Notes under the pieces: generated by a model
Database searches by the model: none
What the model was told of the DNA's origin: nothing
The model's input: only the letters and a program-made list of their open reading frames with translations
Part shown: one piece after another, positions 1 to 64,000 of the stretch
Layout: each line of letters begins with the position of its first letter
Position numbering within the stretch: the first letter of the stretch is position 1
Made by a program: the position numbers and the translations under genes
Assembly (NCBI RefSeq): GCF_041886205.1
Contig: NZ_CP169029.1
DNA length: 64,000 nucleotides
Direction: 5' to 3' (one strand)
Source: Escherichia coli
GTDB taxonomy: Bacteria > Pseudomonadota > Gammaproteobacteria > Enterobacterales > Enterobacteriaceae

Positions 1-674
1 GCACCCGAATTAACGTTAAGCTGACGGAAAAAGACGGCGAAGTGACCGACTTCAACTTCTCGGGTTTTGAAGTCACCCCCGCCGACTGGGAACGCTTTGT
101 GACTGATTCTCTGAGCTGGCTCGGTCAGTTCGATATGGTCTGTGTCAGCGGAAGCTTACCGTCAGGCGTCAGCCCGGAAGCGTTCACCGACTGGATGACT
201 CGCCTGCGTAGTCAGTGTCCTTGCATTATCTTTGATAGTAGCCGTGAAGCGTTAGTAGCAGGTTTGAAAGCGGCACCGTGGCTGGTGAAACCTAACCGCC
301 GCGAGCTGGAAATCTGGGCAGGCCGTAAACTGCCTGAAATGAAAGATGTGATTGAAGCTGCGCATGCGCTGCGTGAACAAGGTATTGCGCATGTCGTTAT
401 TTCACTGGGTGCCGAAGGCGCGCTTTGGGTTAATGCCTCCGGCGAATGGATCGCCAAACCACCGTCAGTCGATGTCGTAAGCACCGTTGGCGCAGGGGAT
501 TCTATGGTTGGTGGCCTGATTTATGGCTTGCTGATGCGTGAATCCAGTGAACACACACTGCGTCTGGCGACAGCTGTTGCAGCCCTGGCGGTAAGTCAAA
601 GCAATGTGGGTATTACCGATCGTCCGCAGTTGGCCGCAATGATGGCGCGCGTCGACTTACAACCTTTTAACTGA
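1..674 (+). CDS. fruK: 1-phosphofructokinase, 3' portion; the gene starts upstream of the window
   Basis: Reading frame is open from base 3 to the stop at 672-674 (…TRINVKLTEKDGEVTDFNF…); the ORF-track start at 42 is an internal GTG. PfkB-type C-terminus (GAGDSMVGG). fruA follows directly, as in the fruBKA operon. Confidence 0.9.
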   Translation, partial: TRINVKLTEKDGEVTDFNFSGFEVTPADWERFVTDSLSWLGQFDMVCVSGSLPSGVSPEAFTDWMTRLRSQCPCIIFDSSREALVAGLKAAPWLVKPNRRELEIWAGRKLPEMKDVIEAAHALREQGIAHVVISLGAEGALWVNASGEWIAKPPSVDVVSTVGAGDSMVGGLIYGLLMRESSEHTLRLATAVAALAVSQSNVGITDRPQLAAMMARVDLQPFN

Positions 675-690
675 CAGCAGGAGAGGCATA

Positions 691-2382
691 ATGAAAACGC
701 TGCTGATTATTGACGCTAATCTCGGTCAGGCACGCGCCTATATGGCGAAGACCCTGCTGGGCGCGGCGGCGCGAAAAGCAAAACTGGAAATCATCGACAA
801 TCCGAACGACGCAGAAATGGCGATTGTTCTCGGTGATTCCATCCCGAATGACAGCGCGCTGAACGGTAAAAATGTCTGGCTGGGCGATATTTCCCGGGCA
901 GTTGCGCACCCTGAGCTGTTCCTGAGTGAAGCCAAAGGCCATGCGAAACCTTACACTGCGCCGGTCGCTGCGACAGCACCGGTTGCCGCCAGCGGTCCGA
1001 AACGCGTAGTTGCGGTGACTGCTTGCCCGACTGGCGTAGCACACACCTTTATGGCGGCTGAAGCCATTGAAACCGAAGCGAAAAAACGTGGCTGGTGGGT
1101 GAAAGTTGAAACCCGTGGTTCTGTTGGTGCGGGTAATGCAATCACCCCCGAAGAAGTAGCCGCAGCGGATCTGGTGATTGTGGCGGCAGATATCGAAGTG
1201 GATCTGGCGAAATTTGCTGGTAAACCGATGTATCGTACCTCTACCGGTCTGGCGCTGAAGAAAACCGCGCAGGAACTGGATAAAGCGGTTGCTGAAGCAA
1301 CGCCGTATGAACCGGCGGGCAAAGCTCAAACGGCGACCTCTGAAGGTAAGAAAGAGAGTGCAGGCGCATACCGTCACTTGCTGACGGGCGTCTCTTACAT
1401 GCTGCCGATGGTCGTTGCAGGTGGTCTGTGTATCGCGCTTTCTTTTGCTTTTGGTATCGAAGCGTTTAAAGAGCCGGGTACGTTGGCAGCGGCGCTGATG
1501 CAGATTGGTGGTGGTTCAGCCTTTGCGCTGATGGTGCCGGTACTGGCAGGTTACATTGCCTTCTCCATTGCCGATCGTCCGGGTCTCACGCCGGGTCTGA
1601 TTGGCGGTATGCTGGCGGTCAGCACCGGTTCTGGCTTCATTGGCGGTATTATTGCGGGCTTCCTGGCTGGTTACATTGCGAAGTTAATCAGTACGCAACT
1701 GAAACTGCCACAGAGTATGGAGGCGCTGAAACCAATCCTGATCATTCCGCTAATTTCCAGTCTGGTGGTCGGTCTGGCGATGATCTACCTGATCGGTAAA
1801 CCGGTTGCTGGCATTCTCGAAGGGCTGACTCACTGGCTGCAGACCATGGGGACTGCGAATGCGGTTCTGCTGGGGGCGATCCTCGGTGGCATGATGTGTA
1901 CTGACATGGGCGGTCCGGTAAACAAAGCAGCGTACGCATTCGGTGTGGGTCTGCTGAGTACTCAAACCTATGGCCCGATGGCGGCGATTATGGCGGCAGG
2001 TATGGTGCCACCGCTGGCAATGGGTCTGGCAACAATGGTGGCGCGTCGCAAATTCGACAAAGCGCAGCAGGAAGGTGGCAAAGCCGCTCTGGTATTGGGA
2101 CTGTGCTTCATTTCGGAAGGTGCAATTCCGTTTGCTGCTCGTGATCCGATGCGTGTGCTGCCGTGCTGTATCGTGGGTGGTGCGCTGACTGGCGCAATCT
2201 CAATGGCGATTGGTGCGAAACTGATGGCACCACACGGTGGTCTGTTTGTTCTGCTGATCCCTGGCGCTATTACGCCGGTACTGGGTTACCTGGTAGCAAT
2301 TATTGCCGGTACGCTGGTGGCGGGTTTGGCCTATGCCTTCCTGAAACGTCCGGAAGTGGACGCAGTAGCGAAAGCAGCGTAA
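691..2382 (+). CDS. fruA: PTS fructose-specific EIIB'BC component
   Basis: 563-aa ORF starting MKTLLIIDANLGQARAYMAK with a polytopic membrane C-domain; sits directly downstream of fruK. Confidence 0.95.
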   Translation: MKTLLIIDANLGQARAYMAKTLLGAAARKAKLEIIDNPNDAEMAIVLGDSIPNDSALNGKNVWLGDISRAVAHPELFLSEAKGHAKPYTAPVAATAPVAASGPKRVVAVTACPTGVAHTFMAAEAIETEAKKRGWWVKVETRGSVGAGNAITPEEVAAADLVIVAADIEVDLAKFAGKPMYRTSTGLALKKTAQELDKAVAEATPYEPAGKAQTATSEGKKESAGAYRHLLTGVSYMLPMVVAGGLCIALSFAFGIEAFKEPGTLAAALMQIGGGSAFALMVPVLAGYIAFSIADRPGLTPGLIGGMLAVSTGSGFIGGIIAGFLAGYIAKLISTQLKLPQSMEALKPILIIPLISSLVVGLAMIYLIGKPVAGILEGLTHWLQTMGTANAVLLGAILGGMMCTDMGGPVNKAAYAFGVGLLSTQTYGPMAAIMAAGMVPPLAMGLATMVARRKFDKAQQEGGKAALVLGLCFISEGAIPFAARDPMRVLPCCIVGGALTGAISMAIGAKLMAPHGGLFVLLIPGAITPVLGYLVAIIAGTLVAGLAYAFLKRPEVDAVAKAA

Positions 2383-2395
2383 TAAAAGGTGTGTT

Positions 2396-2420
2396 ACAGG
2401 GCAGAAATTTCCTGCCCTGT
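2396..2420 (+). terminator. 9-bp perfect stem-loop just after the fruA stop; no T-tract follows
   Basis: acagggcag-aaatttc-ctgccctgt read directly from the sequence. Confidence 0.35.
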
Positions 2421-2539
2421 ATCATTGGATGAGCGCAAAGGGAATGACCAGCTTGTGAATGTAATTTTATGAATTTAAATGGTTTTATCTTTCAGTAGAA
2501 ACTTGAAACGTTCATCAAACACTAAGGTTATTTCCTCAA

Positions 2540-2568
2540 GGGCAGATTATTTTCTGCCCTTTTTTATT
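2540..2568 (+). terminator. Rho-independent terminator candidate downstream of fruA
   Basis: gggcaga-ttattt-tctgccc stem-loop followed by tttttatt. Confidence 0.6.
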
Positions 2569-2805
2569 GTTCCTGTTCTGTGCATCCCGTCACAAATTCC
2601 TCGCTTTTGTAATTCAGGCATTTAATCGCATTTTGTGAGCCTGCTCAAATCTGCCCATTTAGCCTCTCTGGCGGTAATTTACTTTACGTAAAACATGCAT
2701 ACTATGAGCACATGTTTAAATATGAACACATGTTTAAACCGTCTTTGCAGTATCTATATTCTTGTGGATTGACAGGGTTGGTAATTTTTTACCAGAGGAC
2801 GTGCT

Positions 2806-3747
2806 ATGCGCGAAAAGGATTATGTCGTCATTATAGGCTCGGCGAATATTGATGTCGCCGGATATTCACATGAATCATTAAATTATGCGGATTCAAATCC
2901 AGGTAAAATAAAATTTACGCCTGGTGGAGTCGGGCGCAATATTGCACAAAACCTGGCGTTGCTGGGGAACAAAGCCTGGCTACTGAGCGCCGTAGGCAGT
3001 GACTTTTATGGTCAATCGCTGCTAACGCAAACCAATCAATCTGGCGTTTATGTCGATAAATGCCTGATTGTGCCGGGAGAAAATACGTCTAGTTATTTAT
3101 CATTACTCGATAATACCGGTGAAATGCTGGTTGCTATAAATGACATGAATATTAGCAACGCTATTACAGCTGAATATCTCGCACAGCACCGTGAATTTAT
3201 TCAGAGGGCAAAGGTCATTGTCGCGGACTGTAATATCAGTGAAGAGGCACTGGCATGGATTCTGGATAATGCCGCCAACGTACCCGTATTTGTCGATCCG
3301 GTTTCCGCATGGAAATGTGTCAAAGTGCGCGACCGTCTAAATCAGATCCACACTCTCAAGCCAAACCGCCTTGAAGCGGAAACCCTGAGTGGGATTGCGC
3401 TGTCAGGGCGTGACGATGTGGCAAAAGTTGCTGCCTGGTTCCATCAACATGGCCTGAACCGACTGGTATTGAGCATGGGCGGCGACGGCGTTTATTACAG
3501 CGATATCAGCGGTGAAAATGGCTGGTCTGCGCCGATCAAAACCAATGTTATTAATGTTACCGGAGCGGGCGATGCCATGATGGCGGGACTTGCTTCGTGT
3601 TGGGTAGACGGAATGCCGTTTGCCGAATCTGTTCGTTTCGCACAGGGATGTTCGTCAATGGCGCTCTCCTGTGAATACACCAATAACCCCGATTTATCGA
3701 TTGCCAACGTTATATCGTTAGTGGAGAACGCAGAATGTCTGAATTAA
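2806..3747 (+). CDS. psuK: Pseudouridine kinase (PfkB family)
   Basis: 313-aa ORF starting MREKDYVVIIGSANIDV, with ribokinase-like GG and GAGD motifs; overlaps psuG by 13 nt. Confidence 0.9.
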   Translation: MREKDYVVIIGSANIDVAGYSHESLNYADSNPGKIKFTPGGVGRNIAQNLALLGNKAWLLSAVGSDFYGQSLLTQTNQSGVYVDKCLIVPGENTSSYLSLLDNTGEMLVAINDMNISNAITAEYLAQHREFIQRAKVIVADCNISEEALAWILDNAANVPVFVDPVSAWKCVKVRDRLNQIHTLKPNRLEAETLSGIALSGRDDVAKVAAWFHQHGLNRLVLSMGGDGVYYSDISGENGWSAPIKTNVINVTGAGDAMMAGLASCWVDGMPFAESVRFAQGCSSMALSCEYTNNPDLSIANVISLVENAECLN

Positions 3748-4673
3748 AAATTTCCCCTGAATTATTACAAATTTCCCCGGAAGTGCAGGACGCTTTAAAA
3801 AACAAAAAACCGGTTGTGGCGCTGGAATCGACCATTATTTCTCACGGGATGCCGTTCCCACAAAATGCCCAGACCGCAATTGAAGTAGAAGAAACTATTC
3901 GTAAACAGGGCGCTGTACCTGCCACTATCGCCATTATTGGCGGCGTGATGAAAGTGGGTTTAAGCAAAGAAGAAATTGAATTACTGGGTCGTGAAGGGCA
4001 TAACGTGACCAAAGTTAGTCGTCGCGATTTACCTTTTGTTGTTGCCGCCGGAAAAAATGGCGCAACCACTGTGGCTTCAACGATGATTATTGCGGCGCTT
4101 GCCGGAATTAAAGTATTTGCCACCGGGGGAATTGGTGGTGTGTATCGCGGGGCGGAACATACCTTCGATATTTCTGCCGATTTGCAAGAACTGGCAAATA
4201 CTAATGTCACCGTTGTTTGTGCCGGGGCGAAATCTATTCTCGATTTAGGATTAACCACTGAGTATTTAGAAACCTTCGGTGTGCCGTTAATTGGCTATCA
4301 GACTAAAGCGCTGCCTGCGTTTTTCTGCCGTACCAGCTCGTTTGACGTCAGCATTCGTCTCGACAGCGCCAGTGAAATTGCCCGTGCAATGGCGGTGAAA
4401 TGGCAAAGCGGGCTGAACGGTGGCCTCGTGGTAGCGAACCCGATCCCGGAACAGTTTGCGATGCCGGAGGAATCTATCAATGCAGCCATAGATCAAGCCG
4501 TCGCCGAAGCCGAAGAGCAGGGCGTTATTGGTAAAGAAAGTACACCGTTCCTGCTGGCGCGCGTTGCTGAACTGACCGGCGGTGACAGCCTGAAATCCAA
4601 TATCCAGCTGGTGTTCAACAACGCCATTCTGGCGAGTGAAATTGCCAAAGAATACCAGCGTCTCGCGGGTTAA
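3735..4673 (+). CDS. psuG: Pseudouridine-5'-phosphate glycosidase
   Basis: 312-aa ORF starting MSELKISPELLQISPEVQDALKN; translationally coupled to psuK. Confidence 0.9.
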   Translation: MSELKISPELLQISPEVQDALKNKKPVVALESTIISHGMPFPQNAQTAIEVEETIRKQGAVPATIAIIGGVMKVGLSKEEIELLGREGHNVTKVSRRDLPFVVAAGKNGATTVASTMIIAALAGIKVFATGGIGGVYRGAEHTFDISADLQELANTNVTVVCAGAKSILDLGLTTEYLETFGVPLIGYQTKALPAFFCRTSSFDVSIRLDSASEIARAMAVKWQSGLNGGLVVANPIPEQFAMPEESINAAIDQAVAEAEEQGVIGKESTPFLLARVAELTGGDSLKSNIQLVFNNAILASEIAKEYQRLAG

Positions 4674-4766
4674 TTTCTGACGGGCAGAAAGCCGTCGCCC
4701 GTACTCATCAAACATACCAAAACCTGGCGCTGACGCCGGGTTTACTGGCATGAAGGGAAAATCATT

Positions 4767-6017
4767 ATGGACATAATGAGAAGTGTTGTGGGGATGGTGG
4801 TGTTACTGGCAATAGCATTTCTGTTGTCAGTGAATAAAAAGAGCATCAGTTTGCGTACGGTTGGAGCCGCACTGCTGCTGCAAATCGCTATTGGTGGCAT
4901 CATGCTCTACTTCCCACCGGGAAAATGGGCAGTAGAACAGGCGGCATTAGGCGTTCATAAAGTGATGTCTTACAGTGATGCCGGTAGCGCCTTCATTTTT
5001 GGTTCGCTGGTTGGGCCGAAAATGGATGTCCTGTTTGACGGTGCGGGTTTTATCTTCGTCTTTCGCGTACTTCCGGCGATTATTTTCGTTACTGCGCTCA
5101 TCAGTCTGCTGTACTACATTGGCGTGATGGGGCTGCTGATTCGCATCCTTGGCAGCATTTTCCAGAAAGCTCTTAACATCAGCAAAATCGAATCTTTTGT
5201 CGCAGTCACAACTATTTTCCTCGGGCAAAATGAGATCCCGGCGATCGTTAAACCGTTTATCGATCGCATGAATCGCAACGAGTTGTTTACCGCAATTTGT
5301 AGCGGGATGGCGTCCATTGCTGGTTCGATGATGATTGGTTATGCCGGAATGGGCGTACCAATTGACTACCTGTTAGCGGCATCGCTGATGGCGATCCCAG
5401 GTGGTATTTTGTTTGCACGTATTCTTAGCCCGGCCACCGAGCCTTCGCAGGTCACATTTGAAAATCTGTCGTTCAGCGAAACGCCGCCAAAAAGCTTTAT
5501 CGAAGCGGCGGCGAGCGGTGCGATGACCGGGCTGAAAATCGCCGCTGGTGTAGCGACGGTGGTAATGGCGTTTGTCGCAATTATTGCGCTGATCAACGGC
5601 ATTATCGGCGGAATTGGTGGCTGGTTTGGTTTCGCCAATGCCTCTCTGGAAAGTATTTTTGGCTATGTGCTGGCACCGCTGGCGTGGATCATGGGTGTGG
5701 ACTGGAGTGATGCCAATCTTGCGGGTAGCCTGATTGGGCAGAAACTGGCGATTAACGAATTCGTCGCTTACCTGAGTTTCTCCCCATACCTGCAAACGGG
5801 CGGCACGCTGGAAGTGAAAACCATTGCGATTATCTCCTTTGCGCTTTGTGGTTTTGCTAACTTTGGTTCTATCGGTGTTGTCGTTGGCGCATTTTCGGCT
5901 ATTTCGCCAAAACGTGCTCCAGAAATCGCCCAGCTTGGTTTACGGGCGCTGGCAGCAGCAACGCTTTCCAACCTGATGAGTGCGACTATTGCCGGGTTCT
6001 TTATTGGTCTGGCGTAA
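4767..6017 (+). CDS. psuT: NupC-family nucleoside transporter (YeiM/PsuT)
   Basis: 416-aa polytopic membrane ORF; close paralog of the nupX ORF at 7957-9207. Confidence 0.9.
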   Translation: MDIMRSVVGMVVLLAIAFLLSVNKKSISLRTVGAALLLQIAIGGIMLYFPPGKWAVEQAALGVHKVMSYSDAGSAFIFGSLVGPKMDVLFDGAGFIFVFRVLPAIIFVTALISLLYYIGVMGLLIRILGSIFQKALNISKIESFVAVTTIFLGQNEIPAIVKPFIDRMNRNELFTAICSGMASIAGSMMIGYAGMGVPIDYLLAASLMAIPGGILFARILSPATEPSQVTFENLSFSETPPKSFIEAAASGAMTGLKIAAGVATVVMAFVAIIALINGIIGGIGGWFGFANASLESIFGYVLAPLAWIMGVDWSDANLAGSLIGQKLAINEFVAYLSFSPYLQTGGTLEVKTIAIISFALCGFANFGSIGVVVGAFSAISPKRAPEIAQLGLRALAAATLSNLMSATIAGFFIGLA

Positions 6018-6027
6018 TGCTCGATTT

Positions 6028-6066
6028 GTAGACCGGATAAAACGTATTAAGCGTTGCATCCGGCAA
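6028..6066. repeat. REP (palindromic unit) element
   Basis: gtagaccggataaaacg…gcgttgcatccggca; matches the ccggat / atccgg inverted core of E. coli REP. Confidence 0.6.
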
Positions 6067-6087
6067 TCGCGCTATTGCAAATAATTT

Positions 6088-6747
6088 TTACTGCATCATC
6101 CCGGAGAATTTATTCTCCGGGTCCATCTCCAGCGCCAGTCCTGACAACTGCTTTCTGTTTTTAATGAGATACCCTTTCTTGCTTTTAGTTAATAAACCGT
6201 CGTGAATGAATTGCGCGAGAACATATAAAAGATGTCGATAAGAAACGCCTAAATACTCTGCCGCTTGCGTATGCTTTTCGTGATAAAGATCACCTTCCTG
6301 CGAGAGTAATATAAAAGCTGCCAGGCGATTAACTAACGGAAATGATTGATTCTGAGTTAAAGAAACAATATTACGATAATTTTTATGACTTAAGGTGACG
6401 CAGAGTTTTCGTAAAAATAGCGTGTCGTTTAATAACAGCGGGCGGTAATGTTTCATAGAGAGCGCAAGGCACCAACACTCTTCAATAGCCTGCACCGCAC
6501 GCGGTTCATGGTCTTTGTCGATTAACTCAATCTCACCAATAAAACAGGGGGCGGCAAAGAAATCGATCAGCGACACGCGACCATTAGCAAGCGTGGCGTA
6601 AAGCCTGGCGCGGCCTCGCGTCAGATAAAACAGCCAGGACGGCTGTTGCCCTTCCTGCACAATGTAGTCACGCGCTAAAAAATGAAACAGCCGCGTATCG
6701 GCTGAAACATCCGTTAAAAAGCAATCCTTAAACGCGGATTCACTCAT
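6088..6747 (-). CDS. yeiL: CRP/FNR-family transcriptional regulator YeiL
   Basis: ORF has a cNMP-binding-like N-domain and C-terminal HTH. Start placed at the internal Met ([10 protein letters not shown]…) to give 219 aa; the ORF track extends to 6786. Confidence 0.8.
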
Positions 6748-6800
6748 CAATTGCTGCTTAAGATCATTATTGTGGATTTCTTTCACGATGTTTATCCGCT

Positions 6801-6814
6801 ATGAGATTTCTCAT
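6801..6814. promoter_or_regulatory. 14-bp palindrome ATGAG-N4-CTCAT upstream of yeiL; candidate CRP/FNR-family (FNR or YeiL) site
   Basis: atgagatttctcat read directly; TGA-N6-TCA core geometry is typical of CRP/FNR-family sites. Confidence 0.4.
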
Positions 6815-6915
6815 ATTTAGCATACGTACGCGGTTGGTAAGATTCAATCATCGGCCCGGTCGAATTTTCTTTGCTGTAGAAAAAATAACGCAACTGGAAA
6901 CAGAGGAAATAAACA

Positions 6916-7857
6916 ATGGAAAAGAGAAAAATTATTCTGGATTGTGATCCGGGTCATGATGATGCTATTGCAATGATGATGGCAGCGAAACATCCGGCAA
7001 TAGATTTATTAGGCATCACTATTGTAGCGGGTAATCAGACGCTTGATAAAACATTAATTAATGGCCTGAATGTTTGCCAGAAACTGGAGATTAATGTTCC
7101 GGTTTATGCGGGGATGCCGCAACCCATTATGCGTAAACAAATCGTTGCCGATAATATTCACGGTGAAACCGGACTGGATGGCCCGGTATTCGAGCCGCTG
7201 ACCTGCCAGGCAGAAAGTACCCACGCGGTGAAATACATCATTGATACCCTGATGGCAAGCGATGGCGATATCACTCTGGTGCCGGTTGGTCCGCTTTCAA
7301 ATATCGCGGTGGCAATGCGTATGCAACCCGCGATCCTGCCCAAAATCCGTGAAATTGTGCTAATGGGCGGCGCTTACGGTACAGGCAACTTCACGCCATC
7401 TGCCGAGTTCAACATCTTTGCTGATCCGGAAGCAGCCCGCGTGGTGTTCACCTCCGGCGTTCCATTAGTGATGATGGGCCTCGATCTCACCAACCAGACC
7501 GTTTGCACCCCGGACGTGATTGCACGGATGGAAAGGGCAGGCGGCCCTGCCGGAGAGCTGTTCAGCGACATCATGAACTTCACTCTCAAAACGCAGTTCG
7601 AAAACTACGGCCTGGCTGGCGGCCCGGTGCACGACGCCACCTGCATCGGTTATCTGATTAACCCTGATGGCATTAAAACCCAGGAGATGTACGTCGAAGT
7701 GGACGTCAACAGTGGCCCTTGCTATGGGCGTACCGTCTGCGACGAGCTGGGCGTTCTTGGCAAGCCCGCTAATACCAAAGTCGGCATCACTATTGATACC
7801 GACTGGTTCTGGGGCTTAGTCGAAGAGTGCGTGCGCGGCTACATCAAAACCCATTAA
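6916..7857 (+). CDS. rihB: Pyrimidine-specific ribonucleoside hydrolase RihB
   Basis: 313-aa ORF with the N-terminal DCDPGHDDA aspartate-cluster motif of IU-nucleoside hydrolases. Confidence 0.9.
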
Positions 7858-7956
7858 GTGTTGATAACAAGCCGGGTCAGTATCGCAAGATCCAAGCCCG
7901 GCTATTTCTGATGGGCAGAAAGCCGTCGCCCAATATGACATGAAGAGATAATAACT

Positions 7957-9207
7957 ATGGATGTCATGAGAAGTGTTCTGGGAATGGTGGTATTGCTGAC
8001 GATTGCGTTTTTGCTGTCAGTAAACAAGAAGAAGATCAGCCTGCGTACCGTTGGCGCGGCGTTAGTGTTACAGGTCGTGATTGGCGGGATTATGCTTTGG
8101 TTACCGCCAGGGCGTTGGGTCGCTGAAAAAGTCGCTTTTGGCGTGCATAAAGTGATGGCGTACAGCGACGCGGGTAGCGCATTTATCTTCGGTTCGCTGG
8201 TCGGGCCGAAAATGGACACGCTGTTTGATGGTGCAGGATTTATCTTTGGTTTCAGGGTATTACCGGCAATTATCTTCGTCACTGCACTGGTGAGTATTCT
8301 CTACTACATCGGTGTGATGGGGATTTTAATTCGCATTCTCGGCGGTATATTCCAGAAAGCATTAAATATCAGCAAGATTGAGTCATTCGTCGCGGTCACC
8401 ACCATTTTCCTCGGGCAAAACGAAATTCCGGCGATCGTCAAACCCTTTATCGATCGTCTGAATCGCAATGAATTATTTACAGCGATTTGTAGTGGCATGG
8501 CCTCGATTGCTGGTTCGACAATGATTGGTTACGCCGCCCTGGGCGTACCTGTGGAATATTTGCTGGCGGCATCGTTAATGGCGATCCCAGGCGGGATCTT
8601 GTTTGCCCGCCTGTTAAGCCCGGCTACGGAATCTTCGCAGGTTTCCTTTAATAACCTCTCTTTCACCGAAACACCGCCAAAAAGCATTATTGAAGCCGCT
8701 GCGACAGGGGCAATGACCGGGCTGAAAATCGCCGCCGGTGTAGCGACAGTTGTTATGGCATTTGTCGCCATCATTGCGTTAATTAATGGTATTATCGGCG
8801 GCGTTGGCGGCTGGTTTGGTTTTGCACATGCCTCGCTGGAGTCCATTTTAGGTTACCTGTTGGCCCCATTGGCGTGGGTGATGGGGGGTGACTGGAGTGA
8901 TGCAAATCTTGCCGGGAGTTTGATTGGGCAGAAGCTGGCGATCAATGAATTTGTCGCTTATCTCAATTTCTCGCCATATCTGCAAACGGGTGGCACTCTG
9001 GATGCTAAAACCGTGGCGATTATTTCTTTCGCGTTGTGCGGTTTCGCTAACTTTGGTTCTATCGGGGTGGTGGTGGGGGCGTTTTCTGCGGTTGCGCCAC
9101 ACCGTGCGCCGGAAATCGCCCAACTTGGTTTACGCGCGCTGGCGGCGGCGACACTTTCTAACCTGATGAGTGCTACTATTGCAGGATTCTTTATTGGTTT
9201 AGCGTAG
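7957..9207 (+). CDS. nupX: NupC-family nucleoside transporter NupX
   Basis: 416-aa ORF, about 85-90% identical to PsuT by eye across the whole length. Confidence 0.9.
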   Translation: MDVMRSVLGMVVLLTIAFLLSVNKKKISLRTVGAALVLQVVIGGIMLWLPPGRWVAEKVAFGVHKVMAYSDAGSAFIFGSLVGPKMDTLFDGAGFIFGFRVLPAIIFVTALVSILYYIGVMGILIRILGGIFQKALNISKIESFVAVTTIFLGQNEIPAIVKPFIDRLNRNELFTAICSGMASIAGSTMIGYAALGVPVEYLLAASLMAIPGGILFARLLSPATESSQVSFNNLSFTETPPKSIIEAAATGAMTGLKIAAGVATVVMAFVAIIALINGIIGGVGGWFGFAHASLESILGYLLAPLAWVMGGDWSDANLAGSLIGQKLAINEFVAYLNFSPYLQTGGTLDAKTVAIISFALCGFANFGSIGVVVGAFSAVAPHRAPEIAQLGLRALAAATLSNLMSATIAGFFIGLA

Positions 9208-9218
9208 TGCGCAATTTA

Positions 9219-9257
9219 TGAGCCGGATAAGATGCGGTCAAGCGTCGAATCCGGCAA
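9219..9257. repeat. REP element
   Basis: tgagccggataagatgcggtcaagcgtcgaatccggcaa. Confidence 0.55.
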
Positions 9258-9262
9258 CATTG

Positions 9263-10351
9263 TTACACCATTGGCACTAATGAAAGCGCGTTATCGGCAG
9301 ACAGGGTAGGGTTGTTTAAGCTGCCGCTGGCGCGCGAAATTGCCGCGCAGGCTACCGCAAAACGGGCGCTGTCGCGGAAACTGTATCCTTCAAGAAAGCT
9401 ATATACCAGGCCCGCCATAAAACCATCGTCAGCACCAAAACTGTCTACTGTCGTATGCGCTGGCGCGGTCAGCAAAAATTGTTCTCCATCCTTTTCGCTG
9501 CAATAAACTGACTCATCGGGCAAATAAACAAACAGTTGCTGAACACCTTGCTGATGCAATGCATTCACTGCGGCATTACGGTCAGCATCGCTGGTGATCG
9601 CCTGTCCCCATAAAATTTCCAGCTCCGGTAAAGTGGGTTTCAGGGTGTGAATATGCGCCAGCCAGTGTTTGATTTTGCCCGCTTTGAATTCTGAAACGGT
9701 ATCGACAAACACCGGGATTTCATCAGCGAGGGTAAAGACCCATTCCAGCGCCTCGGCTGTCAGGTTGCAATCAGCCAGTACCACGCCCGCATGACGAAGT
9801 AAATCGCGCGACCCGTTCAGTAGTTGCGGTGTCAACTGTTCCAGCAGATGGGTATCGTTAATCGCCAGCACGGTTTGATCGTCTCGATTGGCAATTGCCA
9901 GATACGTCGATGTGCTTTGACCATGCAAACGAACGCAGCCGGAGACATTCACGCCGGCACGGCGCGTTTCTTCCAGGAGCATTTCGCCATAAAAGTCATC
10001 GCCAATCACTGAAAGCAAATGGACGTCACGGCCTAACAGCGCCAGATTGTGGGCGATGTTGCGTCCCACGCCGCCCGCCGAGCAATGAATTGTACCGGGA
10101 TGAGAAGCCGCTTGCGGGTAACGGATATCCGCCATCCCGCGAATATCCATATTGATTGTCCCCACCACTACGCAGTATTCCTGCTCGGTGAGAATGTAAC
10201 CTTTGCCTTTAATCCGCCCTTTGCGCATTAAATCCATAATATGCGCCGCAACGCGCGAACGACTGATTTGCAGCATGTCCGCAATTTCGTTCTGCTGAAT
10301 CAGCGGGTTACGCCGTAAAATTGCAAGGATCTCCTTTTCCCGGTTATTCAT
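9263..10351 (-). CDS. yeiI: HTH-fused PfkB-family sugar/nucleoside kinase YeiI
   Basis: 362-aa ORF: N-terminal HTH (ILAILRRNPLIQQNEIADMLQISRSRVAAHI) followed by a ribokinase-like domain homologous to PsuK. Confidence 0.85.
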   Translation of the reverse strand: MNNREKEILAILRRNPLIQQNEIADMLQISRSRVAAHIMDLMRKGRIKGKGYILTEQEYCVVVGTINMDIRGMADIRYPQAASHPGTIHCSAGGVGRNIAHNLALLGRDVHLLSVIGDDFYGEMLLEETRRAGVNVSGCVRLHGQSTSTYLAIANRDDQTVLAINDTHLLEQLTPQLLNGSRDLLRHAGVVLADCNLTAEALEWVFTLADEIPVFVDTVSEFKAGKIKHWLAHIHTLKPTLPELEILWGQAITSDADRNAAVNALHQQGVQQLFVYLPDESVYCSEKDGEQFLLTAPAHTTVDSFGADDGFMAGLVYSFLEGYSFRDSARFAVACAAISRASGSLNNPTLSADNALSLVPMV

Positions 10352-10353
10352 CT

Positions 10354-11211
10354 TCAGGCTACCGCTTTTTCAGTTTGTTGCGCTTTCAGCCAGGCGATCT
10401 CTTCTGCCCAGATATCCGGGTTGATGGTTTCAAGGATCAGCGGAATGCCGTCGAAACGGTCGTCTTGCATGATCCAGCGGAACGCATCATGACCGATATT
10501 GCCTTCACCGAGGCTATGATGGCGGTCAACGCGGCTGCCAAAGGTACTTTTCGCATCGTTAAGGTGCATCCCGCGCAGATACTTAAAGCCGACAATACGG
10601 GCAAAATCAGCGAACGTTTTTTCGCATTCGGCTGGAGTACGCAAATCATACCCGGCAGCGAAAGCATGGCAGGTATCAATGCAGACGCCGACGCGGGATT
10701 TATCTTCCACGCCGTCGATAATCGCTGCGAGATGTTCGAATTTAAACCCTAAGTTACTGCCCTGACCGGCGGTGTTTTCAATCACCGCGGTGACACCTTG
10801 AGTTTTATCCAGCGCAATGTTGATGGATTCGGCAATACGCGCAAGGCAATCCTCTTCTGAAATCTGCATCAGATGGCTGCCAGGGTGGAAGTTGAGCAAA
10901 GAAAGCCCCAGCTGTTCGCAACGCTGCATTTCATCTATAAAGGCATCGCGCGATTTTTCCAGAGCTTCAGCAACCGGATGTCCGAGGTTAATCAGATAAC
11001 TGTCGTGGGGAAGAATTTGCGCCGATGTGTAGTGATATTTTTCACAGGCGGCTTTGAATTCATCGATGGTTTGCGTCGTGAGCGGTGCGGCACGCCACTG
11101 ACGTTGGTTTTTGGTGAACAAGGCAAACGCGGTTGCGTCGATTTCGGCGGCGCGAATTGCGGCATTTGCCAGACCGCCAGCAGCACTAACGTGCGCTCCA
11201 ATGTATTTCAT
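10354..11211 (-). CDS. nfo: Endonuclease IV
   Basis: 285-aa ORF starting [39 protein letters not shown]. Confidence 0.95.
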
Positions 11212-11284
11212 GCGAGGACTCCTGTTAAACCCGCTGGAGGAAAACGGTAATGATAGCGGGTTAACAGGAGCAAGATGTAGTGGT

Positions 11285-12334
11285 TTATGCGATGACGCTT
11301 TGAATCACATAGTTAATCGCACCACCACCAACAATCAGCCAGGCAAACAGTACCAGTGCCATCAGCAGAGGTTTCGCCCCGGCTTTTTTCAGCGCGCTGA
11401 CGTGAGTGGTCAGACCCAGCGCCGCCATCGCCATTGCCAGCAGGAAGGTATCCAGCGTTACCAGCATGTTCACCACGCTCTGCGGTAACAGGTGGAACGA
11501 GTTAAAGATGGCAACGACGATGAACAAGATGGCAAACCACGGAATAGTGATTTTGCTTTTCTCGCCGCTGTTCGCCCCAGACAGCTGTTTAACACGCGCC
11601 GCCAGCAGGATGAGGAACGGAGCCAGCATCATCACGCGCAGCATTTTGGAAATAACTGCTGCGTTTTCCGCATCCGGGCTGATGGCATGACCTGCCGCCA
11701 CCACCTGCGCCACTTCGTGCACAGTAGAACCAATGTAGATACCGAAAGTTTCCGGACTAAACCATTGAGACATCAGCGGATATATCGCCGGGTAGAGGAA
11801 AATCGCGACGGTCCCGAAGATAACAACGGTTGCAACAGCCACGGTTACTTTACTGGCTTCCGCTTTCACTACCGGCTCAGTCGCCAGTACCGCGGCAGCA
11901 CCACAGATACTGCTACCGGCACCGATCAACCAGCTGGTGTGCTTATCCAGACCAAACACTTTCTGCCCCAGGAAGCAAGCCAGCAGGAAGGTACTGGACA
12001 GCGTCAACACGTCAATGATGATCCCACTGATACCGACATCGGCAATTTGCGAGAACGTCAGACGGAAGCCATAAAGAATGATACCCAGACGTAATAAATA
12101 TTGCTTGGCAAACAGCACACCACCGTCACAGCTTTTCCAGATGTGCGGATAGATGGTGTTGCCTAAAACCATCCCCAACAAGATTGCGAGGGTGAGGGCA
12201 CTAAACCCGGCACCCGCAACCGCGGGAATGGAACCACCCCACAGGGCGACCCCGGTGATAACTGCACTCAGGGCTAACCCCGGAATAAAATGCCACAGTG
12301 TACGATGTTGTTTCTGTAAGGTGATATTCGTCAT
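11285..12334 (-). CDS. yeiH: UPF0324 inner membrane protein YeiH
   Basis: 349-aa polytopic membrane ORF, divergent from the LysR regulator yeiE. Confidence 0.85.
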
Positions 12335-12400
12335 AACCCTCTCCTTTATCCGGGCATAAGGTTACGACTAACTGGTTTAAAAATAAAATTGATTATATAT

Positions 12401-12419
12401 TTATAATTAATCTTTATAA
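12401..12419. promoter_or_regulatory. Candidate LysR-type box in the yeiH-yeiE divergent region
   Basis: ttataa-N7-ttataa dyad (T-N11-A type) read directly between the divergent genes. Confidence 0.3.
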
Positions 12420-12432
12420 GTGGTAAGCGACT

Positions 12433-13314
12433 ATGCACATCACCCTCCGGCAGTTGGAAGTTTTTGCAGAAGTATTGAAAAGTGGATCAACCACCCAGGC
12501 GTCGGTGATGCTGGCGTTGTCGCAATCAGCAGTGAGCGCAGCCTTGACCGACCTGGAAGGGCAGCTTGGCGTTCAACTGTTTGATCGCGTGGGGAAAAGA
12601 CTGGTAGTTAATGAACACGGTCGGCTGCTCTATCCGCGTGCGTTGGCACTGCTTGAACAGGCGGTTGAAATCGAACAACTGTTTCGCGAAGACAACGGCG
12701 CGATTCGTATCTATGCCAGTAGTACCATCGGTAACTACATTCTGCCTGCAGTTATTGCCCGTTATCGCCATGATTATCCGCAGTTGCCGATTGAACTTAG
12801 CGTTGGGAACAGCCAGGACGTGATGCAAGCGGTGCTGGATTTCCGCGTTGATATTGGCTTTATTGAAGGACCGTGCCACAGCACTGAAATCATTTCTGAA
12901 CCGTGGCTGGAAGACGAGCTGGTGGTTTTCGCCGCGCCGACTTCGCCGTTGGCCCGTGGTCCGGTCACCTTAGAGCAGCTGGCCGCTGCGCCGTGGATCC
13001 TGCGTGAACGCGGTTCCGGCACGCGGGAGATTGTCGATTATCTATTGCTGTCACATTTACCGAAGTTTGAGATGGCGATGGAATTAGGTAACTCCGAGGC
13101 AATCAAACATGCGGTGCGTCATGGGTTGGGAATTAGTTGCCTGTCGCGACGGGTGATTGAAGATCAATTGCAGGCAGGCACATTAAGTGAAGTTGCGGTC
13201 CCTCTGCCGCGCCTGATGCGTACGTTGTGGCGTATACATCATCGGCAAAAACACCTTTCCAACGCGCTACGGCGCTTTCTGGACTATTGCGATCCCGCGA
13301 ATGTACCGCGTTAA
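12433..13314 (+). CDS. yeiE: LysR-family transcriptional regulator YeiE
   Basis: 293-aa ORF with N-terminal LysR HTH ([36 protein letters not shown]). Confidence 0.9.
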
Positions 13315-13518
13315 GTTGCTGTACAAGAACATGCTGGTGCTGTGTCGATTTCGTGACGCAGCGCCTTCAGCATGCATTCGCCAGAAAAGAGATTGGCTGC
13401 TTTACTTATAATCCCTGGGCGATCATGAAGGTGTCTTATAACCGTGTATTTCTGCCGGAAGGATTGCCAATCGTCTGCTACAATCGCGCCTCATTTTTTA
13501 GATGGATAGCATTTTTGT

Positions 13519-14988
13519 ATGGTTTCCGAAACTAAAACCACAGAAGCGCCGGGCTTACGCCGTGAATTAAAGGCGCGTCACCTGACGATGATTGCCATTG
13601 GCGGTTCCATCGGTACAGGTCTTTTTGTTGCCTCTGGCGCAACGATTTCTCAGGCAGGTCCGGGCGGGGCATTGCTCTCGTATATGTTGATTGGCCTGAT
13701 GGTTTACTTCCTGATGACCAGTCTCGGTGAACTGGCTGCATATATGCCGGTTTCCGGTTCGTTTGCCACTTACGGTCAGAACTATGTTGAAGAAGGCTTT
13801 GGCTTCGCGCTGGGCTGGAACTACTGGTACAACTGGGCGGTGACTATCGCCGTTGACCTGGTTGCAGCTCAGCTGGTCATGAGCTGGTGGTTCCCGGATA
13901 CACCGGGCTGGATCTGGAGTGCGTTGTTCCTCGGCGTTATCTTCCTGCTGAACTACATCTCAGTTCGTGGCTTTGGTGAAGCGGAATACTGGTTCTCACT
14001 GATCAAAGTCACGACAGTTATTGTCTTTATCATCGTTGGCGTGCTGATGATTATCGGTATCTTCAAAGGCGCGCAGCCTGCGGGCTGGAGCAACTGGACA
14101 ATCGGCGAAGCGCCGTTTGCTGGTGGTTTTGCGGCGATGATCGGCGTAGCTATGATTGTCGGCTTCTCTTTCCAGGGAACCGAGCTGATCGGTATTGCTG
14201 CAGGCGAGTCCGAAGATCCGGCGAAAAACATTCCACGCGCGGTACGTCAGGTGTTCTGGCGAATCCTGTTGTTCTATGTGTTCGCGATCCTGATTATCAG
14301 CCTCATTATTCCGTACACCGATCCGAGCCTGCTGCGTAACGATGTTAAAGACATCAGCGTTAGTCCGTTCACCCTGGTGTTCCAGCACGCGGGTCTGCTC
14401 TCTGCGGCGGCGGTGATGAACGCAGTTATTCTGACGGCGGTGCTGTCAGCCGGTAACTCCGGTATGTATGCGTCTACTCGTATGCTGTACACCCTGGCGT
14501 GTGACGGTAAAGCGCCGCGCATTTTCGCTAAACTGTCGCGTGGTGGCGTGCCGCGTAATGCGCTGTATGCGACGACGGTGATTGCCGGTCTGTGCTTCCT
14601 GACCTCCATGTTTGGCAACCAGACGGTATACCTGTGGCTGCTGAATACCTCCGGGATGACGGGTTTTATCGCCTGGCTGGGGATTGCCATTAGCCACTAT
14701 CGCTTCCGTCGCGGTTACGTATTGCAGGGACACGACATTAACGATCTGCCGTACCGTTCAGGTTTCTTCCCATTGGGGCCGATCTTCGCATTCATTCTGT
14801 GTCTGATTATCACTTTGGGCCAGAACTACGAAGCGTTCCTGAAAGATACTATTGACTGGGGCGGCGTAGCGGCAACGTATATTGGTATCCCGCTGTTCCT
14901 GATTATTTGGTTCGGCTACAAGCTGATTAAAGGAACTCACTTCGTACGCTACAGCGAAATGAAGTTCCCGCAGAACGATAAGAAATAA
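13519..14988 (+). CDS. lysP: Lysine-specific permease (APC family)
   Basis: 489-aa ORF starting MVSETKTTEAPGLRRELKARHLTMIAIGGSIGTGLFVASG. Confidence 0.95.
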   Translation: MVSETKTTEAPGLRRELKARHLTMIAIGGSIGTGLFVASGATISQAGPGGALLSYMLIGLMVYFLMTSLGELAAYMPVSGSFATYGQNYVEEGFGFALGWNYWYNWAVTIAVDLVAAQLVMSWWFPDTPGWIWSALFLGVIFLLNYISVRGFGEAEYWFSLIKVTTVIVFIIVGVLMIIGIFKGAQPAGWSNWTIGEAPFAGGFAAMIGVAMIVGFSFQGTELIGIAAGESEDPAKNIPRAVRQVFWRILLFYVFAILIISLIIPYTDPSLLRNDVKDISVSPFTLVFQHAGLLSAAAVMNAVILTAVLSAGNSGMYASTRMLYTLACDGKAPRIFAKLSRGGVPRNALYATTVIAGLCFLTSMFGNQTVYLWLLNTSGMTGFIAWLGIAISHYRFRRGYVLQGHDINDLPYRSGFFPLGPIFAFILCLIITLGQNYEAFLKDTIDWGGVAATYIGIPLFLIIWFGYKLIKGTHFVRYSEMKFPQNDKK

Positions 14989-15008
14989 GTTTCCTCCCTT
15001 CCTTGCTA

Positions 15009-15035
15009 AGCCCTCTCAACCGAGAGGGCTTTTTC
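15009..15035 (+). terminator. Rho-independent terminator of lysP
   Basis: agccctctc-aacc-gagagggct followed by ttttt. Confidence 0.8.
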
Positions 15036-15083
15036 AATTCCATTTCCCTGACAAATCATGCGGATATAAAATTTAACATTTGG

Positions 15084-15111
15084 ATTGATAATTGTTATCG
15101 TTTGCATTATC
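15084..15111. promoter_or_regulatory. Fur box in the cirA promoter region
   Basis: gattgataattgttatcgtttgcattatcg matches the GATAATGATAATCATTATC Fur consensus; cirA is a classic Fur-repressed gene. Confidence 0.65.
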
Positions 15112-15281
15112 GTTACGCCGCAATCAAAAAAGGCTGACAAATCAGAGGCTGTTCCGGCTTTCTGGGATGATCACCTGCATAAAAAATAAGTCCACCGCGA
15201 TGCTGCCGTACGCAAGGGGACGTGAAGAAGATGTGAGCGATAACCCATTTTATTTTCGTAGTTACCTCATGGAGATATGGA

Positions 15282-17261
15282 ATGTTTAGGTTGAACCCTT
15301 TCGTACGGGTCGGGCTGTGTTTGTCCGCTATTTCTTGTGCATGGCCTGTGTTAGCGGTCGATGATGATGGCGAAACGATGGTTGTCACTGCATCTTCCGT
15401 GGAACAAAATCTTAAAGATGCACCTGCCAGTATCAGCGTCATTACCCAGGAAGACCTGCAGCGAAAACCGGTACAGAATCTGAAGGATGTCCTCAAAGAA
15501 GTGCCTGGCGTACAACTGACGAACGAAGGGGATAACCGTAAGGGCGTTAGTATTCGTGGTCTGGACAGCAGCTATACCCTGATTCTCGTCGACGGTAAAC
15601 GCGTGAACTCCCGCAATGCCGTCTTCCGCCACAATGATTTCGATCTGAACTGGATCCCGGTCGATTCCATCGAACGTATTGAAGTGGTCCGTGGCCCGAT
15701 GTCGTCGCTGTACGGTTCCGATGCGCTCGGCGGTGTAGTGAATATCATCACCAAAAAAATCGGTCAGAAATGGTCGGGTACCGTTACCGTCGATACCACC
15801 ATTCAGGAACATCGCGATCGCGGTGACACCTATAACGGTCAGTTCTTTACCAGTGGACCATTAATTGATGGTGTGCTGGGAATGAAAGCTTACGGCAGCC
15901 TGGCAAAACGTGAAAAGGATGACCCGCAAAACTCAACGACCACCGATACCGGAGAAACGCCGCGTATTGAAGGATTCTCCAGCCGCGACGGCAATGTCGA
16001 ATTTGCCTGGACACCGAATCAAAATCACGATTTTACTGCCGGATACGGTTTCGACCGTCAGGATCGTGATTCCGACTCGCTGGACAAAAACCGCCTGGAA
16101 CGCCAGAACTACTCCGTCAGCCATAATGGGCGTTGGGATTACGGCACCAGCGAACTGAAATACTACGGTGAGAAAGTCGAGAACAAAAACCCTGGCAACA
16201 GCAGCCCGATAACTTCCGAAAGCAATACGGTCGACGGCAAATACACGTTGCCGCTGACGGCGATTAATCAGTTTCTCACGGTTGGCGGTGAATGGCATCA
16301 CGACAAACTTAGCGATGCGGTGAACCTGACCGGGGGAACCAGCTCCAAAACGTCCGCCAGCCAGTACGCGCTATTTGTGGAAGATGAATGGCGGATCTTC
16401 GAGCCGCTGGCGCTGACGACCGGCGTGCGTATGGACGATCACGAAACCTACGGTGAACACTGGAGTCCGCGTGCCTACCTGGTTTATAACGCCACCGACA
16501 CCGTAACGGTGAAAGGGGGCTGGGCGACGGCATTTAAAGCACCTTCTCTGTTGCAACTTAGCCCTGACTGGACGAGCAATTCCTGCCGTGGCACATGTAA
16601 GATTGTGGGTAGCCCGGATCTGAAACCAGAAACCAGCGAAAGTTGGGAGCTGGGGCTTTACTACATGGGTGAAGAAGGCTGGCTGGAAGGGGTTGAATCC
16701 AGCGTTACCGTTTTCCGTAACGATGTGAAAGATCGTATCAGCATCAGCCGTACGTCTGACGTCAACGCTGCACCGGGCTACCAAAACTTTGTCGGTTTTA
16801 CAGCGAACGGTGTGCCGGTATTTAGCTACTACAACGTTAACAAAGCACGTATTCAGGGCGTGGAAACCGAGCTGAAAATTCCGTTCAACGATGAATGGAA
16901 ACTGTCACTCAACTACACCTACAACGATGGTCGTGATGTCAGCAACGGCGAAAACAAACCGCTATCCGATCTGCCGTTCCATACCGCTAACGGTACGCTG
17001 GACTGGAAACCGCTGGCGCTGGAAGACTGGTCATTCTATGTTTCTGGTCACTATACCGGGCAGAAACGAGCCGACAGCGCGACGGCTAAAACACCTGGCG
17101 GTTATACCATCTGGAATACCGGCGCGGCCTGGCAGGTGACTAAAGACGTCAAACTGCGCGCAGGCGTGCTGAACCTTGGCGACAAGGATCTCAGCCGTGA
17201 TGACTACAGTTATAACGAAGATGGACGTCGTTACTTTATGGCAGTGGATTATCGCTTCTGA
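15282..17261 (+). CDS. cirA: TonB-dependent catecholate siderophore / colicin I receptor
   Basis: 659-aa ORF with signal peptide [25 protein letters not shown], TonB box region and C-terminal terminal-Phe beta-barrel (…MAVDYRF). Confidence 0.95.
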
Positions 17262-17270
17262 TGAGAAGAT

Positions 17271-17293
17271 GCCCGGCGCGGATCCCGCCGGGC
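17271..17293. terminator. GC-rich hairpin between the convergent cirA and transporter gene ends
   Basis: gcccggcg-cggatc-ccgccgggc; no clear T-tract on either strand. Confidence 0.4.
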
Positions 17294-17319
17294 ATAATGC
17301 CAGAAATTCTGTTCTGGAT

Positions 17320-18642
17320 TTATAACCGATGAAATTTTGCCAGTAAGGCCAGTGAAAATGTTGTCAGCAAAATGGTAATGACGGCGTAAATATACACGCC
17401 TGACCATTCCCAACTGTTTTTCACCATAATTACTGGAAGCCCTGCCATTGCCGCACCTACATAACTAAACAAGCCCCTGAATCCAGTAATGGAACCTGCC
17501 GCATCTTTATGCGTAACATCCAGACATCCGACAGCGAATAACATATGTGGTCCATACAATGCAAACCCCATGATTGTAAACAGAATAGCCGTTAATGTGT
17601 AGGAGACGTCCTGTACCAGCGGCACGAGAACGATGCAAATACATAAGGCGATGGCAAACATTAATCCGGTCATCCAGCGGTTACTTTTAAACATAAAATC
17701 GGACAAGTACCCTGCAAGTAATCCCCCTGCAAGTCCACCTGCTTCAAACCAGGATATAATGGAGTTCGCTTTAATCAGGCTCCAGTTATGAACCTGAGAA
17801 TAATAAATTTGTGGCCAGTCATTGAGGATGGTGCGTGCAATATAGACTGACATATCCCCGAGGATAATTAGCCAAACTAATGGGTTGGTAAGAATATATT
17901 TAACGAAAATTTGCCAAAAACTCAGATCAACCGGGCTTGCTTTAACTTGCGCAAGTTCTGTCGGGTCGTTGCGCCACTTACCTACGTTAGGCAAACCGAG
18001 TGTGCCAGGACGATCTTTAATCGTAAACAGGGCAACAACCCCCATAATCAGCGAGATTACACCCGGAACATAAAAACCCATTTTCCAGCTGCCACTAAAA
18101 GCAATGGCAAAGCTTGTCAGGAGAGGTGCAAGACTACCGCCAATATTATGCGCCGCTTCAACAACTGCCCACCAGCGCCCGCGTTCATTTTTAGAGAACC
18201 ACGAGGCCATAATTTTTGCCATCGGCGGAAAACTGGTACCCTGAAGAATAGCATTAAGGCTATACAGGACATAGAACGCAGCAACGCTATCTGAAAAACC
18301 GAAAAGAATGTTAACAATACCGACGCCAATAAGTACGGGGCCGGTCATCGCGCGTGGGTTAATTTTATCAACTAACATGCCACCTACAAACTTCATGGAG
18401 CCATAAAGAATGTAAAAGACCGATGACATGATAGCGAAATCTTGTGCAGTTAATGACGTATCCGTTAACATCGCCGGCATGGCCGCAGAGAAATTCTTGC
18501 GGGTTAAATAAAATACGGCATAAGAGATAAATACAGAGGTGATGATTTCAATGCGAAATTTTTTATAAGTATGATCAACTTCTTCTTTCGGTTTGACCAC
18601 TGGTTGGTCGGCCTGGCTGAAAATAAATTTTTTCAAGCTCAT
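17320..18642 (-). CDS. Organophosphate:Pi antiporter (OPA/MFS; GlpT/UhpT/PgtP-like) transporter, accessory
   Basis: 440-aa 12-TM-type ORF with the GlpT-like N-terminal YLTRKNF motif and overall GlpT/UhpT-like architecture; AAGGAA Shine-Dalgarno before the ATG at 18642; 32 nt downstream of the phosphatase gene on the same strand. Confidence 0.8.
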   Translation of the reverse strand: MSLKKFIFSQADQPVVKPKEEVDHTYKKFRIEIITSVFISYAVFYLTRKNFSAAMPAMLTDTSLTAQDFAIMSSVFYILYGSMKFVGGMLVDKINPRAMTGPVLIGVGIVNILFGFSDSVAAFYVLYSLNAILQGTSFPPMAKIMASWFSKNERGRWWAVVEAAHNIGGSLAPLLTSFAIAFSGSWKMGFYVPGVISLIMGVVALFTIKDRPGTLGLPNVGKWRNDPTELAQVKASPVDLSFWQIFVKYILTNPLVWLIILGDMSVYIARTILNDWPQIYYSQVHNWSLIKANSIISWFEAGGLAGGLLAGYLSDFMFKSNRWMTGLMFAIALCICIVLVPLVQDVSYTLTAILFTIMGFALYGPHMLFAVGCLDVTHKDAAGSITGFRGLFSYVGAAMAGLPVIMVKNSWEWSGVYIYAVITILLTTFSLALLAKFHRL

Positions 18643-18674
18643 CGTGAGTTTCCTTTTCTGTGAACCTTATGGCG

Positions 18675-19562
18675 CTATAATTTTTCTTCTATAAAGAAGA
18701 GAAGCGACTCGAAACCATTAAAATTAATCTGGTTAGCAACTTTTTCCCGGGTTTTAGGTTTTGCTTTCCATGCCACGCCATTCCCGGCATGCAGAAGCAT
18801 AGGAATATCATTAGCGCCATCTCCGCAGGCAATGATGTTTTCACGACAAATAGATAACTCTGTCGCCAAATTTATCAGGGTTTGCTTTTTCTTTTCTGCA
18901 TTCATAATAGGAAAGGTAATTTTGTCAGTTAAGCGATCTTCCTGAATGCGTACAGAGTTAGAAAATGCATAATCAAGTTGATATTTTTCTTTTAATCTCT
19001 CAGTGAAAATATCTAAACCTCCGGATATAATTGCCGTCTTAAATCCTTTTTCTTTAAAAATGGGAAGAATAGTTTTAAGACCTGGTGAAAGAGTCATCTG
19101 TTCACAAACCTGATGCAATATATCTTTATGCGTTCCTTTAAGCATGCCAATTCGACGGGTAAAACTGGTATCAAAATCGATTTTTCCTTCCATCGCTTCA
19201 CGGGTCAGCGCGGTGATTTTTTCAGAGATCCCGAGTCTACGGGCTATTTCATCAACGCCTTCCTCTTCAACAAAGGTGGAATCCATATCAAAGGCAATAA
19301 TTCCCTGACCCGGTAAGTCCGTAGGTTTGCGGAAAAAATCAAAATGATGATGATCAGCACGGTGACGTAAACCAGCATAAAAATCAGGATTGGTTACATC
19401 ATCTGGTAATATTAGCTTTAGATACTCTTTATTTATTTGCTCACTGTAATTCGTTGTTAACGAAAACACCGAGGATGAAACCTTTAAATGTTGCAAATAA
19501 TGTTCCAGACATTTTTTGGTGATGTCGATGCCTGTTGGCGACAAGAAATAAATAATCGTCAT
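18675..19562 (-). CDS. SerB-like HAD-family phosphoserine phosphatase, accessory
   Basis: 295-aa ORF with HAD motifs DMDST, IDEIA, ISGG, GDGANDIPML and AKPK that line up with E. coli SerB as I recall it; AAAGGAG Shine-Dalgarno. Confidence 0.8.
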   Translation of the reverse strand: MTIIYFLSPTGIDITKKCLEHYLQHLKVSSSVFSLTTNYSEQINKEYLKLILPDDVTNPDFYAGLRHRADHHHFDFFRKPTDLPGQGIIAFDMDSTFVEEEGVDEIARRLGISEKITALTREAMEGKIDFDTSFTRRIGMLKGTHKDILHQVCEQMTLSPGLKTILPIFKEKGFKTAIISGGLDIFTERLKEKYQLDYAFSNSVRIQEDRLTDKITFPIMNAEKKKQTLINLATELSICRENIIACGDGANDIPMLLHAGNGVAWKAKPKTREKVANQINFNGFESLLFFIEEKL

Positions 19563-19655
19563 TTACCGCTCCTTTTTATCTGTAATGATTATAATAAGGT
19601 TTCGTAGAGGCTGATGTATCTAACAATCACAGTTGTGAATGTTAAATAAAAGATA

Positions 19656-19716
19656 AAAAAGTACTTTTTTTGATACCTTGAAATAATAAGATACTAAAAG
19701 TACCATTTTTGATATC
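19656..19716. promoter_or_regulatory. Pair of related AT-rich palindromic sites in the divergent promoter region of the islet; candidate operators
   Basis: aaaaagtacttttt (perfect 14-bp palindrome, 19656-19669) with a related copy ctaaaagtaccatttttgata about 40 bp downstream; both are followed by tttgata. Confidence 0.4.
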
Positions 19717-19772
19717 TTTGCCAGGATATAACGAATAACGAGTTTTCAACGTTGAAGGAATTATTTACAAAA

Positions 19773-21125
19773 ATGGAAAGCTGCGTAGATATATTCAAGA
19801 TAGTTATAGGTCCATCCAGTTCCCGCACTGTCGGGCCAATGCGTGCGGCTTATAATTTTGTCTCACAATTGAAACAGCGAGAAATGTTACCTTTGTTGCG
19901 GAAGATTGATGTCGAACTTTATGGTGCACTGTCATTAAGCCGCAAGTGCCACAATGTTGATGTGGCGATTTATCTCGGTTTGCAAGGTCACTTACCTGAC
20001 AGCGTTGATATCCGCATGGAAATGTCCGCCATCAGGCGTGCAGAAACTGAGGCGACGCTGGAAGTTATGCCTGGTGTCAACGTTGGTGTAGCCATTATTT
20101 CTAATCCACAGGCGCACCCAGGGCATCCTTATGCGATGACATTTCGTGCCAGAGATGACTGGTTTACGCTTTATGAAGAAACCTGGTTTTCTGTCGGCGA
20201 CGGTCAGGTGCAAAAAGCGGGAGAGGCGATGATTCCCTCCTCAGTCACTCCACATCCTTTTGAATTCCAGAACGCAAACGAATTATTAAAACTTTGTCAG
20301 CAAAACGGATTATCTGTTGCGGCATTAATGATGAAAAACGAACTGCACTGCCAGACATCTGCTTTTTTGCATGACGATTTCAATAAAAAATGGGAAGTAA
20401 TGAAGGATGCGGTCTGTCGCGGGATGCATACAGAAGGATTACTTCCAGGTCCGTATCAGGTTAACCGTCGTGCCTGTGCTTTATATAAATCGTTGCAGGC
20501 AAAGGGGTTTACCAACGACTTCCTGACTGCGATCAATTGGGTCAATACTTTTGCCATTGCGGTGAGCGAAGAAAATGCTGCTGGTGGACGCGTCGTGACA
20601 GCACCCACCAACGGCGCGAGCGGTATTATCCCGGCCGTACTGTGTTGGTATGACAAATTCATTCACGAGATTGATACTTACTCCGTTACCCGCTTTTTTC
20701 TGACCGCCGGTGCCATCGCCATTCTGTTCAAAAAAAATGCCTCTATTCTGGGGTCTGAAGTTGGATGTCAGGGGGAAATAGGCGTTGCCAGTTCAATGGC
20801 GGCAGCAGGATTAGCAGAACTTATGGGCGGGTCAGTGACTCAGGTACTCAGCGCGGCAGAAATTGCGATGGAACACCATTTAGGTTTGACCTGTGATCCA
20901 GTTGGCGGGCAGGTACAAATTCCTTGTATTGAACGAAATGCTATTTCAGCCGTGAAAGCTATCAACGCAACGACGATGGCTTTGAGTCGCATAAGCGAGC
21001 CGTGCATTACACTGGATGAGATAATTTCCGCGATGTATGAAACCGGAAAAGATATGAGCGCTAAATACCGGGAAACTTATCATGGCTGTCTTAGCAAATT
21101 GCAGCCAAGAAAAAAGGACGCATAA
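19773..21125 (+). CDS. L-serine dehydratase (Fe-S, SdaA/SdaB/TdcG family), accessory paralog
   Basis: Conserved GIGPSSS-type N-terminus ([15 protein letters not shown]) and C-terminal [17 protein letters not shown] block; start placed at the ATG (MESCV…), since the ORF track begins at a TTG at 19752. Confidence 0.85.
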
Positions 21126-21126
21126 G

Positions 21127-21516
21127 ATGAAATATAATACGATGAATAACAACGAAATTATTTTATCTCTATGTGCACGCATTAAAGAAACGCGGATCTC
21201 CTTATCATTGACCCAGCAGCAGTTAGCCGATCGTGCATTGGTGGGCATTGCAACGGTCAAGCGGATTGAAAAGGGAGGAAGTTTAAATCTTGATACCCTC
21301 ATTTCTATTCTGCGCGCGCTGAATAAATTGCAAAATCTCGATGCCATATTGTTCGAAGCAGAAATGCGTAATTTCAATGAAAATACTTCCAGCGGCGAAG
21401 GGGCAGGGCGACTTCAGGTGCGCCAGCAACTGACAGATTTAAACCAGAAGTCTCCAGCCCCGCACGCAGATGACCGTGATTTTAGTACGGTGCTGGAAAA
21501 TACCTTTTGCTGGTGA
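21127..21516 (+). CDS. XRE-family HTH transcriptional regulator, accessory
   Basis: HTH LSLTQQQLADRALVGIATVKRIEKGG; ATG is 1 nt after the dehydratase stop, implying an operon. Start placed at the internal ATG 21127 (129 aa); the ORF track starts at 21082. Confidence 0.7.
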   Translation: MKYNTMNNNEIILSLCARIKETRISLSLTQQQLADRALVGIATVKRIEKGGSLNLDTLISILRALNKLQNLDAILFEAEMRNFNENTSSGEGAGRLQVRQQLTDLNQKSPAPHADDRDFSTVLENTFCW

Positions 21517-22386
<870 letters not shown>

Positions 22387-22610
22387 TCATCATACCGTTT
22401 ATTCAATGTGCTGTGAGTAACTTTCACTTCCGTATTTGCATAATGATGTTTTAACATCTGCTGATGAAAGGCAGTGGCAATTACAATAATTATCGCTGTG
22501 AATACTGGATTATGTGCGCCGCCTCACGCACAATAATCAGGCTGTAAATCAGCTTAATAACTTTGCCCCCACGCAGGGCGGAGGCGTCACACCTGCAGGA
22601 GAAATCATAA

Positions 22611-23279
22611 ATGCCATCACTCAGTAAAGAAGCGGCCCTGGTTCATGAAGCGTTAGTTGCGCGAGGACTGGAAACACCGCTGCGCCCGCCCGTGCATGAA
22701 ATGGATAACGAAACGCGCAAAAGCCTTATTGCTGGTCATATGACCGAAATCATGCAGCTGCTGAATCTCGACCTGGCTGATGACAGTTTGATGGAAACGC
22801 CGCATCGCATCGCTAAAATGTATGTCGATGAAATTTTCTCCGGTCTGGATTACGCCAACTTCCCGAAAATCACCCTCATTGAAAACAAAATGAAGGTCGA
22901 TGAAATGGTCACCGTGCGCGATATCACTCTGACCAGTACCTGTGAACACCATTTTGTTACCATCGATGGCAAAGCGACGGTGGCTTATATCCCGAAAGAT
23001 TCGGTGATCGGTCTGTCAAAAATTAACCGTATCGTGCAGTTCTTTGCCCAGCGTCCGCAGGTGCAGGAACGTCTGACGCAGCAAATTCTTATTGCGCTAC
23101 AAACGCTGTTGGGCACCAATAACGTGGCTGTCTCTATCGACGCGGTGCATTACTGCGTGAAGGCGCGTGGCATCCGCGATGCAACCAGCGCCACGACAAC
23201 GACCTCCCTCGGTGGTTTGTTCAAATCCAGTCAGAATACGCGCCACGAGTTTCTGCGTGCTGTGCGTCATCACAACTGA
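22611..23279 (+). CDS. folE: GTP cyclohydrolase I
   Basis: 222-aa ORF starting [23 protein letters not shown], with the CEHH active-site motif. Confidence 0.95.
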
Positions 23280-23295
23280 TTAAAAGGCAGGAACC

Positions 23296-24453
23296 ATGGA
23301 GCGCAACGTCACGCTCGATTTTGTTCGCGGCGTCGCCATTCTGGGGATCCTGCTATTAAACATCAGCGCCTTTGGGCTACCAAAGGCGGCTTATCTCAAT
23401 CCCGCCTGGTACGGCGCTATTACGCCGCAGGATGCATGGACCTGGGCATTTCTCGATCTCATCGGCCAGGTGAAATTCCTCACGCTTTTTGCGCTGCTGT
23501 TTGGTGCGGGCCTGCAAATGTTGCTGCCCCGTGGCAGACGCTGGATCCAGTCGCGGTTAACGCTGTTAGTCTTGCTGGGTTTTATTCACGGTTTATTGTT
23601 CTGGGACGGCGATATTCTGCTGGCTTACGGGCTGGTGGGCTTAATCTGCTGGCGGCTGGTGCGCGATGCGCCATCGGGAAAAAGCCTGTTTAATACAGGC
23701 GTCATGCTTTATCTGGTGGGGCTTGGCGTTTTGCTGTTATTGGGGCTGATTTCCGACAGCCAGACCAGCCGCGCCTGGACGCCGGATGCATCGGCTATTT
23801 TGTATGAAAAATACTGGAAGCTTCACGGCGGCGTTGAAGCGATCAGTAATCGTGCCGATGGTGTTGGCAACAGTTTACTGGCACTGGGCGCACAGTATGG
23901 CTGGCAACTGGCAGGGATGATGCTCATTGGTGCGGCGCTGATGCGCAGCGGCTGGCTGAAAGGGCAGTTCAGCTTACGTCACTATCGTCGTACTGGTTTT
24001 GTGCTGGTGGCGATTGGGGTGACCATTAACCTTCCTGCCATCGCCCTGCAATGGCGGCTGGACTGGGCATATCGCTGGTGCGCCTTCTTACTTCAGATGC
24101 CGCGGGAACTGAGTGCGCCGTTTCAGGCGATAGGCTATGCGTCGCTGTTTTATGGTTTCTGGCCGCAATTGAGCCGCTTTAAGCTGGTGCTTGCGATCGC
24201 CTGCGTCGGACGGATGGCGCTGACCAACTATCTATTGCAAACGCTGATTTGTACCACGCTTTTTTACCACCTCGGTTTGTTTATGCATTTTGACCGCCTG
24301 GAGCTGCTGGCGTTTGTTATTCCGGTATGGCTGGCGAATATCCTCTTCTCTGTTATCTGGCTGCGTTACTTCCGCCAGGGGCCGGTGGAATGGCTCTGGC
24401 GTCAGTTAACTTTGCGTGCTGCCGGACCGGCAATATCTAAAACATCAAGATAA
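23296..24453 (+). CDS. yeiB: DUF418-family inner membrane protein YeiB
   Basis: 385-aa polytopic membrane ORF directly downstream of folE. Confidence 0.85.
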   Translation: MERNVTLDFVRGVAILGILLLNISAFGLPKAAYLNPAWYGAITPQDAWTWAFLDLIGQVKFLTLFALLFGAGLQMLLPRGRRWIQSRLTLLVLLGFIHGLLFWDGDILLAYGLVGLICWRLVRDAPSGKSLFNTGVMLYLVGLGVLLLLGLISDSQTSRAWTPDASAILYEKYWKLHGGVEAISNRADGVGNSLLALGAQYGWQLAGMMLIGAALMRSGWLKGQFSLRHYRRTGFVLVAIGVTINLPAIALQWRLDWAYRWCAFLLQMPRELSAPFQAIGYASLFYGFWPQLSRFKLVLAIACVGRMALTNYLLQTLICTTLFYHLGLFMHFDRLELLAFVIPVWLANILFSVIWLRYFRQGPVEWLWRQLTLRAAGPAISKTSR

Positions 24454-24594
24454 CGATCTGGATCACATTCGTTAACAAAACGGCTGTAACCGTTTCCATT
24501 GCTGTGACTCGATTCACGAAGTCCTGTATTCAGTGCTGACAAAATAGCCGCCAGCAAGCAGTCATTTACTGCAATCTCATAACAGGTAGTGAAT

Positions 24595-25635
24595 ATGATC
24601 ACCATTCGTGATGTAGCGCGTCAGGCTGGCGTCTCTGTGGCAACGGTTTCCCGGGTGCTCAATAACAGCACGCTGGTCAGTGCCGACACGCGTGAAGCAG
24701 TAATGAAAGCCGTGAGTGAGCTGGATTATCGGCCAAACGCCAATGCCCAGGCGCTGGCAACTCAGGTTAGCGATACCATTGGCGTGGTGGTGATGGACGT
24801 TTCTGATGCTTTTTTCGGCGCGCTGGTAAAAGCGGTGGATCTGGTCGCCCAGCAGCATCAGAAATACGTGCTAATCGGCAATAGCTATCATGAAGCGGAA
24901 AAAGAGCGTCACGCCATTGAGGTGTTAATTCGCCAGCGTTGTAATGCGTTGATTGTTCACTCAAAAGCATTGAGTGACGATGAACTGGCGCAATTTATGG
25001 ATAACATTCCCGGTATGGTGTTAATCAACCGCGTTGTGCCGGGGTACGCCCATCGTTGCGTTTGCCTGGATAATCTCAGCGGTGCCCGAATGGCGACGCG
25101 CATGTTGCTGAATAACGGTCATCAACGTATTGGTTATCTTTCTTCCAGCCACGGCATTGAAGATGACGCCATGCGTAAAGCAGGCTGGATGAGTGCGTTG
25201 AAAGAGCAGGATATTATTCCGCCAGAAAGCTGGATTGGCACTGGTACGCCGGACATGCCGGGCGGTGAGGCGGCGATGGTTGAACTGCTGGGGCGCAATC
25301 TACAACTTACCGCTGTATTTGCTTATAACGACAATATGGCCGCTGGCGCACTGACAGCATTAAAAGATAATGGCATTGCGATTCCGTTACATCTCTCAAT
25401 CATCGGTTTCGATGATATTCCCATCGCCCGTTACACCGACCCGCAATTAACGACCGTGCGTTATCCCATTGCTTCAATGGCGAAATTAGCCACCGAACTG
25501 GCCTTGCAGGGGGCAGCAGGCAATATTGATCCTCGTGCCAGCCACTGTTTTATGCCGACGTTAGTGCGTCGCCATTCTGTCGCAACACGCCAGAATGCGG
25601 CGGCGATCACTAACTCAACAAATCAGGCGATGTAA
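24595..25635 (+). CDS. galS: LacI/GalR-family repressor GalS
   Basis: N-terminal [27 protein letters not shown]; start placed at ATG 24595 (346 aa), since the ORF-track start at 24589 is a GTG. Confidence 0.9.
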
Positions 25636-25647
25636 CCGCTTTCAATC

Positions 25648-25663
25648 TGTGAGTGATTTCACA
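25648..25663. promoter_or_regulatory. CRP-consensus site TGTGA-N6-TCACA between galS and mglB
   Basis: tgtgagtgatttcaca is a perfect match to the CRP half-sites; mgl is cAMP-CRP dependent, but its position about 250 bp upstream of mglB makes the target promoter uncertain. Confidence 0.4.
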
Positions 25664-25914
25664 GTATCTTAACAATGTGATAGCTATGATTGCACCGTTT
25701 TAACGTTGTAACCCGTATGTAACAGTGAATAATCACTTTCACCGAGGTAATAGCGTCATAACAACAATTAAAGCCGTTTTCTGGAGCGTTACCGGGCATG
25801 GAAGAACGAATTTTAAAAAGTGAGCTTCGGCGTTCAGTAACACTTCATTAACTCTACTGCCCCGCCGAGCATTTATCTCAAGCACTACCCTGCATAAGAA
25901 AAACCGGAGATACC

Positions 25915-26913
25915 ATGAATAAGAAGGTGTTAACCCTGTCTGCTGTGATGGCCAGCATGTTATTCGGTGCCGCTGCACACGCTGCTGATACCCGCATTGG
26001 TGTAACAATCTATAAGTACGACGATAACTTTATGTCTGTAGTGCGCAAGGCTATTGAGCAAGATGCGAAAGCCGCGCCAGATGTTCAGCTGCTGATGAAT
26101 GATTCTCAGAATGACCAGTCCAAGCAGAACGATCAGATCGACGTATTGCTGGCAAAAGGGGTGAAGGCACTGGCAATCAACCTGGTTGACCCGGCAGCTG
26201 CGGGTACGGTGATTGAGAAAGCGCGTGGGCAAAACGTGCCGGTGGTTTTCTTCAACAAAGAACCGTCTCGTAAGGCGCTGGATAGCTACGACAAAGCCTA
26301 CTACGTTGGCACTGACTCCAAAGAGTCCGGCATTATTCAGGGTGATTTGATTGCTAAACACTGGGCGGCGAATCAGGGTTGGGATCTGAACAAAGACGGT
26401 CAGATTCAGTTCGTACTGCTGAAAGGTGAACCGGGCCATCCGGATGCAGAAGCACGTACCACTTACGTGATTAAAGAATTGAACGATAAAGGCATCAAAA
26501 CTGAACAGTTACAGTTAGATACCGCAATGTGGGACACCGCTCAGGCGAAAGATAAGATGGACGCCTGGCTGTCTGGCCCGAACGCCAACAAAATCGAAGT
26601 GGTTATCGCCAACAACGATGCGATGGCAATGGGCGCGGTAGAAGCACTGAAAGCACACAACAAGTCCAGCATTCCGGTGTTTGGCGTCGATGCGCTGCCA
26701 GAAGCGCTGGCGCTGGTGAAATCCGGTGCACTGGCGGGCACAGTACTGAACGATGCTAACAACCAGGCGAAAGCGACCTTTGATCTGGCGAAAAACCTGG
26801 CCGATGGCAAAGGTGCGGCTGATGGCACCAACTGGAAAATCGACAACAAAGTGGTCCGCGTACCTTATGTTGGCGTAGATAAAGACAACCTGGCTGAATT
26901 CAGCAAGAAATAA
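25915..26913 (+). CDS. mglB: Galactose/glucose ABC transporter periplasmic binding protein
   Basis: 332-aa ORF with signal peptide [23 protein letters not shown]. Confidence 0.95.
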
Positions 26914-26973
26914 GACTGATTGGGCGCAGTCGTTTACTGCGCCCTTATTGTATGGCCAACAAGGTAAAATTAT

Positions 26974-28494
26974 ATGGTCAGCTCAACGACTCCGTCTTCC
27001 GGGGAATACTTGTTGGAAATGAGCGGTATCAACAAGTCCTTTCCTGGTGTTAAGGCACTTGATAACGTTAATTTAAAAGTCCGGCCACATTCTATCCATG
27101 CATTAATGGGGGAAAACGGCGCAGGAAAATCAACATTATTAAAATGCCTGTTTGGTATTTATCAAAAAGACTCCGGCACCATTTTATTCCAGGGTAAAGA
27201 GATTGATTTCCATTCCGCCAAAGAGGCACTGGAAAATGGTATTTCGATGGTACACCAGGAGTTAAACCTGGTATTACAACGTTCGGTGATGGATAACATG
27301 TGGCTGGGGCGATATCCCACCAAAGGCATGTTTGTCGATCAGGACAAAATGTACCGCGAAACCAAAGCGATTTTTGATGAACTGGATATTGATATCGATC
27401 CGCGTGCGCGCGTCAGCACATTATCCGTTTCGCAAATGCAGATGATCGAAATCGCCAAAGCATTTTCCTATAACGCGAAAATTGTGATTATGGATGAACC
27501 GACTTCTTCGTTAACCGAAAAAGAGGTCAATCATCTGTTCACTATTATTCGTAAATTAAAAGAGCGCGGCTGCGGTATTGTTTATATCTCTCATAAAATG
27601 GAAGAAATCTTCCAGTTATGTGATGAAGTTACCGTATTGCGCGACGGTCAGTGGATCGCCACCGAACCGCTGGCAGGGCTGACGATGGACAAGATCATCG
27701 CCATGATGGTTGGGCGTTCTCTTAACCAGCGTTTCCCTGACAAAGAAAACAAGCCGGGCGAAGTCATCCTCGAGGTGCGTAACCTGACGTCACTGCGCCA
27801 GCCGTCGATTCGCGATGTCTCGTTTGATCTGCATAAAGGGGAGATCCTCGGTATTGCCGGTCTGGTGGGGGCGAAACGTACCGATATTGTTGAGACGTTA
27901 TTTGGTATTCGCGAGAAATCGGCTGGCACCATTACGTTGCACGGCAAACAGATCAATAACCATAATGCCAACGAAGCCATAAACCACGGATTTGCACTGG
28001 TAACTGAGGAGCGCCGCTCAACGGGAATTTATGCCTATCTGGATATTGGTTTTAACTCGTTAATTTCCAATATTCGCAACTACAAAAATAAAGTTGGTTT
28101 ACTGGATAACTCGCGGATGAAAAGCGATACCCAGTGGGTGATTGATTCGATGCGGGTAAAAACGCCGGGTCATCGGACGCAAATTGGTTCGCTCTCCGGT
28201 GGTAATCAGCAAAAGGTGATTATTGGTCGCTGGCTACTAACGCAACCAGAAATATTAATGCTCGATGAACCGACGCGCGGTATTGATGTCGGGGCGAAGT
28301 TTGAGATCTATCAGTTAATTGCCGAACTGGCGAAGAAAGGCAAGGGGATTATTATTATCTCCTCTGAAATGCCTGAGTTGTTAGGGATAACAGACCGTAT
28401 TCTGGTCATGAGCAATGGTCTCGTTTCCGGAATTGTCGATACAAAAACAACAACGCAAAACGAAATTCTGCGTCTTGCGTCTTTGCACCTTTAA
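26974..28494 (+). CDS. mglA: Galactose ABC transporter ATPase (duplicated ABC domains)
   Basis: 506-aa ORF with two Walker A motifs (GENGAGKST and a second in the C-terminal half) and LSGG signature motifs. Confidence 0.95.
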
Positions 28495-28509
28495 GATTAG
28501 GGGCTTCCC

Positions 28510-29520
28510 ATGAGTGCGTTAAATAAGAAAAGTTTTCTTACTTACCTGAAAGAGGGCGGTATTTACGTCGTTCTTTTAGTTTTGCTGGCGATTATTATTT
28601 TCCAGGACCCAACATTTTTAAGTCTGTTGAACTTAAGTAATATTCTCACCCAGTCATCGGTGCGTATTATTATCGCGCTCGGTGTGGCAGGGTTAATTGT
28701 CACCCAGGGGACCGATCTTTCTGCTGGTCGTCAGGTAGGGCTGGCGGCAGTGGTGGCTGCGACATTATTGCAGTCCATGGATAACGCCAACAAAGTGTTC
28801 CCGGAAATGGCGACGATGCCGATTGCGCTGGTTATTCTGATTGTCTGTGCCATTGGTGCGGTGATCGGTTTGATCAACGGTCTGATTATCGCTTATCTCA
28901 ACGTGACGCCGTTCATTACCACGCTCGGCACGATGATCATCGTCTATGGCATCAACTCGCTCTATTACGACTTTGTCGGGGCGTCGCCAATTTCTGGTTT
29001 TGACAGTGGCTTCTCTACCTTTGCTCAGGGCTTTGTCGCGCTGGGGAGTTTCCGTCTCTCTTACATCACCTTCTACGCGTTGATTGCGGTGGCGTTCGTC
29101 TGGGTGTTGTGGAACAAAACCCGCTTCGGTAAGAACATTTTTGCCATTGGCGGTAACCCGGAAGCGGCAAAAGTATCTGGTGTCAACGTCGGCCTGAACC
29201 TGCTGATGATCTACGCGTTGTCTGGCGTGTTCTATGCCTTTGGCGGGATGTTAGAGGCCGGACGTATCGGCTCTGCCACCAACAACCTCGGCTTTATGTA
29301 TGAGCTGGATGCTATCGCGGCGTGCGTGGTAGGCGGTGTATCGTTCAGCGGCGGTGTGGGGACGGTGATTGGCGTGGTGACCGGGGTAATTATTTTTACC
29401 GTCATCAACTATGGCCTGACGTATATCGGCGTAAACCCATACTGGCAGTACATCATCAAAGGGGCGATTATTATCTTCGCCGTAGCGCTGGATTCACTGA
29501 AATACGCGCGTAAGAAGTGA
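28510..29520 (+). CDS. mglC: Galactose ABC transporter permease
   Basis: 336-aa polytopic membrane ORF directly downstream of mglA. Confidence 0.95.
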   Translation: MSALNKKSFLTYLKEGGIYVVLLVLLAIIIFQDPTFLSLLNLSNILTQSSVRIIIALGVAGLIVTQGTDLSAGRQVGLAAVVAATLLQSMDNANKVFPEMATMPIALVILIVCAIGAVIGLINGLIIAYLNVTPFITTLGTMIIVYGINSLYYDFVGASPISGFDSGFSTFAQGFVALGSFRLSYITFYALIAVAFVWVLWNKTRFGKNIFAIGGNPEAAKVSGVNVGLNLLMIYALSGVFYAFGGMLEAGRIGSATNNLGFMYELDAIAACVVGGVSFSGGVGTVIGVVTGVIIFTVINYGLTYIGVNPYWQYIIKGAIIIFAVALDSLKYARKK

Positions 29521-29577
29521 TGTGAATGTGGTCCGCATTCGGTCATAAACGCACATAACATCATGATCTGTGTGGTT

Positions 29578-29646
29578 TTGTAGGCCGGATAAGGCGTTCA
29601 AGCCGCATCCGGCGACAGGAACCAAATGCCGGATGTGACGCGGGTT
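29578..29646. repeat. REP/BIME cluster between mglC and preA
   Basis: gtaggccggataaggcgttcaagccgcatccggcgac plus a partial second unit atgccggatgtgacgcggg. Confidence 0.65.
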
Positions 29647-30882
29647 CTACAACGTTACCGGGTGTTCTTTCTCGCCTTTCTTAAACTTCACTTCCCCGAG
29701 CTCAATACAACCCACCGGGCAGACGTGACCACAAAGCAGACAACCCACACATTTCTCGGTATTACAATGCGGTGTGCGGGTTTTCTCGCTCCATTCCATC
29801 GCCTGGTGACCGCCGTCATAACAGGAAATATAACAGCGTCCACAGCCAACACATTTATCAAGATTGATACGGGGATAGACAATATAACTGCGGTCTAAAT
29901 CTTCCGCCGGGACAATATTGTTATTCGCCAGACCTACCATCTCCTGCAACGAATCAAATCCCTGATCGGCGAGATAATGCGATAACCCGCTCGCCATATC
30001 TTCTACGATGCGATAGCCGTACTGCATAATGCCGGTGGTGACCTGTAACGTTGCTGCGCCGAGCAATAAAAACTCCGCCGCATCCTCCCAGGTTTCAATG
30101 CCGCCAATACCGCTGATTGGGAAATCGCGCAGTTCTGGATGGGTGCGCATTTGCTGAATGAAGCGCAGGGCGATCGGTTTTACCGCTTTACCGGAATATC
30201 CGGAAATACTCGATTTACCGTTAACGATCGGCATACCGATTTTCTGATTAAGATCGATATTGGTGATGGATTTAACGGTGTTAATTGCCGCAATGCCATC
30301 TGCGCCGCCGCGCTTCGCCGCCAGCGCCACTTCGCACATATCACCGATATTCGGCGTCATCTTCGCCAGCATTGGCAGCGTGGAACCGCGTTTCACCGCC
30401 CGACAATATTTTTCTACCAGCACCGGACTTTGCCCGACATCGCTACCCATCGCATGAGAAGTCATTTGCGGACAGGAGAAGTTACACTCGATCATATCCG
30501 CGCCAGCTTCTTGCACCAGGCGCGCCAGCTCCTCCCATTGCTGCTCATTTTCCCCCATGATCGAAGCGATCAATACTTTGTCCGGGTAATCTTCTTTCAG
30601 CCGACGCAGGGCGGCCAGATTCTCCTCCAGCGGATGCTCGGCAATCTGCTCCATATTTTTGAAGCCGATAAAACCGGTATCTTCTTTCACCAGATGATCA
30701 AAACGCGGCGAGACTTCGTTGGCGATAAAAAAGCCGATCGTTTTAAACACCACACCGCCCCAACCTGTGTCGTAGGCTTTGGCACACATCTCATAGCAGT
30801 TGCCTACCGGCGAAGAAGAGAGGCAGAACGGGTTGGGAAACTTCACGCCGCAAAAAGTAATCGAAAGATCTTTCGTTAACAT
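29647..30882 (-). CDS. preA: NAD-dependent dihydropyrimidine dehydrogenase subunit PreA
   Basis: DHOD-like TIM-barrel domain plus a C-terminal 4Fe-4S ferredoxin motif ([11 protein letters not shown]…[12 protein letters not shown]); start placed at the Met giving 411 aa. Confidence 0.9.
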
Positions 30883-32114
30883 GAGCAAGCTCCCTCTAAA
30901 TAGTGATGAATCGCCTCGGCGGCTTCTTTCCCGGTTTTCACGGCATAGACCACGGTTTTGTCTCCCTCAACAATATCGCCAGCAGCAAAGACTTGCGGGT
31001 CGCGGGTCTGGTAATTTTGTGTTTTGATGGTGTTACGCTGCGGCTCTAACTCCGCAAAGGCATCTAGTCTGGCATGCTGACCGACGGCGAGAATAATTTT
31101 ATCTGCCGCCATCGTCAGTTCGCCCGATAACCGTACATGCTTAAACGTGACTTTATTGCCTTCCACGGCTACTGGCGTGAATCCATCGATGATCGAAACG
31201 CCCAGCTCCCGGGCGCTGGCAAACTCTTTTTCGCTTGCCGGAAACTCATCTAACTCTTCACGCGCTACGCAGGTTACCGCCTGACAGCCGAGAACTTTCA
31301 GCGTGCTGGCTACGTCCATCGCAACATCACCGCCGCCGATAATTAATGCGCTTTGTGGAATGCTGATATCGCCTTGCGCCTGTCGTGCACGTTGCAAGAA
31401 GTCCACGGCAATCTCAACGTCGCTATGCTCAAACAGCGATAACCCGGAACCGCTCGATAACCCCACGGTGACCAGTACCGCGCGGTTTTCCGCTTTCAGT
31501 TGCTGCAGGGTGAGTGTTTTACCGACTTCGTTGTTGCACTTAATGGTCACGCCCATTTTTTCAATACGGGCGATCTCTGCATCCAGTACTGATTGCGGTA
31601 ACCGGAATTGCGGAATACCGTTACGCAACCAGCCACCGGGTTGTGCTTCTTTCTCATAGATCGTGACGTCATAACCTTGGTTTGTCAGTGTCACACTGGC
31701 CTGCAATCCGGCAGGACCTGCGCCAATAATCGCGACTTTGCCGAGCGTTTTAGTACCGGGCTGATAAATTTCCATCCCGGTTTGTTGTTCAAAATCAGTA
31801 ACAAAACGCTGTAAGCGGCCGATATCAATGGGAGCATCAACACCGGCACGGGTACAACCGCTTTGGCATAATTTCTCCGTCGGGCACACTCTGGCACAAA
31901 CGGCACCGAGGGCATTATTTTCGCGAATTGTCTCGGCAGCGCCTTTAAAATTACGAAAGTAGATTGAGCGAATAAATTTCCCCGGATCGGTCTGTGCCGG
32001 GCAAGCCTGACTACAGGGAGCGTCATGACATAATAAACAGCGAGAGGCTTCTTTAATCGCCAGTAAAGGCGTAAAAGCCGGAGTGAGTTCATCCAGATAA
32101 TTTTGTTGCGGCAT
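30876..32114 (-). CDS. preT: NAD-dependent dihydropyrimidine dehydrogenase subunit PreT
   Basis: 412-aa ORF with Cys cluster and dinucleotide-binding motif ([10 protein letters not shown]); its stop lies 1 nt before the preA start. Confidence 0.9.
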
Positions 32115-32307
32115 GTGATCTTCCTTAATGCTATGAGTAATTAAGGCGAACGCTAAATAAATATTGCGTGCTGATATTAAGGCTAAGCGTGTGGGGAAAT
32201 TTAAACTGTGAAAGGATTCACAATTAGCTGCGGTTCAGAATGTTATATCCGCAGCTTATTGAGTGAAGTAATAATTATTCTCAATAATTAACAGAAAAGA
32301 GAAAATA

Positions 32308-34303
<1,996 letters not shown>

Positions 34304-34362
34304 GGCGTTGCCTCATAATCATGTAATGGGATAACAGTTTACGAACCCGTTATGGCTTTATA

Positions 34363-34378
34363 TGTGATCTGAATCTCA
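34363..34378. promoter_or_regulatory. CRP-like site in the cdd promoter region
   Basis: tgtgatctgaatctca has one mismatch to TGTGA-N6-TCACA; cdd is a known CytR/CRP-regulated promoter. Confidence 0.45.
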
Positions 34379-34432
34379 TTAATTATGCAACGCGTGAAAC
34401 TTACATCAAAAATGCGCGACGCATCGCAAATT

Positions 34433-35559
<1,127 letters not shown>

Positions 35560-35653
35560 TTAATTCGTAAAACGTGCTACCGATCACATTAAGAATTCTC
35601 AGCATAGTTGAATTTTAGGGAAGTAACCTCGGGCGATCGCCCAGTTCAGCACA

Positions 35654-36562
35654 CTAATTCTGCTGTAAAAAGTGCAGAAACTGACTTAAAGCATAAGAAG
35701 GCGTTTCGTTATTGCGCCAGAACACACCGACGCTGCCTTTCTGTTCTATCTTTGGCAGGTTGAGGATCACCAGTTGTCCCTGGCTGGCATAACGTTGCGC
35801 CAGGCGTAATGACAAAATAGAGATCATATCGCTGCTTTGTAACAGGTTGGTACTGACGTTCATCGACGCCGACTCAATCGTGTTTTCTGGCAGCATCACG
35901 CCGTGGTCTACCAGCGCATTATCAATGCTGATGCGGATGGGGGTACCTGTCGGCCAGACTATCCACCGCCAGTTAGCAAGATCATTCCAGCTGAGGGTGG
36001 CGTATTTCGCCAGTGGATGCTCAGGACGGGCGACAAAACACACCGGCTCGGTGTAGAGCACGCGATAATTCAGCGGCAGCTGCAACGCGCGACCGCCAAT
36101 TCGCCCAACCACCACATCGACAGAACCTGCCAACAGATCTTGCAGCAATGGGGTCATCACCTTCTCTTCGATATTCAGGTGTAGAGTTGGCATCTCCTTG
36201 AGCAAATGCAAAATCGCCTGGGATACGCAGTCAGTGGCGACGGGAGAACAGCCAATTTTCAGACTGCCGACCAGACCACCTTGTTTAAAACGGGCCAGTT
36301 CATGTTGCGAGCGCTCCATGTCATTGATTAACCGTTGGGCATGTTGCAATAACAATTTGCCGCCTTCAGTAGGACGAAGTCCTTTGCTGTGCCGCTCAAA
36401 AAGTGTGAGTCCGATCTCATCTTCCAGATGTGACAACCATTTCGAAAGCGCGGGTTGGGTGATATTCATCATCCGTGCGACATGGGTCAGATTACCCTGT
36501 TCACCCAGCGCCACCAGCATTTGCAGGTGATGAAGCTTTAGTTTCTGCGCCCAGTTTGCCAT
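35654..36562 (-). CDS. LysR-family regulator of the gentisate cluster (MhbR-like)
   Basis: 302-aa ORF with N-terminal LysR HTH (LHHLQMLVALGEQGNLTHVARMMNITQPALSKWL); divergent from the catabolic operon. Confidence 0.8.
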   Translation of the reverse strand: MANWAQKLKLHHLQMLVALGEQGNLTHVARMMNITQPALSKWLSHLEDEIGLTLFERHSKGLRPTEGGKLLLQHAQRLINDMERSQHELARFKQGGLVGSLKIGCSPVATDCVSQAILHLLKEMPTLHLNIEEKVMTPLLQDLLAGSVDVVVGRIGGRALQLPLNYRVLYTEPVCFVARPEHPLAKYATLSWNDLANWRWIVWPTGTPIRISIDNALVDHGVMLPENTIESASMNVSTNLLQSSDMISILSLRLAQRYASQGQLVILNLPKIEQKGSVGVFWRNNETPSYALSQFLHFLQQN

Positions 36563-36688
36563 TTGCCATAACCTTCAGGTTATCTCTCTGCTCGAAATGC
36601 CATTGTACATTTCATCTCTTTAATCACAATATCGCAACATACACAAAACAAAAGAAACATCTACCTTACCTGCACTGAGGCATTTACT

Positions 36689-38047
36689 ATGACTCAACGA
36701 CGTGATCTACAAGCACTGATCGATGCCGCTCCGGTCGGCAAGATGCAGTGGCGCGTTATCATCTGCTGTTTTCTGGTGGTAATGCTCGATGGTTTTGACA
36801 CCGCGGCTATCGGCTTTATCGCCCCTGATATTCGCACTCACTGGCAACTCACCGCAGGCGATCTCGCCCCGCTTTTTGGCGCGGGTCTGCTGGGGTTAAC
36901 CGCAGGCGCACTGCTTTGTGGCCCGTTGTCCGATCGCTTTGGTCGCAAACGGGTGATTGAGCTGTGTGTCTTTTTGTTTGGCGCGTTAAGCCTTGCCTCG
37001 GCTTTCTCACCGGATCTGCAAACGCTGGTATTCCTGCGTTTCCTAACCGGCCTTGGGCTGGGTGGCGCGATGCCAAACACCATCACCATAACCTCGGAAT
37101 ATCTGCCTGCCCGCCGCCGCGGCGCGCTGGTGACGCTGATGTTTTGCGGCTTTACGCTGGGTTCGGCGTTTGGCGGGATTGTTAGCGCGCAGCTGGTGCC
37201 GGTGATTGGCTGGCACGGCATTCTGGTGTTGGGGGGCGTGTTACCGCTGATGCTGTTTGTCGCACTGCTGGTAGTTCTGCCGGAATCGCCACGCTGGCAG
37301 GTGCGCCGCCAGCTACCGCAGGCGGTGATTGCGAAAACCGTCAGCGCCATCACCCGCGAGCGTTATGTCGATACCCACTTTTATCTCATTGAATCAGCCT
37401 CCGTTACAAAAGGCAGCATTCGTCAACTGTTTATGGGACGTCAGTTACCCATCACGTTGATGCTGTGGGTAGTGTTCTTTATGAGCCTGCTGATTATTTA
37501 CCTGCTCTCAAGCTGGATGCCGACGCTACTGAACCATCGCGGCATCGACCTGCAACACGCGTCCTGGGTCACCGCCGCGTTCCAGATTGGTGGTACGTTA
37601 GGCGCGCTGGCGCTGGGTGTGCTGATGGATAAGTTCAATCCTTTCCGCGTACTGGCACTGAGCTATGCCATAGGCGCTGTATGCATCGTGATGATTGGCT
37701 TAAGCCAGGACGGATTATGGCTGATGGCGCTGGCGATTTTCGGCACCGGCATTGGTATTAGCGGATCGCAGGTGGGGCTGAATGCGCTGACCGCCACACT
37801 TTATCCAACACAAAGTCGCGCCACGGGCGTGAGTTGGTCAAACGCCGTGGGTCGCTGCGGTGCGATTGTTGGCTCGCTTTCTGGCGGCGTGATGATGGCG
37901 ATGAATTTCTCTTTCGACACCCTGTTTTTCATTATCGCTGTGCCCGCGGCGATCAGTGCGGTGATGTTAGCCTTGCTGATTACCGTGGTTCGCCAGTCGA
38001 CCTCTGTCCCTGACTCACTGCCTCGCGCAGGCGTTGTGAACGAATAA
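36689..38047 (+). CDS. MFS aromatic-acid:H+ symporter (3-hydroxybenzoate/gentisate transporter, MhbT-like)
   Basis: 452-aa 12-TM-type ORF with MFS motifs ([11 protein letters not shown]), placed first in the gentisate operon. Confidence 0.8.
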
Positions 38048-38058
38048 GGAGCATCCTA

Positions 38059-39087
38059 ATGACTGATAACAATCAAAATAGCCGCGAACAATTTTATCAG
38101 CACATTTCCGGGCAAAACCTGACCCCGCTGTGGGAGTCACTACACCATCTGGTGCCGAAAACGCCCAACGCTAACTGTGTGCCAGCGTACTGGAATTATC
38201 AGGAGATCCGCCCGCTGCTGCTGGAGAGCGGCAGCCTGATTGGCGCGAAAGAGGCGGTGCGCCGCGTGCTGGTGCTGGAAAACCCGGCGCTGCGCGGGCA
38301 GTCTTCCATCACCGCGACTTTATATGCCGGTTTGCAACTGATCATGCCGGGCGAAGTGGCACCGAGTCATCGCCATAACCAGTCGGCGCTGCGTTTTATT
38401 GTTGAAGGCAAAGGGGCATTTACCGCCGTTGACGGCGAACGCACGCCAATGAATGAGGGCGATTTTATCCTCACTCCGCAGTGGCGCTGGCACGATCACG
38501 GTAACCCTGGCGACGAACCAGTTATCTGGCTCGATGGGCTGGATCTGCCATTAGTGAATACTCTGGGCTGCGGTTTTGCCGAAGATTACCCGGAAGAGCA
38601 ACAACCGGTAACGCGTAAAGAGGGCGATTATCTGCCGCGTTACGCTGCCAATATGTTGCCGCTGCGCCATCAGACCGGGAACTCCTCACCCATCTTTAAC
38701 TACCGTTATGACCGCAGCCGCGAAGTGCTGCACGATTTAACCCGCCTGGGCGATGCCGATGAGTGGGATGGCTACAAAATGCGCTACGTCAACCCGGTCA
38801 CCGGTGGCTATCCGATGCCGTCGATGGGCGCTTTCCTGCAACTGCTGCCGAAAGGGTTCGCCTCCCGCGTGGCGCGTACCACTGACAGCACCATCTATCA
38901 CGTGGTGGAAGGCGGCGGGCAGGTCACCATCGGCAATGAAACCTTCAGCTTTAGTGCAAAAGATATCTTCGTGGTGCCGACCTGGCACGGCGTGTCGTTC
39001 CAGACCACGCAAGATACCGTGTTATTCAGTTTTTCGGACAGACCGGTACAAGAAGCCCTGGGACTGTTCCGCGAAGCGCGTTATTAA
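38059..39087 (+). CDS. Gentisate 1,2-dioxygenase (bicupin)
   Basis: 342-aa ORF with two cupin modules and His-rich metal site ([12 protein letters not shown]…WRWHDHGN). Confidence 0.85.
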
Positions 39088-39102
39088 TTTGGGAGAGAAA
39101 AA

Positions 39103-39804
39103 ATGACTCAATACGTATTCGAACCACAAGCGCCCGTTACCGTACCGGTTGTTGGCAGTGATGAACAATTCCCCGTGCGCCGCGTGTACTGCGTCGGACG
39201 TAACTATGCCGCCCACGCCCGCGAAATGGGCTTTGATCCGGATCGTGAACCGCCATTCTTCTTCTGCAAACCGGCGGATGCCGTTGTTCCGGTTGCCGCT
39301 GGCGAAACGCTGGCGCTGCCGTATCCGGCGCAGACCGATAACTACCATTACGAAATTGAACTGGTGGTGGCGATTGGTAAAAAGGGCAGTGATATCCCGC
39401 TGGAAAACGCCCATGAATATGTCTGGGGTTATGCCACGGGTCTTGATATGACTCGTCGTGACCGTCAAATGGAAATGCGCCAGATGGGCCGCCCGTGGGA
39501 AATCGGCAAAGCGTTTGATCTCTCGGCCCCCATCGCGCCGCTGCACAAAGCCAGCGAAACCGGCGGTATTGATAACGCGCCAATCTGGTTACAGGTTAAC
39601 GGCGAAGATCATCAGCGCAGCGATATTCGCCATCTCATCTGGTCAGTGAATGAAACCATCAGCTACCTGTCCGGCTTTTTTGAACTGCAACCGGGCGATC
39701 TGATCTTCACCGGTACGCCGGAAGGGGTTGGCCCGGTAGTGAAAGGTGATGTGATCACGGGCAACGTCGAGGGCTTAACGCCTATCGCGGTGAAAATTGT
39801 CTGA
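39103..39804 (+). CDS. Fumarylpyruvate hydrolase (FAH family)
   Basis: 233-aa ORF with fumarylacetoacetate-hydrolase fold motifs ([15 protein letters not shown]); sits between the dioxygenase and the isomerase. Confidence 0.8.
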
Positions 39805-39809
39805 GGTGC

Positions 39810-40457
39810 ATGATGAAGCTGTACAGTTTTTTTAATAGTTCAGCATCGTACCGGGTACGCATTGCGCTGGCGCTGAAAGGCATTGATTACCATACCGAAG
39901 GGGTGAATATCCGCATTGGTCAGCAAAATGAACTGGCCTACCGGCGGATGAATCCGGTCGGGCTGGTGCCGACGCTGCTGACTGACGAGGGCGAATCACT
40001 TGGACAATCGCTGGCGATTATTGACTGGCTGGATCGTCACTACCCCCAAGTTCCGCTGATGCCGCAGGAAGAGCCGGCCCGCAACAAGGTGCTGGAAATT
40101 GTCTATGCCATCGCCTGTGATATTCATCCACTGAATAACCTGCGCGTGCTGCGCTACCTGACCGAAGAGCTGAACGTCAGTGAAGAAGATAAAAAACGCT
40201 GGTATGCGCACTGGATCCAGCAAGGGTTAAGCGCGGTGGAACAGCTGTTGCGCCAGAGCCAGTCGGGGCAATTTTGCGTGGGCGAGACGCCGACGCTGGC
40301 AGATTGCTGCCTTGTCCCGCAGTGGGCGAACGCGCTACGCATGAACTGCGATCTGAGTGGGTATCCGCGCTGCAAAGCGGTGTACGACGCCTGCACGCAG
40401 CTGCCAGCGTTCATTGCCGCAGCGCCAGAAAATCAACAAGATAAAATTTCAGCCTGA
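39810..40457 (+). CDS. Maleylpyruvate isomerase (GST zeta-class / maleylacetoacetate isomerase-like)
   Basis: 215-aa ORF with GST N-terminal thioredoxin-like fold (MKLYSFFNSSASYRVRIALALKGIDY). Confidence 0.8.
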   Translation: MMKLYSFFNSSASYRVRIALALKGIDYHTEGVNIRIGQQNELAYRRMNPVGLVPTLLTDEGESLGQSLAIIDWLDRHYPQVPLMPQEEPARNKVLEIVYAIACDIHPLNNLRVLRYLTEELNVSEEDKKRWYAHWIQQGLSAVEQLLRQSQSGQFCVGETPTLADCCLVPQWANALRMNCDLSGYPRCKAVYDACTQLPAFIAAAPENQQDKISA

Positions 40458-40468
40458 CCAGGAGAACC

Positions 40469-41665
40469 ATGATGACTAAAGTGACACGCGCAGTAATTGT
40501 GGGAGGCGGGATCGGCGGTGCGGCAACTGCGCTGTCACTGGCCCGCCAGGGGATCAAAGTGGTGCTGCTGGAAAAGGCGCATGAGATTGGTGAGATTGGC
40601 GCGGGCATCCAGTTGGGGCCAAATGCGTTTTCGGCGTTGGATAGCCTCGGCGTCGGCGAAATCGCCCGCCAGCGCGCGGTATTCACCGATCACATCACCA
40701 TGATGGATGCGGTAAACGCCGAAGAAGTGGTGCGCATTGAAACCGGTCAGGCCTTTCGCGACCATTTCGGCGGCCCTTACGCGGTGATCCACCGGGTTGA
40801 TATTCACGCCTCGGTGTGGGAAGCGGTACTGACGCATCCGGACGTGGAATATCACACCTCCACCAACGTCGTGGATATTCGTGAGACGGAAGACGATGTC
40901 ACCGTGTTTGACGATCGCGGCAATAGCTGGAGCGGCGATATTCTGATTGGCTGTGATGGCGTGAAGTCAGTGGTGCGCCAGAGCTTATTAGGCGATGCGC
41001 CGCGCGTCACCGGACATGTGGTCTACCGCGCAGTTATCGATTGTGCGGATATGCCGGAAGATTTGCGCATTAACGCACCAGTACTGTGGGCGGGGCCGCA
41101 CTGTCACCTGGTGCATTACCCTTTGCGCGGCGGCAAGCAGTATAACCTGGTGGTGACATTCCACAGCCGCCAGCAGGAAGAGTGGGGCGTGAAGGATGGC
41201 AGTAAAGAGGAAGTGCTCTCTTACTTTGAAGGGATTCACCCCCGTCCTCGCCAGATGCTGGATAAACCGACCTCCTGGCGACGCTGGTCAACCGCCGACC
41301 GTGAACCGGTAGCGAAGTGGGGAACGAAGCGCATTACGCTGGTTGGCGATGCGGCCCATCCGGTGGCGCAGTATATGGCGCAGGGTGCCTGTATGGCGTT
41401 GGAAGACGCGGTAACGCTCGGCAAGGCGCTGGCGCAGTGTGAGGGGGATGCGGCGCAAGCCTTTGCACTGTATGAGTCGGTACGTATTCCGCGCACCGCG
41501 CGCATCGTCTGGTCGACCCGTGAAATGGGGCGGGTTTATCACGCCGCAGGAGTAGAGCGCCAGGTACGAAACCTGCTGTGGAAAGGTAAATCGCAGGCAG
41601 AGTTTTACCGCGGCATGGAGTGGCTGTACGGCTGGAAAGAAGATAACTGTCTGCAACCACGCTGA
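40469..41665 (+). CDS. FAD-dependent 3-hydroxybenzoate 6-hydroxylase (salicylate hydroxylase-like monooxygenase)
   Basis: 398-aa ORF with N-terminal GxGxxG motif ([14 protein letters not shown]) and C-terminal FAD-binding motif ([22 protein letters not shown]). Confidence 0.8.
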
Positions 41666-41726
41666 GTACTTTAATCCGCTGACCGGAGGCGCTAACATAG
41701 CGCCTCATTTTTTTGCGGGTGATGAT

Positions 41727-42674
41727 ATGCGTGTGTTACTGGCGCCGATGGAGGGTGTGCTTGACTCTCTGGTGCGTGAATTGCTGACCGAAGTTAACGA
41801 CTACGATCTGTGCATCACCGAGTTTGTCCGCGTGGTGGATCAACTGCTGCCGGTAAAAGTCTTTCATCGCATTTGCCCTGAGCTACAAAACGCCAGCCGG
41901 ACACCATCCGGTACGCGGGTGCGCGTTCAGTTGTTAGGTCAGTTCCCACAATGGCTGGCAGAGAACGCCGCCCGTGCGGTGGAATTAGGTTCCTGGGGCG
42001 TGGATCTCAATTGCGGCTGCCCGTCGAAAACGGTTAACGGCAGCGGCGGCGGGGCGACGTTACTCAAAGATCCTGAACTCATCTACCAGGGTGCAAAAGC
42101 GATGCGTGAAGCTGTACCGGCGCATTTGCCCGTCAGCGTGAAAGTGCGTCTGGGCTGGGACAGCGGTGAGAAGAAATTTGAAATCGCCGATGCGGTTCAA
42201 CAGGCTGGTGCTACGGAGCTGGTGGTGCATGGACGGACAAAAGAGCAGGGTTACCGCGCGGAGCATATTGACTGGCAGGCGATTGGCGAGATTCGCCAGC
42301 GGCTGAATATTCCGGTGATTGCCAACGGTGAAATCTGGGACTGGCAGAGTGCGCAACAATGCATGGCGATCAGCGGCTGCGACGCAGTGATGATTGGTCG
42401 CGGGGCGCTCAATATTCCCAACCTGAGCCGGGTGGTAAAATATAACGAACCGCGAATGCCGTGGCCGGAGGTGGTTGCTTTGCTGCAAAAATATACCCGT
42501 CTGGAAAAGCAGGGCGATACCGGGTTATATCACGTAGCGCGGATTAAACAGTGGTTGAGTTATTTGCGTAAAGAATACGATGAAGCAACAGAATTATTTC
42601 AGCATGTTCGGGTGTTGAATAATCCCCCTGATATTGCAAGGGCTATTCAGGCAATTGATATCGAGAAACTCTAA
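41727..42674 (+). CDS. dusC: tRNA-dihydrouridine(16) synthase
   Basis: 315-aa ORF starting [23 protein letters not shown] with a Dus TIM-barrel and catalytic Cys region (DLNCGCP). Confidence 0.9.
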
Positions 42675-42715
42675 TAAACCATAGTGATGTTTTTTGACAA
42701 TGTGTTAGCTCTTTA

Positions 42716-42960
42716 TCAATAGGCCGCACGGTTGTTTGGTGGCGTCAAAATTGCCGAGGCGTTCCCTGAAGGCCGGGGCAGCCCACATGGATGTGGGCTG
42801 AGGGCGCGTTTTACAGGGATGTTACCTCGCGCCCGACCCGGTAGCCGTAAGGGATAAGCCGAGGGCACCGCGCAGCGGCGATTTTGTTCGCCAGAGCCCG
42901 GGGGTGCAGGGGGCGGCGGCGATTGGCCGCCCCCTGCGCGCTCCTTGCGCCAGTGATTAT
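42716..42960. repeat. GC-rich intergenic block with several perfect stem-loops; unclassified structured element
   Basis: Hairpins gcagggggcggc-ggcgattg-gccgccccctgc (42906-42936), gcccacat-gg-atgtgggc, and gggcgcg…cgcgccc; it lacks the ccggat / atccgg REP core. Confidence 0.3.
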
Positions 42961-43045
42961 ATGAAGCAATGCACATGACAGGAGCGCAACAGGATGAGAG
43001 ACTGAAATATTCTCGTTATTTTCGGACCTGATGACATTAATTAAT

Positions 43046-43130
43046 TTTAAAATATCATCTTAAATACGCCAGTCACCACCAGTAGCCCAATCAGGAAAAT
43101 AATCAATACAGCCCAGAGTATAATTTTCAT
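43046..43130 (-). CDS. yohP: Small membrane protein YohP (27 aa)
   Basis: Hand translation gives MKIILWAVLIIFLIGLLVVTGVFKMIF with an AAGGAA Shine-Dalgarno 5 nt upstream; it is below the ORF-track size cutoff. Confidence 0.65.
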
Positions 43131-43353
43131 TGGCGTTCCTTTATTTGTGAGTGCTGAATAAGTATAGGAAAAAACGAAGCCCTTTGCCGTTATCCATAAA
43201 CGATTAAGATAAATCGGAAGATATCATTCACTTAGTGTATATTTTTCTGGATATGTCGTTTTATTGCTACTGATGTATTGCCACGCGAAACTAAAAAATA
43301 TATCGCAACACACGGTAATCTCCGCGCACCTTTTCTTACCTGATTATTCCCCC

Positions 43354-44790
43354 ATGAATCGTGATTCCTTTTATCCCGCCATCGCCTGTTTTCCGCTGTT
43401 ACTGATGCTGGCCGGGTGTGCGCCTATGCATGAAACCCGCCAGGCGTTAAGCCAGCAAACGCCCGCTGCACAAGTTGACACCGCATTACCCACGGCGCTG
43501 AAAAATGGTTGGCCAGACAGCCAATGGTGGCTGGAGTATCACGATAATCAGCTCACTTCATTAATTAACAATGCACTACAGAACGCACCGGATATGCAGG
43601 TGGCTGAACAGCGCATTCAGCTAGCTGAAGCCCAGGCGAAGGCAGTTGCCACTCAGGATGGTCCGCAGATCGACTTTTCGGCGGATATGGAGCGGCAAAA
43701 AATGTCGGCAGAAGGCTTAATGGGGCCGTTTGCTCTGAACGATCCGGCCGCAGGTACGACCGGCCCGTGGTACACCAACGGTACTTTTGGCTTAACGGCG
43801 GGCTGGCATCTCGATATCTGGGGAAAGAATCGGGCGGAGGTTACTGCCCGCCTGGGTACGGTTAAAGCACGGGCGGCGGAACGCGAGCAAACCCGCCAAT
43901 TGCTGGCTGGCAGCGTAGCCCGCCTGTACTGGGAGTGGCAAACCCAGGCGGCGTTAAACACGGTCTTGCAGCAAATAGAAAAAGAGCAGAACACCATTAT
44001 CGCGACCGATCGCCAGCTATATCAGAACGGGATTACTTCTTCAGTTGAAGGTGTGGAAACCGATATTAATGCCAGCAAAACCCGGCAGCAGCTCAACGAT
44101 GTCGCGGGGAAAATGAAAATTATTGAGGCACGGTTAAGCGCACTTACAAATCACCAGACAAAGTCATTGAAGCTTAAACCGGTCGCGTTGCCGAAAGTGG
44201 CAAGCCAGCTTCCTGATGAACTGGGGTACTCCTTACTGGCCCGGCGGGCAGATTTGCAGGCGGCGCACTGGTACGTTGAGTCATCGCTAAGCACCATTGA
44301 TGCGGCAAAAGCGGCATTTTATCCTGACATCAACCTGATGGCCTTCCTGCAACAGGATGCGTTGCACTTAAGCGATCTGTTCCGTCATTCCGCGCAGCAA
44401 ATGGGCGTTACGGCAGGCCTGACGCTACCCATTTTCGATAGTGGTCGTCTTAACGCCAATCTCGATATCGCAAAAGCCGAAAGCAACTTGTCTATCGCCA
44501 GCTACAACAAAGCGGTGGTTGAAGCGGTGAATGACGTGGCGCGGGCAGCCAGTCAGGTTCAGACACTTGCGGAGAAAAACCAGCATCAGGCGCAAATTGA
44601 GCGCGATGCCTTGCGTGTGGTAGGTCTTGCGCAGGCGCGCTTTAACGCGGGCATCATTGCTGGTTCCCGCGTCAGCGAAGCCAGAATCCCCGCGCTGCGT
44701 GAGCGGGCCAATGGCCTGTTATTGCAAGGGCAGTGGCTGGATGCCTCCATTCAACTCACTGGTGTGTTGGGCGGGGGTTACAAACGCTGA
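43354..44790 (+). CDS. mdtQ: Outer membrane efflux lipoprotein, NodT/OMF family (MdtQ/YohG), apparently intact
   Basis: 478 aa from ATG 43354 (MNRDSFYPAIACFPLLLMLAGC lipoprotein signal with lipobox Cys); one uninterrupted reading frame. Confidence 0.8.
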   Translation: MNRDSFYPAIACFPLLLMLAGCAPMHETRQALSQQTPAAQVDTALPTALKNGWPDSQWWLEYHDNQLTSLINNALQNAPDMQVAEQRIQLAEAQAKAVATQDGPQIDFSADMERQKMSAEGLMGPFALNDPAAGTTGPWYTNGTFGLTAGWHLDIWGKNRAEVTARLGTVKARAAEREQTRQLLAGSVARLYWEWQTQAALNTVLQQIEKEQNTIIATDRQLYQNGITSSVEGVETDINASKTRQQLNDVAGKMKIIEARLSALTNHQTKSLKLKPVALPKVASQLPDELGYSLLARRADLQAAHWYVESSLSTIDAAKAAFYPDINLMAFLQQDALHLSDLFRHSAQQMGVTAGLTLPIFDSGRLNANLDIAKAESNLSIASYNKAVVEAVNDVARAASQVQTLAEKNQHQAQIERDALRVVGLAQARFNAGIIAGSRVSEARIPALRERANGLLLQGQWLDASIQLTGVLGGGYKR

Positions 44791-44842
44791 TGATATGCGC
44801 CTTCTATACTTAACGTTTATTCAGCGTTAAGTGGAGAACTCG

Positions 44843-45604
44843 ATGGCACAGGTTGCGATTATTACCGCCTCCGATTCGGGGATCGGCAAAGAGTGCGCGT
44901 TATTACTGGCGCAGCAGGGGTTTGATATTGGTATTACCTGGCACTCAGATGAAGAAGGGGCAAAAGATACCGCGCGTGAGGTAGTTAGCCACGGCGTACG
45001 TGCGGAGATCGTGCAGCTGGATCTCGGCAATCTACCAGAAGGGGCACTGGCGCTGGAGAAACTCATTCAACGGCTGGGGCGCATTGATGTGCTGGTGAAT
45101 AATGCGGGTGCAATGACCAAAGCGCCGTTTCTTGATATGGCTTTTGATGAGTGGCGCAAGATTTTTACCGTTGATGTCGATGGTGCATTCTTATGCTCGC
45201 AAATTGCGGCTCGTCAGATGGTGAAACAAGGGCAGGGCGGTCGCATCATCAACATTACGTCGGTACATGAACATACGCCGCTGCCGGATGCCAGCGCCTA
45301 CACAGCCGCTAAACATGCGCTCGGTGGGTTAACCAAAGCGATGGCGCTGGAGCTGGTCAGGCATAAGATTTTGGTGAACGCAGTCGCGCCTGGGGCGATC
45401 GCCACGCCAATGAATGGCATGGATGACAGCGACGTGAAGCCCGACGCGGAGCCTTCGATTCCCTTGCGGCGTTTTGGCGCAACGCATGAGATTGCCAGCC
45501 TGGTGGTGTGGCTTTGTTCGGAGGGCGCAAATTACACCACCGGGCAGTCGTTGATAGTGGATGGCGGCTTTATGTTGGCGAATCCACAGTTCAACCCAGA
45601 ATAG
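44843..45604 (+). CDS. yohF: Short-chain dehydrogenase/reductase YohF
   Basis: Start at MAQVAIITASDSGIGKE (253 aa); SDR TGxxxGxG-type motif and YxxxK. Confidence 0.85.
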   Translation: MAQVAIITASDSGIGKECALLLAQQGFDIGITWHSDEEGAKDTAREVVSHGVRAEIVQLDLGNLPEGALALEKLIQRLGRIDVLVNNAGAMTKAPFLDMAFDEWRKIFTVDVDGAFLCSQIAARQMVKQGQGGRIINITSVHEHTPLPDASAYTAAKHALGGLTKAMALELVRHKILVNAVAPGAIATPMNGMDDSDVKPDAEPSIPLRRFGATHEIASLVVWLCSEGANYTTGQSLIVDGGFMLANPQFNPE

Positions 45605-45659
45605 CGCAGTGAGGTGCGTGGATATTTCATTGGGTAATATTTTGGTCGGCATGAAAAGA

Positions 45660-45732
45660 CGCACAAGCGTCGTATCAGGCATGGTACTCCGGATGTCGGA
45701 TGCGGCGCGAACGCCTTATCCAGGGCAATGGT
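45660..45732. repeat. REP/BIME cluster between yohF and yohD
   Basis: gtactccggatgtcggatgcggcgcgaacgccttatccagg and flanking ccggat-type units. Confidence 0.5.
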
Positions 45733-45733
45733 T

Positions 45734-46312
45734 TTACGCCTGATGATCCGGCTTTTTCTTCCCGCGTCGTTTCAGCCACCAGCGCACGCCTACCACCAGA
45801 ACCACGACCAGAATCAACCAGACCCAGTGCTTCAAATGCTGGTCGAGATTGTGCAACCACGGCGCAATCACCTGACCACCAGCGTAACCGATAGTGGTAA
45901 AAATCAACGCCCAGGCAAATGCGCCGAGAATATTCAGCGGCAGAAAGATTTTCGGCGGCAGCTGGCTGGCACCAATCAGCGTCGGGCCAATCACCCGAAA
46001 GCCATACATAAAGCGCGTACCAATGACAAACAGATACGGATGGCGTTGGATAAGTTTCTGCGCCCGCTCAATTTTATCCTGATGTTTCGAGAAACGGCGT
46101 AACAGCTTGCCGCCAAACCGCCGCCCGCACAGATAGAGCACCTGGTCGCCAATCATGCCGCCAAGCGCCACAGAAAGTACCACCAGCGGGAACTTTAATA
46201 GCCCCTGATGCGCCGCAACGCCTCCCAGCAACGTCACGGTTTCACCTTCCGCCAGGCTACCGATCACCAGCGCGGCATAACCATATTGTGAGATGAGTGT
46301 ATTGAGATCCAT
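45734..46312 (-). CDS. yohD: DedA-family inner membrane protein YohD
   Basis: Start placed at the Met (MDLNTLISQYGY…) to give 192 aa; the ORF track extends to 46348. Confidence 0.8.
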   Translation of the reverse strand: MDLNTLISQYGYAALVIGSLAEGETVTLLGGVAAHQGLLKFPLVVLSVALGGMIGDQVLYLCGRRFGGKLLRRFSKHQDKIERAQKLIQRHPYLFVIGTRFMYGFRVIGPTLIGASQLPPKIFLPLNILGAFAWALIFTTIGYAGGQVIAPWLHNLDQHLKHWVWLILVVVLVVGVRWWLKRRGKKKPDHQA

Positions 46313-46481
46313 AAGCCAGTCTGTCTCCCTTTGGTTGCCTGTAAGCATACACCCTGTAAATCATTCACGCTGAAAAAGGACGTACATCAGACGGTGCAAA
46401 TTACATGAGCGAACAAAAAATAATCACAAGCTGACTTATACTTGAACTGTCAGGTTCATGAACTCACAACAAGGGGGCGGT

Positions 46482-47069
46482 ATGAGCCATGTCTGGGGAC
46501 TGTTTTCCCATCCCGATCGTGAAATGCAGGTGATTAATCGCGAAAACGAAACGATTTCTCACCATTACACCCACCACGTTTTGCTGATGGCGGCGATTCC
46601 GGTGATTTGCGCCTTCATTGGCACTACACAGATTGGCTGGAATTTTGGCGATGGCACTATCCTGAAGTTATCCTGGTTTACCGGACTGGCGCTGGCTGTC
46701 CTGTTTTATGGCGTTATGCTGGCTGGGGTTGCGGTAATGGGGCGGGTCATCTGGTGGATGGCGCGTAATTATCCGCAGCGTCCGTCACTTGCGCACTGCA
46801 TGGTCTTCGCGGGCTACGTTGCAACTCCGCTGTTTTTAAGCGGTCTGGTGGCGCTTTATCCACTGGTCTGGTTGTGTGCGCTGGTCGGCACGGTGGCGCT
46901 GTTTTACACCGGCTACCTGCTTTACCTTGGTATTCCGAGCTTCCTGAATATCAACAAAGAGGAAGGCCTTAGCTTCTCTAGTTCGACGCTGGCGATTGGC
47001 GTGCTGGTACTGGAAGTGCTGCTCGCCCTAACCGTTATACTATGGGGCTACGGTTATCGTTTGTTCTAG
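46482..47069 (+). CDS. yohC: Yip1-family inner membrane protein YohC
   Basis: Start placed at MSHVWGLFSHP (195 aa); multi-TM ORF. Confidence 0.8.
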   Translation: MSHVWGLFSHPDREMQVINRENETISHHYTHHVLLMAAIPVICAFIGTTQIGWNFGDGTILKLSWFTGLALAVLFYGVMLAGVAVMGRVIWWMARNYPQRPSLAHCMVFAGYVATPLFLSGLVALYPLVWLCALVGTVALFYTGYLLYLGIPSFLNINKEEGLSFSSSTLAIGVLVLEVLLALTVILWGYGYRLF

Positions 47070-47242
47070 AAAGTTCTTTGACGTTGCATTGCTGGCGTAA
47101 ATGTCAGCAATGCAGCATTTCCTCACGATTCTCCTTTGACGATCGCACTTTTTGCTCGTTATGATGGCGTCGCTAGCCTCAGTAAATCCTTACTCCGGCG
47201 GTGCGCAACCCGTGCGCGTGAACCACTATCTGAATGCTCATC

Positions 47243-48175
47243 ATGCCGAAATTTCGAGTTTCTTTATTTAGCCTGGCCCTGATGCTGGCTGTGCCTTTGG
47301 CACCGCAGGCCGTTGCGAAAACGGCAGCCGCTACCACCGCCTCACAACCGGAAATTGCCTCCGGTAGCGCGATGATTGTTGATCTGAATACCAACAAAGT
47401 GATCTATTCGAACCACCCGGATCTGGTGCGTCCGATTGCGTCTATCAGCAAATTAATGACCGCGATGGTCGTGCTGGATGCACGACTGCCGCTGGATGAA
47501 AAACTAAAAGTGGATATCAGCCAGACGCCGGAGATGAAAGGGGTCTATTCGCGCGTACGACTGAATAGCGAAATCAGCCGTAAAGATATGCTGTTGCTGG
47601 CGCTGATGTCTTCAGAAAACCGCGCGGCGGCAAGCCTTGCGCACCATTATCCCGGTGGTTACAAAGCCTTTATTAAGGCGATGAATGCGAAAGCGAAGTC
47701 GCTCGGAATGAACAACACGCGCTTTGTTGAACCGACCGGATTGTCGGTGCATAACGTTTCAACCGCCCGTGACTTAACCAAACTGCTCATTGCCAGCAAA
47801 CAATATCCGTTGATCGGGCAGTTAAGTACCACCCGGGAAGATATGGCAACCTTCTCTAACCCGACGTATACGCTGCCGTTCCGCAATACTAATCATCTGG
47901 TGTATCGCGATAACTGGAATATCCAGCTAACCAAAACCGGCTTTACCAATGCGGCGGGCCATTGTCTGGTGATGCGTACGGTTATCAATAATAAACCGGT
48001 GGCGCTGGTAGTGATGGATGCGTTTGGCAAATATACCCATTTTGCCGATGCCAGCCGCCTGCGTACCTGGATTGAAACCGGTAAAGTGATGCCTGTTCCG
48101 GCAGCAGCGTTGAGCTATAAAAAACAAAAAGCCGCCCAGATGGCGGCGGCGGGGCAGACGGCACAGAACGATTAA
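47243..48175 (+). CDS. pbpG: D-alanyl-D-alanine endopeptidase (PBP7)
   Basis: Start at [11 protein letters not shown] (310 aa); signal peptide and SxxK motif (SISK). Confidence 0.9.
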
Positions 48176-48180
48176 GTGAA

Positions 48181-48215
48181 TTACGGATGGCGATACTCTG
48201 CCATCCGTAATTTTT
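48181..48215 (+). terminator. Terminator hairpin between the convergent pbpG and dld
   Basis: ttacggatggc-gatactct-gccatccgtaa followed by ttttt. Confidence 0.7.
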
Positions 48216-49929
48216 ACTCCACTTCCTGCCAGTTTTTCCGTTTACTGGTTTTACCGATCCCCGGATTCATGCTGTTGGTCGGATCGTTCTCGCGATAGAA
48301 CTTCTGCAACGTCTCCGGTGCTTTATACAAATGACCGACGTTATGCTCGGCAGGGTACTGCGCGCCGCGCTGCTGTAGCAGTTCTAGCATCTGTTCTTTT
48401 AACGCATGCACATCCACGCCTTTTTTAACGATGTAATCCTGATGGAAGACATAGCACATAAAATGGCCGTAATAGAGCTTGTGCACCAGCTGGCTGTCGA
48501 TCTCCGGCGGTAAATGCTCATACCACTCGGTGTCGTTACGCCGCAGAGCGATATCCAGCGCCAGAATGTCTTCGACTTCATCGGAATGCACCGCCTGATA
48601 ACGAATTGCTGCGCCCGCAGCGGCGAAACGGTGTAAAAACGCTTTGCTGCCTTCCTCCGGCGTACAGACAAAGAAATCGCCTTCGGCCTGTTTGAAATAA
48701 TCCACCAACCACGATTTGGCTTCGCCCACGCCATCGCCCGCCATTTTTAACAGCAGATGATGCTCGTATTTATCGCGCCAGTTTTTCATGCGCGGCGGTA
48801 AATGGCTGGGGAACAGGTGACCGAATTTTTGCATCGCACGGTCAGTAAAATGCGGACGGAAGAATTTCACTTTCTCCAGCATCGCATCGGTGCGTCCCTT
48901 GAGATTAAAGAAGAACGGCATCTTGTCGGTGCCTAACTTATCAATCATCAGGAAGGTGTCTTTGCCGTATTTTTCCGCAATATCGTAGATATCCCGGTGC
49001 ATATATTCCCCGGCAACCGGCAGATTTTCGAAGTTAGCCAGAATATGACGGCGGATTTCGGTCAGCACTTCCGGCTGGTTGGTGCCGATATAAAACACCT
49101 GCTGATTTTTTTCCGCTTCGAAGGTATCTAGACGTACTGCAAAGACCGCCAGCTTCCCGGCGCAACCAGAAGATTCAAATAACCGATCAGGATCGGCGTT
49201 ATAACGTGCGGGCGTGTCGGCTTCAATATCACGAACGCGGTGGACATAGTCATAATCGTGGGCGTGACGACCATCGTGACGCACATCGTCATCTTTGATG
49301 CGATCATCATCCAGCTTGCTAAGGATCTGCTCCGGCGTTTCGCCCAGATCAATCCCCAGATGGTTCACTAGCGTCAGTTTGCCGTCTTCATTTATACGCG
49401 CGAATAACGACATTTCGGTATACGCCGGGCCACGTTGCACCAGCGAGCCGCCGGAGTTGTTACAAATACCGCCGATGACCGATGCGCCTATACACGATGA
49501 TCCAATCACTGAGTGCGGTTCGCGTCCCAGCGGTTTGAGGGCTTTTTCCAGCGAATAGAGCGTGGTGCCCGGATAGGCCAGCACCTGTTCGCCCTTGCCA
49601 AGAACGTGCAGCTTGTCGAGACGCAGGGTGCTGATGATAACGACATCGCGATCATAATCGTTACCGTTTGGCGTCGATCCTTCGGTCAGGCCTGTATTGG
49701 CGGCCTGCATCAGAATAATTTTGTCGGCGGTGACGCAGGCTTTCAGCACCCGCCACAATTCCAGTAGTGAGCCAGGGAAAACGACAGCCAGCGCGTCGCC
49801 CTGACCAGAACGGAAGCCCTTGCGATAGCGGGCCGTTTTTGCGGGATCGGTGAGCAGGTGTGAAGAACCCACCAGACGAGCAAGTTCATTCAAAAAGGCT
49901 TTATTATCAGTTGTTGTCATGGAAGACAT
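48214..49929 (-). CDS. dld: FAD-dependent D-lactate dehydrogenase
   Basis: Start placed at MSSMTTTDNKAFLNELARLVG (571 aa); the ORF track extends 11 codons upstream. Confidence 0.9.
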   Translation of the reverse strand: MSSMTTTDNKAFLNELARLVGSSHLLTDPAKTARYRKGFRSGQGDALAVVFPGSLLELWRVLKACVTADKIILMQAANTGLTEGSTPNGNDYDRDVVIISTLRLDKLHVLGKGEQVLAYPGTTLYSLEKALKPLGREPHSVIGSSCIGASVIGGICNNSGGSLVQRGPAYTEMSLFARINEDGKLTLVNHLGIDLGETPEQILSKLDDDRIKDDDVRHDGRHAHDYDYVHRVRDIEADTPARYNADPDRLFESSGCAGKLAVFAVRLDTFEAEKNQQVFYIGTNQPEVLTEIRRHILANFENLPVAGEYMHRDIYDIAEKYGKDTFLMIDKLGTDKMPFFFNLKGRTDAMLEKVKFFRPHFTDRAMQKFGHLFPSHLPPRMKNWRDKYEHHLLLKMAGDGVGEAKSWLVDYFKQAEGDFFVCTPEEGSKAFLHRFAAAGAAIRYQAVHSDEVEDILALDIALRRNDTEWYEHLPPEIDSQLVHKLYYGHFMCYVFHQDYIVKKGVDVHALKEQMLELLQQRGAQYPAEHNVGHLYKAPETLQKFYRENDPTNSMNPGIGKTSKRKNWQEVE

Positions 49930-50124
49930 TTTCCACTCCTTGTGGTGGCGAAAAAATATCACAAACTAGAATAGCGCCTTGTATGACAATTCAGCGAGTG
50001 AATATTTTGAAAATTCAGACAATAAACTGAGCATTCTTTTTCTCTCTCCATCATGCTTATGGCAAACTACGGTTTTTGCACCATTTTCGCTGCCTCGTCG
50101 GGCAACAGAGGAAGAAAAATCCAT

Positions 50125-52422
50125 ATGAAATGGCTATGTTCAGTAGGAATCGCGGTGAGTCTGGCCCTGCAGCCAGCACTGGCGGATGATTTATTCGGCA
50201 ACCATCCATTAACGCCCGAAGCGCGGGATGCGTTCGTCACCGAACTGCTTAAGAAAATGACAGTTGATGAGAAAATTGGTCAGCTGCGCTTAATCAGCGT
50301 CGGCCCGGATAACCCGAAAGAGGCGATCCGCGAGATGATCAAAGACGGTCAGGTTGGGGCGATTTTCAACACCGTAACCCGTCAGGATATCCGCGCCATG
50401 CAGGATCAGGTGATGGAATTAAGCCGCCTGAAAATTCCTCTTTTCTTTGCTTACGACGTGCTGCACGGTCAGCGCACGGTGTTCCCGATTAGCCTCGGTC
50501 TGGCCTCGTCTTTTAACCTCGATGCAGTAAAAAAGGTCGGACGTGTCTCTGCTTATGAAGCGGCAGATGATGGCCTGAATATGACCTGGGCACCGATGGT
50601 CGATGTCTCGCGCGATCCGCGCTGGGGACGTGCTTCCGAAGGTTTTGGCGAAGATACGTATCTCACCTCAACAATGGGTAAAACCATGGTGGAAGCGATG
50701 CAGGGTAAAAGCCCGGCAGATCGCTACTCGGTGATGACCAGCGTCAAACACTTTGCCGCATACGGCGCGGTAGAAGGCGGTAAAGAGTACAACACCGTCG
50801 ATATGAGTCCGCAGCGCCTGTTTAATGATTATATGCCGCCGTACAAAGCGGGGCTGGACGCAGGCAGCGGCGCGGTGATGGTGGCGCTGAACTCGCTGAA
50901 CGGCACGCCAGCCACCTCCGATACCTGGCTGCTGAAAGATGTTCTGCGCGATCAGTGGGGTTTTAAAGGCATCACCGTTTCCGATCATGGTGCAATCAAA
51001 GAGCTGATTAAACATGGCACGGCGGCAGACCCGGAAGATGCGGTGCGCGTGGCGCTGAAATCCGGAATCAACATGAGCATGAGCGACGAGTACTACTCGA
51101 AGTATCTGCCTGGGTTGATCAAATCTGGCAAAGTGACGATGGCAGAGCTGGACGATGCTGCCCGCCATGTACTGAACGTTAAATATGATATGGGGTTGTT
51201 TAACGACCCATACAGCCATTTGGGGCCGAAAGAGTCTGACCCGGTGGATACCAATGCCGAAAGCCGCCTGCACCGTAAAGAAGCGCGTGAAGTGGCGCGT
51301 GAAAGCCTGGTGTTGCTGAAAAACCGTCTCGAAACGTTACCGCTGAAAAAATCGGCCACCATTGCGGTGGTTGGGCCACTGGCGGACAGTAAACGTGACG
51401 TGATGGGCAGCTGGTCCGCAGCCGGTGTTGCCGATCAATCCGTGACCGTACTGACCGGGATTAAAAATGCCGTCGGTGAAAACGGTAAAGTGCGGTACGC
51501 CAAAGGGGCGAACGTTACCAGTGACAAAGGCATTATCGATTTCCTGAATCAGTATGAAGAAGCGGTCAAAGTCGATCCGCGCTCGCCGCAAGAGATGATT
51601 GATGAAGCGGTGCAGACTGCGAAACAATCTGATGTGGTGGTGGCTGTGGTCGGTGAAGCACAAGGCATGGCGCACGAGGCCTCCAGCCGTACCGATATCA
51701 CTATTCCGCAAAGCCAACGTGACTTGATTGCGGCGCTGAAAGCCACTGGTAAACCGCTGGTGCTGGTGCTGATGAACGGGCGTCCGCTGGCGCTGGTGAA
51801 AGAAGATCAGCAGGCTGATGCGATTCTGGAAACCTGGTTTGCGGGGACTGAAGGCGGTAATGCAATTGCCGATGTATTGTTTGGCGATTACAACCCGTCC
51901 GGCAAGCTGCCAATGTCCTTCCCGCGTTCTGTCGGGCAGATCCCGGTGTACTACAGCCATCTGAATACCGGGCGTCCGTATAATGCCGACAAGCCGAACA
52001 AATACACTTCGCGTTATTTTGATGAGGCTAACGGGGCGCTGTATCCGTTCGGCTATGGTCTGAGCTATACCACTTTCACCGTCTCTGATGTGAAACTTTC
52101 TGCGCCGACCATGAAGCGTGACGGTAAAGTAACTGCCAGCGTGCAGGTGACGAACACCGGTAAGCGCGAAGGGGCGACGGTAGTCCAGATGTACTTGCAG
52201 GATGTGACGGCTTCCATGAGCCGTCCAGTGAAGCAGCTGAAAGGCTTTGAAAAAATCACCCTGAAGCCGGGCGAAACTCAGACCGTCAGCTTCCCGATTG
52301 ATATCGAGGCGCTGAAGTTCTGGAATCAACAGATGAAATATGACGCCGAGCCTGGCAAGTTCAATGTCTTTATCGGCACTGATTCCGCACGCGTTAAGAA
52401 AGGCGAGTTTGAGTTGCTGTAA
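50125..52422 (+). CDS. bglX: Periplasmic beta-glucosidase (GH3)
   Basis: Start placed at MKWLCSVGIAVSLALQPALA (signal peptide; 765 aa); the ORF-track start at 50053 is rejected. Confidence 0.9.
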   Translation: MKWLCSVGIAVSLALQPALADDLFGNHPLTPEARDAFVTELLKKMTVDEKIGQLRLISVGPDNPKEAIREMIKDGQVGAIFNTVTRQDIRAMQDQVMELSRLKIPLFFAYDVLHGQRTVFPISLGLASSFNLDAVKKVGRVSAYEAADDGLNMTWAPMVDVSRDPRWGRASEGFGEDTYLTSTMGKTMVEAMQGKSPADRYSVMTSVKHFAAYGAVEGGKEYNTVDMSPQRLFNDYMPPYKAGLDAGSGAVMVALNSLNGTPATSDTWLLKDVLRDQWGFKGITVSDHGAIKELIKHGTAADPEDAVRVALKSGINMSMSDEYYSKYLPGLIKSGKVTMAELDDAARHVLNVKYDMGLFNDPYSHLGPKESDPVDTNAESRLHRKEAREVARESLVLLKNRLETLPLKKSATIAVVGPLADSKRDVMGSWSAAGVADQSVTVLTGIKNAVGENGKVRYAKGANVTSDKGIIDFLNQYEEAVKVDPRSPQEMIDEAVQTAKQSDVVVAVVGEAQGMAHEASSRTDITIPQSQRDLIAALKATGKPLVLVLMNGRPLALVKEDQQADAILETWFAGTEGGNAIADVLFGDYNPSGKLPMSFPRSVGQIPVYYSHLNTGRPYNADKPNKYTSRYFDEANGALYPFGYGLSYTTFTVSDVKLSAPTMKRDGKVTASVQVTNTGKREGATVVQMYLQDVTASMSRPVKQLKGFEKITLKPGETQTVSFPIDIEALKFWNQQMKYDAEPGKFNVFIGTDSARVKKGEFELL

Positions 52423-52430
52423 TGCTTTAG

Positions 52431-52493
52431 CAAGGGCGCGACGTTTGCGCCCTTTGTAGGCCGGATAAGGCGCTCGCGCCGCATCCGGCAGGA
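52431..52493. repeat. Terminator hairpin plus REP element after bglX
   Basis: gggcgcgacgtttgcgccc hairpin followed by gtaggccggataaggcgctcgcgccgcatccggcagg. Confidence 0.6.
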
Positions 52494-52632
52494 AACGCCG
52501 GACCGAATATGCCTCTTAAGTATTTATCTGATTCTGCAACTGATTCCTTCCGCTCAGGCTAACCCCGCCATTATCAACTATGCTTTTCTCTTAATTCGCT
52601 GAAAACAACAGTAAAAGAATGAGGAAAGCATC

Positions 52633-53550
52633 ATGCCACTCTCAAAGGTCTGGGCAGGTTCACTGGTTTTGTTGGCAGCCGTGAGCCTGCCGCTGCACGC
52701 GGCTTCCCCCGTTAAAGTCGGTTCAAAAATCGATACCGAAGGCGCGCTACTCGGCAACATCATCTTGCAGGTGCTGGAAAGCCACGGCGTACCGACGGTC
52801 AATAAAGTCCAGTTGGGAACTACGCCGGTGGTACGCGGGGCAATTACTTCCGGTGAACTGGATATCTATCCGGAATATACCGGCAATGGCGCTTTCTTCT
52901 TTAAAGATGAAAACGATGCAGCGTGGAAAAATGCCGGGCAGGGCTACGAGAAAGTCAAAAAATTCGATGCAGAGCAAAACAAGTTAATCTGGCTGACGCC
53001 CGCGCCTGCAAATAACACCTGGACCATCGCCGTGCGTCAGGATGTGGCAGAGAAAAATAAACTCACTTCGCTTGCCGACCTGAGTCGTTATCTGAAAGAG
53101 GGCGGCACCTTCAAACTGGCAGCCTCGGCTGAGTTTATCGAACGCGCCGATGCCTTACCCGCTTTTGAAAAAGCCTACGACTTTAAACTCGATCAGGATC
53201 AGTTGCTGTCACTGGCGGGCGGTGACACGGCGGTAACGATTAAAGCCGCTGCCCAGCAAACTTCTGGCGTTAATGCCGCAATGGCTTACGGCACTGACGG
53301 TCCGGTCGCAGCGCTGGGGTTGCAAACCTTAAGCGATCCGCAAGGCGTGCAACCTATCTACGCGCCTGCACCAGTGGTGCGTGAGTCGGTGCTGAAAGAG
53401 TATCCGCAAATGGCACAGTGGCTACAGCCAGTCTTCGCCAGCCTCGATGCAAAAACATTGCAGCAACTGAATGCCAGCATTGCCGTTGAAGGACTGGATG
53501 CCAAAAAAGTGGCTGCCGACTACCTGAAACAAAAAGGGTGGACGAAGTAA
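52633..53550 (+). CDS. osmF: Glycine betaine ABC transporter periplasmic binding protein OsmF (YehZ)
   Basis: 305-aa ORF with signal peptide; first gene of a four-gene ABC operon. Confidence 0.9.
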   Translation: MPLSKVWAGSLVLLAAVSLPLHAASPVKVGSKIDTEGALLGNIILQVLESHGVPTVNKVQLGTTPVVRGAITSGELDIYPEYTGNGAFFFKDENDAAWKNAGQGYEKVKKFDAEQNKLIWLTPAPANNTWTIAVRQDVAEKNKLTSLADLSRYLKEGGTFKLAASAEFIERADALPAFEKAYDFKLDQDQLLSLAGGDTAVTIKAAAQQTSGVNAAMAYGTDGPVAALGLQTLSDPQGVQPIYAPAPVVRESVLKEYPQMAQWLQPVFASLDAKTLQQLNASIAVEGLDAKKVAADYLKQKGWTK

Positions 53551-53556
53551 TTTCCC

Positions 53557-54714
53557 GTGACTTATCTACGTATTAATCCTGTTCTGGCGCTGCTGCTGTT
53601 GCTGACGGTAATCGCAGCGGCGCTGCCGTTTATCAGTTACGCGCCTAATCGTTTAGTCTCGGGTGAAGGGCGTCATCTCTGGCAACTGTGGCCGCAAACG
53701 ATCTGGATGCTGGTGGGCGTTGGTTGCGCCTGGCTGACAGCCTGTTTTATCCCCGCTAAAAAAGGCAGCATTTTTGCACTCATTCTGGCGCAATTCGTCT
53801 TCGTGTTACTGATATGGGGCGCAGGAAAGGCAGCGACGCAGCTGGCGCAAAATGGCAGTGCGCTGGCGCGTACCAGCCTCGGCAGTGGTTTCTGGCTGGC
53901 TGCGGCGCTGGCATTGCTGGCCTGTAGTGATGCCATTCGCCGAATCTCCGCGCATCCGCTGTGGCGCTGGTTGTTGCATATGCAGATTGCCATCATTCCG
54001 CTGTGGTTGCTGTACTCCGGCACGCTTAACGATCTCTCGCTAATGAAAGAATACGCCAACCGTCAGGATGTGTTTGACGACGCGCTGGCACAACATCTGA
54101 CGTTGCTGTTTGGTGCGGTGCTGCCTGCGTTAGTGATTGGTGTGCCGTTGGGCATCTGGTGCTACTTTTCCACTGCGCGGCAGGGGGCGATTTTTTCTCT
54201 GCTCAATGTCATTCAGACCGTGCCTTCGGTAGCGCTTTTTGGCCTGTTGATTGCGCCGCTTGCCGCGCTGGTTAAGGCCTTTCCGTGGCTGGGGAAGCTC
54301 GGCATAGCAGGAACAGGAATGACACCCGCACTGATTGCGCTGGTGCTCTATGCATTGCTGCCGCTGGTGCGCGGCGTGGTAGTCGGTTTGAACCAGATCC
54401 CGCGCGATGTGCTGGAGAGCGCCAGAGCGATAGGGATGAGCGGGGCGCAGCGTTTCCTGCATGTTCAGTTACCGCTGGCGTTACCGGTATTTCTGCGCAG
54501 CCTGCGGGTGGTGATGGTGCAAACTGTAGGTATGGCGGTGATTGCGGCGTTAATCGGTGCAGGCGGTTTTGGTGCGCTGGTTTTCCAGGGGCTGCTAAGC
54601 AGTGCCATTGATTTAGTGTTGCTGGGGGTGATCCCGGTAATTGTTCTGGCGGTGCTTACCGACGCGCTGTTCGATTTGCTTATCGCACTGCTGAAGGTGA
54701 AACGTAATGATTGA
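53557..54714 (+). CDS. yehY: ABC transporter permease YehY
   Basis: 385-aa polytopic membrane ORF with a BPD-transporter motif region. Confidence 0.9.
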
Positions 54715-55633
54715 ATTTAGCCATGTCAGCAAACTGTTCGGCGCACAAAAAGCCGTTAACGATCTCAATCTCAATTTTCAGGAAGGGAGTTTTTCGGTGC
54801 TGATTGGCACATCTGGCTCCGGTAAATCCACCACCCTGAAAATGATTAACCGCCTGGTGGAGCATGACAGCGGCGTGATCCGCTTTGCCGGAGAAGAAAT
54901 TCGCTCGCTGCCAGTACTGGAGTTGCGCCGCCGGATGGGCTATGCCATTCAATCTATTGGCCTGTTCCCCCACTGGAGCGTGGCGCAAAACATCGCTACC
55001 GTGCCGCAATTACAAAAATGGTCGCGGGCACGGATTGACGATCGTATCGACGAATTAATGGCGCTACTGGGGCTGGAGTCAAATTTGCGTGAGCGTTATC
55101 CGCATCAGCTTTCCGGTGGTCAGCAGCAACGTGTGGGAGTGGCGCGCGCACTGGCTGCCGATCCGCAAGTCTTACTGATGGATGAACCTTTTGGCGCACT
55201 GGACCCGGTAACGCGCGGCGCGTTGCAACAAGAGATGACGCGCATTCACCGTTTGCTGGGGCGCACTATTGTGCTGGTCACTCATGATATTGATGAGGCG
55301 CTACGGCTGGCAGAACATTTGGTATTGATGGATCACGGTGAAGTGGTGCAGCAGGGCAATCCGCTGACGATGCTGACTCGTCCGGCGAATGATTTTGTCC
55401 GCCAGTTTTTTGGACGTAGTGAACTGGGTGTGCGCCTGCTTTCGTTACGTAGTGTGGCGGATTACGTGCGTCGCGAAGAACGTGCAGAAGGTGAGGCACT
55501 GGCAGAAGAGATGACGCTACGCGATGCGCTCTCCCTGTTTGTCGCGCGGGGATGCGAGGTGCTGCCGGTGGTGAACATGCTGGGCCAGCCTTGCGGCACG
55601 CTGCATTTTCAGGATCTGCTGGTGGAGGCGTAA
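54707..55633 (+). CDS. yehX: ABC transporter ATP-binding protein YehX
   Basis: 308-aa ORF with Walker [18 protein letters not shown] signature and a C-terminal CBS-like region. Confidence 0.9.
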
Positions 55634-55637
55634 ACGT

Positions 55638-56369
55638 ATGAAGATGTTGCGCGATCCGCTGTTCTGGCTCATTGCTCTGTTTGTGGCACTGATTTTCTGG
55701 CTGCCTTACAGCCAGCCGCTGTTTGCTGCCTTGTTCCCACAACTGCCACGACCCGTTTATCAGCAAGAAAGTTTTGCAGCTCTGGCACTGGCTCATTTCT
55801 GGCTGGTGGGAATTTCGAGTTTGTTTGCGGTGATCATTGGTACTGGTGCCGGAATTGCAGTCACTCGCCCGTGGGGCGCGGAATTTCGCCCACTGGTGGA
55901 AACTATTGCCGCCGTTGGGCAGACTTTTCCGCCTGTCGCAGTGCTGGCGATTGCTGTTCCGGTGATCGGCTTTGGTCTGCAACCAGCGATTATCGCCTTG
56001 ATCCTGTACGGCGTGCTGCCCGTCCTGCAGGCGACACTTGCCGGGCTGGGAGCGATTGATGCCAGCGTGACAGAAGTTGCGAAGGGTATGGGAATGAGTC
56101 GTGGTCAGCGACTGCGTAAGGTCGAGCTACCGCTGGCGGCTCCGGTGATTCTGGCGGGCGTGCGAACTTCGGTGATTATCAACATTGGTACGGCGACGAT
56201 CGCCTCAACGGTAGGGGCCAGCACGCTGGGTACGCCCATCATCATCGGGCTTAGCGGATTTAATACCGCGTATGTGATCCAGGGGGCGTTACTGGTGGCA
56301 ATGGCGGCGATCATTGCAGACCGCCTGTTTGAAAGGCTGGTGCAGGCGCTTAGCCAGCACGCAAAATAA
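55638..56369 (+). CDS. yehW: ABC transporter permease YehW
   Basis: 243-aa polytopic membrane ORF; last gene of the osmF-yehYXW operon. Confidence 0.9.
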
Positions 56370-56457
56370 AGGTATAACCTGCGAGCATGACGCCACCAAT
56401 TCCGCCTAACGCCATAAACAGGAACAGGGCGATGACCCCAATTTTAGCTATGCGCAT
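56350..56457 (-). CDS. yohO: Small membrane protein YohO (35 aa)
   Basis: Hand translation gives [35 protein letters not shown] with an AAGGAG Shine-Dalgarno 7 nt upstream; its 3' end overlaps the yehW 3' end by 20 nt on the opposite strand. Not in the ORF track. Confidence 0.6.
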
Positions 56458-56516
56458 AATGCACTCCTTATGTTAACGAAAGGATTGTACAGTAAAGCGC
56501 ATTTGTTAACGAATCA

Positions 56517-57248
56517 TTAAATGCCGAGTGGGAAAATATCATAGCCTTGTTCTTGCCAACTGGTGAGTTGCTGTTGTTGGGCGGAGGTTCGATTTTCACC
56601 GCACCACACCAGCAATGTACGGCCTTCAAACAGTTCAGGGCGTAGTTGATTGAGTGAGTGGGCGAGGACATCAATGCGCCAGCCTTGTTGACTGGCAATC
56701 CAGCCCTCCAGCCACAGACGGGTGGTATCGTGAATATTCCAGCCAACCACCAGCGCATCTTTACCCTGTTTTTTACGTGCCGAAGCCAGACAGATGGCGA
56801 TGTAGTTGATCAGTACGCCGTCGAGGATCGCCAGCAGCGCCTGGAGAGTCGGTTGTTGGCACTGAAGCCGTCGGCGCAGAGGAATAAACAGATGTGTGGT
56901 GAGTGTCTGGGCGGGGTAATCCTGACCACGCTCTTTGATCCACGTTCGCAGGCTATGCAGATTGCCGCTTTGCAGGTAAGTCAGTAATGTTTCTTGCTGA
57001 TCGCGCCAGCCATTCTGCACATCAACATTTTCATTACTGAGCAGCATTTTTACTTTGCTGACCTGCACGCCGTTGTCGATCCAGCGTTTAATCTCGCGGA
57101 TCCGGTCAATATCGGCATCGTTGAACAGCCGATGACCGCCGTCTGTCCGTTGCGGTTTCAGCAATCCGTAACGCCTCTGCCACGCGCGTAACGTGACAGG
57201 GTTAATATCACAAAGCAACGCCACTTCACCAATTGTGTAAAGCGCCAT
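56517..57248 (-). CDS. mlrA: MerR-family regulator MlrA (YehV)
   Basis: 243-aa ORF with MerR HTH N-terminus (MALYTIGEVALLCDINPVTLRAWQRRYGLLKP). Confidence 0.9.
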   Translation of the reverse strand: MALYTIGEVALLCDINPVTLRAWQRRYGLLKPQRTDGGHRLFNDADIDRIREIKRWIDNGVQVSKVKMLLSNENVDVQNGWRDQQETLLTYLQSGNLHSLRTWIKERGQDYPAQTLTTHLFIPLRRRLQCQQPTLQALLAILDGVLINYIAICLASARKKQGKDALVVGWNIHDTTRLWLEGWIASQQGWRIDVLAHSLNQLRPELFEGRTLLVWCGENRTSAQQQQLTSWQEQGYDIFPLGI

Positions 57249-57469
57249 CGTCTCACCCTTGCTCGCGAGGTCCCGGTTTAACTTTAGACGCAGTTTTGCG
57301 AACCAGGTAGTTTTGCCCGTTTTTTGTGCATCTATAGGGTGATTTTATTTTTGCCAGGCGATTTTGAGTGATCATACTCACGAATTCTCATTTTTCTGCA
57401 AGAGTTCAAAGAAAGTTAAACGCAGGCAATGTATGTTACGCGTTTTAAAGGGAAGTGTGGTTTGCGGGT

Positions 57470-59155
57470 ATGTACGATTTTAATCTGGTGTTGCTGCTGC
57501 TTCAGCAGATGTGCGTTTTTTTAGTCATTGCATGGTTAATGAGTAAAACGCCATTATTCATACCGTTAATGCAGGTCACGGTTCGTCTGCCGCATAAATT
57601 TCTCTGCTACATCGTCTTTTCCATCTTCTGCATCATGGGCACCTGGTTTGGGTTGCACATTGACGATTCTATTGCCAATACCCGTGCGATAGGCGCGGTA
57701 ATGGGCGGCTTACTCGGCGGTCCGGTCGTCGGTGGGCTGGTTGGTCTGACCGGCGGGTTACATCGATATTCGATGGGGGGCATGACCGCGTTAAGTTGCA
57801 TGATCTCGACCATCGTTGAAGGATTGCTCGGCGGCCTGGTACACAGCATCCTGATCCGCCGCGGGCGCACTGATAAAGTCTTTAACCCCATTACCGCCGG
57901 TGCCGTCACGTTCGTCGCTGAAATGGTGCAAATGCTGATCATCCTGGCGATCGCCCGACCTTATGAAGATGCGGTGCGTCTGGTGAGTAATATTGCTGCG
58001 CCAATGATGGTCACCAATACCGTCGGCGCGGCGCTGTTTATGCGTATATTGCTCGATAAACGCGCGATGTTTGAAAAATACACTTCGGCTTTTTCTGCCA
58101 CTGCGCTGAAAGTGGCGGCCTCGACGGAAGGCATTTTGCGCCAGGGGTTTAACGAAGTGAACAGCATGAAAGTGGCACAGGTGCTGTATCAGGAGCTGGA
58201 TATTGGTGCAGTCGCGATTACCGATCGAGAGAAATTGCTGGCCTTTACCGGAATTGGTGACGACCACCATTTACCCGGCAAACCGATTTCTTCGACTTAC
58301 ACCTTAAAAGCGATTGAAACCGGTGAAGTGGTCTACGCTGATGGCAACGAAGTACCTTATCGTTGCTCTTTGCATCCGCAATGCAAACTGGGGTCGACGC
58401 TGGTAATTCCGTTGCGTGGTGAAAATCAGCGGGTGATGGGCACCATCAAATTGTATGAAGCCAAAAACCGTTTATTCAGTTCAATCAACCGCACGCTGGG
58501 CGAGGGGATTGCGCAACTGCTTTCGGCGCAGATCCTCGCCGGGCAATATGAGCGGCAAAAAGCGATGCTCACCCAGTCAGAGATCAAACTGCTTCACGCC
58601 CAGGTGAACCCCCATTTTTTGTTTAATGCGCTTAACACCATTAAAGCGGTGATTCGCCGCGACAGCGAACAGGCCAGCCAGCTGGTGCAATATCTTTCCA
58701 CTTTTTTCCGCAAAAACTTAAAGCGGCCTTCGGAGTTTGTTACTCTCGCCGACGAAATTGAACATGTGAACGCTTATCTGCAAATTGAAAAGGCGCGCTT
58801 CCAGTCGCGGTTGCAGGTCAACATTGCTATTCCGCAAGAATTATCCCAGCAGCAATTGCCCGCGTTTACCCTGCAACCGATAGTGGAAAACGCCATTAAA
58901 CATGGGACATCACAACTGCTGGATACAGGGCGAGTGGCAATCAGCGCCCGACGTGAGGGGCAACATTTGATGCTGGAGATCGAAGACAATGCCGGTTTGT
59001 ATCAACCGGTAACCAATGCCAGTGGGCTGGGGATGAATCTGGTGGATAAGCGTTTACGTGAACGGTTTGGCGATGACTATGGGATAAGCGTCGCCTGTGA
59101 GCCTGATAGTTACACCCGAATAACGTTACGACTACCATGGAGGGACGAGGCATGA
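57470..59155 (+). CDS. btsS: LytS-type sensor histidine kinase BtsS (YehU)
   Basis: Start placed at [11 protein letters not shown] (561 aa); 5TM-LytS membrane domain, GAF, then His kinase ([14 protein letters not shown]). Confidence 0.9.
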
Positions 59156-59871
59156 TTAAAGTCTTAATTGTCGATGATGAACCGTTAGCACGGGAGAATC
59201 TGCGCGTATTTTTGCAGGAGCAGAGCGATATTGAAATCGTTGGTGAGTGTTCAAACGCCGTGGAAGGGATCGGCGCGGTGCATAAACTGCGCCCGGATGT
59301 GCTGTTTCTCGATATCCAGATGCCGCGCATCAGTGGTCTGGAAATGGTGGGGATGCTCGACCCGGAACATCGTCCGTATATTGTTTTTCTCACCGCGTTT
59401 GACGAATACGCTATTAAAGCCTTTGAAGAACATGCCTTTGACTATCTGCTGAAGCCAATTGATGAAGCGCGACTGGAGAAAACGCTGGCGCGTTTGCGTC
59501 AGGAACGCAGCAAGCAGGATGTTTCGCTGTTACCGGAAAATCAACAGGCGCTGAAATTTATCCCTTGTACGGGGCATAGTCGGATTTATTTGCTGCAAAT
59601 GAAAGATGTGGCATTTGTCAGCAGTCGGATGAGCGGTGTCTACGTTACCAGCCACGAAGGGAAAGAGGGCTTTACCGAATTGACATTACGTACCCTGGAA
59701 AGTCGTACACCACTACTGCGCTGCCATCGTCAGTATCTGGTTAACCTCGCGCATTTACAGGAGATTCGTCTGGAAGATAACGGCCAGGCCGAGTTGATTT
59801 TGCGTAATGGCTTAACCGTGCCGGTCAGCCGCCGTTATCTGAAAAGCTTAAAAGAGGCGATTGGCCTGTAA
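59152..59871 (+). CDS. btsR: LytTR-family response regulator BtsR (YehT)
   Basis: Start placed at [13 protein letters not shown] (239 aa), overlapping the btsS stop by 4 nt; receiver plus LytTR domain. Confidence 0.9.
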
Positions 59872-59917
59872 AAGACTGCTAAAATGGCTTTTTGCCTCAT
59901 CAACACCTGAAGGCCTC

Positions 59918-60388
59918 ATGCTAAGTAACGATATTCTGCGCAGCGTGCGCTACATTTTGAAAGCCAATAATAATGACCTGGTGCGTATTCTGGCGCTGGG
60001 TAATGTCGAAGCCACCGCGGAACAGATCGCCGTCTGGCTACGTAAAGAAGACGAAGAGGGTTTTCAGCGTTGTCCGGACATTGTTTTGTCGTCATTCCTC
60101 AATGGCCTGATTTATGAAAAACGCGGCAAGGATGAGTCTGCTCCGGCACTGGAGCCGGAACGTCGCATTAATAACAACATCGTGCTGAAAAAATTACGCA
60201 TCGCGTTTTCGCTGAAAACCGATGACATTCTGGCGATCCTCACCGAACAGCAGTTCCGCGTTTCGATGCCGGAAATTACAGCGATGATGCGTGCACCGGA
60301 TCATAAAAACTTCCGCGAATGCGGCGATCAATTTTTACGTTATTTTCTGCGTGGACTGGCAGCGCGCCAGCATGTGAAGAAAAGCTAA
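59918..60388 (+). CDS. yehS: DUF1456 protein YehS
   Basis: Start placed at MLSNDILRSVRYILKA (156 aa); tandem internal repeat of the DUF1456 type. Confidence 0.8.
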   Translation: MLSNDILRSVRYILKANNNDLVRILALGNVEATAEQIAVWLRKEDEEGFQRCPDIVLSSFLNGLIYEKRGKDESAPALEPERRINNNIVLKKLRIAFSLKTDDILAILTEQQFRVSMPEITAMMRAPDHKNFRECGDQFLRYFLRGLAARQHVKKS

Positions 60389-60396
60389 GACGGGTA

Positions 60397-60422
60397 TGGC
60401 GGCCATGCGAAACATGGCCGCC
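60397..60422. terminator. Hairpin terminator between the convergent yehS and yehR
   Basis: tggcggccatg-cgaaa-catggccgcc. Confidence 0.6.
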
Positions 60423-60428
60423 GACAGA

Positions 60429-60890
60429 TTATTTCACTTCTTTAAAACCAGCGGCTTTCATCACCAGTTCCATTTGCGCCATAGTGATACCTTTTTTGGC
60501 ATCTTCAGCAGAAACGTTGATTCCTGAAATACCCTGCAGGGCTTTAAAATCCACTTTTTCCATATCGATAGTCACGTTTTCCTGCGCGTAGGTATCGGTA
60601 TAGGTTAATTTTTCTTCAACACCCGCGATGTTTTTGTATTTGGCGCTTAACGGCTCAAGTGTCTTGGCAGCATCTTCTTTGGTGGTTGCACCAATGGAGG
60701 CAAATTGAATTTTGGTTTCAGAAGATTGCTTAAGCACCTTGTCACCTTTGTAGACATAGGTAATGGCAATTTCAGTGCCGTTCAGATTGGCGCTGAATTT
60801 CTTCGATTCTTCTTTGTCACCGCAGCCAGCAAGAGAGAAAACCAGAACAGATGCAACAACGAGGGAAAACAGCTTATTGAAAGCCTTCAT
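60429..60890 (-). CDS. yehR: Lipoprotein YehR (DUF1307)
   Basis: Start placed at MKAFNKLFSLVVASVLVFSLAGC (lipobox; 153 aa). Confidence 0.85.
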   Translation of the reverse strand: MKAFNKLFSLVVASVLVFSLAGCGDKEESKKFSANLNGTEIAITYVYKGDKVLKQSSETKIQFASIGATTKEDAAKTLEPLSAKYKNIAGVEEKLTYTDTYAQENVTIDMEKVDFKALQGISGINVSAEDAKKGITMAQMELVMKAAGFKEVK

Positions 60891-61014
60891 GTAAAACTCC
60901 ATTTTATTTAATCAAGAAACTGGTGACTCTCACCAGGGGCTATATAGGATATGCCTAATACCGTGGCGTGAGCAGTCCGGAACTGGAGTAGAACTCTTAG
61001 TAAAAAGCACTATT

Positions 61015-63015
61015 TCATCCTTGTTGCTGAAGCATGGGGAATAATTGTTCGCAAAGCAAAACACCGTTATTCATTGCTTCTACCCGAGCCTCGCTTTCTG
61101 TATTACGAAATTGTGCCAATACATGTGCCAGCCGATAAAAACCCATCGCGGTGAGGTCATTCGCCAGCAACTCTGCCTGACCAATAGCACTCTGTTCCTG
61201 ATAGCGCCAGCCGTTATGGAGCAGTTGAATAAGTAACGCCTGGCAGCGCATCAGCAACTGAGGAGCGGTAGACGGCACAGGCAGAACGCTGGCAGAAGGT
61301 AGCGGTGCCACAGGCGTAGTTTCTGCGTCCAGCGCCCAGGCGCGGGTTTTTGTCATCATCACCCGTGGTTCCAGTGTCAATTGCCCCTCAACAAAACTGA
61401 CAAAGCCAGAAACCAGACTCACGGGGTCCTCTGTTTGTTGTAACAGAGCTGCCATGCGTTCAACAGCAAAGGGCGAACAGGTAGAGGCTGGTAGGGATAA
61501 TGTCAGCACGTTATCTTCACCTTCGCCGCTGATTACCTGCGCATCCAGCGTTTGGCGGCTGCTATCCCAACCGAGTGAAATACACTCAGCGACCGGCAGA
61601 ATAAATAAGTTATCGACCTGATTAAGAGGCCGTATGCAGGCGGGGGGACGCTGGCGTAAATATTCCCGCAAAGCCACAATGCCCGGCTGGCGTAACGGCG
61701 CGCTCAACATTTGCCAGGCATCAGGCGACAGCGGCACAACGCTGCTTAAGCGGTTGCGGGTAGCTAACAGCAGCTCGCCATCGGCACTGCGTTTTGCTGC
61801 TTGTGAAACAATTTGCCCGCCCGCTAGTGCGCCAGCCTGAAAACTAAACAGCCGACGCGTAGCTGCCGGTGAGTTTTCCTGTTCACTTCGCGGCCAACTG
61901 CGCGAAAGGTGCAAAATACTGCCGGTGTCGGGATCGGTAAACCAGATGCGTAAACCATAATGCTCAATATCCTGCCAGCAACGCATACCTAAAGACACCA
62001 GCCGCAGATGATCAAGCTTTGCTTCTCCGGCAATGCCAGAGCCAACGACCGTGCGCCACGGCACAGGAGGAACTTCACCAATACTGTCGCGCCGGGCCAT
62101 CTCTTGTGCGCAATTTAATCGACTGTTTAATGCCGCAAGCTGACGTAAGCATTCTCCGGCATGATAGTGGCTGGCGCGGGCGTGGAAGGCATCAACGCTT
62201 GCCCGTAGCTGTCGTAGTGATTCACTCACCCATCGCCAGTTGCAGCGTTCCGCCGCCTGCTGCGCGCGACTAAAAGCGGCCTCGTAGTGAATAAGCGGCT
62301 GGCTGATGCCGCCCAGCCATAATGCCTGGCTTAATTGCTGAACATATTGACGACACGCGTTACCCTCGTCGTTGGCAAACGGATCGTTAGATGATGTGAC
62401 GTGTTCGCTGCGCATCTGCCAGATTAAATGAGTCAATTCCGCTTGCTGCGCTTTTGCCTGGACAAAGGCCTGTACTGCCAGTACGACATGTTCGCAAAGT
62501 GTGCCTTCAATACAATCACAACGGGCGAAACGAATGCTGCTACGGGAATAAAAACGCACATCGCTCATCGGTAAGCGGGCAGAGGGAATTTCGCCCGGCG
62601 TACAGAACAACTCAATGGTGATGCCTTTAGCGACCAGCGCCTGTGCGCGTTTGCGGGTAGCATCGGGAAGGGTAGCCAGTTCTTCCAGCCAGATTGCCGG
62701 ATCCCACTCTTCTTCTTTTTCCGTAGACTGAGTGGTGGCACAAAGTCGTTGATAACTTAACACCAGCATCACGCGATGACGGCACATACCGTTGGCCCCG
62801 CAACTGCACTGAGCCTCTTTCAGTGCCTGGCCGTTCGCCAGCTGGGTACGGACACCGTCACTGAAGGTGGCGATTAAAGCGTCGTTCTCATGGCTGATCT
62901 CCGGGACGTTGCCATTTTCCAGTTCCTTAAGACTGCGCTTAACAAAACCGGCATTGCTTAACGCCGTCAGGGCCTGCGGTGTCAGTTCTAATAATTCCGG
63001 ACGTAGTGAATTCAT
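61015..63015 (-). CDS. yehQ: SWIM zinc-finger protein YehQ
   Basis: Two CxCx(n)CxH SWIM motifs (CSCGANGMCRH, CDCIEGTLCEH). Start chosen at ATG 63013-63015, which overlaps the yehP stop in an ATGA arrangement; the ORF track allows 63039, so the exact start is uncertain. Confidence 0.75.
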   Translation of the reverse strand: MNSLRPELLELTPQALTALSNAGFVKRSLKELENGNVPEISHENDALIATFSDGVRTQLANGQALKEAQCSCGANGMCRHRVMLVLSYQRLCATTQSTEKEEEWDPAIWLEELATLPDATRKRAQALVAKGITIELFCTPGEIPSARLPMSDVRFYSRSSIRFARCDCIEGTLCEHVVLAVQAFVQAKAQQAELTHLIWQMRSEHVTSSNDPFANDEGNACRQYVQQLSQALWLGGISQPLIHYEAAFSRAQQAAERCNWRWVSESLRQLRASVDAFHARASHYHAGECLRQLAALNSRLNCAQEMARRDSIGEVPPVPWRTVVGSGIAGEAKLDHLRLVSLGMRCWQDIEHYGLRIWFTDPDTGSILHLSRSWPRSEQENSPAATRRLFSFQAGALAGGQIVSQAAKRSADGELLLATRNRLSSVVPLSPDAWQMLSAPLRQPGIVALREYLRQRPPACIRPLNQVDNLFILPVAECISLGWDSSRQTLDAQVISGEGEDNVLTLSLPASTCSPFAVERMAALLQQTEDPVSLVSGFVSFVEGQLTLEPRVMMTKTRAWALDAETTPVAPLPSASVLPVPSTAPQLLMRCQALLIQLLHNGWRYQEQSAIGQAELLANDLTAMGFYRLAHVLAQFRNTESEARVEAMNNGVLLCEQLFPMLQQQG

Positions 63016-64000
63016 GACTGAAGATTCTCCGCAAGCCATGATGCCAGCTCGCCCGGCGTCATGGCGGCTATTTGTGCGCCGACATTAACCAGCGCCTGGG
63101 CCGTATCGTGGTCATAGCAAGGTGTTGCGTTGCTATCGAGCGCCGCCAGTCCCAGCACTTTGATGCCGCTCTGGACACACTTTTTCACCTGATGCGTGAG
63201 TAATGATGATGAACCCCCTTCGTAAAAATCGCTCACGAGGATAATGACGCTTTTTGCTGGTTGTTCAATAAGTTGCCGACCATATTCCACGGCACTGGCG
63301 ATATTGGTTCCGCCGCCTAATTGCACTTTCATTAATAACTCTACCGGATCGGCAACGTCTGCCGTGAGATCGACGACGCTGGTGTCAAACGCCACCAGAT
63401 GGGTACGAATACCGGGTAACTGCCATAAACAGGCCGCCATCACCGCTGAGTGGATCACCGAGTCCACCATTGATCCGCTTTGATCAACCAGTAAGACCAG
63501 TTGCCATTGTTCACTGTGGCGCTTAATACGGCTGTTAAAGCGGGGGGATTCGATATACAACTTGCCGTGTTGCGGGTGCCAGTGTTGCAGGTTGGCGCGC
63601 AGAGTACTTTTGAAATCAAAGTTTCGCGCCAGTAGAATAAATGAGCGGCGACGGCGATCGCGGACACCAGAAAAAGCCTGACGAACCTCCTTTGCCAGTT
63701 GTGCCATAATTTCTTCCACAACCTGGCGCACTATCCGGCGGGCGGCAGCCAGTACTTCGGGATTCATCAGATGTTTGGTGTGCAAAACGGCGCGTAGCAG
63801 GCTTTCAGAAGGCTGCATACGTTCCAGCACGTCGAGATTCGTCACCACATCTTCAATGCCATAGCGCAGTACGGCATCGCTTTCCAGCCGCTCAATCACC
63901 TGTTGCGGAAACAGCGTGTGAATACTGTTGATCCACTCAGGAGTGGTGAGATTTGAGCCACCTAATCCACCGGAGCGTTCACCACGCTGGAGCCGTTCAG
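63012..64000 (-). CDS. yehP: VWA-domain protein YehP, 3' portion; the gene starts beyond the window end
   Basis: von Willebrand A fold with MIDAS-like DQSGS motif (LLVDQSGSM); the frame stays open upstream of the first Met at 63899. Confidence 0.75.
   Translation of the reverse strand, partial: ERLQRGERSGGLGGSNLTTPEWINSIHTLFPQQVIERLESDAVLRYGIEDVVTNLDVLERMQPSESLLRAVLHTKHLMNPEVLAAARRIVRQVVEEIMAQLAKEVRQAFSGVRDRRRRSFILLARNFDFKSTLRANLQHWHPQHGKLYIESPRFNSRIKRHSEQWQLVLLVDQSGSMVDSVIHSAVMAACLWQLPGIRTHLVAFDTSVVDLTADVADPVELLMKVQLGGGTNIASAVEYGRQLIEQPAKSVIILVSDFYEGGSSSLLTHQVKKCVQSGIKVLGLAALDSNATPCYDHDTAQALVNVGAQIAAMTPGELASWLAENLQS

Follow-up and report, generated by a model that had tools for sequence, protein, structure and literature searches.

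Paired dyads at the predicted psuKGT transcription start of Escherichia coli and the kinase-like protein YeiI as their probable reader

The psuKGT operon of Escherichia coli is preceded by a short tandem direct repeat, and the question raised by this locus is what the repeat represents and which protein, if any, reads it. In the stretch of DNA analysed here (64 kb, hereafter "the window", whose plus strand corresponds to the minus strand of K-12), a first-pass annotation had recorded a 12-mer occurring twice, each copy embedding a palindromic ACATGT core, about 70-100 bp upstream of psuK, where operators of psuKGT would be expected. The distance is correct, the psuK ATG being at position 2806. 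According to the data reported below, the repeat most likely represents two conserved binding sites for a repressor, located at the predicted transcription start and probably read by the kinase-like DNA-binding protein YeiI; this reading comes from sequence comparison and from the position of the sites. The features considered are listed in Table 1.

Table 1. Coordinates of the features discussed in the text (window numbering).
Feature	Position	Strand	Description
Tandem direct repeat, 18-bp units	2703-2720 and 2721-2738	+	Units 17/18 identical, head-to-tail
Box 1	2705-2718		TGAGCA-CA-TGTTTA; imperfect YRAACA-NN-TGTTYR dyad, centre 2711.5
Box 2	2723-2736		TGAACA-CA-TGTTTA; YRAACA-NN-TGTTYR dyad, centre 2729.5
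CRP-like site	2634-2649		TGTGA-N6-TCAAA; centre 2641.5, about -70.5
Putative -35	2678-2683	+	TTTACT, changed to TTGACT by the SNP at 2680; TTTAC invariant in 12 taxa
Putative -10	2700-2705	+	TACTAT, 16 bp after the -35; TAYYAT conserved at fixed spacing
Stem-loop (or dyad)	2778-2795	+	TTGGTAA-TTTT-TTACCAG, directly 5' of the Shine-Dalgarno sequence
psuK	2806-3747	+	First gene of the operon
psuG	3735-4673	+	Operon gene
psuT	4767-6017	+	Operon gene; psuKGT spans 2806-6017
yeiI	9263-10351	-	HTH_24 winged helix (residues 1-48) plus PfkB kinase domain

The tandem repeat and its palindromic boxes

The two copies of the 12-mer CACATGTTTAAA are exact and lie at 2709-2720 and 2727-2738, as the annotation had reported; they are part of a larger head-to-tail pair of 18-bp units, TATGAGCACATGTTTAAA (2703-2720) and TATGAACACATGTTTAAA (2721-2738). 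The repeat is real and goes beyond chance. No further copy of CACATGTTTAAA was found in the rest of the 64-kb window with up to one mismatch allowed (the expectation from shuffled sequences, with one mismatch, being a mean of 0.30 matches); moreover, this is the sole tandem with a unit length of 12-30 and at most one mismatch across the whole window, and a period-18 tandem appeared in none of 200 first-order Markov simulations.

The comparison between species revealed that the conserved unit is neither the direct repeat nor ACATGT, but a 14-bp palindrome, YRAACA-NN-TGTTYR, occurring twice, with 18 bp from the centre of box 1 to that of box 2. The ACATGT core is indeed present in both copies; nevertheless, it is merely a part of the larger dyad RAACA-NN-TGTTY and straddles its non-conserved centre. 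A motif built from 32 boxes of 16 taxa gave palindromic position counts (C5 and G10 in 32/32, A3/T12 in 30/32) with a free central dinucleotide (CA, TG, CG, and TA were all seen), as expected for the site of a dimeric protein; the boxes thus have the dyad symmetry of a repressor operator. The operator reading of the first-pass annotation is, therefore, supported by conservation, palindromy, overlap with the predicted promoter, and a linked DNA-binding paralogue of the kinase, but the functional unit would be a dyad of 12-14 bp.

The search for PsuK in reference genomes retrieved 11 orthologous loci (Escherichia clades, E. albertii, a Raoultella MAG, five Citrobacter, and two Buttiauxella), and the 190 bp 5' of the ATG were aligned for 12 sequences. 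In these 12 promoters the CRP-like site, the -35 (TTTAC), the -10 (TAYYAT), and both boxes form invariant blocks without indels between them. The aligned boxes read rArCAyrTGTTy and GAACAyrTGyTy, box 1 being conserved in 12 promoters out of 12 and the core of box 2 matching at eight of eight positions. The pair is kept 5' of psuK in Escherichia, Citrobacter, Buttiauxella, Raoultella, Enterobacter, and Affinibrenneria; in the last of these the CRP-like site, TTTACT, the -10, box 1, and box 2 all recur 270 bp 5' of the annotated start. Furthermore, pairs of AAACA-NN-TGTTT, 18-19 bp apart, lie just upstream of the HTH-psuK/psuG operons of Yersinia, Serratia, Pasteurella, Shewanella, and Aliivibrio. 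The spacing of 18-19 bp is thus fixed in orthologous promoters of at least 16 taxa. Pairs 17-20 bp apart were found at all the psu promoters examined except those of Xenorhabdus and a Burkholderiaceae MAG, each with one clear box only. Away from psu promoters, 265 kb of sequence yielded a single, weak pair, inside yeiE, and shuffled windows yielded none. Candidate further members of a regulon within the 64-kb window were discarded: besides the psuK boxes, only chance matches were retrieved, inside yeiE (12656/12674) and at 40240.

Outside Escherichia, the two 18-bp units are far less alike than the E. coli pair, which implies that the near-perfect direct repeat is a recent homogenisation in Escherichia. 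Within E. coli, the fruA-psuK spacer of the window is 100% identical to that of strains such as ATCC 8739 and C. The share of E. coli genomes identical to the window is 78% for the box region and 75% for a control segment of the leader; conservation of the boxes does not exceed that of the adjoining leader, and the comparison within the species is uninformative. Approximately 1,200 of 5,426 complete E. coli genomes gave no match to the spacer (2383-2805) or to a 50-bp box probe, so that in about one strain out of five the psuK promoter, and perhaps the operon as well, must be missing or highly divergent. In one strain, SCPM-O-B-8794 (about position 3945 of the extracted locus), 14 bp corresponding to 2741-2754 of the window, just 3' of box 2, are deleted; the deletion spares both boxes and the hairpin beside the Shine-Dalgarno sequence.

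Two other sequences resembling the boxes or their halves were observed. Stand-alone dyads (e.g., CCAAACACTTGTTTGG) lie 250-285 bp 5' of HTH-psuK in Yersinia, Serratia, and Xenorhabdus (L015 5752-5765, L018 4744-4757, and L019 4715-4728); these could be distal looping operators or weak terminators of the upstream gene. In addition, within the spacer that separates the -35 from the -10, the element AAAACAYGC (2690-2698) is nearly invariant in Enterobacteriaceae and resembles a further RAACA half-site; in the alifold consensus it pairs, with Y/R covariation, to the right half of box 1.

The psuK promoter

The position of the promoter is suggested by a substitution selected in evolution experiments. 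A single change in the psuK/fruA spacer, A>C at position 2257444 of NC_000913.2, was reported by several independent studies, sweeping most mouse-gut lineages and arising, under the label "psuKp", in three long-term stationary-phase populations; the authors place it in the psuK promoter region and regard it as affecting psuK expression (PMC7518454, PMC9509342, PMC7858067, PMC6731689). To convert NC_000913.2 coordinates into those of NC_000913.3, only an offset of +1978 reproduces the four srlR amino-acid changes of the same table. We take it that no indel separates the two versions between 2.26 and 2.83 Mb, so that this offset also holds at psuK. The substitution then falls at window position 2680, 126 bp 5' of the psuK ATG, and reads T>G on the psuK strand.

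The change of TTTACT into TTGACT would be a textbook -35 up-mutation, and as such would locate the -35. The position of the -10 follows from this mutation and from conservation, and the two elements together predict a transcription start at 2711-2713, corresponding to 2,259,389-2,259,391 on the minus strand of NC_000913.3. The last base of the putative -10 is also the first of box 1, whose centre coincides with the predicted +1, while box 2 is centred at about +18, so that the boxes together span about -7 to +25. The location "upstream" of psuK given previously holds with respect to the gene, but the boxes cover the predicted start site and part of the leader rather than lying simply upstream of them. 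The putative wild-type promoter matches eight of 12 consensus positions, below the threshold of the promoter scanner, which for this reason missed it. The alternative proposed by the scanner, TTTAAA-16-TATATT (2733-2760), was rejected, as its -10 region is not conserved and its spacing would be broken by the 14-bp deletion in one E. coli strain.

The CRP-like site matches TGTGA-N6-TCACA at nine of ten positions, and its TTGTGA and TCA.ATCT are invariant in 12 taxa; it is a consensus-based candidate, whose centre lies at -70.5 only if transcription starts at 2712. Class I sites of CRP centre near -61.5, -71.5, or -82.5. The literature search retrieved no transcription start site, footprint, ChIP, or reporter data for the psuK promoter, and nothing relevant on the regulation of psuK, yeiC, yeiI, and yeiL, including CRP binding, ChIP-exo, and iModulon data.

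Under ciprofloxacin, recA mutants of several clinical E. coli strains show some of their strongest decreases in protein level for PsuG (log2 fold change down to -6) and PsuK, which group with SOS proteins (PMC11039860). No LexA box (CTGT-N8-ACAG) is evident at psuK; the recA-linked change could derive from pseudouridine freed by RNA breakdown or lysis.

Further upstream, two related hairpins were observed 3' of fruA (within 2400-2566), one at 2400-2420 (an inverted repeat recognised by eye) and the other at 2538-2561 (called as a terminator by the scanner, with a T-run). They share a 21-nt repeat with 81% identity and bracket about 120 nt, where TGAAACGTTCA (2504-2514) is, as we presume, a Cra-like half-palindrome.

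YeiI and the fused HTH-PfkB kinases

The candidate reader of the boxes is encoded a few genes away. YeiI carries a DNA-binding domain (HTH_24, E = 1e-10), and the best family matching it, besides its own model, is that of pseudouridine kinases. The yeiI gene is directly convergent to psuT in E. albertii, Citrobacter, Buttiauxella, Raoultella, Enterobacter, and Affinibrenneria, and in Affinibrenneria the yeiI-psuKGT layout is kept even though the surrounding genes are unrelated to those of E. coli. The interposition of yeiL-rihB-nupX (6088-9207) between psuT and yeiI was observed in E. coli-clade genomes only. In seven more distant taxa (Yersinia, Serratia, Xenorhabdus, Pasteurella, Shewanella, Aliivibrio, and the Burkholderiaceae MAG) the HTH-PfkB gene is itself the first gene of an HTH-psuK/psuG(/psuT) operon. 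The HTH-PfkB gene is thus linked to the operon, and co-occurs with the motif, across taxa. The E. coli yeiI gene has no boxes of its own and is apparently co-transcribed with nfo.

Moreover, the residues of the pseudouridine pocket are retained: S30, N143, K170, and D256, responsible for pseudouridine binding and catalysis in PsuK (PMC9061257), are invariant in YeiI and its homologues. The PsuK dimer changes its quaternary structure on binding pseudouridine, closing from about 65 to about 51 Å (PMC9061257). Papers of 2022 and 2025 still call YeiI uncharacterised; among HTH_24+PfkB proteins, none has a solved structure that extends to the HTH, and the literature searched gave no regulatory study of them.

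On this basis we propose, with moderate confidence, that the repeat is a pair of YRAACA-NN-TGTTYR operators placed on the psuKGT start, where YeiI would repress the operon until pseudouridine binds. The weak sigma-70 promoter of psuKGT would probably depend on CRP, which would recruit RNA polymerase; a YeiI dimer on each box, covering -7 to +25, would prevent either the formation of the open complex or promoter escape; once the kinase-like domain has taken up pseudouridine (or its phosphate), the geometry of the dimer would change and the DNA would be released. The T>G change would strengthen the -35 and, in turn, raise psuK expression.

The same evolution experiments provide the main argument against YeiI as a simple repressor. 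In the portion of their supplement available to us, the change at the psuK locus is always the single -35 SNP, classed as "adaptive loss: no", and yeiI is missing from the adaptive targets, whereas the repressors encoded by frlR, srlR, dgoR, and glpR were repeatedly inactivated. If YeiI were the main brake, the loss of yeiI would be a larger mutational target, and its absence from that portion counts against a simple repressor model. Possible explanations are that in those settings promoter strength, and not repression, is limiting, that the loss of YeiI is costly, or that YeiI is no simple repressor.

A broader proposal, which we advance more tentatively, is that HTH_24+PfkB proteins represent undescribed transcription factors derived from pseudouridine kinases, with a fused kinase acting as autorepressor, which in Enterobacteriaceae would have been split into PsuK and YeiI. 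In most Gammaproteobacteria a single protein would be both pseudouridine kinase and autorepressor, acting through YRAACA-NN-TGTTYR dyads; in the lineage of Enterobacteriaceae the bifunctional gene would have been duplicated and split, with PsuK losing the HTH and YeiI keeping both the HTH and the ligand pocket as a dedicated pseudouridine sensor, so that the E. coli repeat would be the operator of that system. YeiI shares 57-72% identity with the fused kinases in its HTH and 38-48% in its kinase domain, while E. coli PsuK is 60% identical to the Yersinia fused kinase and 38% to YeiI; these values fit the split of an ancestral bifunctional protein.

A possible trace of the lost domain was observed in front of psuK. 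Translated in frame, the sequence immediately before the psuK start codon is similar to the C-terminal portion of the winged helix of YeiI/HTH-PsuK (six of 21 residues identical, ungapped, shuffle p about 0.001) in Citrobacter braakii (L014 3938-4000) and in three other loci (L008, L012, and L013), in the region corresponding to about 2745-2805 of the window. The weak in-frame remnant was found in Citrobacter and Raoultella only, and tblastn gave nothing significant for the region 5' of E. coli psuK. This suggests that the psuK 5' UTR may be the decayed remnant of an HTH coding region.

Alternative readings and related systems

The strongest rival reading, though still an unlikely one, assigns the boxes to another factor, for example YeiL (CRP/FNR-type) or a nucleoside/sugar regulator of the DeoR/GlpR/CytR type. 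The assignment to YeiI comes, in fact, from comparison, yeiL adjoins psuT in E. coli, and the lack of yeiI hits in the available portion of the evolution data would be explained. Read in the other register, as TGTTT-N6-GAACA, the sequence resembles what we take to be DeoR-/GlpR-type operators. On the other hand, yeiL is found only at E. coli-clade loci and the boxes are conserved in taxa without yeiL at the locus, which argues against YeiL as their reader. The motif tracks the HTH-PfkB genes into Pasteurellales, Alteromonadales, and Vibrionales, with no other regulator consistently adjacent, and the recognition-helix region is common to YeiI and the fused kinases. Other known motifs were compared and discarded: a MarA/SoxS box (spacing wrong by 2 bp), a PhoP direct repeat (spacing wrong), a KdgR box, and the DeoR/GlpR-type TGTTx-N6-xAACA (partial match only).

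A role at the RNA level is improbable. According to this reading, the psuK transcript would open with an 11-bp hairpin formed by 2714-2739, which could stabilise the mRNA or affect its translation. The predicted fold of the leader (2711-2815) is indeed more stable than those of its shuffles (-29.2 kcal/mol, z = -3.2), and this hairpin is its first element; in the alignment, 81% of the cells of the helix are able to pair, and at one pair both bases change. However, three central pairs are broken in five to eight of the 12 sequences and the RNAalifold consensus lacks the helix, so that support from compensatory changes was not obtained; the pairing potential is the automatic result of two neighbouring DNA dyads, and the half-site positions are conserved rather than covarying, with uncompensated A-to-G or T-to-C changes. 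Moreover, the dyads standing alone 250-285 bp upstream in Yersinia, Serratia, and Xenorhabdus speak against an RNA element, and there was no Rfam match: a permissive scan of 2300-2900 gave only sub-threshold noise and no curated family. The best of the weak matches in the fruA-psuK spacer was DapZ, with 23 bits against a cutoff of 56. A different element of the leader, the stem-loop at 2778-2795, is conserved and pairs in 98.6% of the cells across 12 taxa, with covariation at one pair, U-A to C-G in four sequences; in Citrobacter its bases also read TGGCA-N6-TTGC, which we assume to be sigma-54-like.

It is very improbable that the repeat is a functionless tandem duplication due to replication slippage. 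In favour of this reading, the units are 17/18 alike in Escherichia and their copy number varies: E. coli KD0845 (locus L025, NZ_CM143749.1 1660609-1660951) has three 18-bp units, with an extra copy of unit 1, and the 50-bp box probe matches twice in each of eight genomes, a copy-number polymorphism presumably generated by slippage. With its near-identical head-to-tail units the Escherichia form, and only this form, is VNTR-like, a condition still compatible with an operator function. Nevertheless, the two-box layout is older than Escherichia, and the spacing of 18-19 bp is kept where the units are far less alike, which excludes a recent duplication as its origin; slippage accounts for the likeness of the E. 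coli copies, not for their existence.

Lastly, it is hardly credible that psuK translation is controlled by a small ORF, either leaderless or upstream (2712-2852, 46 codons), beginning with the ATG within box 1 (2712) since, although this ORF exists, its ATG coincides with the predicted start site, and gene calls in Yersinia and Serratia begin at the equivalent ATG, the peptide is not conserved (...CLNMNTCLNRL... in E. coli, stop codons in the same stretch in Citrobacter), the nucleotide conservation of the boxes is palindromic rather than codon-like, and for nine of ten homologues the alignment begins only at the following Met. The annotated HTH-PsuK starts of Yersinia and Serratia (MFKNKQVS.M...; L015 6001-6027 and L018 5001-5027) are probably nine codons too long, as the extension holds both boxes and the other homologues start at the second Met.

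The preferred reading, i.e., a pair of operators probably bound by YeiI, can be compared with known systems. Like lac O1 and LacI, psuK would combine a weak promoter, a candidate upstream CRP site with class I geometry, an operator dyad lying over the predicted start and the early transcribed region and, as proposed here, a repressor freed by a substrate-derived inducer. The differences are that the CRP-like site is one helical turn further upstream (about -70.5 versus -61.5), that psuK has two adjacent dyads 18 bp apart whereas lac has one main operator plus distant auxiliaries, and that the candidate protein is a winged helix joined to PfkB and not a member of the LacI family.

BlaI, MecI, and CopY are winged-helix dimers, and the promoter regions that they control often carry two dyads. 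Their operators, TACA-NN-TGTA, are also short dyads with a 2-bp centre (xACA-NN-TGTx), the core of this type being given as TACANNTGTA in PMC7253601. Unlike the proposed pseudouridine sensor, these proteins react to copper or to proteolysis and lack a kinase-like domain, and the psuK half-site is RAACA rather than TACA.

The architecture of YeiI recalls, instead, the ROK repressors NagC and Mlc, and the bifunctional enzyme-repressors BirA and NadR, in which an N-terminal (winged) HTH is fused to a metabolite-sensing domain (sugar-kinase-like or enzymatic) and paralogues acting as repressor and as enzyme are found side by side; in Yersinia, Pasteurella, and Shewanella the HTH-PsuK fusion would, as BirA does, unite enzyme and repressor in the strict sense. 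The fold differs, being PfkB (ribokinase-like) and not ROK/ASKHA or biotin ligase.

Finally, the "Cheo box" of Gram-positive LexA (GAAC-N4-GTTC) has a core identical to that of the psu boxes, and box 2 of E. albertii, CGAACATATGTTC, fits it exactly. The LexA site of E. coli is different, CTGT-N8-ACAG, and the psu boxes track HTH-PfkB genes rather than SOS genes; hence, we took the identity as a sequence coincidence.

No characterised regulator with a PfkB fold was found, and the repeat would be an ordinary type of element, an operator pair, with a probably new type of reader. For E. coli, these data offer a concrete and testable function for yeiI, one of its remaining uncharacterised putative regulators, and define a predicted promoter, a candidate operator, and a probable CRP site for the pseudouridine-catabolism operon, for which no described regulation was found in the literature. 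They also offer a mechanism, the -35 up-mutation, for a highly reproducible adaptive mutation of the mouse gut and of long-term stationary phase. The system may be of use in engineering pseudouridine production or biosensing, pseudouridine being a precursor of mRNA vaccines. If the fused HTH-kinases do autoregulate, they would represent a new class of enzyme-repressors, and PsuK and YeiI a clean case of subfunctionalisation.

Follow-up and report, generated by a model that had tools for sequence, protein, structure and literature searches.

Two genes for transporters of the CNT/NupC family, psuT and nupX, lie in the window (the whole stretch of Escherichia coli DNA analysed, 64,000 nt), and each is preceded by almost the same 28 nucleotides. 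The locus raises the question of why these two short leaders are so alike. The preliminary description held that a whole module had been duplicated, in which near-identical transporter genes were each paired with an enzyme gene and a PfkB kinase gene, and that the upstream element might be a conserved regulatory or processing signal carried along in the duplication.

Two old transporter paralogues and their neighbours

psuT (4767–6017, + strand) and nupX (7957–9207, + strand) are open reading frames of 416 aa each, as had been described, in agreement with the annotation and with Pfam, which finds three CNT/NupC domains on PsuT and on NupX alike. It has been reported that NupX weakly transports uridine and cytidine (PMC11241209). 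psuT follows psuG, the gene of pseudouridine-5′-phosphate glycosidase (3735–4673, + strand; Pfam Indigoidine_A, E = 1.5e-131; K-12 annotation), and nupX follows rihB, the gene of a pyrimidine ribonucleoside hydrolase (6916–7857, + strand; Pfam IU_nuc_hydro, E = 9.7e-98; annotation), which is physiologically silent according to PMC2898832. yeiL (6088–6786, − strand; cNMP_binding and HTH_Crp_2 domains), encoding a CRP/FNR-family regulator, is divergent from rihB, and yeiI (9263–10351, − strand), whose product carries HTH_24 and PfkB domains, is convergent with nupX.

An enzyme and a PfkB kinase do stand beside each transporter by Pfam, but that nupX is paired with yeiI is accidental, a matter of how the genes are ordered in E. 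coli. The yeiI product shares 40% identity with PsuK over 307 aa, and in other genera yeiI is convergent with psuT and linked to psuKGT, while the constant partner of rihB-nupX is yeiL; judged by this comparison, yeiI belongs to psuKGT and yeiL to rihB-nupX. Of the proposed duplicated module, only the leader, the transporter gene and the 3′ flank are duplicated; PsuG and RihB belong to unrelated protein families.

Nor are the two genes near-identical along their whole length. Pairwise alignment gave 982 identical positions out of 1251 nt (78.5%), the proteins are 88.5% identical, and the third codon positions agree at only 51%, i.e., they are saturated. psuT and nupX are old paralogues, and in the tree the two Escherichia genes cluster together in just 1 of 200 bootstraps. 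The similarity extends past the coding sequence, to ~21 nt before the ATG and 49 nt after the stop, and the flank homology is patchy: 27 of 28 in the 28-mer, then a 41-nt indel, then 16 of 21 before the ATG. The 3′ flanks (6018–6066 for psuT and 9208–9257 for nupX, both + strand) match at 36 of 49 positions, and outside these flanks the identity falls to the chance level of ~33%. The REP element noted after each gene is there as a REP-type palindrome (6033–6063 and 9222–9255, each starting 16 nt past the stop), extragenic and carrying CCGGATAA...ATCCGG, a signature also borne by two canonical REPs elsewhere in the window; weak Rfam matches to naRNA4 (REP-derived) lie at 6031–6095 and 9221–9266. 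In other genera ordinary hairpins occupy these sites, and by this comparison the REPs are lineage-specific additions.

A conserved hairpin in the transporter leaders

The 28-mer ATTTCTGAYGGGCAGAAAGCCGTCGCCC was located by exact pattern match at 4673–4700 before psuT and at 7904–7931 before nupX (both + strand). The almost identical element described earlier is thus present, agreeing at 27 of 28 positions, with its starts corrected from 4677 and 7908. It occurs twice in the window, where shuffles give an expectation of 0.00. Of 5,426 complete E. coli genomes, 5,424 carry two copies (median 2, maximum 3). Only 8 of 1,224 coding 28-nt windows of the psuT/nupX alignment reach 27/28 or better; because the synonymous sites are saturated, such a match in non-coding DNA is exceptional.

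The conserved unit is a hairpin with a G+C-rich stem of 6 bp, ACGGGC-N11-GCCCGU (H1), which runs 2 nt beyond the end of the 28-mer; the palindrome TTTCTG/CAGAAA was rejected for this place, as it is lineage-specific. In the psuT copy (4680–4702, + strand; inverted repeat, minimum-free-energy fold and RNAalifold consensus), the stem ACGGGC/GCCCGU (4680–4685 with 4697–4702) encloses the 11-nt loop AGAAAGCCGUC, and the psuG stop codon ends 6 nt upstream. The nupX copy (7911–7933, + strand; fold and alignment) has the stem UGGGC/GCCCA (7912–7916 with 7928–7932), an outer A.A pair and the same loop, with a net 12-nt deletion directly 3′ of it that is fixed in E. coli. The sole mismatch of the 28-mer, C/T at 4681/7912, is partnered by G/A at 4701/7932, i.e., it forms one side of a compensatory change from C-G to U-A.

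Of 24 PsuT/NupX leaders, drawn from ~14 genera, 23 contain H1, with a constant 11-nt loop spacing, and H1 is the RNAalifold consensus of the 23. Its register was chosen by a regular expression fixing the four inner pairs, and MAFFT with RNAalifold gave the same register independently. In this small sample of 23 related sequences, 95.7% of the 138 stem cells are paired, against 33–53% with the partners slid; compensatory changes affect three of the pairs (C-G/U-A in 7 sequences, A-U/G-C in 4, G-C/A-U in 2), and the covariation score was reached by 0 of 500 shuffles. Loop positions 6, 7, 9 and 10 (G6, C7, G9, U10) have pairwise identities of 0.76–1.00, compared with 0.35–0.39 in the flanks, and in five sampled E. 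coli strains H1 is unchanged beside a polymorphic linker. Compensatory changes, loop bases and invariance within E. coli all indicate that H1 is under purifying selection.

It could be supposed that the two copies match by chance, that they are no more than a common terminator hairpin, or that a small mobile repeat inserted twice independently: both are intergenic among REPs and other hairpins, and the words GGGCAGA/TCTGCCC recur in the fruA terminator (2538–2561). This is extremely improbable, being refuted by the shuffles, the genome copy number and the stem covariation. Unlike the REPs, H1 is not a dispersed repeat, it occupies orthologous positions in ~14 genera, and no U tract follows it.

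The wobble pairs read U.G on the sense strand, in six cells of H1 and as the majority state of one pair of a second hairpin (H2, below), which points to an RNA structure on that strand. The other possibility is that the GGGC-N11-GCCC repeat is a DNA operator, for YeiL, YeiI or YeiE, for example, as its dyad symmetry, the fixed 11-bp spacing in 23 of 23 leaders and the HTH regulators encoded nearby might suggest. However, the arms change jointly, keeping complementarity rather than base identity, and the six G.U cells would be A.C mismatches in a dyad. H1 also lies within the operon, after the stop codon of the upstream gene and 23–64 nt before the ATG, no promoter-like site was found at H1, and H1 occurs with either yeiL or yeiI as its neighbour; the operator explanation is therefore very improbable.

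Downstream of H1 in the psuT leader come a C/A-rich single-stranded linker, ACUCAUCAAACAUACCAAAA (4703–4722, + strand; from alignments), whose core AUCARNNAUACCRAAA is common to long-form leaders, and H2, a terminator-like hairpin (4719–4743, + strand; fold, and RNAalifold consensus of 13 long-form leaders). H2 reads AAAA-CCUGGCG-CUGA-CGCCGGG-UUU and lies just 5′ of the psuT Shine-Dalgarno sequence GAAGGGA (4752–4758). Among the 13 leaders its pairs vary as U.G/C-G and C-G/U-A, and U3–4 is followed by the Shine-Dalgarno sequence; a simple terminator scan misses the E. coli H2, which has only 3 U and falls below threshold. Comparison of the leaders indicates that H1, linker and H2 in this order are the ancestral layout. 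Many nupX leaders have lost H2 and most of the linker and retained H1, so H1 cannot depend on H2. After rihB stands another hairpin, H0 (AGCCGGG-N20-CCCGGCU, then AUUUCU; 7870–7903, + strand; fold and inverted repeat), at a site where a hairpin is always present and its sequence differs in every genus.

A covariance model for H1 matched PsuT/NupX leaders only in ~1 Mb of loci searched, with no match near nupC, nupG, xapAB, rihA, rihC, cdd or udp. No Rfam family matched the H1 leaders, even at E ≤ 10, and no description in the literature matched the element. H1 is a real leader element, not previously described and only modestly surprising.

Gene conversion and the likeness of the two copies

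H1 stands in psuT and nupX leaders alike across many genera, and so did travel with the transporter gene. The idea of a conserved signal carried along in the duplication holds in this respect, but simple retention is not the best account of the present 27/28. A match of 26–27/28 is reached solely by Escherichia paralogue pairs, whereas 218 saturated pairs average 17.7/28, and the E. coli psuT and nupX 28-mers are more alike than orthologues are. The sister lineage L002 shows gene conversion between the paralogues directly: there psuT and nupX are 97–100% identical over their terminal ~170 nt. Entomohabitans and Kluyvera give hints of such conversion too, and it is recurrent. From this pattern of similarity, the 28-mer itself was probably converted, and later homogenisation is probably the best explanation of the E. 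coli identity. Concerted evolution of paralogues by gene conversion is exemplified in enterobacteria by tufA/tufB. psuT and nupX are likewise closer to each other, in a tract, within a genome than to the orthologue, but their tracts are short and patchy (~30 nt in the leader, ~170 nt at the 3′ end in the sister lineage) in genes that are 78% identical.

If conversion were the whole story, H1 would be a functionless, neutral passenger and its near-identity a by-product, and the 28-mer identity is indeed an Escherichia-specific outlier. Yet H1 is conserved across genera with a single gene (Salmonella, Buttiauxella, Dryocola, K. spallanzanii, Citrobacter, K. michiganensis), and neither the compensatory stem changes nor the invariance of H1 beside a polymorphic linker would be explained. 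A passenger without function is quite unlikely, and is largely refuted by the stem covariation, the RNAalifold consensus and the loop conservation.

Possible roles of H1

The best overall explanation, to which we give about even odds (roughly 0.5), is that H1 is an old, structured, cis-acting leader element, and that the 27/28 in E. coli comes from constraint on H1 plus homogenisation of a ~30-nt tract by gene conversion. On this explanation H1 would be transcribed on the sense strand within the psuK-psuG-psuT and rihB-nupX mRNAs, between the enzyme and transporter genes, and would act as a structural element of the mRNA that needs no dedicated ligand. It may have a regulatory or processing role and fix the ratio of the transporter to the enzyme encoded before it, perhaps because H1 shields or insulates the transporter cistron once read-through or processing has taken place. 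Where H2 is present, with its A-tract, 7-bp stem and 3–4 U just ahead of the Shine-Dalgarno sequence, H1 might work together with partial termination there. In favour of a structural role, a strong hairpin is retained at this site in three lineages with its loop completely replaced (nupX of Leclercia and Enterobacter) or its whole sequence replaced (psuT of Entomohabitans). Plain protection of the 3′ end of the upstream gene would be redundant, as nupX-type leaders already carry H0. Against the explanation stand the transcription start site table of Romero 2014, which lists no site in the psuT or nupX leader, and the reported silence of rihB.

A purely structural role leaves the conserved G6, C7, G9 and U10 unexplained. 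It is possible, though doubtful, that H1, with or without the linker and H2, is a recognition site whose loop GC.GU is read by a trans-acting protein, by a small RNA or by a small molecule (pseudouridine or uridine, for example), making transporter expression conditional as in a riboregulator, attenuator or riboswitch. The four loop positions are conserved despite saturated synonymous sites, against 0.52 for the H2 loop, and the order of the parts, a hairpin and a conserved linker followed by a terminator-like hairpin ahead of the Shine-Dalgarno sequence and AUG, is like that of a riboswitch expression platform. The 3′ arm and U tract of H2 are 100% conserved, whereas the 5′ arm is variable, H1 is confined to one transporter clade, and co-evolution with one partner could produce the derived states common to both E. 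coli copies. On the other side, H1 is a single 23-nt hairpin outside any Rfam family, and pseudoknots between loop and flank are at the chance level (the mean helix is 4.9 nt upstream and 4.3 nt downstream, with 4.7 and 4.6 nt by chance). The replaced loops and hairpin and the absence of H2 and most of the linker from many nupX leaders also speak against recognition, and the neighbourhood holds no candidate RNA-binding regulator, the HTH domains of yeiL and yeiI being DNA-binding.

Very small riboswitch aptamers such as preQ1-I and guanidine-II mini-ykkC are of the same ~20–35 nt class as H1, which likewise has conserved loop nucleotides and lies upstream of a transporter gene. H1 differs from them in that neither a pseudoknot nor a second hairpin to pair with it came to light, no Rfam family matches, and its loop is replaceable in some lineages.

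Closer to the structural role are the intercistronic stem-loops that set differential expression in polycistronic mRNAs, such as the malE-malF REP hairpins and the puf operon hairpins. H1 is likewise a stable hairpin, placed between a transporter gene and the gene before it in one operon, and would act in cis on the RNA. Unlike these, its sequence, including loop bases, is kept across genera in two paralogous operons, and it fronts the downstream cistron rather than forming a 3′ barrier for the upstream gene, a place filled by H0 in nupX leaders.

Leader attenuators are found in enterobacterial nucleotide-metabolism operons such as pyrBI and pyrE. The psuT and nupX leaders differ from them in the weak U tract of H2 (3–4 U), the absence of a leader peptide, the loss of H2 in many nupX leaders where H1 persists, and the lack of a demonstrated conserved alternative pairing. 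The likeness consists in a terminator-like H2 directly before the ribosome-binding site with a hairpin upstream of it, and, in psuT leaders, in the stop of the upstream ORF 6–11 nt before H1, such that a terminating ribosome would overlap H1.

The two salvage units and their transporters

In the window, psuK (2806–3747, PfkB), psuG (3735–4673, Indigoidine_A) and psuT (4767–6017, three CNT domains) are followed by yeiL on the minus strand (6088–6786, cNMP_binding and HTH_Crp_2), rihB (6916–7857, IU_nuc_hydro), nupX (7957–9207, three CNT domains) and yeiI on the minus strand (9263–10351, HTH_24 and PfkB), all domains being assigned with Pfam; the orientation is reversed relative to MG1655, where the locus lies at ~2.25–2.26 Mb. 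Nucleos_tra2_N, Gate and Nucleos_tra2_C all scored above the Pfam cut-offs in PsuT and NupX, which places both among the CNT/NupC nucleoside transporters. NupX transports uridine and cytidine weakly, and uridine, cytidine and xanthosine are all not transported by PsuT (PMC11241209). According to PMC2898832, rihB is physiologically silent, yet it is induced 25-fold in AI-2-conditioned medium.

The preliminary description regarded the locus as a duplicated multi-gene module, in which each transporter is paired with a nucleoside-cleaving enzyme and a PfkB kinase, but the duplication covers no more than the transporter and its flanks. First of all, the enzyme genes are no part of the duplication, as PsuG (Indigoidine_A) and RihB (IU_nuc_hydro) belong to unrelated families. 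Moreover, the kinase gene yeiI goes with psuKGT, not with rihB-nupX, in five other genera, and PsuK shares 40% identity over 307 residues with the kinase domain of YeiI; that is to say, YeiI is a PsuK paralogue with an extra N-terminal winged-helix domain, genetically linked to psuKGT. The gene order of the two units was drawn from window 2806–10351 and nine loci from relatives (L211, L210, L212, L004, L003, L202, L205, L207 and L208). Buttiauxella, Leclercia adecarboxylata, Salmonella, Klebsiella spallanzanii and Dryocola have yeiL(−)-rihB-nupX as a unit of three genes, with no psuKGT or yeiI, while Citrobacter, E. albertii, K. michiganensis and Leclercia TB492 have psuK-psuG-psuT-yeiI(−) and no rihB-nupX. 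Since the units occur separately, yeiI is to be grouped with the pseudouridine genes and yeiL with rihB-nupX, a correction that matters for assigning functions to yeiI and yeiL. Enterobacter hormaechei has both units in the order opposite to that of E. coli, and the point of the swap is the paralogous transporter genes, which suggests that the order was exchanged through recombination between them.

psuT and nupX are clear paralogues; the near-identity ascribed to them is overstated, as they are just 78.5% identical in DNA and 88.5% in protein. At third codon positions the identity is 51%, 48% of the conserved residues are encoded by different codons, and only 8 of 1,224 coding windows of 28 nt have at most one mismatch. 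The pairwise alignment bore out that homology extends beyond the coding sequence on both the 5′ and the 3′ side: in the leader, that is, the RNA between the upstream enzyme gene (psuG or rihB) and the transporter gene, a 28-nt motif matches at 27/28 positions, followed by a 41-nt indel and then 16/21 matches before the ATG, and after the stop codon 36/49 positions match (6018–6066 vs 9208–9257). Outside these flanks the identity is ~33%, and upstream of 4673/7904 no DNA similarity between the two loci was seen in this alignment.

The leader hairpin H1

The shared 28-nt motif is present exactly twice in the window (0.00 matches expected in shuffles), but it starts at 4673 and 7904, 4 nt before the reported start, and ends at 4700 and 7931. 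A sense-strand RNA hairpin, named H1 here, spans 4680–4702 before psuT and 7911–7933 before nupX, so the motif stops 2 nt short of the unit, and its sole mismatch (C4681/T7912) is offset by G4701/A7932 on the other arm. The leaders were gathered independently of the motif, by a genome scan with the PsuT protein and by tracing NupX homologues to their contigs, and H1 is present in 23 of the 24 leaders at protein identity of at least 85%, in ~14 genera. It consists of a 6-bp stem with the consensus RYGGGC/GCCCRY around an 11-nt loop. In the gapless alignment of the 23 sequences, 95.7% of stem cells are paired, against 33–53% when the partners are slid by 1–3 columns. Compensatory changes occur at three pairs (C-G/U-A in 7 sequences, A-U/G-C in 4 and G-C/A-U in 2), the observed covariation score was matched by 0 of 500 shuffles, and RNAalifold, run independently, recovers the same helix. 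Wherever the stem has a wobble pair, it is U.G on the sense strand, and the loop bases G6, C7, G9 and U10 have a pairwise identity of 0.76–1.00, compared with 0.35–0.39 in the flanks.

The psuG-psuT junction (window 4600–4800, 201 nt) is only 90–95% identical to the window in 1,069 of 5,408 E. coli genomes, and the psuT leader differs from that of K-12 at three positions, which shows that the window does not come from MG1655. In a small E. coli sample the changes at this junction cluster in the linker after H1, outside the hairpin; among the five strains sampled, H1 is invariant and the adjoining linker polymorphic. These results show that a hairpin in the sense-strand RNA, at a constant site in the transporter leader, is subject to purifying selection. 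H1 is real, and it is older and better defined than could be seen in the preliminary description.

Other interpretations of the same sequence were rejected. A dispersed repeat or mobile element does not fit, since a BLAST search of 5,426 complete E. coli genomes placed the 28-nt motif at a median of 2 and at most 3 sites per genome (5,424 genomes), and the positions are orthologous across genera. As a TTTCTG/CAGAAA palindrome or H-type pseudoknot, only 58% of cells pair in the 23 leaders; the best TTTCT/AGAAA loop-flank helices equal the shuffled expectation, with no excess complementarity. The pseudoknot idea had been prompted by CUGACU/AGUCAG in Superficieibacter. The alternative hairpin GACGG/CCGUC pairs at 69.6%, equal to the shuffle mean of 69.9%. 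As for a short ORF through H1, the AUG exists only in U-variants and is missing in C and G variants, and there is no Shine-Dalgarno sequence. In the window such a frame (7912–7944) is opened by the 5′ arm AUGGGC and reads MGRKPSPNMT and a stop in E. coli nupX; it is lost where the arm is ACGGGC or GCGGGC.

H1 was also compared with known classes. As an intrinsic terminator it lacks a U tract, being followed by ACUCAUCA (psuT) or AUAUGACA (nupX), and it was not picked up by the terminator scan. Rfam 15 gave nothing relevant to the leader element at E ≤ 10, the best overlapping match being isrJ (20.1 bits, E 4.4), whose gathering score is 37. A multi-element aptamer of riboswitch type, with a junction or pseudoknot showing covariation, was not found, one hairpin alone being supported. 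Over ~1 Mb of loci, among them the 73%-identical Serratia and Hafnia homologues and CNT genes more distant than these, the H1 covariance model matched only the leaders used to build it. A shared regulon was rejected as well, there being no model match near nupC, xapAB, nupG, rihC, rihA, cdd or udp in K-12 and none in 93 other loci. A metagenome scan with GGGCAGNNNGCDGTCGCCC gave 120 loci, every one of them a chance match in a G+C-rich contig and none adjoining a NupC homologue. In the literature searched on psuT, nupX, yeiL and riboswitches the leader element is not described. H1 is a putative cis-acting leader hairpin of a familiar kind, absent from Rfam and from the literature searched.

The supplement of Romero et al. 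2014 (PMC4681348) lists class II 5′ ends for this strand at U00096.2 positions 2257413 and 2255340. A shift of +1978, which we take to follow from the sequence revisions since U00096.2, would place them at window ~2711, 95 nt before psuK, and at ~4784, 17 nt into psuT. With this assumed shift, the 5′-end table has sites only at these two places near psuK and psuT and no site in either leader.

The rest of the leader and the candidate role of H1

In the long-form leaders, among them all psuT leaders and the K. spallanzanii nupX leader, H1 is followed by a conserved C/A-rich linker, AUCARNNAUACCRAAA, then by a second, terminator-like hairpin (H2, 4719–4743) and then by the Shine-Dalgarno sequence. 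According to the RNAalifold consensus of 13 leaders, H2 has a 7-bp stem flanked by an A tract and followed by 3–4 U (UUU in E. coli; UUUU in Klebsiella, Enterobacter and Leclercia), with pair variation U.G/C-G and C-G/U-A; it falls below the threshold of a simple terminator scan, which is 5 T in 8. Its 3′ arm and U tract (CGCCGGGUUU, window 4734–4743) are 100% conserved between the window and 12 long-form leaders, while the 5′ arm is variable (U/C opposite G); this asymmetry may reflect wobble tolerance only, or a second pairing partner of the 3′ arm.

H2 and part of the linker are gone from many nupX leaders, apparently via deletion between CTGGC repeats. E. coli nupX has an additional net 12-nt deletion directly after H1 (window 7932–7936), with the junction GCCCA|AUAUGAC instead of the GCCCAUAACGGGAUCAGACCUGAC of a divergent Escherichia (L002), which takes out the outer A-U pair of H1 and the conserved UCAGAC; none of the 5,426 complete E. 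coli genomes has the undeleted form. In nupX leaders another hairpin, H0 (7870–7903), lies directly after rihB, and its sequence is different in every genus. Since the sequence of H1 is kept, H0 serves as a useful contrast, an ordinary hairpin without sequence retention. In Leclercia and Enterobacter nupX the H1 loop is replaced by one that lengthens the helix, and the Entomohabitans psuT leader (L204 ~4605–4650) has no H1 and carries an unrelated 15-bp perfect hairpin, CAGCGCUGUUCCCGG...CCGGGAAACAGCGCUG, in the same place, with linker and H2 retained. A different conserved hairpin was seen in L007–L010 (homologues from Serratia, Hafnia and 'Klebsiella sp. BIGb0407'; 73% identity), 60–110 nt upstream of position 4001 of these loci, with invariant arms CCUGAAAGG...CCUUUCAGG, a variable interior and an AT-rich stretch before it.

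H1 is inferred to act in cis on the operon mRNA and would set the transporter output relative to the enzyme. It would do so by insulating or protecting the cistron of the transporter, alongside partial termination in those leaders that have H2. As three lineages retain a strong hairpin with the sequence discarded, a mainly structural role is favoured; because the loop bases are conserved, H1 may also have a specific partner, such as a protein, a small RNA or a ligand. The layout of H1, linker and H2 resembles a small expression platform. Between the 3′ arms of H1 (GCCCG) and H2 (CGGGU) a helix can form, a candidate for the alternative pairing that a transcription attenuator would need; however, the H2 arm is invariant, so covariation between the two is impossible, and H1 is retained in leaders where H2 has been deleted. 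The distance from the psuG stop codon to H1 is 6–11 nt in psuT leaders, so a terminating ribosome would overlap the 5′ arm. This overlap, together with the pairing of the two 3′ arms, makes read-through coupled to psuG translation possible, although speculative and inapplicable to nupX leaders.

It seems rather improbable that H1, linker and H2 form a compact conditional attenuator for PsuT and NupX, either as a tiny pseudouridine/uridine riboswitch or with the GC.GU loop (G6, C7, G9, U10) as the target of an RNA-binding regulator or small RNA, in which case both E. coli copies would stay identical by answering to the same partner. Should H1 prove to control how much transporter is made, no cis-regulatory element would have been described before it for the nucleoside-salvage operons psuKGT and rihB-nupX. 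The finding opens no long-standing question, a generic structural role would be unremarkable, and the significance is modest unless H1 proves to be a conditional switch.

Age of the duplication and exchange between the paralogues

The phylogeny proposed for dating the duplication is taken to date the split only to a time before the genera. Escherichia psuT and nupX grouped together in 1 of 200 bootstraps, psuT was monophyletic in 27 of 200 and nupX in 158 of 200. Since the Escherichia paralogues rarely group and their third positions are saturated, the split predates the divergence of these genera. Identity of the 28-nt motif reaches 26–27/28 only between Escherichia paralogues, against a mean of 17.7/28 over 218 pairs with saturated third positions, and fewer flank states are common to E. 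coli psuT and its Citrobacter orthologue than to E. coli psuT and E. coli nupX.

Exchange is directly visible elsewhere. In L002, which is labelled E. coli SCPM-O-B-8794 and is just 78% identical to the window at coding third positions, psuT and nupX are 97–100% identical over their final ~170 nt (L002 ~5080–5251 and ~8280–8452), vs ~78% elsewhere; these 3′ ends are a clear gene-conversion tract. Entomohabitans and Kluyvera have milder psuT/nupX tracts. E. albertii psuT, 98% identical to E. coli PsuT, ends (L003 3440–3510) with the last 12 nt of E. coli nupX, its 3′ flank and REP, and then yeiI; yeiL-rihB-nupX are missing there, consistent with loss by recombination between the paralogues. As the motif is an outlier in Escherichia and conversion is visible elsewhere, its near-identity in E. 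coli is read as the outcome of selection on H1 combined with the homogenisation of a short tract. On this reading it offers a clear, compact case in which selection and gene conversion together keep a non-coding element alike in two paralogous operons.

The REP element noted after each transporter was confirmed. The palindromes (6033–6063 and 9222–9255) each start 16 nt past the stop codon, have arms of 12 and 14 nt that are 83% and 79% complementary, and both match the signature CCGGATAA-N-ATCCGG, which occurs 4 times in 64 kb vs 0 expected. They are REP elements in being imperfect GCCGGAT...ATCCGGC-type palindromes of ~30–35 bp and in being extragenic and multi-copy; matches to the REP-derived Rfam family naRNA4 are weak and under the gathering score, and BLAST of the psuT REP, with a median of 2 places, is uninformative on REP copy number. 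The similarity of the two 3′ REPs probably also comes from exchange of the gene-conversion type. In other genera, the hairpins after psuT and nupX are unrelated to the E. coli REPs.

Follow-up and report, generated by a model that had tools for sequence, protein, structure and literature searches.

A conserved palindrome between yeiL and rihB of Escherichia coli as a candidate operator of the CRP/FNR-family regulator YeiL

The yeiL-rihB intergenic region

The stretch of Escherichia coli DNA analysed here (64 kb in total, hereafter the window) contains the divergently oriented genes yeiL (minus strand) and rihB (plus strand). The region between them measures 168 bp by the K-12 annotation, and of 5426 complete E. 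coli genomes 5401 contained a match to it. YeiL belongs to the small set of CRP/FNR-family regulators in E. coli, and an Fe-S cluster has been proposed for it. The product of rihB is a nucleoside hydrolase that is well characterised both enzymatically and structurally. The genes and the palindrome between them are as follows.

6088-6786, minus strand: yeiL, encoding a CRP/FNR-family regulator, the proposed binder of the palindrome (NF007707 match, 416.5 bits)
6784-6786, minus strand: conserved GTG start of yeiL; the protein has 232 aa (conservation, tblastn, profile)
6800-6815, no strand: putative YeiL box, TATGAGAAATCTCATA when read on the yeiL strand (perfect 7+2+7 arms, conservation)
6916-9207, plus strand: rihB (6916-7857) and nupX (7957-9207), the proposed target operon (conserved divergence from yeiL)

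A first-pass annotation of this DNA had described a CRP/FNR-type dyad with TGA-N6-TCA geometry and a palindrome ATGAG-ATTT-CTCAT. The dyad was recovered at 6802-6813, and the palindrome exists as well, but its extent had been given too short. The sequence at 6800-6815 is TATGAGATTTCTCATA, with its centre at 6807.5, and a repeat search returned arms at 6800-6806 and 6809-6815 that are 7 nt each and 100% complementary. Because these arms are separated by 2 nt, the palindrome exceeds the earlier 5+4+5 description and is best read as 7+2+7 (TATGAGA-TT-TCTCATA). It has the form of a generic CRP/FNR-family operator, a dyad with half-site cores about 10 bp apart. As read from the sequence, G4 and C13 of the box lie 4.5 bp from the centre, the same distance as G7 and C16 of the CRP site.

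The exact 16-mer and its core GAGANNTCTC each occur once in the window, and no further copy of the box was found anywhere in the window, the regions upstream of psuK, psuT, nupX and yeiI included. Geometry by itself is weak evidence: TGA-N6-TCA was observed 35 times in the window compared to 15.2 expected, and perfect 7-N2-7 palindromes seven times compared to 3.8 +/- 1.9 in shuffles. Conservation, described below, raises this palindrome above chance.

The distance from the box to yeiL depends on the start codon. In the K-12 record, yeiL starts at the ATG at 6745-6747, 39 nt downstream of the GTG listed above. The upstream GTG or ATG (MKEIxN...) was conserved in all 19 sequences of the alignment described in the next section, and several other sequences, two from Escherichia included, had no ATG at the K-12 position. 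The 232-aa YeiL aligned from its first residue in 18/18 loci when searched by tblastn, the NCBIfam profile NF007707 matches YeiL from residue 1, and PGAP annotates a gene of 699 nt. The dyad had been placed about 15-55 bp from alternative yeiL starts, and the distances from the box, 13 nt to the GTG and 52 nt to the K-12 ATG, agree with this. Of the two alternatives, conservation, tblastn and the profile retain the upstream GTG and speak against the K-12 ATG. As the conserved start is the upstream GTG, 13 nt lie between the end of the box and the real start of yeiL.

YeiL and its homologues contain the Pfam domains cNMP_binding and HTH_Crp_2, and the K-12 RefSeq product name is 'transcriptional activator'. 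With a curated cut-off of 180 bits, the NF007707 profile scored 416.5 bits for the E. coli protein, 334.3 bits for the Enterococcus protein P0109, and 232.4 and 182.0 bits for the homologues P0131 and P0155, all above the cut-off.

Conservation in Enterobacterales

We aligned yeiL loci from 18 GTDB species, each taken from -200 to +30, with the window (19 sequences). The genera included Escherichia, Citrobacter, Buttiauxella, Phytobacter, Superficieibacter, Cedecea, Hafnia and Ewingella, among others, and Klebsiella spallanzanii was also represented. The 13 columns of ATGAGAAATCTCA were invariant in 19/19 sequences, from Escherichia to Hafnia and Ewingella, a count that overstates independence, as do the other locus counts given here, many of the compared loci being phylogenetically related. 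This was the longest invariant run of the intergenic region, even where the flanks could not be aligned. Each of the aligned loci contained exactly one box, and no second box was found in the fetched flanks of the 18 species or of three Enterococcus loci. Among 65 E. coli-like metagenome loci, representing 15 intergenic haplotypes, the sole variant within the box was T to C at position 15, present in two loci.

The gene arrangement was similarly stable. The yeiL gene was divergent from rihB-nupX in 17 of the 18 species, and the 18th had rihB only. Downstream of yeiL, psuT/psuG was present in some genera only.

Taken as a whole, the palindrome is almost certainly a functional cis-regulatory DNA element.

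The box and the gene pair beyond Enterobacterales

An exhaustive representative search put the size of the YeiL family at about 1100 clusters. The Enterococcus homologues of YeiL share 57-59% identity with it, and in all three loci a gene of the IU_nuc_hydro (RihB-like) type is divergent from that of the homologue. A PfkB kinase gene and a Bmp/ABC nucleoside-transport cluster come after the hydrolase gene in two of these loci. Where E. coli has its box, the Enterococcus intergenic regions have TATGAGAATTCTCA(T/C)A or TATGAGAAATCTCATA. In metagenomic relatives, the box was found upstream of YeiL homologues down to 34-38% identity. The boxes of individual, more distant members are listed here.

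L026: TATGAGATATCTCACA
L027: TATGAGAAATCTCACA; the upstream gene encodes a protein other than RihB-like
L028: TAGGAGATTTCTCCGA
L029: TAGGAGATTTCTCCTA
L030: TAGGAGATATCTCCTA
L031: TAGGAGATTTCTCATA; positions 3/14 are a hybrid and the pair is broken
L033: TACGAGATTTCTCGTA; about 90 nt upstream of the yeiL start codon
L114: TATGACATATGTCATA; recognition helix T-S-Y-R-H-L-L-R

Boxes with T:A at positions 3/14, as in E. coli (T-type), were present in ten further metagenome loci, and two others were too short upstream to show one. No recognisable box was found in L032, which has the helix SYRHLEK and two adjacent hydrolase genes, one of them divergent. A divergent RihB-like gene was present wherever the upstream flank was long enough, L027 excepted; its product was recognised in translation by M-x-K-x-K-I-I-L-D-C-D-x-G-H-D-D, and by Pfam IU_nuc_hydro where called.

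In a logo over 33 loci, A2, G4, A5, G6, A7, T10, C11, T12 and C13 were invariant, which suggests a family consensus of TA-N-GAGA-WW-TCTC-N-TA. The conserved determinant is GAGA-N2-TCTC with its flanks and not TGA-N6-TCA, the T of TGA being changed to G or C in relatives.

Geometry of the divergent promoters

TAnnnT hexamers were located relative to the box centre in 26 loci. On the hydrolase strand, the distance between the centre and the first T of such a hexamer was 29.5 bp in 7 loci and 30.5 bp in the other 19, so that two adjacent offsets account for 26/26. Every other offset on this strand was occupied in 0-3 of the 26 loci, with a background of about 2% per offset. Locus L114 also fits this spacing, with TAGAGT at 30.5. 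In the Enterobacterales alignment, TA...T on the rihB strand was invariant in 19/19 sequences. The hexamer itself reads TAAGAT in the window, where TGn stands in front of it, TATGAT or TATGCT in other Enterobacterales, and TATAAT in Enterococcus-like loci. The predicted elements on the rihB strand are the following.

6835-6843, plus strand: predicted extended -10 of rihB, TGgTAAGAT, with the hexamer at 6838-6843 (conserved TA...T, fixed spacing)
6850, plus strand: predicted rihB start at A6850 (or C6849), placed from the -10; the box centre would be at -42.5 (or -41.5)

The box centre falls at -41.5 or -42.5 because the hydrolase-strand hexamer is taken as -12 to -7. No good -35 was found on the rihB strand of the window, where TTTAGC at 6816-6821 reaches three of six matches (ATTTAG/TTTAGC). 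A recognisable -35 was absent from the hydrolase strand in the two loci examined for it (the window and L021); Enterococcus has ACTTAT, with at most three of six matches to TTGACA. The three properties of a class II site, namely a position near -41.5, a weak or absent -35 and a fixed spacing to the -10, are thus found together, given the predicted start. The first-pass annotation had remarked that the palindrome region also serves rihB on the other strand. This holds, with the box at the class II position of a conserved, predicted rihB-strand promoter, and it is the more informative half of that annotation.

On the yeiL strand, 21 of the 26 loci had a TAnnnT hexamer separated from the box by 1-3 nt on its upstream side, with a gap of 3 in 17. 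In the window, this gives a second predicted promoter.

6819-6824, minus strand: predicted yeiL -10, TATGCT, 3 nt upstream of the box (conserved TAnnnT)
6842-6847, minus strand: predicted yeiL -35, TTGAAT (17-bp spacer to TATGCT)
about 6812, minus strand: predicted yeiL start at the G of box position 4, 7 nt from the -10; the box centre would be at about +5.5

TTGAAT or TTGCAT at the 17-bp spacing was also present in Enterobacterales, Enterococcus and metagenomic relatives (loci read by eye). Since the yeiL-strand -10 is only 1-3 nt upstream, the box overlaps the predicted yeiL start, spanning about -3 to +13 of the predicted near-consensus promoter TTGAAT-17-TATGCT. In both E. coli and Enterococcus, the yeiL -35 shares 2 nt with the rihB -10. 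The two predicted promoters thus stand back to back, and their joint occupancy by RNA polymerase would be impossible.

No experimental start sites for this locus were found in the supplements of PMC4782308, PMC10301672 and PMC6131387. Among the rows listed in a sigma-70 ChIP-seq table for glucose minimal medium, no coordinate fell in this region.

The protein that binds the box

Across phyla, yeiL was the sole regulator gene accompanying the box, and it was adjacent to the box in every locus examined, as would be the linked cognate regulator of a CRP/FNR-family operator. The recognition helix, (V/T)-S-Y-R-H-L, was nearly invariant down to 30% identity (19 aligned members). When aligned by HMMER to the Thermus CRP-family structure 4ev0, Y183-R184-H185-L186-L187-Y188 of YeiL stood opposite R-E-T-V-S-R of the 'SRETVSR' helix. 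We take the aligned positions to be R180, E181 and R185 of CRP and E209, S212 and R213 of FNR, residues 187/188 of YeiL corresponding to the base-contacting G184/R185 of CRP and S212/R213 of FNR. All canonical base-contacting residues are therefore replaced in YeiL, which fits a different half-site.

We compared helix residues 187/188 with the base pair at box positions 3/14 in each locus.

Helix LY or LF: box 3/14 T:A, 27/27 loci
Helix QQ or QE: box 3/14 G:C, 3/3 loci
Helix MQ: box 3/14 a G/A hybrid, one locus
Helix ET: box 3/14 C:G, one locus

The LR variant (L114) differed at box positions 6/11, with C:G instead of G:C. The correlation includes only about six loci that are not T-type, such boxes being few because the second metagenome scan returned mostly E. 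coli. With this small sample of non-T loci, the direction of the co-variation is what a cognate protein-operator pair would predict. On the combined evidence of conservation, gene linkage and co-variation, YeiL is probably the protein that binds the box.

A model for the YeiL box

We propose that the box is a YeiL operator that activates rihB, and with it nupX, and represses yeiL, a reading that we hold with moderate confidence. In this model, the YeiL dimer in its active form would bind the box through its CRP-type helix-turn-helix. Bound at the class II position, it would recruit RNA polymerase and thereby turn on rihB, probably along with nupX. The same bound dimer would block the overlapping yeiL promoter and so provide negative autoregulation. 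Taken separately, activation of rihB from the class II position appears rather probable, while for repression of yeiL by box-bound YeiL we regard the chances as even.

Anjum, Green and Guest reportedly found in 2000 that yeiL is positively autoregulated, and this conflicts with the repression half of the model. On the side of rihB, the gene was reported to be physiologically silent in K-12 and to be up 25-fold in AI-2-conditioned medium (PMC2898832). Silence is as expected of an activator-dependent promoter. The model fits this silence, the 25-fold rise in AI-2-conditioned medium (PMC2898832) and the RefSeq name of YeiL as an activator.

A YeiL operator could also work by another logic, with both promoters repressed or with yeiL activated from another start site. 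The same conservation and co-occurrence evidence would apply, and RNA polymerase might equally be kept out by a box that lies over the -35 region. What distinguishes the two is the rihB side: the fixed spacing of 29.5 or 30.5 bp (26/26) together with the missing -35 (two loci examined) points to activation by contact between protein and polymerase, since simple occlusion needs neither. On the yeiL side, the reported positive autoregulation fits neither of the predicted promoters, and a simple promoter scan returned a weak yeiL-strand promoter downstream of the box, TAAACA-17-AATAAT. We rejected this candidate as a general mechanism: it lies inside conserved coding sequence, the box would then be centred at about -48.5, and it needs the K-12 ATG, which is missing in several other sequences. 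We consider an operator with such a logic unlikely.

Readings other than a YeiL operator

The palindrome might act in RNA rather than DNA, as a hairpin close to or at the start of the yeiL mRNA, immediately before the ribosome-binding site, with a role in stability or translation. Folding of the full palindrome gave -4.4 kcal/mol (z = -4.2), and 10-39 nt separate the box from the downstream yeiL start codon in all loci but L033, where the distance is about 90 nt. However, because the conserved -10 is 1-3 nt upstream of the box, the transcript would begin inside the left arm, and the fold from the predicted start is reduced to a 3-bp stem at -2.1 kcal/mol (z = -0.7). The changes at 3/14 and 6/11 keep pairing, as an RNA stem would, but other substitutions do not follow this pattern: the L031 hybrid breaks the 3/14 pair, and position 15 is C in 10 of the 33 loci while its partner A2 is invariant. 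In Enterobacterales, the primary sequence is invariant and not co-varying, with the 'loop' included. A hairpin would also leave the spacing to the opposite-strand -10 and the helix correlation unexplained, and we regard it as improbable.

A small upstream ORF beginning at the ATG in the box (ATG AGA AAT CTC ATA ...) was inspected by eye and rejected. The ORF lacks a Shine-Dalgarno sequence, indels alter both its length and its frame (Hafnia), and a leaderless start misfits the -10 spacing.

The first-pass annotation had named FNR and YeiL as candidate binders. The YeiL part is upheld by conservation, gene linkage and helix co-variation; the FNR part finds no support in the consensus match or the ChIP tables. 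Two points speak for an FNR site through which FNR would exert its reported control over yeiL: the TGA-N6-TCA core is common to the FNR consensus, and yeiL is said to be FNR-regulated, both in that annotation and, reportedly, by Anjum, Green and Guest in 2000. Functional FNR sites usually match at least 7/10 positions of TTGAT-N4-ATCAA, with the TTGA core intact. The box matches 6/10, with both discriminating T positions wrong in each half-site, and 1521 sites in the 64-kb window match the FNR consensus as well or better. Tables S5-S8 of PMC3688515, which cover FNR ChIP-seq and ChIP-chip, predicted sites and expression in one growth condition, have no entry for yeiL, rihB or yeiK and no coordinate 22532xx or 22533xx (U00096.2 numbering), and thus no peak, predicted site or FNR-dependent expression here. 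The box is also retained in Enterococcus and in further Firmicutes-like contexts, where yeiL homologues stand beside it, and a better FNR-like sequence lies 27 bp away from it.

6834-6847, no strand: FNR-like sequence TTGGTAAGATTCAA, 8/10 to the consensus, outside the box and coinciding with the yeiL -35 and the rihB -10

This sequence is itself matched or exceeded by 42 sites in the window, and PMC3688515 has neither an FNR ChIP peak nor a predicted site for it. We consider it very improbable that the box is an FNR site.

A CRP site for catabolite control of rihB or yeiL is the least credible reading of all. In its favour, the box matches TGTGA-N6-TCACA at 8/10 positions (TATGA-N6-TCATA, 4/5 per half-site), and strong CRP sites lie nearby within yeiL (6277-6296) and rihB (6941-6960) (PWM; PMC12871828). 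A PWM built from 40 footprinted high-affinity Footprint-seq sites (Table 1 of PMC12871828) gave the box 2.2 bits (rank 188 in the window), whereas the training sites scored at least 9.8, with a median of 17.1. Both half-sites of the box have another base in place of the G at CRP position 5, the conserved inner GAGA/TCTC has no bearing on CRP, and the box is missing from the new high-affinity (Kd below 10 nM) Footprint-seq table of the same study.

Discussion

After 25 years, we know of no defined DNA motif, ligand or target beyond itself for YeiL. If the proposed model is true, the box would be the first defined operator, and rihB the first physiological target, of this orphan regulator, and the silence of rihB would be explained. 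A 16-bp operator, the predicted promoters and the rihB-nupX target would make both the YeiL problem and the silent-rihB problem directly testable, and a reporter based on the box would offer a means to screen for the signal of YeiL. Conservation from Enterobacterales to Enterococcus, combined with the co-variation, would provide a compact natural system for studying how the specificity of a CRP-type helix changes. More tentatively, the loci may represent a cross-phylum YeiL switch that flips overlapping divergent promoters, from the regulator to a hydrolase/transporter operon, with a readable helix code in which residues 187/188 would specify positions 3/14 and another variant positions 6/11; we would put the chances of this broader picture slightly below even.

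The proposed YeiL operator can be compared with several known systems. Class II promoters of the CRP/FNR family have their site near -41.5, for example galP1 (CRP) and narG or dmsA (FNR). As in these promoters, the dyad replaces the -35 and keeps a fixed distance to the -10 (26/26 loci for the box). Unlike them, the YeiL box has the half-site TATGAGA in place of TGTGA (CRP) or TTGAT (FNR), its inner GAGA/TCTC is invariant, and most loci place it at -42.5 and not at -41.5. The fnr gene is negatively autoregulated by an FNR site overlapping its own start. The resemblance is that a family member's own operator lies across its own start site, predicted in the case of yeiL. The differences are that one YeiL box would serve two divergent promoters with opposite outcomes, and that the autoregulation of yeiL is reportedly positive.

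FLP-type members of the family have a helix that departs from E--SR (FNR) and RE---R (CRP), and a related palindrome with the same spacing and other bases. YeiL differs from FLP in having Y-R-H-L-L-Y at the equivalent positions. FLP of Lactobacillus casei is cited as a CRP/FNR-family member in a passage of PMC3590769.

For YeiL itself, a passage of PMC9308461 gives the RegulonDB/EcoCyc entry as one binding site and one target, namely yeiL autoregulation, taken from Anjum et al. 2000. That entry concerns the same protein and the same intergenic region as the present work; unlike our model, it does not have rihB among the targets recorded in that passage. No YeiL motif or box sequence was found in the literature searched, RegulonDB, EcoCyc and RegPrecise lying outside its scope. 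The motif, the target and the cross-phylum conservation therefore appear undescribed, whereas the kind of element, a class II site combined with an autoregulating operator, is well known, and the mechanism is not of a new kind.

Start codon of yeiL and predicted promoters of yeiL and rihB

The K-12 RefSeq annotation of yeiL (219 aa, ATG at 6747 on the minus strand) looks 13 codons short at its 5' end. The upstream GTG/ATG start and the peptide MKEIxN..LKQQL of YeiL are kept in 18 of 18 species and in Enterococcus. The K-12 ATG position is occupied by another codon in several of the compared sequences, two of them from Escherichia. The long form is used by both PGAP and the NCBIfam profile. Features of the start and promoter region were as follows:

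6745-6786, minus strand: yeiL start region, from the upstream GTG to the K-12 ATG
6834-6847: FNR-like sequence TTGGTAAGATTCAA, matching 8 of 10 positions of the FNR consensus

TTGGTAAGATTCAA falls on the overlapping predicted yeiL -35 and rihB -10 elements. As a candidate FNR site it ranks above the palindrome at 6800-6815. No FNR ChIP peak at 6834-6847 is present in the published tables (PMC3688515). The rihB -10 itself (6838-6843) reads TAAGAT in E. coli and TATGAT or TATGCT in most of the other genera (L007-L018), and the latter two are nearer the -10 consensus. The weaker-matching E. coli hexamer may contribute to the silence of rihB in this species. Between the two promoters, the window carries the haplotype TTACCAACCGCG; the commoner haplotype, TTAACAACAGCG, has other bases at two positions.

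CRP-type sites in the flanking coding sequences

On either side of the intergenic region, the yeiL and rihB coding sequences each contain one strong CRP-type site, scored here with the CRP matrix:

6277-6296: CRP-type site inside yeiL, TTCGTGATAAAGATCACCTT, 19.5 bits
6941-6960: predicted CRP-type site inside rihB, ATTGTGATCCGGGTCATGAT, 17.65 bits

The site inside yeiL is a published Footprint-seq CRP site (K-12 position 2255813, Kd 4.5 nM; PMC12871828). ATTGTGATCCGGGTCATGAT overlaps the RihB codons that encode the conserved DCDPGHDD motif.

Neighbouring transporter genes and psuK upstream region

Two paralogous genes for NupC-family transporters, 88% identical, lie one on either side of the yeiL/rihB pair, and of these only nupX stays with yeiL-rihB across genera:

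4767-6017: psuT
7957-9207: nupX

Two more perfect 7-N2-7 palindromes were observed close to the yeiL/rihB locus:

4763-4778: directly 5' of the psuT start codon
6103-6118: within yeiL, near its 3' end

Upstream of psuK (start at 2806), two elements were found, both candidate operators of the pseudouridine operon with no relation to the YeiL box:

2632-2651: CRP-like site TTTGTGAGCCTGCTCAAATC, 13.7 bits
2707-2721 and 2724-2738: 15-nt direct repeat GAGCACATGTTTAAA / GAACACATGTTTAAA, 14 of 15 positions identical

Relatives of the module

A distant YeiL-family member (L032, helix SYRHLEK) is divergent from a cluster with two IU_nuc_hydro genes. The GAGA-N2-TCTC box was not found in its intergenic region (L032 3426-3500), where a repeated TAGGATA stands in its place; this relative may have an altered specificity or another operator layout.

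The yeiL and nucleoside-hydrolase module, including box and promoter layout, also occurs in Enterococcus and related bacteria (L021, L023, L025, L101 and L102). Of the three loci from Enterococcus genomes, two (L021 and L025) have a target cluster in which genes for a PfkB kinase and a Bmp/ABC nucleoside transporter follow, in place of nupX. The Enterococcus YeiL homologues share 57-59% protein identity with E. coli YeiL. The occurrence of module, box and promoter layout there suggests that the module passed horizontally between Firmicutes and Enterobacterales long ago.

Follow-up and report, generated by a model that had tools for sequence, protein, structure and literature searches.

YeiI of Escherichia coli, a winged helix-turn-helix protein with a PfkB-type kinase-like domain, as a candidate pseudouridine-sensing repressor of psuKGT

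The window analysed, a 64-kb stretch of the Escherichia coli chromosome, contains an open reading frame of 362 amino acids labelled in RefSeq as 'yeiI: sugar kinase' (Table 1). The encoded protein matched the NCBIfam equivalog NF007416 ('sugar kinase', YeiI) over residues 1-362 of 362 with 813.8 bits (cut-off 561), and the gene was found in 5420 of 5426 complete E. coli genomes. The stop codon of the DNA-repair gene nfo is placed 2 nt before the yeiI ATG, which makes co-transcription of the two genes probable, and this junction was kept in about 20 Enterobacteriaceae loci. Scans around positions 9150-11350 remained at shuffle level and gave no convincing separate promoter or terminator for yeiI. 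On the other side, the 55-bp gap between yeiI and nupX is occupied by a REP-like hairpin (arms 9222-9235 and 9242-9255, 79% complementary). No known RNA families were detected in positions 1-14000 of the window.

Table 1. Features of the yeiI-psuKGT region, with positions in the window.
Feature	Position	Strand	Basis or description
CRP-like site TGTGAgcctgcTCAAA	2634..2649	+	conserved block; centre about 70-71 bp upstream of the predicted start
psuK core promoter	2678..2705	+	-35 TTTACT (2678-2683), 16-nt spacer, -10 TACTAT (2700-2705); phylogenetic footprint
Candidate YeiI operator	2703..2738	+	tandem 18-bp units TATGAGCACATGTTTAAA and TATGAACACATGTTTAAA; core palindromes 2706-2717 and 2724-2735
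Proposed target operon	2806..6017	+	psuK 2806-3747, psuG 3735-4673, psuT 4767-6017; adjacent in YeiI genera
Lineage-specific insertion between psuT and yeiI	6088..9207		yeiL 6088-6786 (-), rihB 6916-7857 (+), nupX 7957-9207 (+)
REP-like inverted repeat/hairpin	9222..9255		two complementary arms
yeiI CDS, 362 aa	9263..10351	-	ATG-started ORF; RefSeq annotation; NCBIfam NF007416
PfkB (ribokinase-like) domain, residues 58-348	9308..10180	-	Pfam PfkB, alignment to PsuK
Winged HTH, residues 1-54	10190..10351	-	Pfam HTH_24, AF2 helices and beta wing
nfo (endonuclease IV)	10354..11211	-	directly upstream of yeiI, same strand

The gene order around yeiI was compared in 25 YeiI loci. The psuKGT genes adjoin yeiI in all YeiI-bearing genera that possess them, and in all 25 loci yeiI is located on the opposite strand, convergent with psuKGT and outside the psuG operon; this arrangement was observed in Salmonella, Affinibrenneria and [Enterobacter] lignolyticus, and the same layout in about 20 Enterobacteriaceae species. 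The occurrence of YeiI is limited to cases in which PsuK is devoid of the HTH. In E. coli, yeiI lies 6.5 kb from psuKGT and is not divergent from this proposed target. As the original prediction stated, nupX and rihB are close to yeiI, nupX as the immediate, convergent neighbour and rihB one gene beyond. The yeiL-rihB-nupX block was present in only 4 of the 25 loci, the window included (E. coli, E. whittamii and Entomohabitans), and was absent from E. albertii and from every other genus. NupX is a duplicate of PsuT, with 88% identity. Phytobacter sp. V91 carries an intact yeiI ORF and no psuKGT. In Salmonella, the island that holds yeiI-psuKGT has relB/parE and transposases at its flanks.

The domain composition of YeiI agreed with the prediction of an HTH fused to a PsuK-related PfkB domain, as did the limits of the ORF. 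Pfam HTH_24 (PF13412) matched residues 1-48 (E=1.2e-10, 41.2 bits, cut-off 21.9) and Pfam PfkB (PF00294) residues 58-348 (E=1.1e-68, 232 bits, cut-off 25.8), and residues 54-359 were 40% identical to PsuK of the window (E=2e-77). The AF2 model (pLDDT 87.5) comprises N-terminal helices at residues 3-14, 20-27 and 31-43, followed by wing strands at about 47-54; the predicted recognition helix corresponds to residues 31-43 (RSRVAAHIMDLMR), and a near-invariant GKGYIL closes the wing. The best PDB relatives were the E. coli pseudouridine kinase structures 7vkp and 7vtd, and the PfkB part of the model fitted EcPUKI with a TM of 0.94-0.96. PsuK/PUKI (YeiC; 7vkp, 7vtd, 7vva; 38-40% identity) and YeiI have in common the PfkB fold, the dimer-forming beta-thumb and equivalents of the catalytic Asp and Lys185, whereas the 54-residue winged HTH of YeiI is missing from PsuK. 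Among the YeiI orthologues the HTH was 83-91% identical and its recognition helix 87-100%, versus 53-84% for the kinase domain. The HTH is better conserved than any other part of the protein, which makes a role of YeiI as regulator credible.

In most other Gammaproteobacteria sampled, the pseudouridine kinase itself carries a YeiI-type HTH, and the gene of this fusion opens the psu operon. Such an HTH-PfkB gene heads psuK-psuG(-psuT) in Serratia, Shewanella and Pasteurella, with 52 loci overall. These uncharacterised HTH-PsuK proteins (Serratia, Yersinia, Photorhabdus, Pasteurella, Gilliamella, Shewanella, Vibrionaceae) carry the annotation 'PfkB family carbohydrate kinase' or 'pseudouridine kinase'. 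They share the two-domain architecture of YeiI, their HTH being 57-74% identical to that of YeiI with a common ISRSxVAxHIMxL recognition helix and GKGYIL wing. They differ in that HTH-PsuK keeps every catalytic and ATP motif and is the sole psuK gene of its operon, whereas YeiI has degenerate ATP-site motifs and is encoded separately, near an HTH-less PsuK. With all motifs kept and no other psuK gene in the operon, HTH-PsuK proteins presumably act as both enzyme and regulator. A recent sister relation of YeiI to the Enterobacteriaceae PsuK was considered and was rejected by a neighbour-joining tree (0 of 100 bootstraps), in which long-branch effects are possible. The 'orphan' HTH-PfkB paralogues of Xenorhabdus were also considered, as a sign of other regulons, and set aside: the one examined has an IS605 transposase and toxin genes as neighbours and an altered C-terminus, and is therefore uninformative.

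The candidate operator motif is a paired palindrome, AAACAnnTGTTT occurring twice, 18-19 bp apart. Its best paired match in the window is located at the psuK promoter (Table 1), where it was conserved across genera while the flanking DNA was not, and the psu operons headed by HTH-PsuK are preceded by the same motif. A pair with three or fewer mismatches was present in 57% of 74 psuK upstream regions versus 0.03% of 2960 dinucleotide shuffles, and the paired-motif matches in 1.76 Mb were all upstream of psuK or HTH-psuK (54/54) and none elsewhere. The pair tracks the HTH-PfkB protein across Enterobacterales, Pasteurellales, Orbales, Alteromonadales and Vibrionales, and four HTH-less psu operons without a nearby YeiI gave background scores (6, 6, 8 and 8 mismatches). 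The HTH-psuK genes of Serratia, Yersinia, Hafnia and Xenorhabdus showed a single palindrome about 256-287 bp upstream and no pair near the start codon, and the motif was absent in Aeromonas popoffii and in an Oscillospiraceae MAG. The evidential weight of the motif is only in its paired arrangement and cross-species placement; the single 12-mer AAACANNTGTTT with one mismatch gave 4 matches in the window versus 2.65 expected, which is not significant, and the second-best pair of the window (12655-12684, inside yeiE, 4 mismatches) is at chance level. No operator copy was found in the upstream regions of rihB/yeiL, rihB/nupX, nfo or yeiI. The co-occurrence of motif and protein suggests that YeiI binds this operator.

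The operator array begins directly after the -10 hexamer of psuK and therefore covers the predicted transcription start. The block further upstream may be a CRP site, as judged by its resemblance to the consensus. An adaptive SNP reported as recurrent (NC_000913.2 2257444, A>C) falls on position 2680 and changes the -35 hexamer from TTTACT to TTGACT; the coordinate offset was checked with four srlR mutations. In two studies of evolution in the mouse gut and in stationary phase, the psuK locus is struck by this one recurrent -35 up-mutation, and the mutation tables consulted there list knock-outs of the repressors srlR, frlR, dgoR and glpR as common and none of yeiI (PMC7518454, PMC9509342). 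For a simple repressor, this pattern of a -35 mutation and no yeiI knock-outs would be expected only with inducer already available in the gut. Two further candidates at this locus were discarded. A hairpin at about 2779-2794, 5' of the psuK Shine-Dalgarno sequence, appeared compensatory by eye, but RNAalifold found no consensus structure. Co-adapted psuK/yeiI alleles in E. coli were considered given a two-haplotype divergence confined to these two genes; no linkage is claimed because the allele counts differ (2060 versus about 1210 at most) in a population with a complex mosaic structure.

We lean towards considering YeiI, with slightly better than an even chance, as a transcriptional regulator of psuKGT, namely a pseudouridine-sensing and probably non-catalytic repressor. 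Of the earlier view of a one-component sensor-regulator, the presence of an HTH and a PsuK-related ligand-binding domain in one polypeptide was supported, and nupX-rihB as the target was not. The architecture is present, the candidate operator at psuK overlaps the predicted transcription start, and its occupancy by YeiI is predicted from sequence.

Residue roles in YeiI were assigned from published work on pseudouridine kinases (PMC9247573, PMC9061257). Pocket residues N67, D69, S83, G94, V95, N98, Y150, N196, V219, S220, K223 and D309 are kept, with 12 of 13 pseudouridine contacts retained. The Ser/Thr30', Asn143 and Lys170 residues are the hallmark of pseudouridine kinases for base recognition (PMC9061257); their equivalents S83, N196 and K223 were present in 25 of 25 YeiI orthologues. 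The GG dipeptide (G93-G94) is invariant and the catalytic Asp (D309) was found in 23 of 25 orthologues, the other two having a Glu and a gap. The base-side environment is altered by Met114 to Thr (23/25) and, in Escherichia, Asn31 to His. Several pocket changes were found in one YeiI only, that of the one genome without psuKGT, and in C. koseri yeiI and psuKGT are all fragmentary; from the sequences, both cases are read as coupled decay.

The elements for phosphate and Mg are changed in YeiI. The NXXE motif is T240-L-P-E243, its Asn being kept in 0 of 25 orthologues (N187 replaced by T, S or A in 25/25); GAGD is GADD in 24 of 24, with D308 as the third residue (G255 to D); and the GXXG loop, the conserved small ATP-binding loop of pseudouridine kinase (PMC9247573), is replaced by P278..S281, SMGGDG becoming YLPDES or CLEDES, with Gly at G225 and G228 in 0 of 25. 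In all 74 PsuK and HTH-PsuK proteins the GXXG glycines, the NXXE Asn and the GAGD Gly are canonical. With 258.1 bits, YeiI was below the cut-off (540) of the NCBIfam PsuK equivalog NF007355. With these three elements lost in every orthologue and mostly acidic residues in their place, YeiI is probably a protein that binds pseudouridine but does not phosphorylate it. It had been proposed that YeiI binds or phosphorylates a nucleoside; binding appears the more likely mode and phosphorylation doubtful. That the YeiI substrate is not established, also part of the original prediction, agrees with papers of 2022 and 2025 (PMC9061257, PMC12506659). According to the latter, citing Preumont 2008, a psuK mutant cannot use pseudouridine, so YeiI is no substitute for PsuK.

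In the proposed mechanism, a YeiI dimer or two dimers would bind the pair of AAACAnnTGTTT-like palindromes that directly follows the -10 hexamer, the dimer having its basis in the beta-thumb through which PfkB proteins dimerise, and would block transcription from the CRP-assisted psuK promoter. Pseudouridine would enter the retained nucleoside pocket, with Ser83 supplied by the partner subunit, and its binding would close the small domain, as documented for EcPUKI, where the conformational change is triggered by pseudouridine and not by ATP (PMC9061257). The two HTHs would thereby be repositioned, the DNA released and psuKGT induced. YeiI would act as pseudokinase sensor and PsuK would perform catalysis, a division of labour that may derive from an ancestral bifunctional kinase-regulator. 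The more complete proposal is put forward tentatively, at a little short of an even chance: YeiI would be a PfkB-fold pseudokinase turned transcription factor and the first known regulator to respond to free pseudouridine, a product of RNA turnover, repressing psuKGT after the split of an ancestral HTH-kinase in which PsuK lost the HTH and YeiI the ATP site.

Alternatively, YeiI could regulate psuKGT through the same operator and still be an active kinase of pseudouridine or a close analogue, with a modified phosphate/Mg site. The conservation of Asp309 (catalytic base), Lys238, the GG dipeptide and Asp217 favours this possibility, and the replacements T240, D308 and S281 are themselves conserved, which suggests a selected new state and not decay. 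The GADD of YeiI presumably still matches PROSITE PfkB signature 2. In addition, GXXG is variable in some eukaryotic PsuK homologues (PMC9247573), and RbkR is a precedent of an active kinase-regulator (PMC5397151). Nevertheless, three separate ATP/Mg elements are changed in 25 orthologues with acidic residues at phosphate positions, and the canonical motifs of the 74 PsuK and HTH-PsuK proteins and the reported phenotype of the psuK mutant also argue against it, so that we regard an active kinase as unlikely. The substitutions of Met114 and Asn31 and the 'sugar kinase' annotation would also be compatible with YeiI being mainly a kinase for another nucleoside, for example methylated pseudouridine or another C-nucleoside, with an autoregulatory or vestigial HTH; given that the HTH is the best-conserved region, that the pseudouridine hallmark residues are invariant, that the ATP motifs are lost and that neither nfo nor yeiI is preceded by an operator-like site, this is quite improbable.

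The paired palindrome could, on the other hand, be bound by another transcription factor, YeiI having an unrelated DNA or RNA target or none, and the single 12-mer without significant enrichment in the window is consistent with this. Against this, the motif goes with HTH-PfkB in five orders, and four psu operons that lack such a protein lack the motif too. No other regulator gene is a constant neighbour, and YeiI and HTH-PsuK share a conserved recognition helix; we give this reading a very small probability. Least probable is the model of the original prediction, in which the neighbouring nupX and rihB are controlled by YeiI in response to a nucleoside: the genes lie together in E. coli and are thematically related (NupX being a PsuT duplicate and RihB a pyrimidine nucleoside hydrolase), but the adjacency is confined to the few loci listed above, yeiI is convergent with nupX, a divergent CRP/FNR-type regulator gene, yeiL, is located at the rihB promoter, and regions 6787-6915 and 7858-7956 contained neither an operator pair nor a single site with one or no mismatch, the operator being found only at psuK.

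As a pseudouridine-sensing repressor, YeiI would resemble several known proteins. Mlc and NagC (ROK-family repressors) and the enzyme-repressors BirA and NadR have, like YeiI, an N-terminal HTH and an enzyme-type ligand-binding domain, and the sugar-kinase-like domain of Mlc and NagC senses without catalysing; their folds (ASKHA/ROK, biotin ligase in BirA, NMN adenylyltransferase in NadR) are unlike the PfkB fold of YeiI. We know of no characterised PfkB-fold transcription factor, and the literature searched contained no paper on such a factor, on YeiI as a regulator or on HTH-PfkB fusions. In yeasts, GAL1/GAL3 is a bifunctional kinase-sensor in some lineages and elsewhere a pair of catalytic and non-catalytic sensor paralogues with the ligand pocket kept. 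Gal3 is eukaryotic and signals by protein-protein interaction, in contrast to the DNA binding proposed for YeiI. If true, the split of the ancestral HTH-kinase would be a bacterial counterpart of GAL1/GAL3, and the bifunctional and split forms across Gammaproteobacteria offer a clean contrast. RbkR, the archaeal riboflavin kinase/regulator, also combines a winged HTH with a small-molecule kinase domain and controls genes of the same pathway, and its operators were first predicted by comparative genomics, as for YeiI; it differs in its unrelated kinase fold (CTP-dependent riboflavin kinase), its archaeal origin, the opposite position of the HTH in the protein, and its catalytic activity, with DNA binding modulated by CTP and the product FMN (PMC5397151).

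If correct, the repressor reading would explain the control of pseudouridine catabolism, a pathway whose promoter has repeatedly been hit by adaptive mutation, both in the mouse gut and during long-term stationary phase, and the PfkB fold would join the enzyme scaffolds recruited as sensor domains of transcription factors. YeiI and its operator would also be a candidate pseudouridine-responsive switch for strains engineered as pseudouridine producers for mRNA manufacture. It gives a near-universal E. coli y-gene a concrete and cheaply testable function, and corrects the habit, in machine-learning and annotation, of naming YeiI as a second pseudouridine or sugar kinase.

On comparative sequence grounds, YeiI (362 aa) is best read as a pseudouridine-responsive, probably non-catalytic repressor of psuK-psuG-psuT (psuKGT), a reading in which we place moderate confidence. 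The window comes from the E. coli chromosome, with 100% matches to several sequenced strains over 9000-10700; yeiI was found in 5420 of 5426 complete E. coli genomes. The original prediction of an HTH and a PsuK-related PfkB domain in a single ORF was confirmed by Pfam, which detected both domains, and by NCBIfam, alignment with PsuK and an AlphaFold model. PsuK (window 2806-3747) and YeiI residues 54-359 were 40% identical (E=2e-77). The nearest solved structures were entries of the E. coli pseudouridine kinase (PsuK, EcPsuK or EcPUKI), and the HTH-PfkB combination was absent among the solved structures searched with YeiI. The AlphaFold model (pLDDT 87.5) predicted three helices and a wing at the N-terminus, ahead of a PfkB domain that superposed on EcPUKI with a TM of 0.94-0.96. 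In NCBIfam, YeiI passes the 561-bit cut-off of a separate equivalog, NF007416 'sugar kinase', with 813.8 bits; against the pseudouridine kinase model it reaches 258 of the 540 bits required. Papers of 2022 and 2025 still term YeiI uncharacterised (PMC9061257, PMC12506659), in agreement with the earlier statement that its substrate is not established.

Features of yeiI and of the psuK promoter region (window coordinates unless residues are indicated)
Feature	Position	Strand	Details
yeiI	9263-10351	minus	362-codon ORF and annotation
Winged HTH (Pfam HTH_24)	YeiI residues 1-48		E=1.2e-10, exceeds gathering score
PfkB domain (Pfam)	YeiI residues 58-348		E=1.1e-68
CRP-like site	2634-2649		TGTGAgcctgcTCAAA; conserved across enterobacterial psuK promoters; centre ~70-71 bp upstream of predicted start
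psuK -35 hexamer	2678-2683		TTTACT; conserved block
psuK -10 hexamer	2700-2705		TACTAT; conserved block, 16-nt spacer after -35
Candidate operator	2706-2735		best pair in window; lies within two 18-bp tandem units (2703-2738), TATGAGCACATGTTTAAA and TATGAACACATGTTTAAA

The window carries, in this order, fruK', fruA, psuK, psuG and psuT (plus strand), yeiL (minus), rihB and nupX (plus), yeiI, nfo and yeiH (minus), and yeiE, lysP and cirA (plus). The convergent nupX and yeiI are separated by a 55-bp gap with a REP-like hairpin. Since the nfo stop codon lies 2 nt before the yeiI ATG, the two genes are probably co-transcribed; promoter scans for a yeiI-specific start gave nothing above chance level.

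The HTH-PfkB architecture was widespread in Gammaproteobacteria in the homologue search, and the alignment split these proteins into two groups. HTH-PsuK (Serratia, Yersinia, Photorhabdus, Xenorhabdus, Pasteurella, Shewanella, Aliivibrio and others) retains all PsuK catalytic motifs, its gene being the first of a psuK-psuG(-psuT) operon; here the HTH is borne by the pseudouridine kinase. YeiI proper is confined to Enterobacteriaceae and a few relatives, always together with a separate HTH-less PsuK. Across 80 species-level genome loci, the conserved neighbour of yeiI is psuKGT rather than nupX-rihB. The layout in Enterobacteriaceae is yeiE< yeiH> nfo> yeiI> <psuT <psuG <psuK <fruA, with yeiI directly convergent with psuKGT in Salmonella, Affinibrenneria and [Enterobacter] lignolyticus. 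The yeiL-rihB-nupX block (window 6088-9207, between psuT and yeiI) was confined to E. coli, E. whittamii and Entomohabitans, E. albertii being without it. As NupX is 88% identical to PsuT, the block contains a psuT duplicate; this and its restriction to three taxa make the adjacency of nupX-rihB to yeiI a lineage-specific insertion. The motif TTTCTGA(C/T)GGGCAGAAAGCCGTCGCCC is common to the nupX upstream region (7858-7956) and the psuG-psuT spacer (4674-4766), so the duplication took in that spacer. The psuK-psuG-psuT-yeiI genes of Salmonella enterica (locus L006, 8056-13315) lie on an island flanked by relB/parE toxin-antitoxin and transposase genes, which suggests that the four genes move jointly.

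Upstream of psuK, two palindromes resembling AAACAnnTGTTT were detected, the distance from start to start being 18 bp, or 19 bp for Shewanella and Vibrionaceae. Pairs with up to 3 mismatches occurred in 57% of 74 psuK upstream regions versus 0.03% of 2960 dinucleotide-preserving shuffles, and all 54 such pairs in 1.76 Mb of collected loci preceded psuK or HTH-psuK. The pair lies ~100 bp ahead of the psuK ATG in genomes with HTH-less PsuK and YeiI, and 30-60 bp ahead of the HTH-psuK ATG in Photorhabdus, Gilliamella, Pasteurella, Shewanella, Vibrionaceae and Algicola. HTH-psuK of the Serratia, Yersinia, Hafnia and Xenorhabdus type is an exception, with one palindrome ~256-287 bp upstream. The pair scored at background in four psuK-psuG operons with an HTH-less kinase and without yeiI within 8 kb (Aeromonas jandaei, a Pasteurellaceae MAG, Bartonella sp. 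and one further contig). Neither a pair nor a single site with up to 1 mismatch was present in the yeiL-rihB, rihB-nupX and nfo upstream regions; given this and the inserted position of the block, the proposal that YeiI controls nupX-rihB is probably wrong.

The single 12-mer was not significant in the window (4 matches, 2.65 expected), and the second-best pair (12655-12684, 4 mismatches) falls within the yeiE CDS, about as expected by chance for 64 kb. The motif was absent upstream of HTH-psuK in Aeromonas popoffii (L089) and an Oscillospiraceae MAG (L087), and in both proteins the recognition helix carries HIS in place of HIM; these two cases may reflect protein-operator covariation. An alternative palindrome, AAGCAtcTGCTT, is located ~44 bp upstream in the latter.

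When the psuK upstream regions of 12 enterobacterial genera were aligned, conserved blocks stood out from otherwise diverged DNA. The position of the CRP-like site is consistent with class I activation, CRP being assigned from consensus resemblance only. The candidate operator units begin directly past the -10 hexamer and span ~-9 to +27 relative to the predicted psuK start, a position that would be typical for repressors. A recurrent A>C at NC_000913.2 2257444, between psuK and fruA, emerged in many mice and is described as a psuK-promoter mutation altering psuK expression (PMC7518454, PMC9509342). With the 1978-bp offset between NC_000913.2 and NC_000913.3, checked with four srlR mutations in the same table, it corresponds to window 2680, the third base of the -35, and changes TTTACT to TTGACT, nearer consensus. 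This experimental-evolution SNP gives independent support for the promoter placement. The psuKp A>C listed as recurring in long-term stationary phase is probably the same position.

A further conserved half-site, AAACA (2691-2695), lies in the -35/-10 spacer, 15 nt ahead of the first operator unit, and in several Citrobacter loci it scores in a pair with 17-bp spacing. A hairpin, TGGTAatttttTACCA (~2779-2794), just 5' of the psuK Shine-Dalgarno, was discarded: its arms co-vary by eye (TGGCA/TGCCA, AGC/GCT), but RNAalifold returned no consensus structure for 13 sequences.

Ligand and ATP-site residues were tabulated for 25 YeiI, 22 HTH-less PsuK, 52 HTH-PsuK and 11 orphan paralogues, with roles from published EcPsuK/EcPUKI work (PMC9247573, PMC9061257). 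YeiI keeps the pseudouridine contacts Asn14, Asp16, Ser30', Gly41, Val42, Asn45, Tyr97, Asn143, Val166, Ser167, Lys170 and Asp256 (EcPsuK numbering), the one changed contact being Met114 to Thr (23/25). In 25/25 YeiI, Thr, Ser or Ala takes the place of Asn187 in the NXXE Mg2+ site; Gly255 of GAGD is Asp in 24/24; and Gly225 and Gly228 of GXXG are replaced in all 25, the loop SMGGDG reading CLEDES or YLPDES; these positions were canonical in 74/74 PsuK and HTH-PsuK. The substitutions put extra negative charge at phosphate-binding places, and from this and the kept pocket we infer that YeiI binds pseudouridine without canonical ATP use. Closure of the EcPUKI small domain is driven by pseudouridine, not ATP, via Ser30 of the partner subunit (PMC9061257), and would provide a ready-made allosteric signal for an HTH attached at the N-terminus. 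Some catalysis by YeiI is possible, since Asp309 and Lys238 are kept and GXXG varies in some eukaryotic homologues (PMC9247573). A psuK mutant cannot use pseudouridine (PMC12506659, citing Preumont 2008), so that YeiI is no in vivo replacement for PsuK. By fold and profile YeiI belongs to the PfkB superfamily; since it lacks the equivalog score, GXXG and NXXE/GAGD that define an active pseudouridine kinase, classing it as such is unwarranted. The suggestion of a one-component sensor-regulator is reasonable, and the nucleoside 'kinase' label attached to it is doubtful, the ATP-site motifs being degenerate.

The HTH is the most conserved part of YeiI (83-91% among orthologues versus 53-84% for the kinase domain), the recognition helix being 87-100% identical; YeiI and HTH-PsuK shared 57-74% identity in the HTH and 39-49% in the kinase domain. 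Several pocket substitutions were restricted to one YeiI, that of Phytobacter sp. V91, the sole locus having lost psuKGT. In Citrobacter koseri NCTC10786, matches to yeiI, psuT, psuG, psuK and fruA were partial, fragmentary or of lower identity, as if the whole region were decaying.

In the neighbour-joining tree of kinase domains, YeiI formed a clade (100/100 bootstraps) on a long stem. HTH-less PsuK branched from within the HTH-PsuK of Enterobacterales and Pasteurellales, which indicates that the HTH was lost from PsuK more than once. A sister position of YeiI to enterobacterial PsuK was recovered in 0/100 bootstraps. YeiI is either evolving fast or of older origin, and the tree fits a split in the enterobacterial ancestor followed by acceleration, an earlier split, or transfer. 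The sequences point to a division of labour between catalytic PsuK and DNA-binding YeiI with a degenerate ATP site, the history of which is reconstructed. The HTH-less psuK-psuG-psuT operon of Aeromonas jandaei adjoins a phage-type integrase and its PsuK falls inside the enterobacterial clade, which points to horizontal transfer without yeiI or operator. Second HTH-PfkB paralogues without psuG nearby were present in Xenorhabdus (L049, L051-L057, L073, L078, L081 and L097), about half of them changed at Tyr97, Asp164, Lys185 or Gly225; the one that was examined has a changed C-terminus and lies next to an IS605-family transposase and genes for PirA/PirB-like toxins.

Two observations weigh against repression of psuKGT by YeiI. 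The gene is convergent with its target, 6.5 kb off in E. coli and behind nfo, which is unusual for a local repressor. In addition, the evolution tables drawn on list the psuK -35 mutation and no yeiI knock-outs, although those of other repressors are frequent (PMC7518454, PMC9509342); for a repressor this is expected only when the gut supplies the inducer and expression is limited by promoter strength as a result. By logic, the closest precedent is RbkR, the archaeal winged-HTH riboflavin kinase/regulator, whose operators were likewise first predicted by comparative genomics (PMC5397151). The PsuK/YeiI pair resembles the split of GAL1/GAL3 into catalytic and sensing paralogues. By analogy, YeiI may act like a one-component regulator with an enzyme-derived sensor domain, as do BirA, NadR and the ROK repressors Mlc and NagC. 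A search of openly available papers returned nothing tying pseudouridine kinase to an HTH or YeiI to a transcription-factor role, and no characterised transcription factor with a PfkB domain. A gel shift together with a single deletion strain would put the proposed control of psuKGT by YeiI to a direct test.

Within E. coli, yeiI occurs as two allele classes, with at least 95% (3362 genomes) or ~81% (2060) DNA identity and none between. Compared with strain 30COLEC, the window diverges only in the psuK promoter and psuK (47-80%; 2400-3900) and in yeiI (72-88%; 9300-10300), the intervening 5.5 kb and both flanks being 95-100% identical. Because psuK and yeiI allele counts differ and the population is a mosaic, linkage between their alleles is incomplete. 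A further structural variant of the region occurs in a set of E. coli genomes (e.g. O25:H4 strains), whose alignment from psuK to yeiI breaks into three pieces and spans ~1.1 kb less than that of 30COLEC.

Follow-up and report, generated by a model that had tools for sequence, protein, structure and literature searches.

A conserved operator block between yeiH and yeiE of Escherichia coli and the probable place of a TTATAA dyad within it

The LysR-type regulator gene yeiE and the transporter gene yeiH of Escherichia coli diverge from a short intergenic region, and a 19-bp dyad in this region, TTATAA-N7-TTATAA (hereafter box B), is probably part of the operator of YeiE. The chance that the dyad (12401-12419) lies within DNA occupied by YeiE is good to high. 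Box B belongs to a 56-bp block, 12372-12427, which, judged by its conservation, is under strong purifying selection. The regulation of yeiH and yeiE by YeiE has already been published, and the finding is therefore an ordinary one: the feature is a real and functional operator of the common LysR type. YeiE and YeiH constitute the main sulfite-stress defence of enteric bacteria, which bears on food preservation with sulfites and on survival in the host. New here is only a prediction, at the level of single bases, of where the operator and the yeiH promoter lie; it could guide footprinting, point mutagenesis and the design of sulfite biosensors; the understanding of LysR regulators is unchanged by the finding. 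All positions refer to the window, that is, the whole 64-kb stretch of DNA that was analysed.

The yeiH-yeiE locus and its conserved block

According to the list of open reading frames of the window, yeiH and yeiE are divergent and their start codons are separated by 98 bp. YeiH matched TIGR00698 over its full length (568 bits; cut-off 232.6) and also PF03601 (406 bits). YeiE matched the NCBIfam equivalog NF040889 (534 bits; cut-off 480) as well as the Pfam domains HTH_1 and LysR_substrate, and all eight sulfite-lining residues of the Cronobacter protein are present in it (S96, S97, N126, S127, E145, R191, S195, and T197). A 271-bp query over the region matched 5425 of 5426 complete E. coli genomes with 95-100% identity, annotated with yeiE and yeiH, and the divergent pairing of regulator and target recurs in most of the related loci compared. 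On the other side of yeiH, the endonuclease IV gene nfo (10354-11211) is located 73 bp downstream; this adjacency was seen in 77 of 80 Enterobacteriaceae loci.

The initial annotation had proposed that YeiE controls both yeiH and itself, and this is borne out by experiments in Salmonella Typhimurium (Westerman et al., 2026; PMC12880088). With purified YeiE, a mobility shift was seen for a 300-bp intergenic fragment (-240 to +59 of yeiE). The activity of PyeiE is higher in a yeiE deletion, meaning that YeiE represses yeiE, and sulfite raises PyeiE only in the presence of yeiE. As long as sulfite is absent, PyeiH is silent, and its induction by sulfite requires yeiE; the sensitivity of a yeiH mutant to sulfite is 20 times that of wild type. 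For E. coli, the ChIP-exo study of Gao et al. (2018) gives more than 100 YeiE sites, and PMC12880088 cites a strong ChIP-exo peak at the regulatory region of yeiE itself. YeiE of Cronobacter binds sulfite and shifts the cysJI promoter (Hong et al., 2022). The other yeiH papers gave no site or transcription start, and no base-resolution footprint or mutagenesis of the yeiE-yeiH operator was found in the accessible literature.

In Salmonella enterica serovar Abortusequi (locus L190), which is not the Typhimurium strain of the published experiments, the 56-bp block is identical to that of the window, the TTATAA pair included, and the Typhimurium promoter in Fig. S1 of PMC12880088 reads the same through 12384-12422 when machine-reading noise is allowed for. 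In the same Abortusequi record (L190, 401-403), the annotated yeiE start is ATT where E. coli has ATG, possibly by a sequencing error or a start-codon mutation.

Conservation was evaluated on 121 distinct operator sequences from 160 loci, 80 of them from species-level genomes and 80 from metagenomes, with Yersinia, Proteus, and one relative with a YeiE 68% identical as added comparison loci. The metagenome loci were mostly Enterobacteriaceae- or Erwiniaceae-like with a YeiE 76-85% identical to that of E. coli, and they made the comparison wider but not deeper. Several records filed as plasmids measured 4-5 Mb and carried chromosomal yeiE loci (E. coli, Klebsiella, Proteus, and Aeromonas); these are apparently mislabelled chromosomes. 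Over the 121 sequences, the information content was 1.5-2.0 bits per position within 12372-12427 versus 0.05-0.5 bits just outside, and the rest of the intergenic region held no other conserved sequence for YeiE to bind. Within the block, positions 12410 and 12412 were conserved in 100% of the sequences, 12416-12419 in 98-100%, and 12401-12407 in 95-99%. Positions 12413-12415, including the first two bases of the second TTATAA, varied freely, and the second TTATAA was only two-thirds conserved. The outer arms TTAT-N11-ATAA were kept in 116 sequences and the full TTATAA pair in 41. An Rfam search of 12100-12700 gave no RNA element.

Operator and yeiH start were 56-58 bp apart in 133 of 153 loci, whereas the yeiE start was anywhere from 39 to 595 bp away, so the block is tied to yeiH and not to yeiE. 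In one locus (L085), yeiE is not divergent, and the motif was nonetheless found upstream of yeiH. The gap between operator and yeiE, 42 bp in E. coli, is about 390-600 bp in Yersinia (L098) and in Erwiniaceae-like metagenome loci (L157, L161, L169-L177, and L181), which implies a long yeiE leader or inserted DNA.

Table 1. Features of the yeiH-yeiE region, in window coordinates
Feature	Position	Strand	Remarks
yeiH	11285-12334	-	349-aa open reading frame; inner-membrane transporter needed for sulfite resistance
yeiH ribosome-binding site AAGGAG	12341-12346	-	plus-strand CTCCTT; 6 nt from the start codon; 90-100% conserved
yeiH -10, TAACCT (predicted)	12359-12364	-	T, A, and final T of TAnnCT 97-100% conserved, middle two bases variable; fixed distance from the operator
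Operator/promoter block	12372-12427		CTGGTTTAAAAATAAAATTGATTATATATTTATAATTAATCTTTATAAGTGGTAAG; 56 bp; putative full binding region of a YeiE tetramer
yeiH -35, TTTATT (predicted, weak)	12382-12387	-	3/6 match to TTGACA; 17 bp from the predicted -10; overlaps the promoter-proximal operator
GATTAT-N6-ATAATT	12391-12408		central part of the longest inverted repeat; left GAT (12391-12393) conserved as a half-site throughout the family
Box B, TTATAA-N7-TTATAA	12401-12419		core ATA-N9-TAT (12403-12417), T12404-N11-A12416; candidate YeiE recognition site
yeiE -10, TATAAT (predicted)	12402-12407	+	perfect consensus hexamer; overlaps the first TTATAA by five bases; predicted by Shimada et al. (2014)
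Box C, ATC-N9-GGT	12410-12424		nod-box-like LysR-type dyad overlapping the second TTATAA; alternative or additional candidate recognition site
yeiE	12433-13314	+	293-aa open reading frame; LysR-type sulfite-sensing regulator

The TTATAA dyad, its chance expectation and the predicted overlapping promoters

Positions 12401-12419 read TTATAATTAATCTTTATAA, exactly the TTATAA-N7-TTATAA that had been annotated in the short divergent region, and this is the single exact match in the window. TTATAA is its own reverse complement, so that the pair can be described as a direct repeat and equally as an inverted one. It also contains T-N11-A within an interrupted inverted repeat (T12404-N11-A12416 inside ATAA-N7-TTAT), a geometry that is common by chance in such AT-rich DNA. 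Window-wide dinucleotide shuffles gave a mean of 0.02 matches, with one match in 2 of 100 shuffles. This test overstates the significance, because the motif sits in DNA of 70-85% A+T, the block itself having 85%. When the shuffles were confined to the 98-bp intergenic region, a perfect 6-N7-6 inverted repeat arose in 6.4% of them; when they were confined to the AT-rich block, it arose in 11-14%, and a 4-N11-4 dyad in 58%. The symmetry of the dyad by itself is no more than local chance gives; it is the conservation that goes beyond chance and provides the strong evidence. A repeat search found many overlapping dyads within the block, the longest with 13-nt arms (12385-12397 and 12402-12414) that are 85% complementary, and symmetry therefore cannot single out one site. 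An apparent enrichment of 5-N12-5 repeats in the block was set aside, since it had been picked after the data were seen.

Position-weight matrices of the box, of the 18-bp dyad, and of the whole block detected no second operator copy in the window. The second-best window match to the 19-bp box matrix, TAATAATTATTCTCAATAA (32269-32287; 16.6 of 34.2 bits), sits in an AT-rich gap (32115-32549) between two minus-strand open reading frames and is probably due to chance. Nor did the matrices give a convincing similar site in the E. coli cysJ promoter (cysJ-queD intergenic region), though YeiE is reported to act there. A definition of the motif through the regulon was not possible.

The first TTATAA coincides largely with the predicted -10 hexamer of yeiE (Table 1). 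TATAAT was present at this register in 112 of the 121 operators, and both strands of the block carry it (plus strand, 12402-12407; minus strand, 12397 to 12392). The TATAAT -10 alone could account for the invariance of the first TTATAA, to which RNA polymerase may have contributed as much as YeiE. In the RNA polymerase SELEX of Shimada et al. (2014), PyeiE was predicted as TTAAAA-19-TATAAT and the yeiH promoter, inside the block, as TTACCA-15-TATAAA. The latter agrees poorly with the complete lack of PyeiH activity when sulfite is absent. Our consensus scan of 12150-12650 for promoters and terminators returned no sites, and no promoter of 9/12 or better; the promoter elements of Table 1 were therefore deduced from conservation only. 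On this basis, transcription of yeiH is predicted to start near 12352; the predicted start of yeiE is near 12414. The block would then extend from about -20 to -75 relative to yeiH, with the centre of box B (12410) at about -58 and that of box C (12417) at about -65.

Half-sites in distant operators and alternative readings

We set 17 diverse operators in one register, their regulators being 44-100% identical to YeiE. Their partner genes were yeiH or TDT-type transporters, except that the neighbour gene was not identified for a Ralstonia locus in an unannotated record (L182). Regulators about 50% identical but not adjoining yeiH (L082, L084, L093, and L094) were left out, and a homologous-protein search with YeiE, which gave only relatives about 90% identical or closer, was not used for this distant comparison. 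The first 13 operators compared had in common AAA at 12386-12388, GAT at 12391-12393 (each base in 10-13 of the 13), TAT at 12402-12404, AYC at 12410-12412, A-t-A-A at 12416-12419, and G-R-T-A at 12422-12425. The register AAA-N2-GRT ... TAT ... AYC ... GRTA persists to regulators only 44-47% identical to YeiE, and it was found both with yeiH partners and with TDT-type transporter partners. The candidate half-sites for a map of the E. coli operator are GAT 12391-12393, TAT 12402-12404, ATC 12410-12412, ATAA 12416-12419, and GGT 12422-12424.

On three plasmids, from Pseudomonas orientalis, Pseudomonas sp. HR96, and Xanthomonas hortorum (L101, 1-1383; L186, 1-1192; L187, 1-1193), a YeiE-like regulator is divergent from a transporter of the TDT family, the family of the yeast sulfite pump, and a uracil-DNA glycosylase gene directly adjoins the transporter gene. 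Since cytosine is turned into uracil by bisulfite, sulfite export could conceivably be linked with the repair of uracil and AP sites, and the nfo gene next to yeiH would fit such a link. On a Massilia forsythiae plasmid (L100, 1-1424), a YeiE homologue of 49% identity is encoded just downstream of genes for a molybdopterin oxidoreductase and a c-type cytochrome. This pair resembles sulfite dehydrogenase and would be another sulfite-related neighbourhood for the regulator family.

Among the 121 Enterobacterales sequences, GATTAT-N6-ATAAT was kept in 103, AYC..GRT of box C in nearly all, and ATC..GGT in 101, the box C triplets being 84-100% conserved. Over the 17 diverse operators, 38 of 51 pairs were complementary in box C versus 26 of 51 in box B, and the box B register was often asymmetric in the distant operators linked to yeiH. 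In several operators, box B was nonetheless perfect or near-perfect with differing inner bases: TATAAT/TTTATA in E. coli, TATATC/GATATA in Yersinia, TTTATA/TATAAA in a Pseudomonas plasmid, and TATCCG/TGGATA in locus L096. The Yersinia sequence TTATAT-N7-ATATAA is still a perfect dyad. In the distant operators L183 and L187, a second canonical ATC-N9-GRT ends at the conserved GAT/GGT. The left half of the corresponding ATC-N9-GRT at GAT 12391-12393 is degenerate in E. coli, as expected for an activation site over a weak -35. In Proteus, TATAAT is apparently shifted by 2 bp relative to the flanking GAT and AYC, which breaks the spacing of box B. As GAT and AYC are kept there, this argues that TATAAT and the contacts of YeiE are separable.

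The reading of TTATAA-N7-TTATAA as the LysR box, with which the analysis started, is plausible but not established. T-N11-A, the conserved outer arms, and the register shared with the FinR box of Pseudomonas speak for it; the variable inner bases of the second hexamer, the overlap with TATAAT, and the better conservation of box C speak against it. That the two TTATAA arms themselves are the half-sites of one dimer has, in our estimate, a little less than an even chance. A competing reading, which we regard as possible but distinctly doubtful, holds that they are not half-sites at all. The first would be the -10 of yeiE, the ATAA of the second would be the A/T-rich centre of the true dyad ATC-N9-GGT, a second dimer would bind on GAT 12391-12393, and the symmetry of box B would be a by-product. 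The conservation and complementarity of AYC-N9-GRT, the best-conserved dyad over the 17 operators of the YeiE family, fit this reading, as do the second canonical copies in L183 and L187, the shift of TATAAT in Proteus, and the frequency of dyads like TTATAA-N7-TTATAA in local shuffles. Box C of E. coli is, however, itself imperfect, with T-N11-G rather than T-N11-A, and the dyads of the experimentally validated FinR, of L096 and L101, and of Yersinia are perfect or near-perfect in the register of box B, not in that of box C. Moreover, box B and box C are not exclusive, as overlapping alternative sites are frequent in LysR operators.

Two further explanations would take the dyad away from YeiE altogether. 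The block could mainly consist of two overlapping back-to-back constitutive sigma-70 promoters (PyeiE TTAAAA-19-TATAAT and PyeiH TTACCA-15-TATAAA), with YeiE acting elsewhere or only by occlusion. The RNA polymerase holoenzyme alone did select this spacer in genomic SELEX (Shimada et al., 2014), and TATAAT is present on both strands, but we consider this explanation improbable. PyeiH of Salmonella, being undetectable without sulfite and without yeiE, is no constitutive promoter; an unbroken conserved stretch of 56 bases, with GAT, ATC, and GGTAAG in it, is more than two promoters need; the intergenic region offers YeiE no other conserved sequence; the register of the block is kept in L085 without a divergent yeiE; and our scan found no promoter reaching 9/12. 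Less credible still is that the dyad is a chance palindrome or the site of another protein, either a LysR-type one such as Nac or an AT-preferring nucleoid protein. The consensus of Nac is ATA-N9-TAT, which is indeed present at 12403-12417, and symmetric AT-rich DNA often arises by chance. Against this, the dyad strictly co-occurs with a yeiE-family regulator and its transporter target over a range that reaches from the Enterobacterales to the Betaproteobacteria and includes plasmids, its near-invariance is incompatible with neutral DNA, direct binding of purified YeiE to the fragment has been shown, and the motif has no second copy in the window.

Proposed mechanism and comparison with known systems

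With the dyad taken as part of the YeiE operator, we propose the following model. A YeiE tetramer would occupy the whole block 12372-12427. One dimer of its DNA-binding domains would sit on the distal site, either ATA-N9-TAT (centre 12410) or ATC-N9-GGT (centre 12417), and the other on a proximal activation site near GAT 12391-12393 and the A-tract, over the weak -35 of yeiH. The distal site would cover the -10 of yeiE and its predicted start near 12414, and its occupancy would therefore repress yeiE. Sulfite bound to the regulatory domain would reposition the dimers in the manner of the sliding-dimer model for LysR regulators, so that RNA polymerase could use the yeiH promoter and the repression of yeiE would be partly relieved.

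A more elaborate version, which we think unlikely, is a three-box operator in which YeiE switches between the overlapping distal dyads, 7 bp apart, according to whether sulfite is absent or present. Sliding of the dimer would then take place at the distal site, over the -10 and start of yeiE, and not only promoter-proximally, and the half-site register would be ancient, common to regulators of about 45% identity that govern YeiH or TDT-type sulfite exporters. If true, such an arrangement would explain how sulfite both relieves the autorepression of yeiE and activates yeiH.

Several known systems were compared with the yeiE-yeiH operator. IHF, H-NS, and Lrp-type consensus sequences were compared by eye, and none matched the operator well. 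At the level of gene organization, Hyphomicrobium denitrificans (Hden_0835/0834) and Bordetella pertussis YeiH are alike in that a LysR regulator and a YeiH exporter are adjacent and are induced when sulfite is generated, according to published descriptions, which give no operator. The nod box, ATC-N9-GAT, is the motif of the NodD-type LysR regulators. Box C resembles it with ATC-N9-GGT, and at this position L081 and L092 have ATC-N9-GAT, whereas L089, L101, L186, and L096 have ACC-N9-GGT. The regulator and the regulon differ from those of the nod box, and the E. coli copy has G and not A at the T-N11-A position.

A close and experimentally studied counterpart is the box of FinR, the YeiE homologue of Pseudomonas aeruginosa acting at finR-fprA (Boonma et al., 2017; PMC5302815). 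The FinR box, TATCCA-TATTC-TGGATA, shares a 17-bp frame with TATAAT-TAATC-TTTATA of E. coli (12402-12418), and box B could be aligned to it in register through the intermediate TATCCG-TTACC-TGGATA of L096. The two boxes have in common the outer TAT/ATA, T-N11-A, 11 bp between the half-site centres, and a central pentamer ending in C. Mutation of the TATCCA arm abolished binding in EMSA. Seen from the activated promoter, the FinR box occupies -46 to -83, and it also overlaps the promoter of the regulator itself (PMC5302815). The differences concern the inner triplets, the target, and the placement. The FinR-type inner triplets CCA/TGG were not found in E. coli, where they are AAT/TTT, the right one being variable in Enterobacterales. 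The target is fprA for FinR and yeiH for YeiE. The predicted -10 of yeiE is inside the box, whereas relative to the finR promoter the FinR box occupies -22 to -51.

In classical LysR-type operators, such as those of CbnR, BenM/CatM, OccR, and AtzR, recognition takes place at a site near -65 and activation at one near -35, and their function is described by the sliding-dimer model. The same layout is given in a review (PMC11495319). The yeiE-yeiH operator resembles them in the divergence of regulator and target, in a conserved region of about 55 bp at about -20 to -75 of the predicted target promoter, in a distal T-N11-A dyad and a weak -35 under the proximal part, and in autorepression together with inducer-dependent activation. 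It differs from them in that its sub-site boundaries and the yeiH start are inferred, in its two overlapping distal dyads, in its unusual richness in A+T, and in that sulfite raises the expression of yeiE as well as that of yeiH.
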